Shown: positions 1 through 9,592 of the stretch, one piece after another
How the letters are laid out: every line of letters starts with the position of its first letter
Position numbering within the stretch: the stretch's first letter is position 1
From: a virus
Lineage: Duplodnaviria; Heunggongvirae; Uroviricota; Caudoviricetes
IMG/VR virus record: IMGVR_UViG_2657245439_000005
Length of the DNA stretch: 9,592 bases
Reading direction: 5' to 3' (one strand)
Program-made: the position numbers and the translations under genes
The notes under the pieces: model-generated
What the model was told of the DNA's origin: nothing
The model's database searches: none
Seen by the model: the letters and a program-made list of their open reading frames with translations, nothing else

Positions 1-133
1 ATTTTATTTGTATCAATGGTATGACATTTCTTGGCGATAATGTTTTGATCTTATCGATTCATGTCATATGGTCATTGGTAACGTCCGCTCTTGGTAAAGA
101 GTGGACGCTCAGATTAGGTTTGGCATCTAATCA

Positions 134-155
134 TAGATGTGTCAGCTCACATCTA
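134..155. repeat. Inverted repeat TAGATGTG-tcagct-CACATCTA (8-bp arms, 6-bp spacer) just 3' of the xis-like gene
   Basis: Read directly: 134-141 is the reverse complement of 148-155. No flanking T-tract on either strand, so more likely a protein-binding site than a terminator. Confidence 0.5.
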
Positions 156-167
156 AGCTAATACATA

Positions 168-362
168 TTAATCAATCACTCCCGCAAATCTGTAAATCTT
201 GTGTGATGCCCATTTATTTGGGCAGGATTTAATATCAGGATCTGGAAAGTCAGGCCTGTATTTCTGGCCAGTTCTCCTGTTTACGCTGTTCCAGCGAAGA
301 ACTGTCGATACTGAAACACCACAGAAATCGGCGACTTGTTTAGTTGTCATTAAGTTGTTCAT
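168..362 (-). CDS. AlpA-family / excisionase-like small DNA-binding protein (64 aa)
   Basis: ORF ending with TAA at 168-170. Translation has the AlpA/Xis-type HTH pattern (TKQVADFCGVSVSTVLRW ... DFPDP ... NKWASHKI). Start overlaps the stop of the upstream DUF551 gene (TAATG). Last gene of the leftward operon. Confidence 0.6.
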   Translation of the reverse strand: MNNLMTTKQVADFCGVSVSTVLRWNSVNRRTGQKYRPDFPDPDIKSCPNKWASHKIYRFAGVID

Positions 363-982
363 TACTTCACCTCCTGCGGCGGCTCCGGTAGCGGCATCCA
401 GTGGGTTACTTTCGATGCCGGTTCTTCCCCATTGTCAGTAACTGCCCACCATTTGTTTCTCGAACAATCGTAATACCCTTCGAAGGTATCGTACTCAGTC
501 CAGCCGTAAGACTTACCCCAACACCAAACATACTGTTTATCGTTCGGCATTCGCTCACTACAGCTTATCCAACCATCCGGAGTTACCGGAGAGTTGCCCG
601 ACAGCTCGTTCAACTTGTAAGTCTGGCTTACAGGTTCGGCACCATTAAGCATGGCGGCGCGGCAGGCGTTCCAGCCTTCATCAAAGCCGACTATGCCATT
701 ATTTAAAGACGGACGAGCATCTGGCACCACCGGCACTGGCTTGGCTATATATAGCGGCTGAACATACCAGCCCTTTGATAACCAACTGTCAGCAATGTTT
801 TTACTCCTCGTTATTGCCGGAATACCTAAGCCATTTTCTGAATGCAGCCATGCCACCGGCTCCTCTTCTAGCGATGCCAGAGCAATTTCATAAGCACGGC
901 GCTCAATATCGTCTCGAACCTCTAGGCTGCTGATTCGTTCTTTGATTTCTTTAATCAGTTCTTTATTGGTAAATGTGGTCAT
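362..982 (-). CDS. DUF551-family phage protein (206 aa)
   Basis: C-terminus carries the DUF551 signature (W-rich block ending VTHWMPLPEPP). TAATG overlap with the upstream gene at 980-984. Confidence 0.75.
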   Translation of the reverse strand: MTTFTNKELIKEIKERISSLEVRDDIERRAYEIALASLEEEPVAWLHSENGLGIPAITRSKNIADSWLSKGWYVQPLYIAKPVPVVPDARPSLNNGIVGFDEGWNACRAAMLNGAEPVSQTYKLNELSGNSPVTPDGWISCSERMPNDKQYVWCWGKSYGWTEYDTFEGYYDCSRNKWWAVTDNGEEPASKVTHWMPLPEPPQEVK

Positions 983-1344
983 TATGCTCCAGCCTCCGGC
1001 GCTTTTGGCATTACTGCCCAGTGAGTGATATTGAAGTTTTCAAGGTCCCCGACCTGAAATGTCCACTGCCATTCTCCGGTTTCTTTTTGTCCCCAGGTGT
1101 ACCAGAGAGAACGCCAGCCAATCAGCCAGCCTTCTCCGTTAGCATCAAATAACAGAACACTTTCATTTGCTGGTGGCAGTTCAGCTGACACTGGTATTAT
1201 TTTGTTTTCCAGTGCCGCACATTTAGCTTCAAGCGCGTCGAATTTACGTACCAGGTACTCAGCATTTGTTTCGTTCACTTTCAGATCTCGCGGTACACAT
1301 TTCCCGCGAAGAAACCCTTCCATTTCGAAAACATTCATGCGCAT
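982..1344 (-). CDS. Small DUF551-like phage protein (120 aa; YfdS-like by size and position)
   Basis: C-terminal ITHWAVMPKAP resembles the DUF551 C-terminus. An alternative start at 1338 would form an ATGA overlap with the upstream HD gene stop. Confidence 0.65.
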   Translation of the reverse strand: MRMNVFEMEGFLRGKCVPRDLKVNETNAEYLVRKFDALEAKCAALENKIIPVSAELPPANESVLLFDANGEGWLIGWRSLWYTWGQKETGEWQWTFQVGDLENFNITHWAVMPKAPEAGA

Positions 1345-1871
1345 TTGCGTAACTCCGATAACTCGTTAAAACGTTCCATAAACATCCCGTAGGCATGGCT
1401 AGGTGCCAGTGGAATCACGTTGAACATCTCTGTTGCCGGGATGCCTTCCAGTACAGGCCAGAAAGAGCCATCATCAAGCCCGAGATCGCGGCGTTCGGTT
1501 GCCAGCATGATAAGATCGGCATATTTCACGGGCGTACTCATAACTGGGGGTAACCCGTATTTCTCACGGATTACGGCGTCAATTTTTTCTTCCATCCGTT
1601 TATAGTCAGGAAGAAGGCGTTTCAGTGGAGCGGGAATATCCTGGCAATACGCTTCTGTTGCATCATGCATTAACGCTTCAAAAGCAAATTCCTGCGGCAC
1701 CAGCTGGCTGCAAAGCACCGCATGTTGGGCGACACTGTAGAAGTGAGAAAGATGACCGGCAAAGCGGCAGATATTTGAAAGGGAAACCGCGATATCGTTA
1801 ATCACGATGTTGTCTTTATTTATCTTGTCATAATAAAAATGCTTCCCGGAAAAAGTTTTAATAAATGACAT
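1335..1871 (-). CDS. yfdR: HD-domain phosphohydrolase (178 aa; YfdR-like 5'-deoxynucleotidase family)
   Basis: HD motif (LMHDATEAY) and an upstream His pair (HLSHFYSVAQH). Chosen start is the ATG at 1871-1869 with a GGAG 7 nt upstream; the longer ORF to 1898 starts with GTG and has no RBS. Size and position match my recollection of CPS-53 YfdR (178 aa). Confidence 0.8.
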   Translation of the reverse strand: MSFIKTFSGKHFYYDKINKDNIVINDIAVSLSNICRFAGHLSHFYSVAQHAVLCSQLVPQEFAFEALMHDATEAYCQDIPAPLKRLLPDYKRMEEKIDAVIREKYGLPPVMSTPVKYADLIMLATERRDLGLDDGSFWPVLEGIPATEMFNVIPLAPSHAYGMFMERFNELSELRKCA

Positions 1872-1964
1872 TTTGTTCTCCACGTATATGCGCTGCACCG
1901 CGCTGAGTTTGGGTAAAAGGAAGCCCTCACCATCCGGTGATTATTGAGTTAATTACGTTTCCAT

Positions 1965-1986
1965 AAATGCCCCCGCAGGGGCATTT
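1965..1986 (-). terminator. Perfect hairpin AAATGCCCC-cgca-GGGGCATTT between the 274-aa gene stop and the HD gene start; possible attenuator
   Basis: 9-bp stem, 4-nt loop, read directly. Only a short T/A flank on either strand, so terminator strength is uncertain. Confidence 0.35.
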
Positions 1987-1998
1987 GCAGTAATGATA

Positions 1999-2823
1999 TC
2001 AGGCGGTGAAAGTACCAATAAAGGTTTCTACTTTGCTGTCTTTGAATTTCTCAACAAGCAGATCACGAAATTCGTTAGCCATATCTTCCTGCACCGCTTC
2101 CAGCTGAATAATGCGCAGAACCAGTACAGGACGATCGCCAGTGATAATGCTGAGGCGTAATTTAAACGGACGTTCTTTCAGACCTTCAAACGGAACGCAT
2201 TTAAATTCAAATGCCACTGGCATAATGTCTTTGGTCTTCGCTTCGACAGACTCCATCAGGGAGCGTTTGCCGCTGAAGTCATTATCTTCAAAATCAGCGG
2301 TCTGGTTTGCTTCAATCGTGATTTTACGGACAGCCGCAGCCGCTTTTGTTGCCTGGATAGCGTCACCATTAGCATCAAAACCCACAAGGTAGTCGGCCCA
2401 GTCTTCAATCCATTCTGCCAGTGACTTCTGGGAGTTACGCTCGCTGTTAACAGACAACAGTGCAGAGAACGGTGCTGTCTTTTTCAGTTTGAGAGTGGCG
2501 GTGTTATCTGCGTGACCTGGTTCATCAATAGTACCCAGGTTAAGCACACTGACGGCACGCATATTATCAGCATCGATAAAGCAGCGGGTGCCTTCATCTG
2601 CAAGATCTTTAGAATAACGGGTAAAGTCATCGATGCTGGCAGTGGAAAGCGCACCACGGAAACGGAAGCGATTTAAATTAAATTTTTCCAGATCATGAAT
2701 GCGGAAATTCTCAGGCAATGCTACAGCATCGGCACCAATCTTACTGATAATTTCATTAACACCCTGAGCAGAAATAAGAGCATGGATTTGATTAATTGCG
2801 GTTGCGTCTAAGTTCTGAGACAT
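1999..2823 (-). CDS. yfdQ: YfdQ-like phage protein (274 aa; DUF2303 family as recalled)
   Basis: 274-aa ORF with GAGGA 6 nt upstream of the ATG at 2823. Length and position next to the HD gene match the CPS-53 yfdQ-yfdR arrangement as I recall it. No motif was independently confirmed. Confidence 0.7.
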
Positions 2824-2888
2824 AATAAGTCCTCACTATATAAAGATATTCAGTGATGAGATAAATAATCAGTTAATTAAGAACGATA

Positions 2889-3251
2889 TTAATGACCTGC
2901 TGCGCGTAGTTTTTCGTCAGGTTCACCGGCAAGAGTCAGTAATTGTCCCTGGTCTTCCTGCAGAATAGTCAGGCGACCACCGCGATTGACATACATCGGC
3001 GTTTCGGTGGTGTCTTCTTCGGAAATTTTCCCGCGGTTAGTCGGGCGAACATATGAGAGTTTGTGTTTGATTTTCACACGGTTCTCATCAAATGGTTCGA
3101 TTTCCAGGTTGAGTGAGACCTTACCTTTGGTTTTCGTGTTCATCACACCGGAAGCGACTTCACTGAGAACTGCGCCGATTTTGGTTTCAAATACGCCGCC
3201 GTCCAGCTCCCCGATAAATGCCTGCACATCAGTACTGCGTTCGCTAGCCAT
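2889..3251 (-). CDS. First gene of the leftward operon, 120-aa phage protein (YfdP-like by size and position)
   Basis: Internal ATG at 3251-3249 is preceded by AGGAG (minus strand reads aggagcagcaaaATG). The longer 197-aa ORF to 3482 has no RBS and its extension looks non-coding. Confidence 0.7.
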   Translation of the reverse strand: MASERSTDVQAFIGELDGGVFETKIGAVLSEVASGVMNTKTKGKVSLNLEIEPFDENRVKIKHKLSYVRPTNRGKISEEDTTETPMYVNRGGRLTILQEDQGQLLTLAGEPDEKLRAAGH

Positions 3252-3386
3252 TTTGCTGCTCCTCATCATATCGACCCTGCAAGGTCGGTTGGTTTCTCCA
3301 CAAAACAGAGAAGAACACCTGCGGTGGCAGCCGCCCGGATGGATTGGGTTATGAGCCCGTCGTCCGGTGATGCTCTTCTCTGTTTT

Positions 3387-3434
3387 ATAAAAAGAGCGGT
3401 ACCAGCCGGAAGCAAGTGTACAAACTGGTACCGC
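3387..3434 (-). terminator. Terminator-like hairpin in the left-operon leader: 10-bp arms GCGGTACCAG / CTGGTACCGC with a 19-nt loop, followed on the minus strand by TCTTTTTAT
   Basis: Arms at 3396-3405 and 3425-3434 are exact reverse complements; the U-rich tract follows on the minus strand. The loop is large for a canonical intrinsic terminator. Confidence 0.3.
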
Positions 3435-3535
3435 CAAAGCAGTGGCTGTTGTGGTGGGGTTGTCACTCAGGCGTATGGTCAACCTGACAATCCGGTGTCC
3501 TCAACGGGGAAAGAGTAACCCAGCCATACTTACCG

Positions 3536-3572
3536 CCGCGCCATTTCGCGGATGACCACAACGCTGAGAGCA
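3536..3572 (-). promoter_or_regulatory. Candidate nut-like site on the leftward leader: boxA-like TGCTCTCA, then a boxB-like hairpin CCGCG-aaatgg-CGCGG about 13 nt downstream
   Basis: Minus strand reads gTGCTCTCAgcgttgtggtcatCCGCGaaatggCGCGG. This resembles the boxA/boxB layout of lambdoid nut sites but the match to consensus is weak. Confidence 0.2.
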
Positions 3573-3852
3573 CTTAGCCAGTTACGGCACCACACTTTGT
3601 CGCGGCTCCATAAATGCCCTCATCGTTGCACCCTGGTCTCTTCCCAGGCGTCAAACCGGATCGCCACGCTGGTTAGGCGTCTTATCAGCATCATCATTGA
3701 CTTGCACATTCCGGCTACCTGGTTTGTTTGCCCTAGCAAGGAGTGGATTGTTCCCTTTAACGTCCCCAGACCGCTAACGACGCATGTGCCATACGCCGTG
3801 TTACAACCAAATTTTGTTTGAATCTTGCCTGCCTCATGTTTCTTTTGGATAC

Positions 3853-3880
3853 ATTATGTATCTCATGGGTACATTGTCAA
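3853..3880 (-). promoter_or_regulatory. pL-like early-left promoter: -35 TTGACA (plus 3875-3880), 16-bp spacer, -10 CATAAT (plus 3853-3858)
   Basis: Minus strand reads ttttttatacTTGACAatgtacccatgagataCATAATgt. Perfect -35, 5/6 -10. Overlaps an operator-like palindrome. Confidence 0.5.
3856..3874. promoter_or_regulatory. OL-type operator ATGTATC-tcatg-GGTACAT (7-5-7), same architecture as the OR sites
   Basis: Sits between the -10 and -35 of the pL-like promoter. An adjacent palindrome GATACATtATGTATC lies at 3848-3862. Confidence 0.5.
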
Positions 3881-3907
3881 GTATAAAAAAACCTGCCGAA
3901 GCAGGTT
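3881..3907 (-). terminator. Rho-independent terminator immediately after the cI stop
   Basis: Minus strand: 7-bp stem AACCTGC/GCAGGTT with loop TTCG, followed by TTTTTTA. Lies 13 bp past the cI stop codon (3920-3922). Confidence 0.7.
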
Positions 3908-3919
3908 CATAAATATTGA

Positions 3920-4594
3920 TTAGGCCTTTATTGTGTATCTTCTTGGTTTTCCCGAGAAAATCACTGTACCAATTATAGAGCAATTACCGTTAATCTTAAT
4001 GTAAGGCTCAGGCCAGTTTGGGTTTAATGCTTTGAGATAACGCTGTGTTCCATCTTCTATCAATCGCTTGAAGGTGGTTTCGCCTGTATCGTGCATCAAT
4101 GCAATAACGTCGTCACCGTGGCAGGCAGGGACTTCGGGATCAACAAAAATCATGTCTCCAGGGCGGTACTCATCAATCATTGAATCACCAATCACCCGCA
4201 AGATATAAGTCATTTCGCCACAGGGTACAGGGCAGGGATACGTTTCTGCTGTGCTCAAATCAACCTCAGAATAGCCAACTTCTTTCCATGCTCCGGCCTG
4301 TACCCATGATATGACAGGGACTAACGTTATTTGTTTGTTAGTGATTGAAACATCAGGTTTTTTTGTGATGTTCGTTGTCTGGTGTTCTTGATCAAGCCAT
4401 CCGACAGGCAGGTCGAAACATTTTTCGATGTGCCGTGCCATGCTGTCACCGATATTTTTAGTAGCGCCATCCCCCATAAACCTGCTGGTTTGGGTTGGCT
4501 CGCGATCAATCATGGTGGCAAAGGATGAATTTCCGCCAACACCATCTCTCAGTTTTCTGGCGTTAGACCGCCGGATGTCATGGATTGTTTTCAT
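3920..4594 (-). CDS. cI: CI-type prophage repressor, HTH N-domain plus LexA-like S24 peptidase C-domain (224 aa)
   Basis: C-terminal half has the S24 autopeptidase signature (GDSM serine, downstream Lys in TFKRL) and a candidate Ala-Gly cleavage site (VQAGAW). Divergent from the cro-like gene; 224 aa as I recall for e14 CohE. Confidence 0.9.
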   Translation of the reverse strand: MKTIHDIRRSNARKLRDGVGGNSSFATMIDREPTQTSRFMGDGATKNIGDSMARHIEKCFDLPVGWLDQEHQTTNITKKPDVSITNKQITLVPVISWVQAGAWKEVGYSEVDLSTAETYPCPVPCGEMTYILRVIGDSMIDEYRPGDMIFVDPEVPACHGDDVIALMHDTGETTFKRLIEDGTQRYLKALNPNWPEPYIKINGNCSIIGTVIFSGKPRRYTIKA

Positions 4595-4600
4595 AACGAA

Positions 4601-4629
4601 ATTAAAACCTTTGTACCGATAAGGTACAA
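4601..4629 (-). promoter_or_regulatory. Candidate pRM for cI: -10 TTTAAT (plus 4601-4606) ending 6 nt before the cI ATG, with a weak -35 inside OR-a
   Basis: Minus strand reads cTTGTACcttatcggtacaaaggtTTTAATttcgttATG. This would give a near-leaderless cI mRNA, as for lambda pRM. Confidence 0.3.
4611..4629. promoter_or_regulatory. Operator OR-a, perfect palindrome TTGTACC-gataa-GGTACAA
   Basis: 19-bp perfect dyad (7-5-7) in the cI-cro intergenic region. Confidence 0.6.
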
Positions 4630-4634
4630 GTATC

Positions 4635-4662
4635 TTGAAGGTTCATTTCAATCATGTAATAT
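4635..4662 (+). promoter_or_regulatory. Candidate pR for cro: -35 TTGAAG (4635-4640), 16-bp spacer, -10 TAATAT (4657-4662)
   Basis: Hexamers read directly. The predicted start site falls inside OR-b. Confidence 0.45.
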
Positions 4663-4679
4663 GTATACCGGAGGTACAT
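4661..4679. promoter_or_regulatory. Operator OR-b, imperfect 7-5-7 dyad ATGTATA-ccgga-GGTACAT
   Basis: Shares the GGTACA(T/A) half-site with OR-a and OL. Overlaps the pR -10/start region and the cro RBS. Confidence 0.5.
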
Positions 4680-4684
4680 ATTGT

Positions 4685-4885
4685 ATGAAAGCGTATTGGG
4701 ACTCTTTAACCAAAGAACAGCAGGGCGAGTTGGCCGGAAAAGTTGGCTCAACACCTGGCTACTTACGGCTGGTTTTCAATGGTTATAAAAAAGCCAGTTT
4801 TGTGCTGGCGAAAAAACTTGAGCAATGCACGTCAGGTGCAATTACGAAATCTGACTTAAGACCGGATATCTATCCGAAAGATTAA
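4685..4885 (+). CDS. cro: Cro-like small HTH repressor (66 aa; Cro/YdaS-type)
   Basis: ATG at 4685 with GGAGG upstream. Divergent from cI across the operator region. The longer ORF from 4580 overlaps cI and is rejected. Confidence 0.8.
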   Translation: MKAYWDSLTKEQQGELAGKVGSTPGYLRLVFNGYKKASFVLAKKLEQCTSGAITKSDLRPDIYPKD

Positions 4886-4916
4886 CAGAACACCTTCAAT
4901 TTTTAACCACAGAACG

Positions 4917-5480
4917 ATGAGGCTAACCGTGGGTAAGTATCACTGGAAAGTAGAAAAACAGCCTGAGTGGTACGTGAAAGCTGTCAGAAAAACTATCGCA
5001 GCGTTGCCGGGTGGTTACGCTGAAGCAGCTGACTGGCTGGATGTAACAGAGAACGCATTATTTAACCGCCTTCGTGCCGATGGCGATCAGATTTTCCCGC
5101 TGGGATGGGCAATGGTTTTACAGCGCGCGGCTGGCACTCACTACATTGCGGATGCTGTCGCACAGTCTGCTGGTGGGGTGTTCGTATCGCTTCCTGAAAT
5201 TGAGGAAGTAGAGAACGCCGATATAAACCAGCGCCTGCTGGAAGTCATCGAACAGATCGGGAATTACTCAAAGCAGATTCGTTCGGCAATCGAAGATGGG
5301 GTCGTGGAGCCACACGAGCAGACAGCAATTAATGATGAGTTGTATCTGTCAATTTCGAAGCTCCAAGAGCATGCAGCACTGGTCTACAAAATCTTTTGCG
5401 CTCCAGAAAAGAGTGACGCCCGCGAGTGTGCAGCTCCGGGCGTCGTGGCGTTTTGTGTCTGTGGAGAAACTAACGCATGA
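4917..5480 (+). CDS. CII-like / YdaT-family phage regulator (187 aa), in the position of e14 ymfL
   Basis: Second gene after cro. N-terminal segment (PGGYAEAADWLDVTENALFNRLR) looks like a CII-type HTH. Family assignment is from memory. An alternative GTG start at 4929 has a better SD. Stop overlaps the next gene (ATGA at 5477-5480). Confidence 0.65.
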   Translation: MRLTVGKYHWKVEKQPEWYVKAVRKTIAALPGGYAEAADWLDVTENALFNRLRADGDQIFPLGWAMVLQRAAGTHYIADAVAQSAGGVFVSLPEIEEVENADINQRLLEVIEQIGNYSKQIRSAIEDGVVEPHEQTAINDELYLSISKLQEHAALVYKIFCAPEKSDARECAAPGVVAFCVCGETNA

Positions 5481-6313
5481 ACAGTTTAACGGCAAATAAC
5501 CGTTTGTCGCAACAGCTGGTGGTCAGTGTCGCTGAACACCTGTTGTTACGGCATGAATGCAGATTACCAAATCACCTGGCTGTAAGTAACCACAGAGAAC
5601 TTTACCTGACTGTGGGGGGCGAGTTGTGCGGGAACTTAACCGCTGGTTTCGTGACGGAAGAGGGCTTTATGTCCATGTTATTCGTTGGGAACCAGAAACA
5701 CAGCGCGTTATCTATCTTCGCAAAGACTACCCGCATGAGTGCTTTAGTCCTTTGTGGAAATTCAGGCGTGATTTTGTTGAGTGTGAAGGACCACCAGCAC
5801 ATTGATTCTGCCATTCCGGGACGTTACACTGTTCAGGCACCTTATAAAGCGGGTGACGGGATTGGCGTCCTGGAAATGTTATCGGCGATATATGACGCGC
5901 CAGCGTCTTTTTTATCGTCTGCGTCTGTGCACACCCAAATTATGGTGGGCTGGACGGGGGCACCGAAAGGTGCGCCGGTTTCCGATAACGCCGGTTACGC
6001 CAACCCCGTTCAGTTCACCACCAGCGAAATTGGCGTTTCCGGTGGTGAAGGTAATTCACTGTTATCGGAGGCTGCCATCATGGCTACTGTCCCAGCCCTC
6101 ACTCGTCTGAATGATGAAGACTTACATAAACTCAGTTATGTAACAACTGCACTACGTGCTCTGCGCAAGGTAACTCTTTCGGATCCGCAGGCGCATCAGG
6201 TTTTGGTAGAAACCCTTCTTAACTTGCAGGCTGAACGTATTCGTCTGGCGGATAAGGCTAATTTTCATATTCACCGTCTCCTGAATATCAGCGGAGGGCA
6301 TCGTCATGCTTAA
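5477..6313 (+). CDS. Hypothetical protein (278 aa), unassigned
   Basis: Long ORF coupled at both ends (ATGA at 5477; 8-nt overlap with the next gene). Weak GGAG 10 nt upstream. C-terminal half has a Gly/Ala/Pro-rich linker then a helical-looking tail. The N-terminal third is ambiguous because of a competing frame (see findings). Confidence 0.5.
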   Translation: MNSLTANNRLSQQLVVSVAEHLLLRHECRLPNHLAVSNHRELYLTVGGELCGNLTAGFVTEEGFMSMLFVGNQKHSALSIFAKTTRMSALVLCGNSGVILLSVKDHQHIDSAIPGRYTVQAPYKAGDGIGVLEMLSAIYDAPASFLSSASVHTQIMVGWTGAPKGAPVSDNAGYANPVQFTTSEIGVSGGEGNSLLSEAAIMATVPALTRLNDEDLHKLSYVTTALRALRKVTLSDPQAHQVLVETLLNLQAERIRLADKANFHIHRLLNISGGHRHA

Positions 6314-6542
6314 TCCGTTGATCCTCAATATTTGCCGTTTGCTTCAGCGTAAAAAAACATCAATTCCTACAGTTGGGCAGTGGTACACCACGCCTGCAGG
6401 GCATGTTCTACGTGTTAGCCTAGTTGACCGTGAATGTCAGAAGGTGATTTGTGAACCGCTGGGCCGTAATTACCGCATCAGTATGCCGCTTATAGCCTTT
6501 TGCTCCGGAAAAAACATGAAGCATCTCGGAGGTGCAGCATGA
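6306..6542 (+). CDS. Small hypothetical protein (78 aa)
   Basis: ATG at 6306 with GGAGGG 8 nt upstream. Stop overlaps the O-like start (ATGA at 6539-6542). No recognisable motif. Confidence 0.55.
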   Translation: MLNPLILNICRLLQRKKTSIPTVGQWYTTPAGHVLRVSLVDRECQKVICEPLGRNYRISMPLIAFCSGKNMKHLGGAA

Positions 6543-7369
6543 GTATGGAGCTGATGGTTAAAGCGATGAAAATTCGAGTGGGTAATCCATTGCGAAAACT
6601 GGTTCTGATCAAGCTGGCTGATAATGCCAGCGATCAGGGTGAGTGCTGGCCCAGCTACCAGCATATTGCTGACCAGTGCGAGATTAGCAAACGTTCTGTG
6701 ATGAATCATATTGCGGCCCTTTGTGATTCCGGGCTGGTAAAAAAAGTCACCCGGAAAGGTGAAAAAGGTAACTCAAGTAATATCTATCTCCTTCATCTTG
6801 ATGGTGCAGGAGATTCACTAGGGGGTAGTGCAAATAATTCACTATCTGGTGCAGCAAATTCACCAGGTAGTGCAGGAGTTGCACCAGGGGGTGGTGCAGG
6901 AGATTCACCCAGAACCAGTCACTCTTTTGAACCAGTCAAAGAACCAGTCAAAGAACCAGTCAATGAACCAATAGCTGTTGGTGCATCTGCTGATGAGTCT
7001 GTGCGAGTTCGTTCAAACCGACCGGAATACTCTCCGGAGTTTGAGCAGGCATGGCTGGCATACCCCAAACGTGCTGGTGGCAATTCAAAATCTGCAGCCT
7101 TCAAAGCCTGGAAAGCCCGTTTGAATGAGGGGGTAAAACCCGAAACCATGCTGGAAGGTGTGAAACGCTACGCGGGCTGGGTATCTGCGATGGGTAACAG
7201 CGGCACACAATTTGTGAAACAGGCTGTCACGTTCTTTGGTCCGGATCGTCATTTCGAAGAATCCTGGGAAGTTCCTGCGGTATCTGCAGCCAGACGCGAG
7301 GACCCGTACTTCAAAGCCAGTTACGACAACGTGGACTACAGCCAGATCCCGGCAGGATTCAGGGGGTAA
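6539..7369 (+). CDS. O-like replication initiator: N-terminal winged-helix DNA-binding domain, repeat-encoded linker, conserved C-terminal domain (276 aa)
   Basis: ATG at 6539 with GGAGG 7 nt upstream (the ORF from 6500 is an unsupported extension). N-terminus (LRKLVLIKLADNASDQGECWPSYQHIADQCEISKRSVMNHIAAL) is HTH-like. The linker is encoded by DNA iterons. C-terminal WLAYPKRAGGNSKSAAFKAWKA block is typical of phage replication organisers as I recall. Confidence 0.8.
   Translation: MSMELMVKAMKIRVGNPLRKLVLIKLADNASDQGECWPSYQHIADQCEISKRSVMNHIAALCDSGLVKKVTRKGEKGNSSNIYLLHLDGAGDSLGGSANNSLSGAANSPGSAGVAPGGGAGDSPRTSHSFEPVKEPVKEPVNEPIAVGASADESVRVRSNRPEYSPEFEQAWLAYPKRAGGNSKSAAFKAWKARLNEGVKPETMLEGVKRYAGWVSAMGNSGTQFVKQAVTFFGPDRHFEESWEVPAVSAARREDPYFKASYDNVDYSQIPAGFRG
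6802..6910. repeat. Five iteron-like direct repeats (consensus about GGT(AG)GTGCA..A.TTCAC, 21-25 bp period) inside the O-like gene; putative replication origin
   Basis: TGGTGCAGGAGATTCAC occurs exactly at 6802-6818 and 6892-6908, with three degenerate copies between. Same arrangement as lambda ori iterons inside O. Confidence 0.6.
6911..6970. repeat. Tandem 12-bp repeats GAACCAGTCA(A/C)(A/T), about 4.5 copies, adjacent to the iterons
   Basis: Read directly. Encodes EPVKEPVKEPVNEP in the O-like linker. Confidence 0.6.
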
Positions 7370-7371
7370 TC

Positions 7372-7860
7372 ATGAGTCTTTTGAATGAAGTTCAGAAATT
7401 CATTGAAGCCCATCCGGGGTGTACTTCCGCAGACATTGCGGATGCTTTTGCAGATTACTCACGGCAGCGCGTTCTGCAGTCAGCAAGCAAGTTACGTCAG
7501 AGTGGGCGTGTGGCTCACCGTTGTGAAGGAGATACACGCAGACATTTCCCGCGCCTGACTGAGAGAGCGCAAGAGCCGGAACCACAACCAGTTCGTGAAA
7601 CCAGACCTGTGCGCAATTTCTATGTCGGCACTAACGATCCCCGGGTGATTTTATGCCTGACCCGCCAGGCTGAAGAACTGGAGTCGAGGGGGTTATACCG
7701 TCGTGCTGCAACGGTGTGGATGGCGGCATTCCGTGAAAGTCACTCCCAGCCAGAACGAAACAACTTTCTGGCGCGTCGTGAGCTGTGCTTACGGAAAAGC
7801 AGCAAGCGCGCTGTATCTGGTGATGAATGGTATCTGTCAGGGAATTACGTGGGGGCTTAA
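7372..7860 (+). CDS. PerC-like (ANR-type) transcriptional regulator with an N-terminal winged-helix-like domain (162 aa)
   Basis: C-terminal AEELESRGLYRRAATVWMAAFRES matches the PerC-type motif as I recall it. ATG 3 nt after the O-like stop, with a G-rich SD. Confidence 0.65.
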   Translation: MSLLNEVQKFIEAHPGCTSADIADAFADYSRQRVLQSASKLRQSGRVAHRCEGDTRRHFPRLTERAQEPEPQPVRETRPVRNFYVGTNDPRVILCLTRQAEELESRGLYRRAATVWMAAFRESHSQPERNNFLARRELCLRKSSKRAVSGDEWYLSGNYVGA

Positions 7861-8186
7861 TGACGACGTTAACTCAATGCCAGCAGCAGGTGCTGGATAT
7901 GCTGATTTCTTACCAGCAAGAACGTGGCTTTCCGCCAACCAATCAGGAGGTGGCAACCATGCTGGGATACCGTTCGGTGAATGCAGCGGTGGAGCATCTT
8001 CGCGCACTGGAGAAAAAAGGCGTCATCACGATAAAGCGTGGCGTGGCCCGGGGGATAACGCTTCATACCGCGGTGAAGGACGACGACAGCGAGGCGGTCG
8101 GGATTATCCGCTCACTGCTTGCCGGTGAGGAAAACGCCAGGCTGTGTGCAGCCCACTGGTTACATGAGAGGGGCATGAAAGTATGA
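7860..8186 (+). CDS. LexA N-terminal DNA-binding-domain homolog lacking the S24 peptidase domain (108 aa)
   Basis: Residues about 3-70 align with the E. coli LexA N-terminal domain (LT.RQQ.V.D.I......G.PPT..E.A..LG.RS.NAA.EHL.AL..KGVI.I..G..RGI.L). Start overlaps the upstream stop (TAATG); stop overlaps the rusA start (ATGA). The ORF from 7827 is an in-frame upstream extension. Confidence 0.75.
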   Translation: MTTLTQCQQQVLDMLISYQQERGFPPTNQEVATMLGYRSVNAAVEHLRALEKKGVITIKRGVARGITLHTAVKDDDSEAVGIIRSLLAGEENARLCAAHWLHERGMKV

Positions 8187-8572
8187 AGCTGATTCTGCCT
8201 TTTCCGCCCAGCGTGAACACGTACTGGCGACATCCCAACAAAGGGGCGTTTGCAGGTAAGAGCCTGATAAGCGCGGCGGGGCGAAAATTCCAGAGCGCGG
8301 CGTGCGCAGCAATAGTTGAGCAGTTACGTCGTTTGCCGAAACCAACGTCGGCACCTGCTTCAGTGGAGATCGTGTTGTTTCCGCCGGATAACCGGATCCG
8401 CGATCTGGACAACTATAACAAGGCGCTGTTTGACGCCCTGACCCACGCGGGTGTGTGGGAAGACGACAGTCAGGTGAAAAGAATGCTGGTGGAGTGGGGA
8501 CCGGTTATCCCGGAAGGGAAGGTCGAGATCACTATCAGTAAGTACGAGAAAACGGCGGGTGCAGCCGCCTGA
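8183..8572 (+). CDS. rusA: RusA-family Holliday junction resolvase (129 aa)
   Basis: PFPPSVNTYWRH N-terminus and the acidic catalytic block RDLDNYNKALFDAL ... WEDDSQV match RusA. Typical nin-region gene. Confidence 0.85.
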   Translation: MKLILPFPPSVNTYWRHPNKGAFAGKSLISAAGRKFQSAACAAIVEQLRRLPKPTSAPASVEIVLFPPDNRIRDLDNYNKALFDALTHAGVWEDDSQVKRMLVEWGPVIPEGKVEITISKYEKTAGAAA

Positions 8573-8591
8573 TCAAGAGGAGAAACGAAGT

Positions 8592-9401
8592 ATGAATAAT
8601 CTGATGGTCATTGATGGTATTGAAGTTCGTCGTGATGCTTATGGGCGTTACAGCCTGAACGATCTGCATCGCGCAGCAGTAGCATCTGGTGCAAATGCCA
8701 GAACCAAGGAGCCAGGAAAGTTTCTTTCCAGCCAACAAACTGTTGAGCTTGTTCATGAATTGACCAACACCCAGAATTTGGGTGTTGACCCGGTGAGTGT
8801 GATTCATGGGGGAAATGAACGGGGAACGTATGTCTGCAAGGAACTGGTGTATGCCTATGCAATGTGGATCAGCCCGTCATTCCATCTGAAGGTGATCCGT
8901 ACTTTCGATATGGTAACCAGCGCACCGGAAAAATTATCCGGGCAGGCTGCTGACAAGATGCAGGCTGGAGTGATTCTGCTGGACTTTATGCGCCGGGAGT
9001 TAAACCTGTCTAACTCTTCAGTGCTTGGTGCCTGTCAGAAACTCCAGGAGGCTGTTGGCTTACCGAATCTGGCACCGCGCTATGCCATTGATGCTCCTGC
9101 TGACGCGCCTGATGGCTCAAGTCGCCCTACGCTGTCGCTGAGTGCACTGCTGAAACAGTATGGTATCCGCCTTACGGCTAATCAGGCATATCACCAGATG
9201 GCGAAGCTGGGGATCGTTGAACAACGCGAACGATACAGCCGTACCTCGATTAACAACATCAAAAAATTCTGGTCGCTGACAGCGAAAGGCTGCATGTTCG
9301 GCAAGAACATCACCAGTCCCGCAAATCCGCGCGAGACGCAGCCGCATTTCTTCGAATCCCGATTCCCTGAGCTGTTAAAGCTGCTCGATACCGTTCATTG
9401 A
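8592..9401 (+). CDS. KilA-N domain protein / antirepressor-like (269 aa)
   Basis: ATG at 8592 with AGGAG upstream (the ORF from 8559 overlaps rusA). N-terminal block (IDGIEVRRDAYGRYSLNDLHRAAVASG ... KFLSSQQTVELVHEL) is KilA-N-like. Confidence 0.75.
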   Translation: MNNLMVIDGIEVRRDAYGRYSLNDLHRAAVASGANARTKEPGKFLSSQQTVELVHELTNTQNLGVDPVSVIHGGNERGTYVCKELVYAYAMWISPSFHLKVIRTFDMVTSAPEKLSGQAADKMQAGVILLDFMRRELNLSNSSVLGACQKLQEAVGLPNLAPRYAIDAPADAPDGSSRPTLSLSALLKQYGIRLTANQAYHQMAKLGIVEQRERYSRTSINNIKKFWSLTAKGCMFGKNITSPANPRETQPHFFESRFPELLKLLDTVH

Positions 9402-9496
9402 GGTGACCGTGAGAGCACTACTGACCCCTGAAATTGCCCCGCGTATGGGGATCGTATTGTTCAGACCAGGTTCAGAGCTGATGCCCCTGTTTATGC

Positions 9497-9515
9497 CTGT
9501 CTCTTATACACAAGT
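9497..9515 (+). mobile_element. 19-mer CTGTCTCTTATACACAAGT matching the Tn5/IS50 outside-end inverted repeat at 18/19 positions; possible IS terminal repeat
   Basis: Compared with the Tn5 OE (CTGACTCTTATACACAAGT) from memory; only position 4 differs. The sequence to its right does not match the IS50 interior as I recall it. Confidence 0.3.
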
Positions 9516-9540
9516 CCCCGAATCCGGGGATTTGTTATTT
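9515..9540 (+). terminator. Rho-independent terminator after the KilA-N gene
   Basis: Stem TCCCCG/CGGGGA with loop AATC, followed by TTTGTTATTT. Lies about 115 bp past the KilA-N stop. Confidence 0.6.
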
Positions 9541-9592
9541 CAGCCAAACTGCTTTCAGTTGTTGCGTGTGGCTACGCTTTCCATTCGGTAAT

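Follow-up and report, generated by a model that had tools for sequence, protein, structure and literature searches.

The closest described relatives of the locus analysed here are the yfdP-yfdQ-yfdR-yfdS-yfdT genes of the Escherichia coli K-12 prophage CPS-53 (KpLE1), for which a link to chromosomal replication has been reported (Noguchi & Katayama, 2016; PMC4776307). When supplied in multicopy, yfdQ and yfdR together with either yfdS or yfdT suppress the over-initiation of hda-185, yfdP being dispensable, and the same multicopy set inhibits initiation in wild-type cells (PMC4776307). Purified K-12 YfdR binds DnaA, with Phe46 of DnaA domain I being important for this interaction, and initiation is inhibited in vitro in extracts oversupplied with YfdQRST (PMC4776307). 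Deletion of the K-12 genes gives no replication phenotype; the inhibition phenotype on record comes from multicopy expression only, and the authors themselves allow for an artefact of overexpression (PMC4776307). Drawing a parallel with lambda P, they propose that replication inhibition served the growth of the propagative phage from which the cluster descends, and they note homologues of the cluster in phage SfV (PMC4776307). The YfdR and YfdQRST findings were still cited as valid in 2025 (PMC12122000). The original prediction for the DNA studied here drew on published work in which YfdR binds DnaA and overexpression of the cluster inhibits initiation, and this account of the literature is accurate; the idea of a host-replication takeover by the cluster is thus a hypothesis already published by its authors.

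The likeness to lambda P lies in an early phage protein that binds the host initiator and blocks initiation at oriC. The two proteins differ in how they do so: lambda P binds DnaA domain III and loads the helicase, whereas YfdR is an HD-domain protein, non-homologous to P, that binds domain I at Phe46. As for its distribution, the cluster is common in the early-left operons of lambdoid phages (PMC12315714), and the literature places it also in phages SfV, ST64B and LLS.

Gene layout and comparison with CPS-53

We analysed a window of 9,592 nt, i.e. the whole stretch of DNA available from one IMG/VR record of a Caudoviricetes virus (IMGVR_UViG_2657245439_000005). The features of its leftward operon and of the adjoining control region are listed below, from the repressor gene onwards in the direction of transcription; for proteins with a K-12 counterpart, the number of identical residues in the alignment to E. 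coli K-12 MG1655 is given.

3920..4594, minus strand: cI-type repressor with a Peptidase_S24 autocleavage domain (Pfam PF00717, E 1.5e-26); phrog_4
3889-3908, minus strand: terminator of the cI repressor gene
3853..3880, minus strand: pL-like promoter, TTGACA, 16-nt spacer, CATAAT; 11/12 in a consensus scan
3836-3854 and 3856-3874: two operator-like palindromes (ATGTA-N9-TACAT) lying over the pL-like promoter
3252..3852, minus strand: leader of ~600 nt, with no convincing ORF in the ORF list
2889..3251, minus strand: yfdP orthologue, 120 aa (K-12 YfdP 118/120); phrog_204
1999..2823, minus strand: yfdQ orthologue, 274 aa, DUF2303 (K-12 YfdQ 272/274)
1965..1986, minus strand: stem-loop with a 9-bp stem and a 4-nt loop, directly 3' of yfdQ in the 127-nt gap between yfdQ and yfdR
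1335..1871, minus strand: yfdR orthologue, 178 aa, HD-domain 5'-deoxynucleotidase (K-12 YfdR 175/178)
982..1344, minus strand: yfdS orthologue, 120 aa, DUF551 (K-12 YfdS 119/120)
362..982, minus strand: 206-aa mosaic gene, with a YfdT-like N-terminus and a C-terminal DUF551 domain
168..362, minus strand: excisionase-like gene (xis; phrog_1553 'excisionase', E 6e-36), the last gene of the leftward operon in the window

The operon thus reads yfdP, yfdQ, stem-loop, yfdR, yfdS, DUF551 gene and xis, and its first five ORFs are all intact. In the series yfdR, yfdS, DUF551 gene and xis, every stop codon overlaps or touches the next start: the yfdS start overlaps the yfdR stop by 10 nt, and base 362 is common to the xis start and to the stop codon of the 206-aa gene. 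By contrast with this tight packing, yfdQ is flanked by gaps of 65 nt on the yfdP side and 127 nt on the yfdR side, and a promoter scan of the latter found no internal promoter for yfdR. We placed the start of yfdR at an ATG with a GGAG 8 nt upstream, giving 178 aa; the mechanical ORF starts from a GTG at 1898 and gives 187 aa.

Protein identities of 98-99% bear out the predicted match, in sizes and order, of the yfdQ-yfdR-like module to yfdP-yfdQ-yfdR-yfdS of CPS-53. The prediction of two DUF551 genes behind the 274-aa and 178-aa pair was also correct, as both downstream proteins pass the Pfam profile (PF04448), the 206-aa protein with 65.8 bits and YfdS marginally, with 22.6 bits against a cut-off of 22.0. 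Gene order and sizes agree with the five genes of CPS-53, four of which are orthologous at 98-99%. The fifth is a partial match: K-12 has a 101-aa YfdT and the window a 206-aa DUF551 protein, of which only residues 1-42 match YfdT (95% identity). The window cluster is therefore the orthologue of the yfdPQRS(T) genes that are orphaned in CPS-53.

When the window was compared by BLASTN to the CPS-53 region, homology was confined to 858-3270 (97.9%) and 7294-7863 (94.9%). It breaks 19 nt upstream of the yfdP start codon and, at the other end, 125 nt into the fifth gene (window 858). Since only these two segments are common to both, the K-12 copy is devoid of the leader, the pL-like promoter, the operators and the cI-type repressor, all four of which are present in the window. 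The exact position of this homology break in K-12 is a minor addition of the present analysis.

The early-left control region and its phage relatives

Sites of the form ATGTA-N9-TACAT with at most one mismatch occur three times in the window (3836-3854, 3856-3874 and 4661-4679), versus 0.26 expected by chance. The third copy is perfect and lies in the cI/cro intergenic region, where weaker operator-like sites are found at 4611-4629 and 4628-4646. At the level of consensus sequences, the layout is that of a lambda-type early-left region, with a leftward promoter downstream of cI and operator-like sites recurring at cI/cro, an arrangement similar to that of lambda OL/OR. A promoter is annotated in phage Ayreon at the place equivalent to the pL-like promoter.

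Within the leader, a strong hairpin with a U-tract, CUCUUUUUAU, forms a terminator at ~3390-3435 (-21.2 kcal/mol, z -4.0). For the 411-nt part of the leader upstream of this terminator, the sign of an unusual overall structure was weak (z -1.9), and the notion was dropped. No known RNA family matched the leader or the yfdQ-yfdR gap. Lambda-type operons read through early terminators by means of an N-type antiterminator and a nut site; no N-like gene was found in the leader, where there is only a 26-aa Arg/Lys-rich ORF at 3757-3837, and no antiterminator for the leader terminator was identified.

Rightward of cI, we found a Cro-like gene, a CII-like gene, Ash, an initiator, PerC/YfdN, a protein consisting of a LexA DNA-binding domain only, RusA and KilA-N. 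The initiator gene encodes HTH_36 and DnaD_N-like domains and contains iteron-like repeats at 6824-6875 and 6929-6970. No helicase loader, P-like or DnaC-like, is visible in the 9.6-kb window; the immunity and replication gene set is evidently sufficient, since phage Ayreon carries the same set.

The whole window aligns to Escherichia phage 2H10 (98.3% identity), to phage Ayreon (96.7%, in one piece; recorded host E. coli K12) and to Stx2c-converting phages (96.3%), and the cluster region is 95.8% identical in phage cdtI. Phages of this type have the immunity, replication and yfdPQRS genes in common with the window and show small sequence differences only. Because repressor, operators, leftward promoter and leader are all kept, we read the window copy as a regulated early-left operon, and these elements support a cluster that is regulated and probably functional. 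The original prediction had placed the module in a prophage with an apparently complete immunity and replication region, so that it might be a functional takeover module rather than a cryptic remnant. As regards the region itself this holds, with repressor, operators and promoter present and the same set found in Ayreon. A whole prophage, however, cannot be demonstrated from 9.6 kb, since the nearest chromosomal relatives (98.8%) are defective elements beside yjjG, in which the 206-aa gene is broken and virion or structural genes are lacking.

Of 5,426 complete E. coli genomes searched with a 3-kb query (window 300-3300), 3,943 gave a match, which in 1,565 genomes spanned no less than 80% of the query; in addition, 428 phage records matched. 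Carried by most of these genomes and also by viable phages of known sequence, the cluster is ordinary rather than new. RefSeq already labels the matches in E. coli genomes yfdP, yfdQ and yfdR. The related phage records mostly call the cluster genes hypothetical or misname them, the 206-aa DUF551 protein appearing, for example, as 'valyl-tRNA synthetase'. The cluster, its gene order and its native repressor-controlled context are already known from sequenced, annotated phages. Note that the discovery value is therefore small: the genes, their order, the binding of YfdR to DnaA and the hypothesis of a role at the phage stage are published, and thousands of genomes, as well as sequenced phages, have the same DNA.

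The YfdP-YfdQ pair and the stem-loop behind yfdQ

YfdQ matches the Pfam family DUF2303 (PF10065) with 307.8 bits (cut-off 26.6) over profile positions 2-269 of 269. It is homologous to the protein of PDB entry 9o7m, 'YfdQ Protein' (E 2e-43), which consists of 36 copies of the YfdQ homologue chain and does not contain the neighbouring phage proteins. A Foldseek search of the PDB did not return this entry, and we found no paper citing it. Fold and family searches gave no match that assigns a function to YfdP or YfdQ. A role in anti-phage defence was dropped, none of the five proteins having a PADLOC match.

To describe the composition of the module, we surveyed 80 loci with a YfdQ homologue, taken for the most part from different species, by BLASTP of their ORFs. 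YfdP was found directly upstream of YfdQ in all 79 loci having upstream DNA. The pairing persists even where YfdQ identity has dropped to 41-45%, as in Marinobacter, Hahella, Photobacterium, Kistimonas and Pontibacterium. It is also seen in Xanthomonas phages, where YfdP-YfdQ lies upstream of recombinase, exonuclease and SSB genes and is not accompanied by YfdR; in phage MET23-P3 the adjoining YfdP has 31% identity (E 4e-14). YfdR was encoded downstream of YfdQ in 59 loci out of 80, with another gene inserted between yfdQ and yfdR in five loci. The 21 loci devoid of YfdR include all eight of the most distant, non-Enterobacterales ones, together with Mangrovibacter, some Kosakonia, Rahnella and Xenorhabdus. 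The cluster proteins as such are conserved across many genera. The occurrence of YfdP-YfdQ covers phages of gammaproteobacteria, from Enterobacterales and Vibrionaceae to Marinobacter, Hahella and Xanthomonas podophages.

The original prediction had taken yfdQ and yfdR as the natural unit, which these counts do not uphold: it is YfdP-YfdQ that is invariant, with YfdR often added to it. Because YfdR is facultative and YfdP dispensable, the cluster may not be a single functional module. This invariant pairing with a facultative YfdR is a new addition of the present work. It fits the published genetics awkwardly, in which yfdP is dispensable and yfdQ required.

The hairpin at 1965-1986 reads AAATGCCCC-CGCA-GGGGCATTT, with nine perfect pairs closing a loop of 4 nt; as sense RNA, from the minus strand, it is AAAUGCCCC-UGCG-GGGGCAUUU, followed by AUGGAAACG. 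By our own estimate, perfect stems of this kind are expected by chance ~0.2 times in the whole window and ~0.003 times in the 127-nt gap. Its 44-nt context folds at -16.5 kcal/mol (z ~ -3). The yfdQ-yfdR intergenic region differs from that of K-12 by one base, outside the hairpin, which is itself identical. The perfect hairpin announced between the two genes is thus real, folds as predicted and is conserved. In most Enterobacterales loci, a stem-loop lies 7-23 nt past the yfdQ stop codon, with or without yfdR downstream, and is flanked by a conserved motif, GUGAAGCG. More distant variants from Serratia, Proteus and Morganella keep a stem of different sequence, and U-rich tails follow the stem in the Morganella and Hahella loci.

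Covariation was examined in an alignment of 32 distinct sequences over a 10-pair helix, with the pairing partner slid by 1-3 columns as a control. Standard pairs fill 97.8% of the helix cells versus 37-57% in the slid controls. Compensatory changes occur in four of the ten pairs (AU to UA, UA to AU, GC to CG or AU, and CG to GC or UA), and a covariation score as high as the observed one did not arise in any of 500 shuffles. Sequence and length of the loop vary freely among loci. This covariation support for a stem-loop after yfdQ is a minor addition of the present analysis; a 'terminator' is already annotated at the position of the hairpin in the Ayreon record.

What the element does was considered by comparison with known RNA signals. 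In a canonical intrinsic terminator the GC-rich stem leads into a U-tract, with 5 or more U within 8 nt, whereas the tail here is UUU, made up of the last three bases of the stem, followed by the downstream bases given above, and the terminator scan was silent on the hairpin; a canonical Rho-independent terminator was ruled out for want of a U-tract. A lambda-type boxB/nut site was ruled out as well, the loop varying freely while the stem covaries. In view of the missing U-tract, we read the hairpin as a weak terminator or an mRNA stabiliser, and it may act as a leaky terminator or 3'-end stabiliser that raises YfdP and YfdQ over the distal genes, in agreement with the earlier suggestion that it could set an expression ratio. 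The element is, however, a feature of the yfdQ 3' end rather than of yfdQ and yfdR as a pair.

YfdR and the function of the operon

The profile matches of YfdR are weak to HD-domain Pfam entries and strong to phrog_318, 'deoxyribonucleoside 5' monophosphate phosphatase' (E 2e-109). Residues 21-175 match PDB 2gz4 (hypothetical protein Atu1052) with an E-value of 1.3e-13. E. coli YfbR and Agrobacterium Atu1052 (PDB 2gz4), both HD-domain 5'-deoxynucleotidases, have in common with YfdR the metal/catalytic motif H...HD...E...D, which is intact in the window protein (H50, H69, D70, E73, D78 and D119). Among 53 homologues with identities of 48-98%, each of these residues is kept in at least 97%, so that catalysis by YfdR seems to be under selection. 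The scores for YfbR-like membership are below the cut-offs, 24.4 bits against a gathering threshold of 25.9 for Pfam PF12917 and 20 against 122 for the NCBIfam equivalog NF003009. YfdR is accordingly not the YfbR equivalog but a distinct subfamily, related to YfbR only. Compared to YfbR, a much lower nucleotide affinity has been reported for YfdR, along with its DnaA binding (PMC4776307). The conservation of the HD residues supports an enzymatic role that YfdR may play alongside, or instead of, DnaA binding. From the 98% identity to the K-12 protein, the window YfdR would be predicted both to bind DnaA domain I in a Phe46-dependent manner and to have dNMP phosphatase activity.

The explanation that we favour, with somewhat better than even confidence when all its parts are taken jointly, is that of an early-left (pL-type) accessory operon of a lambdoid temperate phage of the 2H10/Ayreon/cdtI/Stx2c type, orthologous to the CPS-53 genes. 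In a lysogen the operon would stay silent, to be transcribed once the phage is induced or infects a cell. YfdR, differing from the K-12 protein at 3 of 178 residues, would act like its published counterpart: it would bind DnaA domain I via Phe46, be a moderate competitor of DiaA and DnaB and, jointly with YfdQ and one DUF551 protein, lower initiation at oriC, and its dNMP phosphatase activity would be kept at a weak level. The stem-loop after yfdQ, a conserved RNA element, would most likely be a leaky terminator or a 3'-end stabiliser; under either role, YfdP and YfdQ would outnumber the products of the distal genes yfdR-yfdS-DUF551-xis, which are translationally coupled.

Part of the same evidence would suit a YfdR that is mainly a nucleotide-pool enzyme, an HD-domain dNMP phosphohydrolase reshaping or salvaging deoxynucleotides, whose DnaA effects are overexpression side-effects with no role in the phage cycle. 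The near-invariance of the HD residues among the 53 homologues, the naming of YfdR as a deoxynucleotidase in PHROG and RefSeq, and the possible artefact admitted by the 2016 authors together with the absence of a deletion phenotype (PMC4776307) all point this way. We nevertheless hold it to be unlikely, if by no means negligible, given that the purified protein binds DnaA in a Phe46-dependent manner and that YfdQRST-oversupplied extracts inhibit initiation in vitro (PMC4776307); besides, enzymatic and DnaA roles can coexist. That the genes are a decaying remnant without current function, as in K-12, we regard as very improbable. The closest chromosomal matches are indeed prophage remnants with a disrupted 206-aa gene and no virion genes nearby, and the K-12 deletions have no replication phenotype (PMC4776307), but the window has five intact ORFs along with a repressor, a promoter and operators, many genera have conserved versions of the proteins, and the region is present in complete phage genomes, one of them with E. 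coli K12 as its recorded host.

A stronger competitor, to which we give a little less than even chances, is a mosaic of independent early genes, in which YfdP-YfdQ with its 3' hairpin is one unit, possibly concerned with DNA metabolism, and YfdR and the DUF551 proteins are separate accessories placed downstream in enterobacterial phages. It accounts well for a YfdP that adjoins YfdQ wherever upstream DNA is available, down to the most diverged homologues and in Xanthomonas phages devoid of YfdR, for the 21 loci from which YfdR is missing, for a hairpin that follows yfdQ regardless of yfdR, and for the 36 YfdQ-homologue chains of PDB 9o7m, an entry with neither neighbouring protein. Yet yfdQ is needed together with yfdR for the suppression of hda-185 (PMC4776307), which implies some functional link in E. 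coli, and no fold or family match assigns a function to YfdP or YfdQ. Taken further, YfdP-YfdQ and the 3' stem-loop could form a self-contained early-phage system, with a large YfdQ homo-oligomer acting on phage or host DNA metabolism, to which enterobacterial phages would have added YfdR as a coupling to DnaA and oriC shut-off; this extended proposal we find rather doubtful.

For the regulated early-left operon that we favour, the question of whether YfdQRS(T) shuts down oriC at natural expression is one that K-12 cannot settle, because its copy is severed from the promoter. Copies of the window type, and phages Ayreon and 2H10, are the right material for it, since in them the cluster is still under its own, repressor-controlled promoter. 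Experiments on the native operon could draw on two modest additions of the present work, the YfdP-YfdQ pairing and the covarying hairpin.

YfdP–YfdQ adjacency and gene names in phage records

Among the 80 loci encoding YfdQ homologues (L004–L083), which come mostly from different species, yfdP adjoins yfdQ in every one of the 79 that have upstream DNA, and YfdR is found in only 59 of the 80. The same YfdP–YfdQ adjacency is present in Xanthomonas phage MET23-P3 (locus L084, 5529–6783). A structure entry, PDB 9o7m, contains 36 chains of YfdQ from a Xanthomonas phage; no paper was found in the literature citing it.

Two names in public phage records are wrong: the 206-aa DUF551 protein is labelled "valyl-tRNA synthetase" in the records of phage Ayreon (locus L085, 1753–2373) and of phage cdtI, and the MET23-P3 YfdP homologue (L084, 5529–5903) is labelled "translation elongation factor".

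The leader of the early-left operon

Between the pL-like promoter and yfdP lies a long leader:

3252–3852, − strand: leader of ~600 nt without a convincing ORF

It carries a terminator at ~3390–3435, with a strong hairpin and a U-tract (−21.2 kcal/mol, z −4.0), and, directly past the promoter, a 26-aa Arg/Lys-rich ORF (3757–3837; MRQARFKQNLVVTRRMAHASLAVWGR). No antitermination factor or antitermination RNA was identified within 3252–3852. The entire leader region, present in the window, is absent from the CPS-53 prophage copy of the cluster in E. coli K-12.

Features of the early-right operon

The following features were located on the early-right side:

5837–5913, + strand: isrK Hfq-binding RNA, Rfam match above the gathering score (55.4 bits)
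5938–6025, + strand: C4 antisense RNA, Rfam match above the gathering score (82.8 bits)
6824–6875, + strand: tandem repeat, 21 nt × 2.5 copies, within the replication-initiator gene
6929–6970, + strand: tandem repeat, 12 nt × 3.5 copies, within the same gene, encoding EPVKEPVKEPVNEP
7827–8186, + strand: 119-aa protein with only a LexA DNA-binding domain (PF01726, E 3e-19)

At the right end of the window, the best E. coli and phage matches all stop at 9496, leaving the final ~96 bases (9497–9592) uncovered; this segment is probably a mosaic junction past the KilA-N gene. The repeats of the initiator gene resemble iterons, in the manner of lambda O. The next gene is the PerC-like yfdN, and none for a helicase loader lies downstream of the initiator. 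The 119-aa protein lacks the S24 cleavage domain and could be an uncleavable LexA mimic that the early-right operon encodes.

The mechanically called 278-aa "Ash" ORF (5477–6313, + strand) overlaps a DUF4222 ORF in a different frame (5626–5805, + strand, E 1e-13). Because RefSeq relatives are annotated with a DUF4222 gene and a shorter ash gene of 546 nt, as opposed to the single long ORF of the window, the "Ash" ORF has probably been called too long on the 5′ side. This long ORF encloses both Rfam matches (5837–6025, + strand), and the presence of isrK and C4 inside it suggests that the early-right operon contains a P1/P7 immI-type antirepressor unit under RNA control.

Follow-up and report, generated by a model that had tools for sequence, protein, structure and literature searches.

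A mosaic of four conserved RNA modules with a dicF-type layout in the left-operon leader of a lambdoid prophage

Background

The 9,592-nt stretch of viral DNA analysed here (the window) forms the immunity region of a lambdoid prophage of the SfV, cdtI or 2H10 type. Between the probable start of its leftward transcript and the first AUG lie about 595 nt, which raises the question of what this long leader is made of and how expression of the left operon would be controlled across it. An earlier note on this DNA had seen in the leader an arrangement expected for antitermination-controlled early expression, with a nut-like site and a terminator-like hairpin, and had offered a small RNA or a small protein as alternatives. 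In nut sites of the lambda type the boxA element (CGCUCUUA / UGCUCUUUAACAA) is bound in single-stranded form by NusB-NusE. The dicF locus, which enters the discussion below, has so far been regarded as an oddity of defective prophages.

Promoter and genomic context

A gene for a cI-like repressor of the S24-peptidase type (3920-4594, minus strand) is located just upstream of the leftward promoter. The intrinsic terminator of its transcript was found by scanning at 3908-3889 (minus strand), directly upstream of the same promoter, and the records of SfV and phage Ayreon also carry a terminator annotation for it. The near-consensus leftward promoter described earlier was confirmed as a pL-like sigma-70 promoter, TTGACA-16-CATAAT, at 3880-3853 on the minus strand, where the scan matched 11 of 12 consensus positions (TTGACA at 3880-3875, CATAAT at 3858-3853). 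The perfect palindrome GATACATAATGTATC (3862-3848) overlaps the -10 hexamer and is a likely operator. By analogy, transcription would begin near 3846. The promoter block 3960-3823 was co-inherited with the SfV-type repressor gene, and to the right of the repressor gene are a cro-like gene (4685-4885) followed by a cII-like gene (4917-5480).

The first gene of the left operon (2889-3251, minus strand, with its ATG at 3251) encodes a YfdP-like protein of 120 aa (PF27127, phrog_204) and precedes genes for YfdQ (DUF2303), a YfdR-like HD phosphatase and DUF551 proteins. Upstream of the AUG are, across a spacer, the Shine-Dalgarno sequence GAGG (3264-3261, minus strand) and a small covarying hairpin, CGACC-UUGCAG-GGUCG (helix 7; 3287-3272, minus strand). 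The description of the interval as a long untranslated leader held, as no frame was kept in diverged copies and the ATG at 3251 was the first supported start. It had also been stated that no N-like gene is visible, and in agreement with this the YfdP-like protein is acidic and without a match to N. Its predicted structure consists of a long helix and a three-stranded sheet (pLDDT 74), and as this model had no PDB match at E <= 0.001 the protein was dropped as a candidate hidden antiterminator.

Mosaic structure and distribution of the leader

A BLAST comparison of the leader with 116 loci carrying yfdP-like genes divided it into three independently recombining blocks. Among these loci, the block 3827-3437 was present in some phages only and the block 3456/3436-3252 was always joined to the yfdP-like gene. 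In Mangrovibacter, Kosakonia, Leclercia, Phytobacter and other genera the latter block retained 70-87% nucleotide identity, higher than the 60-75% of the protein itself. Among 5426 complete E. coli genomes, 4703 carried some part of the leader, and parts of it also occurred in many phages. As judged from these and the following sequence comparisons, the leader stands far above chance and is made up, as a mosaic, of four RNA modules that are folded and conserved on the minus strand, designated X, Y, T and U.

Searches against Rfam 15 of the window (E <= 1) and, permissively, of 3200-3960 on both strands (E <= 10) returned nothing for X, Y, T or U, the permissive one giving sub-threshold chance hits only. 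At the gathering threshold, 20 related loci yielded only tRNA, DicF (K-12), C4 and isrK, and a tRNA/tmRNA search of the window found none. The small RNAs AgvB, AsxR and Pas were set aside as possible relatives, being located at late-region moron sites instead.

Module X and the supposed nut site

Module X is a structured RNA of about 235 nt (3798-3566, minus strand) without a match in Rfam. On that strand it comprises hairpin H1 (3798-3778), a helix P2 closing a variable hairpin, an invariant stretch of 19 nt, GGUAGCCGGAAUGUGCAAG (3719-3701), the hairpin CCUGG-GAAGAGA-CCAGG (3648-3632) followed by GCAAC, and a covarying closing helix formed by GAGGGCAU (3621-3614) and GUGCUCUC (3573-3566). A search with one 17-mer matched at least 120 viral contigs, and among the matches listed there were 144 distinct copies of X in 41 clusters. 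Across 41 representatives, 97.9% of cells were paired in the five-helix structure compared with 25-43% in slid controls, and double-sided changes were present at 10 pairs (83 cells), a level reached by none of 500 shuffles. Many of the pairs are G-U on the minus strand, so the constraint acts on the leftward RNA. The H1 loop GCAC is complementary to the invariant GUGC of GGUAGCCGGAAUGUGCAAG, and this pairing, which showed no variation, may represent a pseudoknot or an alternative fold. The module follows pL-type promoters in lambdoid prophages, adjoins tRNA-Arg(UCU) from directly upstream in the epsilon15-like phages phiV10 and SPN9TCW, and comes after trnI in P1, P7 and D6.

The nut-like site consisted of a boxA-like octamer, TGCTCTCA (3572-3565), and a GC hairpin (3551-3536) that would serve as boxB. 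Neither assignment stood. The octamer provides the 3' strand of the covarying closing helix of X, which thus includes the supposed boxA and is preserved elsewhere by double changes (GAGCGCAC/GUGCGCUC, AAAGGCGU/GCGCCGUU and AAGAGCAU/GUGCUCUU), and the hairpin belongs to the pseudoknotted domain Y as its first stem (Ya). For the rrn/lambda boxA, the consensus TGCTCTTTAACAA had no match with up to 3 mismatches within the leader (3252-3880), and its three matches elsewhere in the window were at chance level. Neither a boxB in the leader nor an N-family protein with an arginine-rich motif as the first pL gene was found.

A lambda-type N/nut system, in which the leader would hold nutL (boxA plus boxB) and an N-like protein would be encoded beyond the window, has in its favour only the position after pL and the sequence TGCTCT, which in direct reading equals boxA over its initial six bases. 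Such a system is already contradicted by the pairing and covariation of the candidate octamer, by the lack of a consensus match even with 3 mismatches and by the affiliation of the adjoining hairpin with Y. A YfdP-like gene takes the position of N, and the left operons of SfV, cdtI and Ayreon are likewise without an annotated N. We give the N/nut system next to no chance.

Coding potential

The leader could also encode one or more small proteins, the candidates being an ORF of 39 aa (3620-3739, minus strand), annotated as hypothetical in Ayreon, and one of 89 aa (3552-3821, plus strand), annotated in 2H10 and in cdtI-like records. No ORF in 3252-3880 on either strand stayed in frame across diverged copies, in which the frames are broken by stops or by non-triplet indels, and the variable hairpins of the leader carry indels of 2, 3, 4, 5 and 7 nt. 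Substitutions track base-pairing rather than codon positions, and the translations show the abundance of R, H, C and P expected of non-coding DNA. A protein-coding leader is therefore highly improbable, and the calls of hypothetical proteins across this region in several public phage records are very probably spurious.

Module Y

Homology and covariation placed a second module, the pseudoknotted domain Y, at 3562-3448 on the minus strand, closed by the helix GUUGUGG / CCACAAC (3562-3556 / 3454-3448, minus strand). Its inner parts are a hairpin CCGCG/CGCGG, a long-range helix CGGU/ACCG, a GGG/CCC hairpin, and a hairpin UUGUCA/UGACAA whose loop CCAUAC pairs with an upstream GUAUGG. Both the UUGUCA/UGACAA and the CCAUAC/GUAUGG helices showed compensated changes between the lambdoid and P1 types. 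In total 95.4% of cells were paired (29-61% when slid), 7 pairs had double changes and the pseudoknot helix was 100% paired, although the covariation support is moderate due to the low sequence diversity, with mostly E. coli lambdoid and P1 types and few events.

Positions 3562-3456 of Y were 91.6% identical over 107 nt to K-12 DNA between ydfC and dicB of prophage Qin, just upstream of dicF, and Y is homologous to the 5' portion of the 190-nt precursor of DicF. In the loci examined, all 154 copies of Y had a strong intrinsic terminator 50-85 nt downstream, including 73 of the DicF type, 65 T-like, 8 P1-like and 8 other terminators. In phiV10, SPN9TCW and Phytobacter, the place of Y between X and a T-like terminator is taken by a tRNA. 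Y itself was considered as a tRNA-like element and dropped, since Qin-type copies do not retain the CCA that follows the closing helix. A role for its GGCGGUA as an anti-terminator competing for the 3' strand of T was also rejected, as the P1 terminator is unrelated to the P1 Y.

Modules T and U

The claim of a terminator-like hairpin with a U-tract at 3387-3434 was correct. Module T (3435-3389, minus strand; GGCGGUACCAG...CUGGUACCGCU, then CUUUUUAU) is a terminator hairpin in the DicF position, and its hairpin at 3435-3395 has a 13-bp stem (-21.2 kcal/mol, z = -3.1) that covaries across Enterobacterales with double changes at 4 pairs. By analogy, T is a putative 3' small RNA. The 3' part of DicF is complementary to the ribosome-binding region of ftsZ. 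A predicted duplex of T with ftsZ -70..+40 was not above shuffles in a crude test in which DicF itself was marginal (p ~0.1), and T may have other targets or be a terminator alone.

Module U (3392-3296, minus strand) is a long hairpin of -56.3 kcal/mol (z = -5.0), with a base of 24 consecutive bp in which the U-tract of T is paired to GUGGAG. Its top forms a three-way junction with a CCGGA/UCCGG arm carrying the hairpin GGG-CUCAUAA-CCC and a variable GCGG/CCGC hairpin. In 19 loci from many genera, the RNA from the U-tract of T through GUGGAGAA folded as a single long hairpin with this three-way junction. Over T and U together, 97.4% of cells were paired in these 19 loci compared with 43-52% when slid, and double-sided changes involved 18 pairs and 57 cells, with 0 of 500 shuffles as high. 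The link of U to yfdP-like genes was kept throughout, down to Kosakonia and Mangrovibacter. U is a likely RNase III substrate.

Covariation across relatives, proposed earlier as a check on the leader, was thus found in X, Y, T and U alike in the form of compensatory base changes, and of the two alternatives offered for the leader it is the structured RNA that these modules support. On the comparative evidence the modules are shown to be conserved, to recombine independently and to be constrained as minus-strand RNA. It could nevertheless be argued that T is merely an insulating terminator and that X and Y are functionless remnants of recombined RNA genes (tRNA, dicF flanks), as the junctions of the mosaic coincide with module borders and X adjoins tRNA genes. 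The compensatory changes and 19-nt invariant stretches have been kept across P1, epsilon15-like and lambdoid phages, and their presence in phages so distant shows purifying selection on the RNA fold, which makes such remnants unlikely.

Possible antitermination by RNA

Of the antitermination-type arrangement, the promoter, the leader and the terminator remain, and neither a nut site nor an element of the put family was found. The put RNAs consist of stem I GUCGAACGGCGCGAC, the linker UAAACCAUGCGUCGG and stem II with GGCGGG...CGGCAAU, and bring about terminator read-through by way of the beta' zinc-binding domain. The put elements of HK022 and HK639 resemble the present leader in their place shortly after pL, in belonging to N-less lambdoid phages, in being structured RNAs of similar size and in having terminators after them. 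They differ from it in that no sequence or structure match exists in the window, where the put signature TAAACCATGCGTCGG and the linker motif UAAACCAUGCGUCGG are both absent. A put covariance model (R1), built from 21 aligned put-like elements from viral contigs, recovered the positive controls HK022 putL (90.9 bits), HK022 putR (46.5 bits) and HK639 putL (89.2 bits) and found nothing at E <= 10 in the window or in the P1, Qin, phiV10, SPN9TCW, Kosakonia and Phytobacter loci. The sequence GCGCGGCGG, common to Y and HK022 putL, was considered as a sign of put kinship and rejected by the same model. As the model of the YfdP-like protein was negative as well, no antiterminator of a known kind, whether RNA or protein, is present.

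Processive antitermination by X and/or Y themselves was also considered, in which these modules would bind polymerase in the manner of put and carry it past T and later terminators without an N protein. An N-like gene is absent and the fold of the first gene product is unrelated. In several contexts a strong promoter -10 ends 6-35 nt before H1 of X, and strong terminators were located within 430 nt downstream in 25 of the 41 X contexts, whereas the reverse strand had 11 such cases and shuffled sequences 7. Two terminators separate X from the next gene in phiV10. The P1 copy of Y lies about 45 nt past the Pban start, and every Y has a terminator after it, behind which further genes are located. 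The long invariant unpaired stretches would fit a specific macromolecular partner. However, similarity to the put family is lacking, Y in Qin is about 800 nt from its promoter behind three ORFs, and a tRNA may fill the Y slot, which would be odd for a polymerase-binding element. There is no second copy on the rightward operon of the window, where cro and the cII-like gene abut, and partial leakiness of T would suffice for expression. Antitermination by X or Y is therefore possible and in our view rather unlikely.

With about the same reserve, it can be proposed that X, and perhaps Y, form a new class of phage RNA acting on the transcription complex or on RNA processing and driving exchangeable cargo (a tRNA, Y or a small RNA) and terminator read-through. 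The case for a new RNA-based mechanism is positional, as the sequence comparison places X and Y near early promoters and upstream of terminators that polymerase has to pass. If it were true, the X/Y class would be a functional counterpart of put and nut common to temperate phages of the lambdoid, P1-like and epsilon15-like groups. Both X and Y are strongly conserved RNA motifs missing from Rfam and appear the best candidates both for the passage of polymerase through a terminator-containing untranslated leader in N-less lambdoid phages and for the maturation of phage small RNAs and tRNAs.

A probable dicF-type cassette

The homology of the leader to both the Qin dicF locus and the ban leader of P1, which had been missed earlier, accounts for its anatomy better than the antitermination arrangement as far as the sequences tell. 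The order and layout of Y, T and U are shown by this comparison to be those of the Qin ydfC-dicB spacer. We therefore consider that the leader is probably a non-coding dicF-type cassette, that is, a processed small-RNA precursor with partial termination and with an RNase III-type hairpin gating the first gene. In Qin, the promoter dicBp is pL-like, and DicF is derived from a polycistronic transcript as a 190-nt species with an RNase III-dependent 5' end and an RNase E-dependent 53-nt species (PMC10448788). A terminated 53-nt form has also been distinguished from one of 72 nt, which RNase III produces by cutting transcripts that have read through (PMC5069750). Processing by RNase E (at the 5' end) and RNase III and binding by Hfq have been reported for Qin DicF (PMC10448788, PMC5069750).

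By analogy with Qin, leftward transcription from the repressor-controlled promoter would give one RNA folding into X, Y, T and U. Some transcripts would end at T, giving a non-coding RNA of about 460 nt, which would be cut by RNase III near the closing helix of X and by RNase E between Y and T. These cuts would liberate two products, a long RNA comprising Y and T and a short small RNA made of T with a U-tail. Transcripts continuing past T would form the U hairpin with the U-tract of T in its base, and RNase III cutting at U would split the small RNA from the yfdP message, as for the 72-nt DicF. With termination at T and cutting at U, we propose that T would be an attenuator of the left operon besides forming the 3' end of a small RNA, and that U would gate the expression of this operon, acting on both processing and translation of its first gene. 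A base helix starting with the U-tract, present both in the window and in Qin, fits the 72-nt DicF made by RNase III, and the ability of a tRNA to fill the Y slot fits a precursor of stable RNAs. As a working guess, X and Y may be folding and processing scaffolds that also prevent a long untranslated RNA from offering loading sites to Rho, a role that leaves their very strongly conserved unpaired stretches unexplained. The leader shows the whole dicF spacer to be part of a modular, widely shared non-coding cassette heading the early operons of active temperate phages, with carriers including the SfV, cdtI and 2H10 types, Stx2c phages, P1 and epsilon15-like phages.

Comparison with known systems

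The lambda N leader contains nutL and, ahead of the ribosome site of N, a hairpin sensitive to RNase III. The leader in the window is similar in having a long hairpin between the early promoter and the Shine-Dalgarno sequence of the first gene that is plausibly cut by RNase III, and differs in lacking boxA, boxB and the N gene.

In P1 (NC_005856), the C1-controlled Pban/Op72 (68651-68696) is followed by an annotated 'dicF-like region' (68791-68892), which is a Y homologue with an unrelated intrinsic terminator. Downstream come trnA, trnT, tciABC, trnI, a partial X directly after trnI, and ban. P1 and the window therefore have in common a repressed early promoter, a Y homologue, a terminator, and genes reachable only through that terminator. 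In P1, however, Y and X are 2 kb apart with tRNA and tci genes between them, Y is without its closing helix, and X stops after the GGAAGAG hairpin.

The closest counterpart is the dicF locus of Qin. The Rfam DicF model (RF00039) placed DicF at 3133-3184 of the locus L117 and scored 76.7 bits on the K-12 control, and had no match in the window at E <= 10. Module T goes unrecognised by this model, and the small-RNA part diverges from DicF after the first 20 nt or so. The window also differs from Qin in having a full X without ydfABC genes ahead of it and in having a yfdP-like gene where Qin has dicB. By position, T corresponds to DicF, lying behind a Y-type domain, ending as an intrinsic terminator and being followed by a long RNase III-type hairpin. 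Counted back 190 nt from the DicF terminator in K-12, the 5' end of the long species would by length fall at or beside the junction of GUGCGCUUCC and GGUUGUGG, the homologue of the junction between the X and Y closing helices (3573-3556 in the window). Both loci have a pL-like, repressor-controlled promoter and a homologous Y, preceded in Qin by a degenerate 3' half of X. Both have a terminator hairpin in the same place with the same start, UUUGGCGGUAyCAGUUU, and a long hairpin from the U-tract to just before the Shine-Dalgarno sequence of the next gene, which in Qin is formed by GAAUUUUGUGAUG/CAUCACAAAAUUC, is unrelated in sequence to U and ends before that of dicB.

RNA elements in the right arm and put variants

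Two RNA families were matched above the Rfam gathering score on the plus strand in the right arm of the window, isrK at 5837-5913 (55.4 bits) and the C4 antisense RNA at 5938-6025 (82.8 bits). Both matches fall within a mechanically called open reading frame of the Ash family (5477-6313), which carries the annotation 'immunity region' in SfV, and they suggest a P1 immI-like RNA switch on this arm. A boxA-like sequence, GACTCTTTAACCA, was located on the rightward transcript within the cro-like gene (4700-4712, plus strand), and its three mismatches to the boxA consensus are at chance level for the window.

A variant of put, the cis-acting antiterminator RNA of HK022 and HK639, was observed in two viral contigs (L400 1200-1284 and L417 2775-2859), where stem I and a UAAACCAUGCGUCGG linker are directly followed by the rrn-type boxA CGCTCTTTAACAA in place of stem II. 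This variant may be a hybrid put/Nus element. The HK639 record includes an 'M3-like RNA' annotated after the cII-like gene (L346 37910-37969) besides a putL-like RNA.

Leader modules and annotations in related loci

The open reading frames at 3552-3821 (plus strand) and 3620-3739 (minus strand) coincide with leader module X (3798-3566, minus strand). The records of 2H10, cdtI, PhiR40_1 and Ayreon label them 'Phage protein' or 'hypothetical protein', but they are very probably not genes. Enterobacterial-type yfdP loci were also found in genome contigs under Fredinandcohnia humi (240 nt, 100% identical to E. coli yfdP), Chryseobacterium sp. 18061 and Martelella alba (L096, L104, L099/L101). These probably represent assembly contamination.

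The leader of Phytobacter ursingii (L102 1600-2510) is much longer than that of the window and begins with X and approximately 400 nt of extra structured sequence in which the 3' half of X occurs again; a tRNA, the terminator T, the long hairpin U and the yfdP-like gene follow in that order. The tRNA holds the slot that in the window is held by Y, the DicF-precursor homologue (3562-3448, minus strand). In phiV10 (L120 1861-2021) X-tRNA-Arg is separated from the following gene on that strand by two tandem intrinsic terminators (1861-1903 and 1983-2006).

Upstream of the 190-nt DicF precursor in the K-12 prophage Qin (L117 2900-3000) are a degenerate X 3' half, featuring CUGAaaagUCAG, CAUAAC and GAAAGCGCAU, and an apparent incomplete second copy of the beginning of Y (also in L247 and L270). 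In P1-type plasmids (L119 at approximately 3200-3280, L162, and P1 itself, L345, at approximately 1700-1795) the sequence GAUUUUCUGGUGAUGA is located 3' of a truncated X and just 5' of the ban ribosome site, and it is similar to the 5' end of DicF (UUUCUGGUGACG).

Follow-up and report, generated by a model that had tools for sequence, protein, structure and literature searches.

The interval analysed here lies between the CII/YmfL-like gene and the replication-initiator gene of an SfV/e14-like lambdoid prophage, within a 9,592-nt stretch of DNA (IMG/VR record IMGVR_UViG_2657245439_000005) that is referred to below as the window. It is occupied by an open reading frame (ORF) of 278 aa on the plus strand (5477..6313; ATG at 5477, TAA at 6311-6313), the counterpart of SfV orf37. 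An earlier note described the 278-aa ORF as unassigned and coupled at both ends. The frame and its coupling are present in the sequence as described: its ATG shares an ATGA with the stop of the CII/YmfL-like gene (GCATGA), and its stop overlaps the ATG at 6306 (ATGCTTAA) of a 78-aa ORF (6306..6542, plus strand; SfV orf38, phrog_1153), which in turn overlaps the start of the replication initiator at 6539 (ATGA). This 78-aa ORF is weakly DUF4222-like (E 0.008 for a DUF4222 protein against phrog_1153; E 0.03 by BLASTP). The long frame is uninterrupted at its full 278 aa in hundreds of contigs, and in 66 + 14 IMG/VR loci it is open from the ymfL stop, at lengths of 278, 382, 383, 386, or 598 aa and with one exception of 263 aa; its openness is beyond chance. 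One frame, starting at the ymfL stop, spans all elements described below; a nested ORF at its 3' end shares this frame, and the coupling extends through the 78-aa ORF to the replication initiator.

Database Identity of the Long Reading Frame

The absence of a recognisable motif, as reported in the earlier note, did not hold. The Pfam model PF10554 (Phage_ASH) matches residues 117-210 with 63.5 bits (cut-off 26), the ORF carries the NCBI name 'ash family protein', its SfV counterpart orf37 is annotated 'immunity region', and its matches in PHROG 3960/821 are labelled 'transcriptional regulator'. NCBIfam profiles gave no matches to the 278-aa ORF, DUF4222, or YmfM, and a PDB sequence search with the 278-aa ORF gave no meaningful relative, the sole match being a designed coiled coil (E 0.38). 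An AF2 model had a mean pLDDT of 33, with aa 1-214 below 50, which is weak evidence because the underlying alignment was shallow (14 sequences, at least 90% identical); under the same shallow alignment the C-terminal 77 aa were the sole part that reached a pLDDT of ~50-67. In a RefSeq genome that is 100% identical over the ORF, PGAP annotates a DUF4222 gene and a 181-aa Ash protein from GTG 5768, and the record contains no RNA annotation at the locus.

The YmfM-Like Head and the Nested DUF4222 Gene

The first 50 codons (5477..5625, plus strand) form a diverged YmfM-like coding segment. The slot is that of e14 ymfM, as was proposed earlier, in that both starts form an ATGA with the ymfL stop, both proteins begin with MNSLT, and both frames stand in the same register to the conserved block. 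The suggested BLASTP comparison with K-12 YmfM did return similarity (32% identity over aa 1-89, E 1e-7), most of which is imposed by overlap with a DUF4222 gene of 59 aa that starts with GTG in the +2 frame relative to the 278-aa frame (5626..5805, plus strand). The match to phrog_1170 (YmfM) is confined to aa 48-98, where this other-frame gene drives the nucleotide conservation. For aa 1-49, no match to PHROG families was found at E up to 0.01, the conserved YmfM motifs PQLRxIPVPG, FRYER, and CNHS are mostly gone, and motif similarity to type-b YmfM is ~45% as judged by eye. YmfM N-terminal modules elsewhere have an excess of third-position diversity (0.18/0.17/0.30 and 0.19/0.20/0.39 for the three codon positions), which is not seen in the first 50 codons of the window lineage (0.13/0.19/0.20; four sequences from three lineages). 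Population SNPs in 5477-5625 among IMG/VR loci were six synonymous versus two non-synonymous; the IMG/VR scan with aa 1-125 gave 98-100% identical loci only, and serves SNP counts rather than deep divergence.

The DUF4222 call is well supported, with 50.9 bits for PF13973 (cut-off 27), a full-length match to phrog_1343, a PGAP gene in RefSeq, and an SD-like GGAGG 5' of the ATG in most homologues. Its codon-position diversity (0.25/0.22/0.52) can be set beside that of the ymfL control (0.32/0.25/0.54), and three of four population SNPs in the overlap are synonymous in the DUF4222 frame. It is the DUF4222 frame, and not the 278-aa frame, that is under purifying selection at 5626-5805. The moderately hydrophobic N-terminal segments pointed out in the earlier note (~aa 51-110) do exist, as a by-product of reading DUF4222 in an alternative frame.

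The 278-aa frame is stop-free through DUF4222, an outcome that synonymous shuffling preserves in only ~3% of cases, and leucine, valine, and isoleucine codons in the overlap, when followed by an A-starting codon, take T/C in 101 of 101 cases, versus 72% in safe contexts. Lineages of E. coli, Salmonella, and Citrobacter all keep the frame open and its start (5477) coupled through ATGA, and their indels come in multiples of three. Judged from the sequence comparison, e14 ymfM and DUF4222 are likewise dual-coded, with DUF4222 in the +2 frame there too, and this is the most novel by-product of the analysis. Termination-reinitiation at an ATT that overlaps the DUF4222 stop was considered and dropped, as this ATT is not conserved in Citrobacter.

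A Predicted Promoter and Leader RNA

The RNA module opens with a predicted sigma-70-like promoter (5802..5830, plus strand), composed of a -35 element TTGATT (5802-5807), a 17-nt spacer, and a -10 element TACACT (5825-5830), with +1 at ~5837. The conserved Ash 'peptide' IDSAIPGRYTVQ corresponds to the translation of this promoter. Its hexamers are kept in alignment A3, with differing spacers (TTGCCT/TATAGT in P4 and TTGACT/TATATT in locus L051), and it aligns with P4 PLE and with the position of the Gifsy-1 isrK promoter, which was demonstrated experimentally (PMC4825925). A consensus promoter scanner called no promoter in 5400-6600, because only 8 of 12 positions match the consensus, and the argument for the promoter therefore rests on the alignment.

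Immediately downstream lies a putative IsrK/P4-seqA-like leader RNA (5837..5913, plus strand), which matches Rfam RF01394 (isrK Hfq-binding RNA) with 55.4 bits, a narrow margin above the gathering threshold of 50 (E 5.8e-10), and has compensatory changes at five pairs. It contains the boxes a1 (TTGGCGT, 5862-5868) and b1 (GTTATCGG, 5878-5885), followed by an intrinsic terminator (stem 5894-5907, T6 5908-5913), all on the plus strand, the terminator being found independently of the Rfam model. The related model c4-a1b1 scored only 15.9 bits, against a threshold of 46.7.

The C4-Type Antisense RNA and Its Operator

The second RNA is of the C4/P4-CI antisense type (5938..6025, plus strand) and matches Rfam RF01695 over model positions 1-87 of 87 with 82.8 bits (gathering 45, E 1.4e-15). 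Across 13 copies, all 27 pairs of the structure are retained (351 of 351 cells paired) and 11 of them have changed on both sides, an outcome that none of 500 shuffles equalled in percentage paired or in covariation score, while slid controls were 31-48% paired. The C4 loops, with b' at 5979-5990 (UUUCCGAUAACG) and a' at 5996-6004, are complementary to the leader boxes and to a second set of boxes in an operator region on the plus strand (6030..6071) at the Shine-Dalgarno (SD) sequence of the nested ORF. Here, a2 (TTGGCGT) occupies 6030-6036, and b2 (GTTATCGGA, 6061-6069) abuts and overlaps the SD sequence GGAGG (6067-6071), with the nested ATG located 54 nt past C4. On the plus strand of the window, each of the two box sequences, the a-box 7-mer and the b-box 8-mer, is confined to its two expected sites.

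Cognate a and b boxes occupy identical offsets up- and downstream in 13 of 13 modules, P4 included, and b' matches its own b2 over 9.4 nt on average versus 5.0 nt for non-cognate modules; non-cognate boxes are present in some database variants. Folding of C4 in duplex with its targets was uninformative, because the internal structure of C4 melts in this procedure.

Both Rfam matches fall within the part of the ORF that is called Ash (residues 117-210; nt 5825-6106 segment), and the same isrK and C4 pair occurs in every Ash-bearing relative. In P4, PF10554 is represented by the ORF over the CI RNA and not by epsilon; a proposed equation of 'Ash' with the P4 epsilon antirepressor (after bioRxiv 10.1101/2021.03.30.437493) was rejected, as epsilon belongs to PF25738 (Derepression) and BLASTP gave E values of at least 4.7. 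The Gly/Ala/Pro-rich linker remarked on previously is present, as a by-product of translating the GC-rich stem-loops of C4. At the 5' end of C4 there is an in-frame ATG (M156; 5942..5944, plus strand) that is equivalent in position to the first AUG of Gifsy-1 orf45, which lies at +107 from the isrK transcription start site (PMC4825925). The family phrog_4908 covers aa 156-278, and its members of 123 aa start at the equivalent of this ATG. Taken together, the Ash 'domain' is identified from sequence as an antisense-RNA module of the P4-CI/P1-c4 type, comprising a predicted promoter, an IsrK/seqA-like leader, a C4-type RNA, and an a2/b2 operator. The gene is not the simple protein gene that it had been taken for; a DUF4222 frame and two Rfam RNA families lie inside it. 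According to the earlier note, its reading would be refuted by a clear match to a characterised replication or regulatory protein; such a match does exist for a regulatory element, which is an RNA system (P4 CI/seqA, P1 c4, and Gifsy-1 IsrK).

Sequence Variation in the Ash Segment

Among prophages of the 278-aa type, flanks are 97-99.6% identical and the module is 33-90% identical. SNPs counted in the 278-aa frame were distributed as 1 synonymous to 18 non-synonymous in promoter and leader, 1 to 15 in C4, and 2 to 13 in the operator, which amounts to 4 versus 46 for these parts of the Ash segment; the spacer at 5914-5937, counted apart, had 8 versus 15. No synonymous excess indicative of purifying selection at the protein level was found among the SNPs counted in the Ash segment. 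The variable protein patches in alignment A6 coincide with b1, b', and b2, and as the changes in the specificity boxes are nearly all non-synonymous, the segment appears to evolve as RNA. In L051, the module is kept with a stop just 5' of it and no preceding start codon. These patterns indicate that the Ash 'domain' is constrained as promoter and RNA, not as protein.

The Nested 77-aa ORF

The helical-looking tail noticed earlier corresponds to a nested ORF of 77 aa (M202 to the end; 6080..6313, plus strand), predicted to be helical, whose place is taken by kil in P4, by icd in P1, and by the Rha/AnrP antirepressor in relatives. Its GGAGG-N8-ATG context is near-invariant among modules, its SNPs were 10 synonymous versus 10 non-synonymous, and its frame is open for 72-981 nt 5' of the promoter in 11 of 12 isrK-C4 modules, P4 included. 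No alignment was obtained by BLASTP with P4 Kil (65 aa), no Rha similarity was found in the 77-aa ORF, and a Pfam scan of the C-terminal 68 aa (from M211, 6107) gave no match. The window ORF lacks the Rha domain (PF09669/TIGR02681) that follows the module in the variants from UTI89, mEp460, and Salmonella. A search against 1.84 billion representatives yielded only 11 clusters, all of which lie in longer called ORFs, and gave no functional lead for the tail; tblastn against phages found it in SfV-like and Stx2c phages only.

Proposed Function of the Cassette

Rather than a single-domain protein gene, the interval is probably a composite cassette for regulation in an SfV/e14-like lambdoid prophage. 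It represents an already-understood type of phage cassette and not a new protein, because most of the ORF is made up of promoter, leader, antisense RNA, and a hidden second gene, and because the spanning frame matches the Eta/Kil design of P4. It is by homology that we infer an active promoter, a processed RNA, the direction of control, and a translated long frame. If the cassette works like P4 Eta/Kil/CI and P1 c4-icd-ant, an S24-type CI-like repressor would silence pR in the lysogen, so that the internal promoter alone would fire. Most of its transcripts would end at the leader terminator, and read-through RNA would be processed to C4, which could then pair with a1/b1 and a2/b2 and block the ribosome site of the nested ORF; polarity from this block would keep the downstream replication genes off, and the variable a/b boxes would set immunity specificity. 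Upon SOS cleavage of the repressor, pR transcripts would carry ribosomes that are handed over from ymfL at the ATGA, and their passage over DUF4222, promoter, and RNA module would prevent the RNA structures and pairings, after which transcription and translation would proceed to the 78-aa ORF and on into the replication gene. The polypeptide of ~aa 51-201 would be a by-product, its sequence dictated by DUF4222 and RNA, leaving the 77-aa tail, and possibly the YmfM-like head, as the only candidate functional protein parts. The sign of regulation could differ here, because the homologous leader RNA of Gifsy-1 activates downstream translation (PMC4825925).

The open frame across the RNA module may in part be a frozen accident of RNA conservation. 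It is also conceivable, though we hold this only tentatively, that the long frame serves as a 'translational bridge' with a largely irrelevant amino-acid sequence and that the YmfM annotation in e14 denotes the same bridge. Ribosomes from ymfL would then ride across DUF4222, and here also across promoter and RNA module, such that RNA immunity is overridden and translation reaches the replication genes. A frame selected solely for being stop-free would fit the codon avoidance in the DUF4222 overlap. If this were true, the published division-inhibition phenotype of SfiC/YmfM could be wholly or partly that of the DUF4222 protein, and the members of the Pfam family 'Ash' would in essence be translated RNA genes.

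Alternative Explanations

Several other explanations were weighed against the RNA cassette. It is unlikely, on balance, that the locus operates as in Gifsy-1, where read-through mRNA is translationally inactive until an IsrK-like RNA acting in trans opens the equivalent of ATG 5942 and activates the nested ORF by coupling. The isrK match exceeds its gathering threshold with the terminator included, ATG 5942 sits at the +107 position of the orf45 AUG, and the Gifsy-1 experiments show activation and prophage induction (PMC4825925). The orf45-like frame, however, lacks a stop here and is joined directly to the nested ORF, the a/b boxes are arranged as in P1 and P4, in which C4/CI is a repressor, and the window contains neither an AnrP/Rha antirepressor nor an adjoining antQ-like target.

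We consider it rather improbable that the product is a SOS-inducible division inhibitor, either YmfM/SfiC-like through its N-terminus or similar to P1 Icd or P4 Kil through the 77-aa ORF, a function that would be compatible with the RNA cassette. Besides the e14-like slot and start, this explanation can draw on the filamentation that follows ymfM expression, on an operon controlled by an S24 LexA-like repressor, and on relatives in position: P1 icd, the first ORF after c4, inhibits division (PMC8201110), and the nested kil of P4 kills cells (PMC10111431). Against it, aa 1-49 are too diverged for the YmfM PHROGs (phrog_1170 and phrog_20047), with PQLRxIPVPG, FRYER, and CNHS largely lost, DUF4222 imposes the similarity over aa 51-98, no sequence relationship links the 77-aa ORF to Kil, and in e14 itself the phenotype could belong to YmfM or to the nested DUF4222 product.

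A genuine 278-aa 'Ash family' regulatory protein, acting as antirepressor or transcriptional regulator with incidental or secondary RNA motifs, is very improbable. The Pfam score and the PHROG 3960/821 labels speak in its favour, as do the ORF being open in all relatives, the reported translation of P4 Eta (PMC10111431), and the fusion of the same region to a Rha domain in relatives. These are outweighed by the 4 versus 46 SNP ratio across leader, C4, and operator, by conservation that falls on the predicted promoter and variation that falls in covarying RNA boxes, by L051, which lacks a start codon for the Ash segment, by the characterised antirepressor P4 epsilon belonging to another family (PF25738), and by the very low AF2 confidence for aa 1-214 together with the lack of a PDB relative. 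Finally, the PGAP model of non-coding DNA at 5477-5625, DUF4222 as one gene, and the 181-aa Ash protein is highly improbable as a full account, since, despite the identical RefSeq genome, the sound DUF4222 call, and a phiP27 Ash-Rha ORF that begins only ~7 codons 5' of the promoter peptide, it is at odds with the start and frame conserved in three genera with indels in threes, the stop-free passage through DUF4222 against codon-usage expectation, and the synonymous SNP excess in 5477-5625, while GTG 5768 lacks a convincing SD sequence and its product would still translate promoter and RNA.

Significance

This element is found in thousands of prophages from E. coli, Shigella, and Salmonella, Stx phages included, under the names 'Ash family protein', 'antirepressor', or 'transcriptional regulator'; the constrained information in it would be that of a promoter and two RNAs. 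Hypervariable a/b boxes in prophages that are otherwise ~97-99.6% identical imply heteroimmunity at the RNA level and, for the replication genes, a second gate in addition to the CI/Cro switch of lambdoid phages, which bears on prophage competition and the induction of Stx phages. Moreover, the dual-coding ymfM/DUF4222 locus in K-12 makes the identity of the 35-year-old SfiC inhibitor directly testable.

Comparison With Known Systems

The window shares with phage SfV the same 837-nt ORF, the gene order cI-cro-orf36-orf37-orf38-replication, and a tail that is 100% identical; SfV orf37 and PF10554 are annotated as protein, whereas the evidence in the window points to promoter and RNA constraint. 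Slot, start, and frame are common to the window and e14, with DUF4222 in the +2 frame in both, but e14 YmfM ends 7 nt before the replication gene and lacks the RNA module, and the window frame is 166 codons longer with a strongly diverged N-terminal module.

Like P1 and P7, the window has a C4-family RNA with a'/b' segments, a1/b1 boxes upstream, and a2/b2 boxes covering the ribosome site of the first ORF that follows, with specificity that differs among heteroimmune relatives. To our knowledge, no long read-through ORF contains the P1 module, and in the window, unlike in the immI operon of P1 (c4, icd, ant; PMC8201110), no Ant antirepressor follows the small ORF.

The likeness to the isrK-orf45-anrP locus of Salmonella Gifsy-1 lies in an IsrK-type leader with a terminator and its own promoter (predicted in the window), a processed RNA downstream (likewise predicted), an in-frame AUG ~106 nt from the transcription start site, and relatives of the window (UTI89, mEp460, and Salmonella phages) in which the anrP position is taken by a Rha-family antirepressor. 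The window differs in having a 77-aa helical tail in place of the Rha/AnrP body and a fused instead of a separate orf45, and regulation in Gifsy-1 is activating. A literature search for a link between AgvB and IsrK found nothing usable.

P4 offers a further parallel, in an immunity mechanism (PLE, seqA, CI RNA, seqC, eta, kil) that has been summarised elsewhere (PMC10111431). The order and spacing of isrK (seqA leader) and C4 (CI) are identical, the a/b boxes have equal offsets, the conserved ...GAGGCUGCCAUCAUGGC start of the nested ORF is common to both, and the Pfam Ash model matches both. In P4 as well as in the window, a long frame that is coupled to the gene before it runs over promoter and RNA and takes in a short nested ORF in the same register. 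P4 is a satellite, whereas the window cassette belongs to an SfV/e14-like lambdoid prophage that has a CI/Cro switch at the protein level, in which the cassette sits between the cII-like gene and the replication initiator. Its long frame is YmfM-like upstream and overlaps DUF4222, its nested ORF is unrelated in sequence to Kil, and its regulation is proposed by analogy with that of P4.

Genetic context of the long ORF

A 278-aa ORF runs on the plus strand from the ATG at 5477 to the TAA at 6313, as the earlier note had described, and the coupling proposed at both of its ends was confirmed: the ATG lies over the stop codon of ymfL, the CII/YmfL-like gene (GCATGA), and its own stop overlaps the ATG of a 78-aa ORF at 6306 (ATGCTTAA), which in turn overlaps the start of the replication initiator (6539). 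The window comes from a lambdoid prophage of Escherichia coli of the SfV/e14-like type and represents its early-right region, with genes for an S24-type CI-like repressor and a Cro-like protein followed by ymfL, the long ORF, the 78-aa ORF, the replication initiator, and a PerC-like gene. The DNA of the long ORF was present in 1,508 of 5,426 genomes, and several complete E. coli genomes carry it at 100% identity. Contrary to its description as unassigned and without a recognizable motif, the protein matches Pfam family PF10554 ('Ash') at residues 117-210 (63.5 bits; cut-off 26), is named 'ash family protein' or 'phage immunity repressor protein' in databases, and is the counterpart of SfV orf37. 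The RefSeq PGAP model lacks the 278-aa ORF, and contains a DUF4222 CDS in another frame (5626-5805) and a 181-aa Ash CDS from a GTG at 5768.

Two neighboring genes deserve mention. The 78-aa ORF (6306-6542; SfV orf38, phrog_1153) is weakly DUF4222-like (E 0.008 for the DUF4222 protein against phrog_1153; BLASTP E 0.03), and in examined loci having a DUF4222-type small gene, that small gene is located directly 5' of the replication initiator and overlaps the initiator start. Further downstream (7827-8186), a 119-aa ORF encodes the LexA DNA-binding domain alone (PF01726, 68.9 bits), without the S24 peptidase part, in the slot of an N6-adenine methyltransferase in the otherwise similar strain 144 prophage; it could act as a LexA-like regulator that cannot be cleaved, or as a decoy.

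A predicted promoter and an RNA module in the Ash segment

Residues 117-210 enclose two Rfam matches on the plus strand, an isrK leader (RF01394; 5837-5913; 55.4 bits, gathering threshold 50) and a C4 antisense RNA matching over the full model length (RF01695; 5938-6025; 82.8 bits, gathering threshold 45, E 1.4e-15). The same pair was encountered in every Ash-bearing relative, and in phage P4 the C4 match is the CI RNA locus and the isrK match the seqA leader. An intrinsic terminator found in the sequence closes the leader (5894-5913, plus strand). The leader is preceded by a predicted plus-strand promoter (-35 TTGATT, 5802-5807; 17-nt spacer; -10 TACACT, 5825-5830), which is conserved, aligns with P4 PLE, and ends 6 nt before the leader start; divergent copies keep the hexamers and change the spacer. 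The conserved Ash 'peptide' IDSAIPGRYTVQ is the translation of this promoter.

Among 13 copies of the C4 structure, 27 of 27 pairs are formed in all sequences and 11 pairs are changed on both sides, while none of 500 shuffles reached the observed percentage paired or covariation score, and sliding of the 3' partner reduced pairing to 31-48%. The b' loop (5979-5990) and a' segment (5996-6004) of the C4 RNA are complementary to plus-strand target boxes on both sides, i.e., a1 (5862-5868) and b1 (5878-5885) in the leader, and a2 (6030-6036) and b2 (6061-6069) downstream of C4. Box b2 overlaps a GGAGG (6067-6071) ahead of an in-frame ATG at 6080. This box geometry is kept in all 13 modules, including that of P4, with sequences that differ but remain cognate.

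The idea that Ash is the P4 epsilon antirepressor was rejected, because epsilon is PF25738 and the P4 match of PF10554 is instead the ORF labelled 'cI gene product', a region that encodes the CI immunity RNA. On the minus strand of P4 (7888-8175 and 8168-8584), PF10554 falls on the 'cI'/eta ORF over CI RNA and not on epsilon, a member of PF25738; a published P4-satellite detection scheme uses PF10554 as epsilon marker despite this assignment.

Sequence evolution of the module

Prophages with the same 278-aa form of the ORF (Ayreon, an Stx2c phage, and 43 IMG/VR loci) are 97-99.6% identical in the flanks, but merely 33-90% in the module. In the ORF frame, synonymous to non-synonymous SNPs numbered 1:18 in promoter plus leader, 1:15 in C4, 2:13 in the operator, and 10:10 in the nested ORF. 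In the protein alignment, the variable patches are the translated b1, b', and b2, which mostly covary. In an AlphaFold2 model, pLDDT stayed below 50 over residues 1-214 and the helical tail reached only modest confidence, which is weak evidence given the shallow alignment. Taken together, these comparisons indicate that the 'Ash' segment evolves as RNA rather than as protein, and is constrained as promoter plus RNA.

Several variants of the module were observed. Three sequences in the alignment (P0056, P0058, and P0061; window-equivalent 5876-5885, 5984-5990, and 6059-6066) have non-cognate b1, b', and b2 combinations, for which recombinants that escape immunity and assembly chimeras are both possible explanations. 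The C4 variants include the window type (DN/EGNSLLS) and a VC/GSYPLHT type. Compared with UTI89 and mEp460, the first ~125 codons of the window (5477-5851) are 98-100% identical, followed by complete divergence to a 77-aa tail in the window versus a Rha antirepressor in the other two, with different C4 specificity; the recombination joint was placed within the leader RNA. IMG/VR locus L086 contains tandem isrK-C4 modules (1861-2049 and 2512-2697) with unlike specificity boxes in a single 598-aa ORF, whose N-terminus is that of the window ORF.

The YmfM-like head and the overlapping DUF4222 gene

Upstream of the module, the long ORF overlaps, in the +2 frame relative to it, a 59-aa DUF4222 gene (5626-5805, plus strand; PF13973, 50.9 bits, cut-off 27), which matches phrog_1343 end to end. 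In 32 different loci linked to ymfL, with E. coli, Salmonella, Citrobacter, Enterobacter, Kosakonia, and Atlantibacter among their sources, diversity at the three codon positions was 0.25/0.22/0.52 in the DUF4222 frame and 0.32/0.25/0.54 in the ymfL control, a resemblance in third-position excess that identifies DUF4222 as the selected frame. Of four population SNPs in the overlap, three are synonymous in DUF4222 and all four non-synonymous in the long ORF. Purifying selection thus acts on the DUF4222 frame, to which the overlapping frame adds no visible amino-acid constraint. Since DUF4222 carries the selection in the overlap, the moderately hydrophobic N-terminal segments recognized earlier represent its out-of-frame translation.

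The proposed equivalence to e14 ymfM was substantiated: K-12 YmfM (112 aa) aligns with residues 1-89 at 32% identity (E 1e-7), and the ATGA start and the initial residues MNSLT are common to both. In approximately 30 loci an ORF of 108-113 aa extends from at or near the ymfL stop, across the 'gap' and all of DUF4222, and ends 7 nt short of the replication gene; in loci without an adjacent DUF4222 gene, the YmfM-type ORF stands alone with 59-65 aa. The first 50 codons of the YmfM type displayed a third-position excess in two subfamilies (0.18/0.17/0.30 and 0.19/0.20/0.39), which marks the N-terminal module of YmfM as a genuine coding unit. The YmfM frame is stop-free across DUF4222, whereas synonymous shuffling of DUF4222 keeps it open only ~3% of the time. 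In L/V/I codons that precede a codon beginning with A, a final A or G would make TAA or TGA; all 101 such codons end in T or C, compared with 72% in safe contexts. On the basis of these two results, selection maintains the openness of the YmfM frame, and not the identity of its residues.

Strong divergence marks the 50 N-terminal codons in the lineage of the window itself (window/UTI89, Salmonella, and Citrobacter); residues 1-49 matched no PHROG family, and no third-position excess was found in a comparison of only three lineages. Indel lengths in this region are divisible by three, and the population SNPs comprise six synonymous and two non-synonymous changes.

Dual coding of ymfM and DUF4222 was observed in E. 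coli K-12 e14 (5823-6181) and in the window (5626-5805), with selection on DUF4222 and ymfM kept stop-free by codon choice. In e14, the DUF4222 gene starts with TTG, and its 3' end reaches 20 nt past the ymfM stop. Annotation of the e14 locus is split: EcoCyc/NC_000913.3 lists ymfM only ('cell division inhibitor'), and PGAP on a K-12 derivative lists DUF4222 only. In the ymfM filamentation preprint, the entire ymfM ORF was expressed from pBAD24, in a clone that includes DUF4222 minus its last six codons, and no frameshift, stop-codon, or western control separating the two products is reported; SfiC could therefore be either product.

The spanning frame and a model for its control

Upstream of the internal promoter, the nested-ORF frame extends without a stop for 72-981 nt, as far as a start codon, in 11 of 12 modules. 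The sole exception is Stx2a phage JNE202033 (1492-1756), in which this frame is closed by a stop 21 nt before the leader and has no start codon, and which is a natural variant without the Eta-like bridge. In the 138-aa ORF of P4, a start at M74 yields a 65-aa nested product, in agreement with the length of Kil. Kil is the nested short form in P4, where full-length Eta is made only from an upstream promoter, coupled to the upstream gene, and Eta translation prevents termination (PMC10111431). The window shows all of these structural features of P4, with its coupling to ymfL, its frame over promoter and RNA, and its nested 77-aa ORF (6080-6313) behind a C4-covered ribosome site. The 77-aa product is unrelated to P4 Kil and rare, with relatives in 11 clusters among 1.84 billion representatives; its positional analogues are the division inhibitor Icd of P1 (PMC8201110) and P4 Kil, which has a killing function (PMC10111431).

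For the regulation of this arrangement, we infer the following steps from the precedents of P4, P1, and Gifsy-1. In the lysogen, leader and C4 RNA would be made from the internal promoter, and C4 would pair with the a/b boxes, blocking translation of the nested ORF and expression into the 78-aa ORF and the replication gene. Upon SOS cleavage of the S24-type repressor, ymfL-coupled ribosomes would traverse DUF4222 and the module while translating the long frame, and this translation would override the RNA control. Alternatively, control could have the sign seen in Gifsy-1, with the short leader RNA as an activator: there, translation from an AUG at +107 is activated by the short IsrK RNA (PMC4825925), and the window has an in-frame ATG at the equivalent place, 5942.

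Comparison with known systems

The element is a member of the P4-CI/P1-c4/IsrK class within an Eta-like ORF. Elements of this kind have already been described for P4 and noted for PICI 'Bro network' genes (PMC10111431), and SfV orf37 has long been labelled 'immunity region'. New for this particular element are its location in a CI/Cro-type prophage, where it separates the cII-like gene from the replication initiator, the fusion of the bridge frame with a YmfM-like head that overlaps a nested DUF4222 gene, the 77-aa tail in place of a Rha antirepressor body, and the evidence for constraint on the Pfam Ash segment as promoter plus RNA.

Follow-up and report, generated by a model that had tools for sequence, protein, structure and literature searches.

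A DUF4222 gene with its own Shine-Dalgarno sequence, very probably nested in a reading frame descended from ymfM

In the nested phage gene pair Rz/Rz1 of Lambda, both products have defined, sequence-constrained functions. Overlapping frames can also be joined, as in dnaX or the phage tail chaperone genes G/GT, which are programmed −1 frameshift systems; in the immI region of phage P1, genes follow each other in the order c4-icd-ant. In the isrK-orf45-anrP region of Gifsy-1, the leader ORF orf45, located after isrK, is translated (PMC4825925). The protein YmfM (SfiC) of the K-12 prophage e14 is an SOS-inducible inhibitor of cell division (bioRxiv 10.1101/2020.11.19.390815).

K-12 YmfM (112 aa) is read from an ORF whose ATG overlaps the ymfL stop codon, and we found a gene of the DUF4222 family nested within it in the −1 frame. 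In this standard architecture, found in e14 and in many Enterobacterales prophages, ymfM consists of a conserved N-terminal domain of about 55 aa and of a tail lying over nearly all of DUF4222 in the +1 frame; the ymfM stop comes about 20 nt before that of DUF4222, then 9 nt lead to the in-frame ATG of the next (replication) gene, an arrangement that is conserved. As in Rz/Rz1, a small gene with its own Shine-Dalgarno (SD) sequence and start lies out of frame, wholly or for the most part, in a longer ORF of the same strand, and both frames are maintained. The two pairs differ in that both Lambda products are functionally defined and sequence-constrained, whereas the overprinted outer part of ymfM is open, unconstrained and predicted to be disordered.

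The present study deals with a divergent form of this locus in a stretch of 9,592 nt from a tailed virus (IMG/VR record IMGVR_UViG_2657245439_000005), called here the window; all the features described below are on its + strand.

The DUF4222 gene

The gene ymfL (CII-like, Pfam Phage_CP76) occupies positions 4929–5480 and is annotated as WP_000521508.1 in strain 144, whose genome is 100% identical to the window; the ORF list has a further ATG upstream, at 4917, and the variable sites at the 3′ end of the gene (6, 7 and 35 at the first, second and third codon positions) are of the coding type. Its TGA (5478–5480) overlaps the ATG (5477) of a 278-aa ORF (5477–6313), hereafter frame A, as ATGA in the context gcATGAaca, as in most loci; this ATG is preceded by a GGAG SD motif (−6.4 kcal/mol). 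With respect to frame B, whose codons start at positions equal to 1 mod 3, frame A is shifted by +1. Frame B is open from 5590, just after a TAA (5587–5589), down to a TGA (5803–5805), and its earliest start codon is the GTG at 5626. The initial annotation had described the stop-free stretch of 5626–5805, coding for 59 aa, and the run of six Gs (G6) at 5614–5619, and had remarked that the two frames would become one with a single additional G. The sequence and the ORF list agree on the first two points, and the geometry of the third is right as well: joining about 48 codons of frame A to frame B, for a protein of about 110 aa, takes one inserted G or one −1 slip within 5590–5625. An overlapping gene, a programmed frameshift, a phase-variable tract, a sequencing error and mere coincidence had all been put forward to account for this situation.

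It is the overlapping gene that stood. The 59-aa peptide matches Pfam DUF4222 (PF13973; 50.9 bits, E = 1.1e-13, cut-off 27), its residues 4–52 aligning with profile positions 5–51 out of 53, and phrog_1343 covers it entirely (1–59 of 59, E = 2.5e-36); with 51 database clusters of homologues in addition, coincidence can be set aside. These homologues are 59 to 72 aa long and start at the same Met. RefSeq has a CDS at exactly 5626–5805 in strain 144 (WP_071593530.1), and the counterpart in K-12 e14 is WP_001250269.1. In the family alignments, window sequence included, residues R6, F8, D10, G13, I19, R20, E22, R27, V28, Y30, R32, Y35, E38, F40, P42 and E52 are invariant.

Frame B also bears the mark of purifying selection. 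Family-wide, its dN/dS is 0.14–0.16 versus 1.4–2.2 in the other frames, with an unsuppressed pS (0.54–0.80); within the clade of the window, the variable sites of 5626–5805 number 2, 1 and 12 by codon position, with a synonymous to non-synonymous ratio of 12:4 in frame B versus 2:14 in frame A. The initial annotation would have given up the alternate frame if homologous prophages conserved both the G6 run and an intact 278-aa frame, with constraint in that frame only and no database protein matching the alternate peptide. The run and the intact long frame are indeed conserved, but it is the alternate frame that is constrained, and its peptide has matches among database proteins.

The protein encoded in the window is no different from the rest of its family: it has the same 59-aa length, the same start residue and the same place after ymfL in the early-right operon. 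What differs is the start codon, GTG and not ATG, and the SD, GGGGGG and not GGAGGG. One has to keep in mind that GTG is rarer than ATG as a start codon, a point that we counted against our reading. The AlphaFold (AF2) model of the protein, with a pLDDT of 87, predicts an SH3/Tudor-like beta-barrel. From profile, annotation and selection evidence, 5626–5805 is a genuine small prophage gene of the early-right operon, already annotated as such and very probably starting independently at GTG 5626. As for the locus as a whole, we consider it very probable that a self-initiating DUF4222 gene, with GTG as a start codon and the G6 run as SD, is nested in a frame descended from ymfM, and that the 278-aa ORF is a composite.

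The ymfM frame and the 278-aa ORF

Proteins of the YmfM family (phrog_1170) are 108–118 aa long, and no YmfM family was found in NCBIfam and Pfam. Their N-terminal domain has a dN/dS of 0.27 and 0.51 versus about 1.1–1.5 in control frames; their tail has a pLDDT below 50 and is predicted to be disordered. Across the 53 codons of the overlap with DUF4222, frame A is open in 44 of 44 unique genes from many Enterobacterales genera, versus 6–8% expected from synonymous resampling. The codons that would create a stop in frame A are missing from these genes: Leu, Val and Ile codons ending in a purine are never found before codons starting with A (0 of 141 versus 60 of 209 elsewhere in the gene and 979 of 2139, or 46%, in neighbouring genes), nor are AGR codons found after NTR codons (0 of 73 versus 92 of 337 elsewhere in the gene), bearing in mind that Fisher P values are overstated for these counts because the sequences are phylogenetically related. 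That this openness is a by-product of the DUF4222 amino acids or of a general codon-pair bias was rejected from the resampling, from Leu31, which is mostly CTG and provides an internal control, from the 46% of purine-ending codons in flanking genes and from the P4-type DUF4222 genes, which have four stops in their +1 frame. Because stop-creating synonymous codons are absent, these comparisons indicate that selection maintains the ymfM frame open over DUF4222, without constraining the sequence of the tail. We infer that translation through the overlap would be what matters, whether it serves to couple the next gene or to supply a tail.

The initial annotation had given 112 aa for e14 YmfM, which is correct, and had compared this protein with the fusion of frames A and B; this part is to be rejected, since K-12 YmfM is the frame-A ORF itself. 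Frame A of the window shares with e14 YmfM/SfiC its beginning (MNSLT...), the ATG overlapping ymfL, homology along its length and the presence of DUF4222 in the −1 frame; it differs by the loss of N-domain residues, by the deletion of six codons and by its length of 278 aa versus 108–118 aa. Its 5′ part (5477–5625, frame A only) corresponds to the YmfM N-terminal domain, with Q12, H42, V49 and G50 kept, the nearly invariant P17, G20, Y29 and A45 gone, and about 18 nt deleted; the phrog_1170 match is limited to aa 47–98, i.e., the overlap part. The 24 variable sites of 5481–5625 (7, 9 and 8 by codon position) have a synonymous to non-synonymous ratio of 10:16, in what is a low-power test, and the ymfM part looks degenerate. 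Frame A has no stop at the YmfM position and runs 508 nt past the DUF4222 stop.

Two structured RNA genes lie in this extension. The first one, at 5837–5913, is an isrK-like sRNA gene matching Rfam RF01394 over its full length (55.4 bits, gathering 50) and ending with an intrinsic terminator (stem at 5894–5907, then a T-run); a terminator-like site was found there independently, and the gene is present in all the Ash/Rha-type loci tested, with weak covariation (1 of 15 pairs). The second one, at 5938–6025, is a C4-type antisense RNA gene (RF01695, full length, 82.8 bits, gathering 45), for which, across eight loci, compensatory double changes occur at 7 of the 27 predicted pairs and no pair is disrupted. 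The Pfam Ash domain (PF10554) also has a match above gathering (63.5 bits) at aa 117–210 of the 278-aa ORF, which corresponds to nt 5825–6106 and spans the same stretch as the isrK and C4 RNA genes. The variable sites of 5806–6079 (25, 28 and 10 by codon position; synonymous to non-synonymous 17:58) show no coding signature, and we, thus, left a separate “Ash” protein start unassigned; each of the internal candidates (5735, 5768, 5774, 5777 and 5783) is preceded by a weak SD.

From 6080 on, the coding signature is back, in a gene for a 77-aa protein (6080–6313, frame A; SD GGAGG at 6067–6071), with variable sites of 7, 2 and 13 by codon position and a synonymous to non-synonymous ratio of 13:9. 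This gene occupies the icd/anrP place after the C4 RNA, and its N-terminus, MATVPAL, is common to an Icd-like gene and to Rha genes downstream of C4. Upstream of it, ATG 5942 corresponds to an orf45-type leader ORF, and phrog_4908 corresponds to 5942–6313. A 78-aa gene (6306–6542; phrog_1153; variable sites 11, 9 and 25 by codon position) lies directly upstream of a replication-like gene; its being a DUF4222 paralogue is unsupported (hhalign probability of 1.8%, and only a weak PHROG cross-hit).

Like Gifsy-1 isrK-orf45-anrP (PMC4825925) and P1 immI, the window has an isrK-like sRNA with its terminator, directly after DUF4222, followed by a C4-type RNA, the place of a leader ORF (ATG 5942) and, further downstream, a gene preceded by a strong SD. 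Unlike them, its downstream gene is a 77-aa ORF without family assignment that forms one continuous frame with the leader ORF, while sister loci carry a Rha/Ant antirepressor.

Since frame A continues through two RNA genes into the 77-aa gene, the 278-aa ORF is, judging from its sequence, a concatenation of elements and not one protein gene: a 5′ part resembling ymfM, a tail lying over DUF4222, the isrK-like and C4-like RNA genes (“Ash domain”) and the 77-aa gene. The 5′ end of frame A would descend from ymfM, the “SfiC” division-inhibitor gene of e14. In the lineage of the window, the N-terminal domain would have lost its conserved residues, detectable coding constraint being absent, and a cassette controlled by the isrK/C4 RNAs would have replaced the junction between the ymfM stop and the replication gene, so that frame A runs on.

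The explanation that competes best with this composite ORF is true dual coding, i.e., a long frame-A product, of 278 aa or other, that would be made from ATG 5477 by coupling to the ymfL stop and be functional, with DUF4222 as a second, nested gene. We give it a small chance. The start has its GGAG SD and its ATGA overlap with ymfL, none of the internal “Ash” starts has a good SD, and selection acts family-wide for frame-A openness over DUF4222. Frame A is, moreover, open in 86 of 86 related loci, coding for 243 to 387 aa depending on which of three kinds of downstream module follows (Ash, Rha or other), and in eight diverged loci the isrK-C4 region keeps it open, with indels that are all multiples of three. 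Because of this openness and of these indels, the long frame may still be translated, as is the leader ORF after isrK in Gifsy-1 (PMC4825925). Against a functional product, frame A shows neither codon periodicity nor synonymous excess (10:16 for 5481–5625, 2:14 for 5626–5805, 17:58 for 5806–6079), the ORF includes two genes for structured RNAs as well as an intrinsic terminator, conserved residues of the YmfM N-terminal domain are missing, disorder is predicted for the corresponding tail of YmfM, and RefSeq calls no 278-aa ORF in strain 144.

The G6 run

The G6 run (5614–5619), located 6 nt before GTG 5626, pairs with the anti-SD at −9.3 kcal/mol, a value among the best 3% of all positions in the window. 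In 44 homologous loci from more than 12 genera, an SD with a mean pairing energy of −8.5 kcal/mol precedes the DUF4222 start, whether ATG, GTG or TTG; these homologues have GGAGGG or AAGGAG where the window has G6, and the position of the start is conserved. The alignment shows an 18-nt deletion in the lineage of the window and derives the G6 run from conserved Val-Gly codons, GTGGGTG; it is because of this deletion that the SD reads GGGGGG in place of GGAGGG. The deletion would have taken away the ancestral SD, for which the G-run would have substituted. A comparison of G-run length between homologous prophages, suggested in the initial annotation, revealed no change across 86 related loci: G6 is found in 84 of them, and the two others are substitutions (GGGGGA and GGGTGG, one each). 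From pairing energy and homologue comparison together, the run is very probably the SD of DUF4222; it is not explained by slippage, by an error of sequencing or by phase variation.

Slippage at G GGG GGC (5614–5620), by the ribosome in a programmed −1 frameshift or during transcription, was the option favoured by the initial annotation; it would yield the fusion of about 110 aa made of 48 frame-A codons and DUF4222, and we regard it as very unlikely. Read in frame A, the heptamer has, formally, the X XXY YYZ pattern and, as in dnaX or G/GT, lies where two open frames meet, frame B being open from 5590. However, the heptamer does not accompany the gene pair throughout: it is absent from about 40 loci of the main and K-12 types, where the sequence is GTGGGTG, and the GGGGGA and GGGTGG variants break it. 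Nor is a strong stimulatory structure apparent at the canonical spacing of 5–9 nt downstream; a hairpin of only 4 bp lies about 8 nt past the run, and the main hairpin starts 24 nt downstream (overall z = −1.9). A conserved fusion is also lacking: one NCBI singleton (P0048) is a DUF4222 protein with an in-frame N-terminal extension, but fusions exist only as singletons (P0047, P0048) among the 51 clusters. Finally, a conserved SD and a conserved start serve the downstream frame itself, and 44 homologous loci without the G-run (GTGGGTG, then GGAGGG) use the same Met behind a GGAGGG-type SD. Several loci have a frame-B stop 3–9 nt ahead of the DUF4222 start, one (L136) has the same type of DUF4222 allele directly after a Rha gene, without the N-terminal part of ymfM, and this part is without detectable constraint in the clade of the window. 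As the slip site is not conserved, strong structure is not apparent at the right spacing and fusion proteins are not conserved either, we rejected the −1 frameshift.

Homopolymers of the size of G6 may be miscalled and short G tracts may slip, but a sequencing error or a phase-variable tract, with G7 or G5 as the true or alternative state, is effectively refuted and has next to no probability left, given exactly six Gs in 84 of 86 independent assemblies, two exceptions that are substitutions, and a DUF4222 gene whose reading frame and conserved start are both intact with G6.

SfiC filamentation and annotation of the locus

Returning to the nested DUF4222 gene with its own SD, the sole functional data available for this locus are those on SfiC filamentation, obtained with constructs in which both frames are present; most of the DUF4222 gene is part of the published ymfM (sfiC) clone. 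The published YmfM work (bioRxiv 10.1101/2020.11.19.390815) did not consider the nested ORF, and our search of the literature available to us found no mention of it. Because all ymfM clones and deletions so far carry or remove DUF4222 too, the SfiC phenotype may stem from DUF4222. We, thus, put forward, as a tentative proposal only, that ymfM/DUF4222 is a conserved same-strand dual-coding locus in which only DUF4222 and the YmfM N-terminal domain are constrained as proteins, that SfiC filamentation may belong to DUF4222, wholly or partly, and that the ymfM tail may be a mere translated conduit from ymfL to the replication gene.

For the window, what was suspected to be a frameshift or a sequencing problem turns into an ordinary annotation, that of a DUF4222 gene served by a ribosome-binding site of its own, and the 278-aa ORF should not be annotated as a single protein. 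Our results also indicate that, in loci of this kind, matches to the “Ash” protein family fall on the isrK and C4 RNA genes. More broadly, the same DNA appears in two annotation traditions, as ymfM in K-12/EcoGene and as DUF4222 in PGAP, and the comparisons above indicate that both frames are maintained by selection.

A DUF4222 gene and its probable ribosome-binding site

In frame B, whose codons start at positions equal to 1 modulo 3, TAA at 5587-5589 is followed by an open stretch running to TGA at 5803-5805; GTG at 5626 is the earliest possible start, yielding a 59-aa product, MRELNRWFRDGRGLYVHVIRWEPETQRVIYLRKDYPHECFSPLWKFRRDFVECEGPPAH. Frame A, that of the 278-aa ORF (5477-6313), sits at +1 relative to it. 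Sequence and ORF list agree with the initial annotation that this alternate frame is stop-free with six Gs upstream. One added G, or a -1 slip, within 5590-5625 would join about 48 frame-A codons to frame B. The initial annotation had named a lack of database matches as a refutation; the peptide is in fact a full-length member of Pfam DUF4222 (50.9 bits for a cut-off of 27, E 1.1e-13), matches phrog_1343 over 59/59 positions, and has database homologues of 59-72 aa with the same Met start in Escherichia, Salmonella, Klebsiella, Citrobacter, Kluyvera, and Kosakonia, N-terminally fused forms being singletons among them. The region is present in about 3000 genomes (megablast against complete E. 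coli genomes). In E. coli strain 144, 100% identical over 5400-6400, RefSeq places a “DUF4222 domain-containing protein” (WP_071593530.1) at exactly 5626-5805 and leaves the 278-aa ORF without annotation. The frame-B ORF is a real gene, already annotated: family match, RefSeq CDS, and a frame-B dN/dS of 0.14-0.16 settle for the overlapping gene among the options first raised, and the family match puts coincidence aside.

The G-run at 5614-5619 is best read, from sequence comparison, as the Shine-Dalgarno (SD) element, i.e., the ribosome-binding site, of this gene. Among 44 loci, taken from one genome per species, the DUF4222 start codon is ATG (37), GTG (4), or TTG (3), and positions -13 to -8 hold GGAGGG, AAGGAG, or similar, with a mean anti-SD pairing of -8.5 kcal/mol; the window has GGGGGG in that same place, pairing at -9.3 kcal/mol, in the top 3% of all window positions. 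According to the DNA alignment, about 18 nt, the ancestral GGAGGG among them, were deleted in the window type, and the G-run derives from GTGGGTG, conserved Val-Gly codons of frame A. The proposed comparison of G-run length in relatives was run on 86 window-type loci (relatives of the window locus, drawn from E. coli genomes and IMG/VR prophages): the run is G6 in 84, GGGGGA in one, and GGGTGG in one. As length changes in none of the 86, both sequencing error and phase variation, raised at first, are excluded.

The two-frame ymfM/DUF4222 locus

In the K-12 prophage e14, the division inhibitor YmfM (SfiC) is a 112-aa ORF (MNSLTTHY...) starting at an ATG that overlaps the stop of ymfL; inside it, read in the -1 frame, lies DUF4222, which has TTG as its start codon, AAGGAG as its SD, and a stop 20 nt past that of ymfM. 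In the PGAP-annotated K-12 record, a CDS is given for DUF4222 but none for ymfM. Frame A of the window is, by its sequence, a ymfM homologue. The initial annotation had likened a roughly 109-aa fusion of both frames to YmfM by size; since YmfM is the other, frame-A type ORF, with DUF4222 nested inside, this likeness to 112 aa is accidental.

Frame A is open in 44/44 loci. Its ATG lies about 150-195 nt 5' of the DUF4222 start, in most loci as an ATGA overlap with the stop of the upstream gene, and it ends with TAG or TAA about 20 nt ahead of the DUF4222 stop; the remaining frame is closed. The next gene, replication-like and of about 290 aa (MSTKLT...), starts in frame A, 9 nt past the ymfM-frame stop and 11 nt ahead of the DUF4222 stop. 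This three-gene junction is tightly conserved (2080-2438 in K-12 e14, L005; around 2330-2680 in L007-L051), which suggests translational coupling. The 9-nt spacing to the in-frame ATG is exact in K-12 as in some 40 further species, and the ymfM-frame TAG/TAA is formed by rare NTA codons of the DUF4222 frame.

The 278-aa ORF and the genes that follow

Variable sites were counted by codon position in 55 window-type haplotypes. The 3' end of ymfL gave 6, 7, and 35 (synonymous:non-synonymous 35:19) and 5481-5625 in frame A 7, 9, and 8 (10:16), whereas 5626-5805 gave 2, 1, and 12 in frame B (12:4) and 1, 12, and 2 in frame A (2:14). Constraint falls in frame B, and not in the 278-aa frame, where the refuting case of the initial annotation would have placed it. 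Because several YmfM residues that hardly vary in the family have been lost and 5481-5625 has no codon-position pattern, the 278-aa ORF appears to begin with a degenerate ymfM, although the test, on 24 variable sites, has low power. The conserved ymfM stop is absent since the downstream junction differs, and the 278-aa ORF is an open-frame run through four different elements. That its frame A is translated, as a leader, seems to us quite improbable, although no related locus has this frame closed and its indels are multiples of three, which leaves room for it. A programmed slip at G GGG GGC, formally a slip-site heptamer, would fuse frame A to DUF4222; the evidence is against it, as the heptamer is missing from most two-frame loci and broken in two clade variants, frame-B stops lie 3-9 nt 5' of the DUF4222 start in some loci, one locus (L136) has DUF4222 directly after a Rha gene without any ymfM part, and the structure 3' of the heptamer is weak and badly spaced (z -1.9). 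Frameshifting is not involved at 5626-5805.

Past 5805, Rfam detects, full-length and on the + strand, an isrK-like sRNA (5837-5913, 55.4 bits), whose intrinsic terminator was recovered independently by a terminator scan, and a C4-type antisense RNA (5938-6025, 82.8 bits). The pair is found in all Ash- or Rha-annotated sister loci and is absent from K-12 and main-type loci. The ORF holding both is an “ash family protein” in RefSeq. The Pfam “Ash” (Phage_ASH) signal (aa 117-210 of the 278-aa ORF, nt 5825-6106) may largely reflect conserved RNA, because it is coextensive with the two RNAs, the C4 helices show compensatory double changes in 7/27 pairs with 0 broken, and 5806-6079 has no coding signature in 31 haplotypes (25, 28, and 10; 17:58).

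The signature is clear in 31 haplotypes at 6080-6313 (7, 2, and 13; 13:9), a 77-aa ORF (+) with ATG at 6080 and a strong SD, GGAGG, at 6067-6071, which takes the place of icd/anrP 3' of the C4 RNA. No family in Pfam or NCBIfam matches it; its first seven residues, MATVPAL, are common to Icd-like and Rha genes after C4 in sister loci, and phrog_4908 (123 aa) corresponds to the longer form from ATG 5942, the orf45-like leader position. The layout matches that of P1 c4-icd-ant. It also matches Gifsy-1 isrK-orf45-anrP, where ribosomes translate a leader ORF that follows isrK (PMC4825925).

Immediately 5' of the replication-like gene lies a 78-aa gene (phrog_1153, 6306-6542, +), whose W[FY]..G..V.V....QKVI pattern is reminiscent of DUF4222; homology is unsupported by profile comparison (hhalign probability 1.8%). 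In a P4-like satellite (L135), which also carries the isrK/C4 pair and an Icd-like gene, a 99-aa DUF4222-domain gene (1937-2236) directly precedes a primase gene; DUF4222 genes, thus, recur immediately 5' of replication genes in two element types. RefSeq/PGAP is inconsistent on nearly identical DNA: L002 and L004 (1578-2729) have a single 382-383-aa “Rha family” CDS from the ymfM ATG, swallowing DUF4222 and both RNA genes, and L003 has DUF4222 (1727-1906) plus a shorter Rha CDS (1836-2723).

Elsewhere, the HTH/DnaD-like replication gene contains a 12-nt tandem repeat, GAACCAGTCAAA x3.5 (6929-6970, +), encoding EPVK repeats; relative to strain 144, 12 nt are missing from the window at some point in 6400-7372, perhaps because the copy number of this repeat differs. 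At 7827-8186 (+), a 119-aa protein with a LexA DNA-binding domain only (Pfam 68.9 bits), without peptidase domain, takes the place of an N6-adenine methyltransferase gene in strain 144. At 2889-3482 (-), where strain 144 has an annotated frameshifted yfdP pseudogene, the window has overlapping ORFs in two frames.

An open frame and the SfiC phenotype

The non-overlapped YmfM N-domain (about 55 codons) has a dN/dS of 0.27 in the main subfamily and 0.51 in the K-12 subfamily (control frames 1.1-1.5). Within the overlap, frame A reaches 1.4-1.7, near the null frame, and no depressed synonymous rate of frame B was seen. AlphaFold2 gives K-12 YmfM a pLDDT of 74-84 at residues 11-60 and below 50 at 67-112. 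The ymfM tail is, thus, kept open yet free in sequence, and probably disordered.

The DUF4222 protein sequence does not account for this openness. Indeed, synonymous-codon resampling predicts an open +1 frame in 6-8% of cases, for 44/44 seen. In counts that take no account of phylogenetic relatedness, purine-ending Leu/Val/Ile codons before an A-starting codon number 0/141, against 60/209 in the rest of the gene and 979/2139 in neighbouring prophage genes, and AGR Arg codons after NTR codons 0/73 versus 92/337 elsewhere. Leu31, an internal control followed by CGN, is mostly CTG, and P4-type DUF4222 genes, without upstream ymfM, have four +1-frame stops within the domain. Stop-risk sites toggle between T and C, and synonymous sites are near saturation (pS 0.54-0.80). 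These sequence patterns are evidence of selection holding the ymfM frame open across DUF4222 throughout Enterobacterales. What matters would be translation through the overlap or the mere presence of a tail; such translation might couple the replication gene to ymfM by termination-reinitiation.

In the ymfM papers, the cloned inserts were “the ymfM ORF” or bigger fragments, and the second frame was not considered; among the papers searched, we found none linking ymfM with DUF4222. The ymfM ORF includes DUF4222 codons 1-53 and the DUF4222 SD, and the shotgun clone the whole of DUF4222. The evidence of selection for an open frame is the less ordinary result here and bears on how SfiC is interpreted: as ymfM clones carry most or all of DUF4222 too, either product could underlie SfiC filamentation.

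What the first reader, a model, noticed from the sequence alone, without database searches (positions are those of the whole stretch)
6802..6970. Putative replication origin embedded in the O-like initiator gene
Five iteron-like direct repeats (two exact 17-bp copies 90 bp apart plus three degenerate copies at roughly two-helical-turn spacing) are followed by tandem 12-bp GAACCAGTCA repeats. All lie in the linker-coding part of the initiator gene, the same layout as lambda ori inside O. The N-terminal winged-helix domain of the same protein is the obvious candidate to bind these iterons.
Basis: partly seen in the sequence, partly recalled or inferred. Interest (0 to 1): 0.45.

Follow-up and report, generated by a model that had tools for sequence, protein, structure and literature searches.

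The report
Replication origin inside a prophage initiator gene
The repeats are real and are very probably the replication origin of this lambda-like prophage, lying inside its own initiator gene; comparison with hundreds of relatives shows phage-specific binding repeats followed by a short DNA box kept almost unchanged whatever reading frame it falls in.

Summary
There are five 15-bp dyad-symmetric repeats, GTGCA-N5-TKCAC, at 6804-6908, spaced 24, 21, 21 and 24 nt. They are followed by four exact GAACCAGTCA boxes at 6912-6962. All lie in the disordered linker-coding part of a 276-aa HTH_36 replication initiator gene (6539-7369).

Comparative evidence supports an origin.
- In more than 200 related loci the same N-terminal winged helix is followed by 3-7 lineage-specific palindromic repeats with a 21-24 nt period.
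- The repeat sequence tracks the recognition-helix sequence.
- The repeats are followed by a near-constant element, AGAAYCAGTMACTCTTTTGAAYCAGTCA.
- Third codon positions of that element are almost invariant, and it is read in at least three reading frames, so selection acts on the DNA.
- It is a local GC trough.
- Downstream partner genes vary: lambda-P-like, DnaC-like, DnaB-like, or none, as here.

The layout works like lambda ori inside O. However, the initiator is not in the lambda O family, there is no strongly AT-rich tract, and this module has no loader gene. I found no origin annotation or description for this module (SfV, ST64B, Eru6-type Shiga-toxin phages) in the records and papers I could reach. 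Function has not been tested experimentally.

The parts
6539..7369 (+). Replication initiator gene (276 aa), translationally coupled to the upstream ORF by an ATGA overlap at 6539-6542
   Evidence: Translation. Pfam HTH_36 43.4 bits (cutoff 25) and weak DnaD_N. PHROG 270 replication initiation protein, E=1.7e-88. Called 'replication protein' in SfV orf39 and ST64B sb42.
6539..6799 (+). Coding region for the N-terminal winged-helix DNA-binding domain (aa 1-87); the proposed iteron binder
   Evidence: AlphaFold pLDDT 92-97 with topology H-H-H-H-strand-strand. Foldseek finds generic winged-helix folds, including the DnaD N-terminal domain 2v79. Recognition-helix classes track iteron classes.
6802..6818 (.). 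Iteron 1, TGGTGCAGGAGATTCAC (dyad core 6804-6818)
6826..6842 (.). Iteron 2, TAGTGCAAATAATTCAC (core 6828-6842)
6847..6863 (.). Iteron 3, TGGTGCAGCAAATTCAC (core 6849-6863)
6868..6884 (.). Iteron 4, TAGTGCAGGAGTTGCAC (core 6870-6884; the 5-nt arms are perfectly complementary)
6892..6908 (.). Iteron 5, TGGTGCAGGAGATTCAC (core 6894-6908); identical to iteron 1 and abuts the constant element
6909..6938 (+). Family-wide constant element CCAGAACCAGTCACTCTTTTGAACCAGTCA, holding boxes 1 and 2 (6912-6921 and 6929-6938). The two boxes are read in two different frames (RTSH, then EPV).
   Evidence: 95-97% DNA identity in Vibrio and Stenotrophomonas phages. Present in about 70 of 80 loci chosen only by the N-terminal peptide. 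Third codon positions are nearly invariant. Read in other frames in L200, L198 and L328.
6941..6970 (+). Boxes 3 and 4 (6941-6950 and 6953-6962) plus a partial fifth (6965-6970); a 12-nt tandem array whose copy number varies among close relatives
   Evidence: Relatives carry 2, 3 or 4 boxes and 5 or 7 iterons.
7019..7366 (+). Coding region for the C-terminal helical domain (aa 161-276), one of at least 27 interchangeable C-terminal types. It ends in SQIPAGFRG, which matches the C-terminus of E. coli DnaT.
   Evidence: pLDDT 87-96 over aa 161-220, about 80-90 to aa 240, then lower. C-terminal clustering. DnaT tail match 8/9.

Best explanation
Window 6802-6970 is the vegetative replication origin of this lambdoid prophage, embedded in the linker-coding segment of its own initiator gene.

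Proposed mechanism.
1. Dimers of the initiator's N-terminal winged-helix domain bind the five dyad-symmetric iterons. The iterons are two helical turns apart, so they all face the same side of the helix. Binding builds an O-some-like nucleoprotein complex. This step is inferred from anatomy and covariation.
2. The torsional stress of that complex opens the adjacent, less G+C-rich and A-skewed array of GAAYCAGTMA boxes (6909-6970). The array takes the position of lambda's AT-rich tract. This step is inferred from position, the GC trough and DNA-level conservation.
3. The C-terminal domain brings in the replicative helicase. This module encodes no loader, so it would have to use the host DnaB-DnaC, possibly through its DnaT-like SQIPAGFRG tail. 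This step is speculative.
4. Rightward transcription from the immunity region runs through the origin, as in lambda. This is inferred from gene order.

What recognises the constant boxes is unknown. They stay the same while the recognition helix, the C-terminal domain and the partner gene all vary.
For: Anatomy.
- Five exact dyad repeats with a 21-24 nt period are followed by four exact 10-mers. All lie in the disordered linker of an HTH_36 initiator.

Family evidence for the iterons.
- 125 of 125 occurrences of the constant element in viral contigs, the window and earlier loci lie in the same frame of a roughly 295-aa rep ORF. Among 117 of these with enough flank there are 32 different upstream repeat families.
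- Among 124 distinct loci, the 110 nt before the element hold 5.0 perfect 5+5 dyads against 0.5 in shuffles. The best self-similarity period is 21-24 nt in 110 of 124.
- Recognition-helix classes map onto iteron classes: S[KR]RSV[MI]NHI with GTGCA..TKCAC; SKSAVRxHID with ATGCC..GGCA; RSTVKxHIR with GGGGCAGGAGCTGCCCC; DRSTVRKHIK with TGTAGGCCC..; D[KR]RTAMRHI with AGTGAY..GTCAC.

Family evidence for the constant element.
- In 58 loci picked only by N-terminal peptides, identity to the majority base by codon position is 0.91/0.94/0.61 in the N-terminal domain and 0.91/0.90/0.88 in the element. The variable columns of the element are non-synonymous (T/I, H/N).
- The same DNA is translated as PRTSHSFEPV, PEPVTLEPV, RTSHRTSQLEPV or ESVTLLNQS in different members.
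- The element is the GC minimum of the 800-nt region in high-GC members: 0.41-0.45 against 0.49-0.64.
- In a member with a P22-type C-terminal domain, the boxes sit between the iterons and a C5/G5 palindrome. P22's annotated origin has its A-rich tract in that position.

Context and breadth.
- Relatives are followed by lambda-P-type, DnaC/IstB-type or DnaB-type genes, that is, canonical replication modules.
- The same layout recurs in distant HTH_36 phage proteins of Thermus, Arthrobacter, Bifidobacterium, Rhizobium and Pseudomonas.
Against: - There is no experimental evidence of any kind.
- The stretch next to the iterons is only moderately A+T-rich (GC 0.40-0.45), unlike lambda's tract. The lowest GC in the gene (0.30) lies just left of the iterons.
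- There is no DnaA box nearby.
- There is no helicase-loader or helicase gene in this module; the next genes are PerC-like, a LexA-DNA-binding-domain protein and RusA.
- In this window the iteron spacings are all multiples of 3. From the window alone, a peptide repeat could not be excluded.
- Iteron/recognition-helix covariation involves sequences about 150 bp apart, so shared ancestry contributes to it. I did not correct for phylogeny.
- A loose pattern, (GAACC-N7)x3, is not specific to such genes: only 5 of 116 new viral hits had an upstream HTH_36 domain.
Confidence: 0.8

Rival explanations
1. The repeats are only a by-product of a low-complexity, slippage-prone linker (Gly/Ser/Ala-rich, then EPVK repeats) and have no function as DNA.
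For: - The segment encodes a disordered linker.
- Copy number varies among close relatives by whole in-frame units.
- In this window all iteron spacings are multiples of three.
Against: - Every repeat unit has internal dyad symmetry, which a peptide repeat does not require.
- Unrelated repeat sequences occupy the same place in 32 or more lineages, each homogeneous within its gene.
- In phage MD8 the repeats are mostly 17 nt apart and are read in three frames.
- The box element keeps its third codon positions while amino acids change, and it is read in at least three frames.
Confidence: 0.04
2. The iterons are genuine binding sites of the initiator but serve autoregulation, copy control or exclusion of related phages, while initiation starts somewhere else in the phage genome.
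For: - Iterons in plasmids and in lambda also mediate control and inhibition phenotypes. This is established knowledge; the abstract of PMC3349717 (listed) describes a lambda replication-region-mediated inhibition phenotype, and I did not read the paper.
- No strongly AT-rich unwinding element is adjacent.
- Only 9.6 kb of the phage is visible.
Against: - The window has no other repeat cluster.
- The position and order match the annotated origins of lambda and P22.
- A DNA-level conserved, relatively A+T-rich element directly abuts the last iteron in the whole family. An operator role would not need this.
Confidence: 0.1
3. The constant GAAYCAGTMA element is kept mainly as a homology patch, a module junction that lets N-terminal-plus-iteron cassettes recombine with different C-terminal domains. 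It is not part of the initiation mechanism.
For: - The element sits exactly at the mosaic boundary. At least 27 C-terminal domain types follow the same chassis.
- BLAST matches to distant phages stop at its edges.
Against: - A junction does not need tandem copies, a fixed distance to the last iteron, or a GC trough.
- Box-like GAACC repeats with an 11-13 nt period occur in Actinobacteria, Thermus and alphaproteobacterial phages, whose sequences are too different to recombine with these.
- Both roles could coexist.
Confidence: 0.1

Closest known systems
ori-lambda inside gene O (also 933W and P27 Stx phages)
   Same: - The origin lies in the middle of the initiator gene.
- It has 4-6 iterons of 18-19 bp with imperfect dyad symmetry about two turns apart (lambda starts 20, 24 and 23 nt apart; here 24, 21, 21, 24).
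- The iterons are followed, on the promoter-distal side, by an A-skewed, less stable stretch.
- An N-terminal DNA-binding domain and a C-terminal partner-binding domain are joined by a linker encoded by the origin (PMC7466680).
   Different: - The initiator's N-terminus is HTH_36, not Phage_rep_O.
- Lambda's roughly 40-bp strongly AT-rich tract is replaced by tandem GAAYCAGTMA boxes at about 42% GC, which are conserved as sequence across hosts.
- No P gene follows in this module.
ori of Salmonella phage P22 inside gene 18 (with DnaB-like gene 12)
   Same: - It is an annotated in-gene origin with palindromic iterons (TTTACCGAATCGGTAAA), then an A-rich tract and a C5/G5 palindrome.
- HTH_36 family members such as Stenotrophomonas phage BUCT709 carry the P22-type C-terminal domain, the palindrome and a DnaB-like helicase gene.
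   Different: - P22 gp18 has a Phage_rep_O N-terminus.
- P22 has an A-rich tract where this family has the boxes.
- P22's last iteron happens to read GAATCAGTCA, but there it is a degenerate iteron half.
Eru6-type replication region of Shiga-toxin phages (Fagerlund et al. 2022, PMC8951638)
   Same: - The window's N-terminal domain is 97.7% identical to that of Stx2a_WGPS2, the Eru6 representative.
- An Ash-domain protein lies upstream and an HTH_36 protein follows. The paper lists HTH_36 proteins in Eru5, 6, 8, 11 and 13.
   Different: The paper classifies gene content only. It states there is no knowledge about the replication proteins of Eru phages, and it mentions neither an origin nor iterons.
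Iteron plasmid origins (RK2, F, pPS10, R6K)
   Same: - Repeated initiator-binding sites lie next to an unwinding element that itself contains short conserved repeats (13-mers).
- Plasmid Rep proteins are reported to bind one strand of those repeats. Both points are from my own knowledge and were not checked here.
   Different: - Plasmid iterons are direct, non-palindromic, bound by monomers and lie outside rep.
- DnaA boxes are typical there and absent here.
- Rep_3-type proteins were not matched.
Bacillus phage SPP1 G38P / oriL; DnaD-like replisome organisers
   Same: - An origin-binding initiator whose binding sites lie within its own gene (from my own knowledge).
- There is a weak DnaD_N match (23 bits, below the 27-bit cutoff) and a structural resemblance to the DnaD N-terminal domain.
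   Different: No significant sequence relationship was shown, and the repeat organisation was not compared here.

Membership tests
Lambda-type origin embedded in the initiator gene (layout class) | Lies inside the initiator ORF, between the DNA-binding and partner-binding domains | tested here: met
   Repeats at aa 89-144 of a 276-aa protein, between the winged helix (aa 1-87) and the C-terminal domain (aa 161-250).
Lambda-type origin embedded in the initiator gene (layout class) | Three or more iterons of about 15-19 bp, each with dyad symmetry, about two helical turns apart | tested here: met
   Five copies of GTGCA-N5-TKCAC at spacings 24, 21, 21, 24. Lambda's annotated iterons are 20, 24 and 23 nt apart.
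Lambda-type origin embedded in the initiator gene (layout class) | Strongly A+T-rich unwinding tract next to the promoter-distal iteron | tested here: inconclusive
   GC is 0.40-0.45 with AT skew +0.39 to +0.42 at 6900-6979. This is a family-wide local GC trough, but by my reading it is far less A+T-rich than lambda's tract.
Lambda-type origin embedded in the initiator gene (layout class) | Initiator-dependent autonomous replication of the fragment | not testable with these tools
   Needs cloning, origin mapping or in vitro replication.
Lambda O / P22 gp18 protein family (Pfam Phage_rep_O) | N-terminal domain matches PF04492 | tested here: not met
   No Phage_rep_O hit at E<=0.01. Lambda O and P22 gp18 both hit it at about 1e-36 to 1e-38. 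hhalign of the N-terminal alignment against lambda O and gp18 gives probability 2-3%.
Lambda O / P22 gp18 protein family (Pfam Phage_rep_O) | Followed by a helicase-loader (P) or helicase (gene 12) gene | tested here: not met
   The next genes are PerC-like, a LexA DNA-binding-domain protein and RusA. Relatives with other C-terminal domains do have lambda-P, DnaC-like or DnaB-like genes.
HTH_36-type phage replication initiators (PHROG 270 / 'replication initiation O-like') | HTH_36 domain above the Pfam gathering score, plus a match to the phage initiator PHROG | tested here: met
   PF13730 43.4 bits against 25. phrog_270 E=1.7e-88, phrog_8540 E=3.6e-61.
Eru6-type Stx-phage replication region | Same HTH_36 protein as the representative Stx2a_WGPS2, with an Ash-domain protein upstream | tested here: met
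   97.7% identity over aa 1-87 to NC_049941.1. Phage_ASH domain in ORF 5477-6313. The representative is named in PMC8951638 Table 1.
Iteron-plasmid oriV | Direct non-palindromic iterons outside rep, DnaA box(es), Rep_3-type initiator | tested here: not met
   The iterons are palindromic and intragenic. The only DnaA-box-like match is at 9504. No Rep_3 match.

The most novel reading that the evidence does not exclude
The GAAYCAGTMA boxes (more loosely, GAACC-N6-7 repeats) are a dedicated, sequence-specific unwinding or helicase-entry element. It would be shared by the origins of a very large family of HTH_36 phage initiators across Gammaproteobacteria and, in diverged form, Actinobacteria, Thermus and Alphaproteobacteria.

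It would be recognised by something common to all of them: a conserved surface of the initiator acting on single-stranded DNA, or a universal host replisome component. It would be independent of the iteron specificity, the C-terminal domain and the helicase-loading route.

That would make it a second, invariant origin code next to the variable iterons, and a one-line predictor of origins in thousands of prophages.
Probability: 0.35. Interest if true: 0.72.

Novelty: new variant of a known kind. Interest (0 to 1): 0.55.

Why it matters
- Prevalence. This origin type sits in prophages of 926 of 5,426 complete E. coli genomes, where the gene is labelled only 'helix-turn-helix domain-containing protein'.
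- Medical relevance. It also occurs in SfV, ST64B, mEp460 and Eru5/Eru6-type Shiga-toxin phages. Toxin output from those phages depends on phage replication, and the literature I could read says nothing is known about how they replicate.
- Testable predictions. The analysis gives base-pair positions for the origin, the initiator-binding code and a conserved element whose partner is unknown.
- Family size. The N-terminal domain family has 7,118 clusters at 50% identity with E<=1e-3 and 790 with E<=1e-10. A rule of 'palindromic repeats plus GAACC boxes after the winged helix' could therefore annotate many phage origins.
- Natural specificity swaps. The family offers matched recognition-helix and iteron pairs for studying how initiator specificity evolves.
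- A general caution. This is a clear case of DNA-level selection inside a protein-coding region, and it explains odd conserved 'peptides' such as RTSHSFEPV and NQSLNQS.

Tried and rejected
- RNA element. Rfam finds nothing credible at the repeats, only mir-875 at E=0.49. The boxes are direct repeats, not inverted ones, so I rejected an RNA element.
- Conserved peptide motif as the reason for conservation. Rejected on codon-position variation and use of several reading frames.
- DnaA-dependent origin. There is no DnaA box near the repeats.
- Literature. A full-text search for GAACCAGTCA returned only unrelated primer matches. Searches combining HTH_36, iterons, SfV, ST64B and 'initiator-solo' found no description. 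The SfV genome paper is not held. I recall that Weigel and Seitz 2006 (FEMS Microbiol Rev) classified 'initiator-solo' modules, but I could not check this.
- Loose pattern (GAACC-N7)x3 in viral contigs. It is not specific: 5 of 116 new hits have an upstream HTH_36 domain. The claim therefore runs only from gene to boxes.
- P22 as independent support for the box. Its GAATCAGTCA is a degenerate iteron half, so I rejected it as evidence. I kept only the positional comparison.
- Search for distant loci with a 5-sequence alignment. It failed because no conserved stretch was long enough.
- Structure. PDB sequence search found nothing. Fold search gave only generic winged-helix hits and nothing for the C-terminal domain.
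- The search for homologous proteins returned mostly truncated 'partial' proteins. They were useful only as alignment rows.
Full report
**1. Setting**

The window is the early-right region of a lambdoid prophage of Enterobacteriaceae.

| Coordinates | Feature |
|---|---|
| 3920-4594 (-) | S24 CI-like repressor |
| within ORF 4580-4885 | small cro-like gene |
| 4917-5480 | CII/CP76 protein |
| 5477-6313 | Ash-domain ORF |
| 6306-6542 | 78-aa ORF |
| 6539-7369 | 276-aa gene that holds the finding |
| 7372-7860 | PerC-like protein |
| 7827-8186 | protein with only a LexA DNA-binding domain |
| 8183-8572 | RusA |
| 8559-9401 | KilA-N protein |

Near-identical modules occur in SfV (orf39, 'replication protein'), mEp460, 2H10, 1720a-02, Stx2c phages and Stx2a_WGPS2. 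More diverged copies are in cdtI (91%) and ST64B (88%). Stx2a_WGPS2 is the representative of the 'Eru6' replication type of Shiga-toxin phages.

**2. The observation**

It is correct in every detail.
- The 17-mer TGGTGCAGGAGATTCAC occurs at 6802 and 6892.
- The 15-bp pattern GTGCA-N5-TKCAC matches exactly five times, at 6804, 6828, 6849, 6870 and 6894, and nowhere else. With one mismatch allowed on both strands there are 13 hits against 1.84 expected, and none of 200 shuffles reach that number.
- Each unit is an imperfect palindrome.
- GAACCAGTCA occurs exactly four times, at 6912, 6929, 6941 and 6953, with a partial fifth copy.
- The gene starts at the ATG at 6539, preceded by GGAGG and overlapping the upstream stop as ATGA.
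- An AlphaFold model built on a 50-row alignment gives a confident winged helix (aa 1-87, pLDDT above 90), a disordered linker (aa 91-160, pLDDT 43-54) and a helical C-terminal domain (aa 161-250). The repeats encode aa 89-144, so they lie wholly in the linker.

**3. What the gene is**

- Pfam HTH_36 scores 43 bits against a 25-bit cutoff, with DnaD_N just below its cutoff.
- PHROG 270 'replication initiation protein' matches at E=1.7e-88. The N-terminal half matches 'replication initiation O-like' PHROGs, and the C-terminal half matches the C-terminal part of a PHROG labelled 'DnaD-like helicase loader'.
- It is not a lambda O homologue. There is no Phage_rep_O match, whereas lambda O and P22 gp18 both hit that family at about 1e-36 to 1e-38. 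hhalign gives 2-3% probability.
- No solved structure matches by sequence. Fold search returns only generic winged-helix proteins, including the DnaD N-terminal domain.

**4. The unexpected lead**

A sensitive BLASTN of the gene against phage genomes found a roughly 40-nt piece (window about 6905-6945) at 95-97% identity in Vibrio and Stenotrophomonas phages. The rest of their gene is far more diverged.

Reading those genes, and others from Pseudomonas, Klebsiella, Thermus and the Stx phage 24B, showed one common plan:
1. a conserved N-terminal winged helix;
2. 3-7 copies of a lineage-specific palindromic repeat with a 21-24 nt period;
3. an almost constant sequence, CCAGAACCAGTCACTCTTTTGAACCAGTCA.

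Examples of the lineage-specific repeats:

| Phage | Repeat | Copies |
|---|---|---|
| Vibrio D67 | AGTGAC-N5-GTCAC | 3 |
| Stenotrophomonas BUCT709 | CTATGCCGCC-N5-GCATAG | 4 |
| Stx phage 24B | GGGGCAGGAGCTGCCCC | 3 |
| Thermus Riverbug | GGTGAAC-N5-TTCACC | 7 |

**5. Size and consistency of the pattern**

- *DNA scan.* I scanned viral contigs for the constant element. Together with the window and earlier loci this gave 125 occurrences, every one in the same frame of a roughly 295-aa ORF. Among the 117 with enough flanking sequence there are 32 distinct upstream repeat families.
- *Unbiased sample.* I searched one genome per species using only two N-terminal peptide patterns (GECWPSYQ and KLVLIKLAD). 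The best 80 of 262 confirmed loci were kept. They are prophages of Pseudomonas, Shewanella, Aeromonas, Xenorhabdus, Marinomonas, Enterobacter and others.
- *Element presence.* About 70 of the 80 carry the element with at most 5 mismatches at the same place. Most of the remaining loci that I read carry the same 10-mers with altered spacing.
- *Dyads and period.* Over 124 distinct loci, the 110 nt before the element contain 5.0 perfect 5+5 dyads on average against 0.5 after shuffling. The best self-similarity period is 21-24 nt in 110 of them.
- *Family size.* The N-terminal domain family is large: 7,118 clusters at 50% identity with E<=1e-3 and 790 with E<=1e-10.

**6. Selection acts on the DNA, not the peptide**

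- *Codon positions.* In 58 loci of the unbiased sample, identity to the majority base by codon position is 0.91/0.94/0.61 in the N-terminal domain, the usual signature of a protein under purifying selection. In the constant element it is 0.91/0.90/0.88. Third positions within the first 30 nt are 0.86-1.00 and mostly at or near 1.0. The variable columns are first or second positions that change the amino acid (C/T giving T/I, C/A giving H/N).
- *Frames within this window.* The first box is read as R-T-S-H and the next ones as E-P-V, because the spacing of 17 nt is not a multiple of three.
- *Frames in other members.* The same DNA gives PEPVTLEPV (spacing 15), RTSHRTSQLEPV (spacing 13 and 15) or ESVTLLNQSMNQS. 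I verified the last on DNA: locus L328 reads GATCACCCGAATCAGTCACTCTTTTGAATCAGTCAATGAACCAGTCA.
- *Consensus.* The box consensus is GAAYCAGTMA.
- *Representatives.* 111 of 122 full-length representative proteins show the RTSH or EPV peptides. Several of the remaining 11 show the NQS-frame version.

**7. Iterons track the recognition helix**

Tabulating the helix after CWPSY against the iteron next to the constant element gives consistent classes.

| Recognition helix | Iteron |
|---|---|
| S[KR]RSV[MI]NHI | GTGCA/GTGAA-N5-TKCAC (this window) |
| SK[ST]AVRxHID | ATGCCr...GGCA |
| [GS]RSTVKxHIR | GGGGCAGGAGCTGCCCC |
| DRSTVR[KR]HIK | TGTAGGCCCAGAAAGCAC |
| D[KR]RTAMRHI | AGTGAY-N5-GTCAC |

Within a gene the copies stay alike while they differ completely between classes. 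That is the behaviour expected of sites read by one protein.

Caveat: helix and iterons are about 150 bp apart, so co-inheritance contributes to the association. I did not correct for phylogeny.

**8. These are replication modules**

- The chassis carries at least 27 different C-terminal domains.
- The gene after it matches the C-terminal type. I found lambda-P-type loaders for five types, IstB/DnaC-type ATPases for two, and DnaB-like helicases for the P22-gp18-like type.
- One type has a lambda-O-like C-terminal domain (compare).
- The window's type (52 loci) has no loader. A PerC-like or dam gene follows it.
- Its last nine residues, SQIPAGFRG, match the C-terminus of E. coli DnaT, SQIPPGFRG, at 8 of 9 positions. 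dnaT lies directly upstream of dnaC.
- The one phage type I checked that shares the IPAGFRG tail is followed by a DnaC-like gene.
- This suggests, weakly, that the tail contacts DnaC and that this 'solo' initiator borrows the host loader.

**9. What the boxes might be**

- They abut the last, usually most symmetric and G+C-rich, iteron at a fixed distance.
- They form the GC minimum of the surrounding 800 nt in high-GC members: 0.41-0.45 against 0.49-0.64. They are A-skewed on the top strand, as the lambda tract appears to be from the sequence read.
- In BUCT709 they sit between the iterons and a CCCCC..GGGGG palindrome. P22's annotated origin has its A-rich tract in exactly that position.
- I therefore read them as the unwinding or helicase-entry element.
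- Their sequence stays constant while the recognition helix, C-terminal domain and partner all vary. That argues for a common reader, either a conserved feature of the initiator acting on opened DNA or a host component. I could not identify it.
- A diverged version, GAACC plus 6-7 nt repeated 2-4 times at 11-13 nt, follows lineage-specific repeats in distant HTH_36 phage proteins:
  - Arthrobacter phage Jamun;
  - Rhizobium phage PPF1;
  - Bifidobacterium phage PMBT6;
  - Pseudomonas phage MD8, whose repeats are mostly 17 nt apart and read in three frames;
  - Thermus phage Riverbug;
  - the viral contig L230.
- The reverse does not hold. The loose pattern (GAACC-N7)x3 is mostly found elsewhere: only 5 of 116 new hits had the domain upstream.

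**10. Comparison with what is known**

- The logic is that of ori-lambda and ori-P22: an origin inside the initiator gene, palindromic iterons about two turns apart, and an opening region on the promoter-distal side (PMC7466680).
- Membership in the lambda O family fails on the N-terminal domain and on the partner gene. The strongly AT-rich tract is replaced by the boxes.
- The GenBank records of SfV and ST64B annotate no origin.
- The two Eru papers do not mention iterons or an origin, and one says nothing is known about Eru replication proteins.
- My text searches found no description. Older subscription reviews could not be read, so prior description cannot be excluded.

**11. Population facts**

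- This exact origin type occurs in 926 of 5,426 complete E. coli genomes.
- Close relatives differ by whole units. Iterons number 5 or 7 and boxes 2, 3 or 4; the window's four boxes are the less common state.

**12. Verdict**

- The interpretation as an origin is supported at about 0.8 confidence by comparative evidence and remains untested experimentally.
- I call it a new variant of a known kind: lambda-type logic on a non-homologous initiator family, with a sequence-conserved box array in place of the AT-rich tract.
- The role of the boxes (about 0.45) and the DnaT-like tail hypothesis (lower) are inferences.

Noticed in passing
window 5837-5913 and 5938-6025 (+), inside ORF 5477-6313: Rfam finds an isrK Hfq-binding RNA (55 bits, cutoff 50) and a C4 antisense RNA (83 bits, cutoff 45) back to back. 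Both lie inside the ORF whose product matches Pfam Phage_ASH (aa 117-210, about nt 5825-6106). The 'Ash' protein match overlaps two RNA genes, which suggests a P1/P7-like c4 or isrK-type immunity/antirepressor control region.
   Followed up: no
window 7340-7366 (aa 268-276): The initiator ends in SQIPAGFRG, matching 8 of 9 residues at the extreme C-terminus of E. coli DnaT (SQIPPGFRG). dnaT lies directly upstream of dnaC. A related phage initiator with the same tail (L128) is followed by a DnaC/IstB-like gene. This may be a shared loader-binding tail.
   Followed up: partly
window 6802-6970, seen in protein database hits: A large share of database proteins for this gene are 'partial' fragments that stop in or near the repeat region. 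Some of these clusters have hundreds of members. Short-read assemblies appear to break at the iteron/box array.
   Followed up: no
L330 341-485 (P22 rep_origin) and L332-L411: P22-type origins use the palindrome TTTACCGAATCGGTAAA. The last, degenerate copy reads GAATCAGTCA, identical to a variant of this family's constant box. The box resembles the right half of a P22 iteron at 8 of 10 positions. Whether this is coincidence or common ancestry is unresolved.
   Followed up: partly
L002 about 2530-2570; also L018, L076 and L165 (downstream of the boxes): Several family members carry a CCCCC(T)..CCCCC..GGGGG inverted repeat some 20-40 nt after the boxes, like the palindrome in P22's annotated origin. 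The window itself has none.
   Followed up: no
L211 1699-1849 (Pseudomonas phage MD8 rep gene): Seven copies of CCCCCGCAGnAAATGCACC lie mostly 17 nt apart, so the same DNA repeat is translated in three different frames (PPQEMHP, SSKCTP, PAANAP). This is a clear case of a DNA repeat inside a coding region.
   Followed up: partly
window 7827-8186 (+): A 119-aa protein consists only of a LexA DNA-binding domain (PF01726, E=3e-19) and has no S24 peptidase domain. Its start overlaps the end of the PerC-like gene. It could be a non-cleavable LexA-like regulator.
   Followed up: no
window 6306-6542 (+): A 78-aa ORF of unknown function (phrog_1153, E=6e-42; SfV orf38) is translationally coupled to the initiator through an ATGA overlap at 6539-6542.
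   Followed up: no
window 6760-6799: The lowest G+C of the initiator gene (0.30) lies immediately left of iteron 1, in the codons for the conserved wing (GNSSNIYLLHL). This trough is pronounced in low-GC relatives (0.34) and only slight in high-GC ones (0.49), so I did not treat it as the unwinding element. It remains an alternative site.
   Followed up: partly

Follow-up and report, generated by a model that had tools for sequence, protein, structure and literature searches.

The last 96 nucleotides of the analysed DNA (positions 9497-9592) very probably represent the left end of an insertion sequence of the ISEc13 family (IS4 family, IS50 subgroup), in its 1,564-bp isoform, inserted in a lambdoid prophage, within a DUF968/YdfU gene that lies just before the Q-antiterminator gene. 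The window, meaning here the whole 9,592-nucleotide stretch of the IMG/VR record, stops 96 bp into the IS; the complete IS would continue past 9592, and its right end, the transposase gene and the other copy of the target duplication would lie beyond the window edge. ISEc13 is already known and the window shows an ordinary insertion-sequence junction. This is not a new kind of system, and the targeting of hairpin loops, together with a co-varying sub-terminal terminator, is a modest side observation. The features discussed below are as follows.

9409..9496, plus strand: 5' remnant of a DUF968/YdfU-family (HNH-like) prophage gene, about 29 of 329 codons, recognised from its homologue in E. coli C311
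9484..9488, no strand: CCCCT, left arm of the target palindrome CCCCT-N8-AGGGG, the right arm of which lies beyond the IS, outside the window
9489-9496, no strand: left copy of the predicted 8-bp duplication, GTTTATGC, based on right-junction contigs and on the complete insertion in L008
9497-9515, plus strand: left terminal inverted repeat (IRL) of the ISEc13 family, CTGTCTCTTATACACAAGT, matching the Tn5 outside end except for T at position 4
9497..9592, plus strand: first 96 bp of the 1,564-bp ISEc13 isoform, assigned by identity to plasmid copies; tnp would start at about IS position 180
9510..9535, plus strand: sub-terminal hairpin that shares the innermost IRL bases; a T-rich tail comes next, at 9536-9540

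The window encodes an S24 repressor, Ash, a replication initiator, RusA, KilA-N and DUF968, and is a lambdoid early and nin region. Two Rfam matches above the gathering score were additionally observed on the plus strand, isrK (RF01394, 5837-5913, 55 bits) and C4 antisense RNA (RF01695, 5938-6025, 83 bits), both within the open reading frame at 5477-6313 that carries a Phage_ASH domain; the region resembles a c4-like antisense immunity module of the P1/P7 type, set in a lambdoid early region. Positions 6800-6970 contain four repeats of about 20 nt (GGTGGTGCAGGAGATTCAC-like) and three tandem 12-mers (GAACCAGTCAAA). They fall within a replication-initiator-like open reading frame (6500-7369, HTH_36/DnaD_N); the likely interpretation is a set of origin iterons in an O-like gene.

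The position of the junction was established by comparison with uninterrupted prophages. A 693-bp query ending at the window edge matched 3,722 E. coli records and 71 phage records, and all of the listed alignments stopped at query position 597, which is window position 9496, the last base before the 19-mer. Prophage homology ended at this base in more than 2,000 E. coli prophages or genomes and in 44 phage records, the features under the flank match being a KilA-N gene and a DUF968/YdfU-family gene. The flank of E. coli C311 was 100% identical over 597 bp. The uninterrupted C311 gene encodes 329 amino acids with a DUF968 domain and a weak HNHc_6 match, is followed by a Q-type antitermination gene and reads ...CCCCTGTTTATGC|AGGGGCGTG... 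across the point of insertion; the uninterrupted target site reads CCCCTGTTTATGCAGGGG. Since the homology of more than 2,000 prophages ends inside the DUF968/YdfU gene, 9496/9497 is a true insertion junction. The IS leaves about 29 codons of the gene, which might alternatively start at an in-frame GTG at 9403. The original prediction had named intact homologous prophages as a test of its reading, and these lack the 19-mer at the homologous position; a phage-native origin of the 19-mer was rejected. No gene call is on record for the chimeric 62-aa open reading frame across the junction. The exact left junction of the window was absent from IMG/VR, from metagenome contigs and from 5,426 closed E. 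coli genomes.

The sequence on the right side of the junction was identified through plasmids. Window positions 9497-9592 matched, without a single difference (96/96), the left terminus of a 1,564-bp element found in 53 plasmid records, almost all of poultry origin, from Escherichia fergusonii and Salmonella (chiefly serovar Kentucky). One of the readings offered from the letters alone, the terminal repeat of an IS4-family relative running off the window, is thus the one that the complete ISEc13-family elements bear out. Both the inverted partner end and the DDE transposase that such a reading calls for were found in the complete elements sharing the identical left end, e.g., in L001, where the element occupies 3647-5210 and tnp 3826-5199. 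The single 457-aa open reading frame is annotated by NCBI as an 'IS4-like element ISEc13 family transposase'. It matched Tn5 transposase structures (1MUH, 1MUS, 4DM0 and others) over residues 6-453 with E = 5e-83, its D97/D188/E326 and YREK residues aligned with those of Tn5 transposase, and the two proteins were 38.6% identical (BLASTP). Pfam domains Tnp_DNA_bind, DDE_Tnp_1 and, weakly, Dimer_Tnp_Tn5 were detected, and NCBIfam model NF033590 scored 508 bits against a cutoff of 160. The Y-(2)-R-(3)-E-(6)-K signature and the DDE triad, which mark transposases of the IS50 subgroup, are both present in the complete L001 copy, the gene lying outside the window. The right end of the 1,564-bp element, ...AGATCTGATCAAGAGACAG, was identical (19/19) to the inside end (IE) of IS50 and contains two GATC Dam sites and the TGA stop codon of tnp. 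A sigma-70 promoter scan upstream of tnp returned no call.

Two insertion sequences are usually treated as isoforms at roughly ≥95% nucleotide or ≥98% amino-acid identity. The 1,550-bp form and the 1,564-bp plasmid element were 95.7% identical overall and 70% identical over the first 100 bp, which include 14 gapped positions; past this segment the two forms were 94-100% identical per 100 bp. They have the same right end, target type and DUF968 site in common, and differ in the end of the IRL (...AAGT in the window isoform, ...AAAT in the 1,550-bp form) and in the hairpin loop (GAATCC and ACCC, respectively). Judged by this identity, by the NCBI annotation and by the published length of ISEc13, the window probably carries a 1,564-bp isoform of ISEc13, a natural relative of IS50/Tn5. 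ISEc13 has been described as a 1,550-bp element of the IS4 family (PMC6650469), and the literature yielded inventory-type mentions of it only. For the IS50 subgroup, duplications of 8-9 bp and sizes of 1,350-1,550 bp have been reported (PMC2266710). Complete copies of the element agree with these values, their size of 1,550-1,564 bp being at or just over the range, and the right junction of the window's own copy would lie outside the sequence. The 1,564-bp isoform was found on Salmonella and E. fergusonii plasmids only, at two sites, plus this window; at ≥95% identity it was absent from the 5,426 closed E. coli genomes. The 1,550-bp form is common in E. coli: its left end was found at 28-29 places in the chromosome of EPEC E2348/69 and at up to 31 places per closed E. 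coli genome.

The 19-mer CTGTCTCTTATACACAAGT is the same end as that of the complete elements in L001 and other plasmids. When compared with the Tn5 outside end (OE), CTGACTCTTATACACAAGT, it matched at 18 of 19 positions, and the sole mismatch was A to T at position 4, as originally predicted. The further expectation that such a match would hardly arise by chance also held, as none of 200 dinucleotide shuffles of the window contained an OE-like match at ≤3 mismatches. The comparison with the mosaic end (ME), CTGTCTCTTATACACATCT, gave 17/19, with mismatches at positions 17-18. The OE and ME sequences were checked against PMC2566895, and OE and IE were verified on a genuine 1,534-bp IS50 adjoining aph(3')-IIa (L224). 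The end consensus of the IS50 subgroup, CW------Y---CA-A--W- with a 5'-CT start (PMC2266710, Table 1), is matched by C1, T2, T9, C13, A14, A16 and T19 of the 19-mer, and a DnaA-box-like core, TTATACACA, is kept within it. Neither an IE-like nor a second OE-like partner was found in the window, as expected if the contig stops inside the IS. The likeness to OE (18/19) and ME (17/19) is superficially what a laboratory artefact would give, that is, a mini-Tn5 or EZ-Tn5 junction or Nextera adapter read-through. However, the end is neither OE nor ME, a natural IS of wild plasmids has exactly this interior, and the insertion point lies at a natural consensus target which is also used by related natural copies. 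An OE or ME joined to vector, marker or adapter sequence was not what the window contained. The natural interior and the distinct end therefore exclude an engineered junction, which had been listed among the first options, and an artefact of this kind is scarcely credible.

It was also considered that the window might hold a solo or truncated end, with only an IS fragment following 9592 after deletion or rearrangement, which would join the prophage to unrelated DNA. The window stops inside the IS with the downstream part out of view, IS-mediated rearrangements are common where several copies coexist, and decayed left ends do exist. One such relic lies between rluA and yabQ/yabP in K-12 MG1655 (L002, 3001-3359) and is a decayed ISEc13-like left end, with a mutated terminus, CTGCCTCTTGTACATAAAT, and 87.8% identity to IS nucleotides 1-354 (approximately 88-92%). 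It is annotated as a pseudogene of a 'transposase DNA-binding-containing protein', and of the 5,426 closed E. coli genomes 2,081 (K-12 among them) have a single copy; its sub-terminal 60 nt are nearer to the 1,564-bp isoform than to the 1,550-bp ISEc13. In contrast, the 96 bp of the window are 100% identical to intact, apparently active copies, so that a decayed relic, another option of the original prediction, is unlikely even with the window ending inside the IS. Complete insertions moreover occur at the exact DUF968 site in other genomes, and a stop at 70-130 bp into the IS is typical of assembly breaks at multicopy repeats; many related loci stop within the same range. A solo end is accordingly improbable, and the window edge, 96 bp into the IS, is probably a short-read assembly break at a multicopy repeat.

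The target duplication required a correction. A 9-bp duplication had been predicted, with TTATGCCTG at 9488-9496 as the candidate. This string in fact occupies 9491-9499 and takes in the CTG of the 19-mer, while the nine bases at 9488-9496 are TGTTTATGC. The candidate was rejected because it overlaps the terminal repeat, and the complete copies at the DUF968 site show 8 bp, GTTTATGC. In L008 a complete 1,550-bp ISEc13 is flanked at the DUF968 site by GTTTATGC on both sides, so the duplication at this site is 8 bp. Six IMG/VR contigs displayed the right junction GAGACAG|GTTTATGC|AGGGGCG. All of the informative contigs among the right-junction set (L004-L009) had the marker of the 1,550-bp form at -93, which rules them out as the right junction of the window's isoform, and they are therefore no record of the window's copy. 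For that copy an 8-bp duplication is predicted, with its left copy at 9489-9496. Among complete copies of the ISEc13 group the duplication was 8 bp in five and 9 bp in two.

The flanks of the ISEc13 group revealed a clear target preference. In 43 independent left flanks, C was present at each of positions -13 to -10 in 33-38, and a CCC run occurred in this zone in 39 of 43 flanks, versus 5.8% of random positions in the same loci. A mirror G-run was found on the far side of complete copies, as in GCCCC[CCTTATAG]GGGGC, CCCCT[GTATTAAC]AGGGG and CCCC[CTATCAGG]GGGG. The resulting consensus, CCCC-N-[N8]-N-GGGG, is matched by the window site, CCCC-T-[GTTTATGC]-A-GGGG, and both plasmid sites of the 1,564-bp isoform fit the C-run/G-run target as well. 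The empty window site, taken as single-stranded DNA, gives a hairpin of modest stability (-9.8 kcal/mol, z = -2.6). A plasmid site of the 1,564-bp isoform (L001 3180-3646/L228) was observed to lie in a hairpin just downstream of an IS200/IS605 tnpA, in the context GCCCC[CCTTATAG]GGGGC; the IS200C-ISEc13 arrangement seen there has been described as belonging to a conserved iroB virulence module (PMC13533425).

The DUF968 site was occupied repeatedly. The 1,550-bp form was oriented as in the window in L008/L149 and also in L139, a second and much more divergent prophage background, whereas in L134 it was reversed. The window carries a different isoform and its flank was 98.7% identical to that of an uninterrupted prophage versus 97.0% to L008/L149, which suggests an independent insertion event in the window. 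Comparison of these sequences suggests that the site has been hit in at least four independent events. It is a recurrent hotspot, yet its occupancy is uncommon, because none of the closed E. coli genomes had the site occupied; no closed E. coli genome with an equivalent junction of the 1,550-bp form was found. The same observations bear on whether the contig is chimeric, i.e., a misjoin of a prophage contig with an IS from elsewhere, such as a plasmid. Such a misjoin would account for an isoform seen otherwise on plasmids only and for a junction missing from the public collections searched, and one low-coverage metagenome contig (L154) does contain a strand-flip artefact at the hairpin. However, the terminal repeat begins exactly at the join, and complete ISEc13 copies elsewhere use the same base, in a perfect CCCC-N-N8-N-GGGG target. 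A join at this base in a consensus target makes a chimeric contig very unlikely, and we retain a genuine insertion of the 1,564-bp isoform.

The original prediction also described a terminator hairpin next to the 19-mer. The hairpin itself is strong: its arms (9510-9520 and 9525-9535) enclose the loop AATC (9521-9524), the folding energy is -17.9 kcal/mol (z = -5.5) and none of 200 shuffles folded as well. As to the terminator, the consensus scan returned a terminator-like call for the ISEc13 hairpin on one strand only, the minus strand, and the stem is shorter and the T-run interrupted (ATTTGTTATTT). In 38 distinct hairpins of related elements, the stem started at IR positions 17-19 with invariant CCCC/GGGG pairs and then became variable, with compensatory changes in the stem (pairs 8-10 each represented by 4-6 pair types, pairs 11-12 by three). 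IR position 18 co-varied with its partner (A-T in 27, G-T in seven and G-C in four), and the stem was usually followed by a T-run and then GAAC. The hairpin is thus part of the IS rather than of the phage and, across related elements, has the anatomy of an inward-facing intrinsic terminator. It most likely blocks read-through from the flanking gene into tnp. As the elements insert into terminator-like hairpins, their own hairpin may also replace the terminator split by the insertion. The interrupted T-run and the minus-strand-only call argue that the terminator function is weaker in ISEc13, where termination may be bidirectional or weaker than in marine relatives. The metagenome contig L154, covered 1.4x, contains a perfect palindrome at 1457-1536, composed of flank, IRL, hairpin, inverted IRL and inverted flank, in which each arm corresponds to the left junction of a different insertion (compare L159). 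The palindrome was rejected as a 49-bp mini-element (IRL-hairpin-IRL'); it most likely arose as an artefact, through a strand flip at the palindromic hairpin during assembly.

The same end is shared by a wider family. The string CTGTCTCTTATACACAA(A/G)T followed by CCCC was located over 120 times in species-representative genomes, among them those of Vibrio, Shewanella, Neiella, Alishewanella, Budvicia, Serratia, Aeromonas and Photobacterium (loci L010-L129, with L025, L083, L104 and L112). The 108 independent flanks of this set showed an A-tract at -19 to -14, with A at -16 in 86, then a GC-rich arm, an AT-rich centre and G-C at -2/-1; AAAA was present in 72 of the 108, against a background of 6.5%. 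Each of the seven reconstructed empty sites folded strongly (-15 to -22 kcal/mol), into a hairpin whose loop lies at the centre of the duplication; the duplications measured 8, 8, 8, 8, 9, 10 and 12 bp. To judge from these sequences, the target sites of the wider set look like intrinsic terminators. An Alishewanella-like element of 1,480-1,481 bp was observed with duplications of 8, 8, 10 and 12 bp, symmetric about the hairpin centre. At most wider-set sites the A-tract lay on the IRL side, which may reflect an orientation bias or a prevalence of bidirectional terminators. We tentatively propose, as a possibility somewhat short of an even chance, that these elements, ISEc13 among them, form a large group within the IS50 subgroup, with a near-invariant OE-like end, specialised for the loops of GC-rich hairpins, mostly terminator-like ones with A/T tracts. 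The length of the duplication (8-12 bp) would follow the geometry of the hairpin top, and the terminator hairpin fused to the left end might insulate tnp and replace the destroyed host terminator. No report of terminator or hairpin-loop targeting by IS50-group elements was found in the searchable literature, which does not include the ISfinder and TnCentral notes.

The transposition that produced the window would have followed the Tn5 scheme. A DDE transposase of the Tn5 type would bind two 19-bp ends, the left OE-like and the right IE-identical, and cut-and-paste excision would be followed by a short staggered cut at the target, usually of 8 bp. Insertion prefers GC-rich palindromes composed of a C-run, 1 nt, an 8-bp core, 1 nt and a G-run. 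In the complete insertion, the right end of the IS (...GGAGATCTGATCAAGAGACAG; ...GATCAAGAGACAG) would run into GTTTATGCAGGGGCGTGTCC / GTTTATGCAGGGGCG, whereas the flank TGTTTATGC would mean a duplication of 9 bp.

Several consequences follow for the reading of such sequences. The right edge of the window is an IS junction, probably an assembly break at a multicopy repeat. An IS with terminator-like hairpins between the early region and the Q-antiterminator gene may lower the expression of prophage late genes. Although their proteins have diverged by approximately 60%, natural relatives of Tn5 keep near-identical 19-bp ends, in which position 4 is T, as in the hyperactive mosaic end. The preference for hairpin loops as targets may be of interest for Tn5 engineering, the annotation of terminators and the study of IS hotspots.

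Among known systems, IS50/Tn5 resembles the element in its ends and its protein. Both elements have 19-bp ends, the left one of ISEc13 matching OE at 18/19 positions and the right one matching IE at 19/19, including both GATC sites and the stop codon, and the transposases are full-length homologues with the same DDE/YREK residues and domain order. Nevertheless, IS50/Tn5 itself was rejected as the identity of the element: the left end differs, the transposases share 38.6% identity, and beyond the termini there was no meaningful nucleotide similarity. The early remark that the bases following the 19-mer do not resemble the IS50 interior was confirmed against a real IS50, to which similarity was limited to the termini. 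IS50 measures 1,534 bp and the window isoform 1,564 bp; the duplication is mostly 8 bp in the ISEc13 group versus 9 bp in Tn5. The Tn5 target consensus is A-GNTYWRANC-T, and the strong preference of the ISEc13 group for a C-run/G-run palindrome is unlike it. A terminator-like hairpin adjoins the left end of ISEc13, whereas IS50 has no comparable feature there. Control of IS50 by Dam and DnaA is established. The promoter-proximal GATC is located at IS position 144 in the ISEc13 isoform, compared with 53 and 58 in IS50; together with the DnaA-box-like core it may represent a regulatory parallel with IS50, and the element might be under Dam control. A second comparison concerns the target. IS231A inserts at GGG(N)5CCC and IS186 at GGGG(N)6-7CCCC; like the ISEc13 group, they use symmetric GC-rich targets that flank or include the duplication, the length of which varies within an element. 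The polarity of the ISEc13 group is different, with the C-run first, the G-run second and both outside the duplication. IS231A and IS186 also belong to other IS4 subgroups, with 5'-CA ends and duplications of 10-13 bp (PMC2266710).
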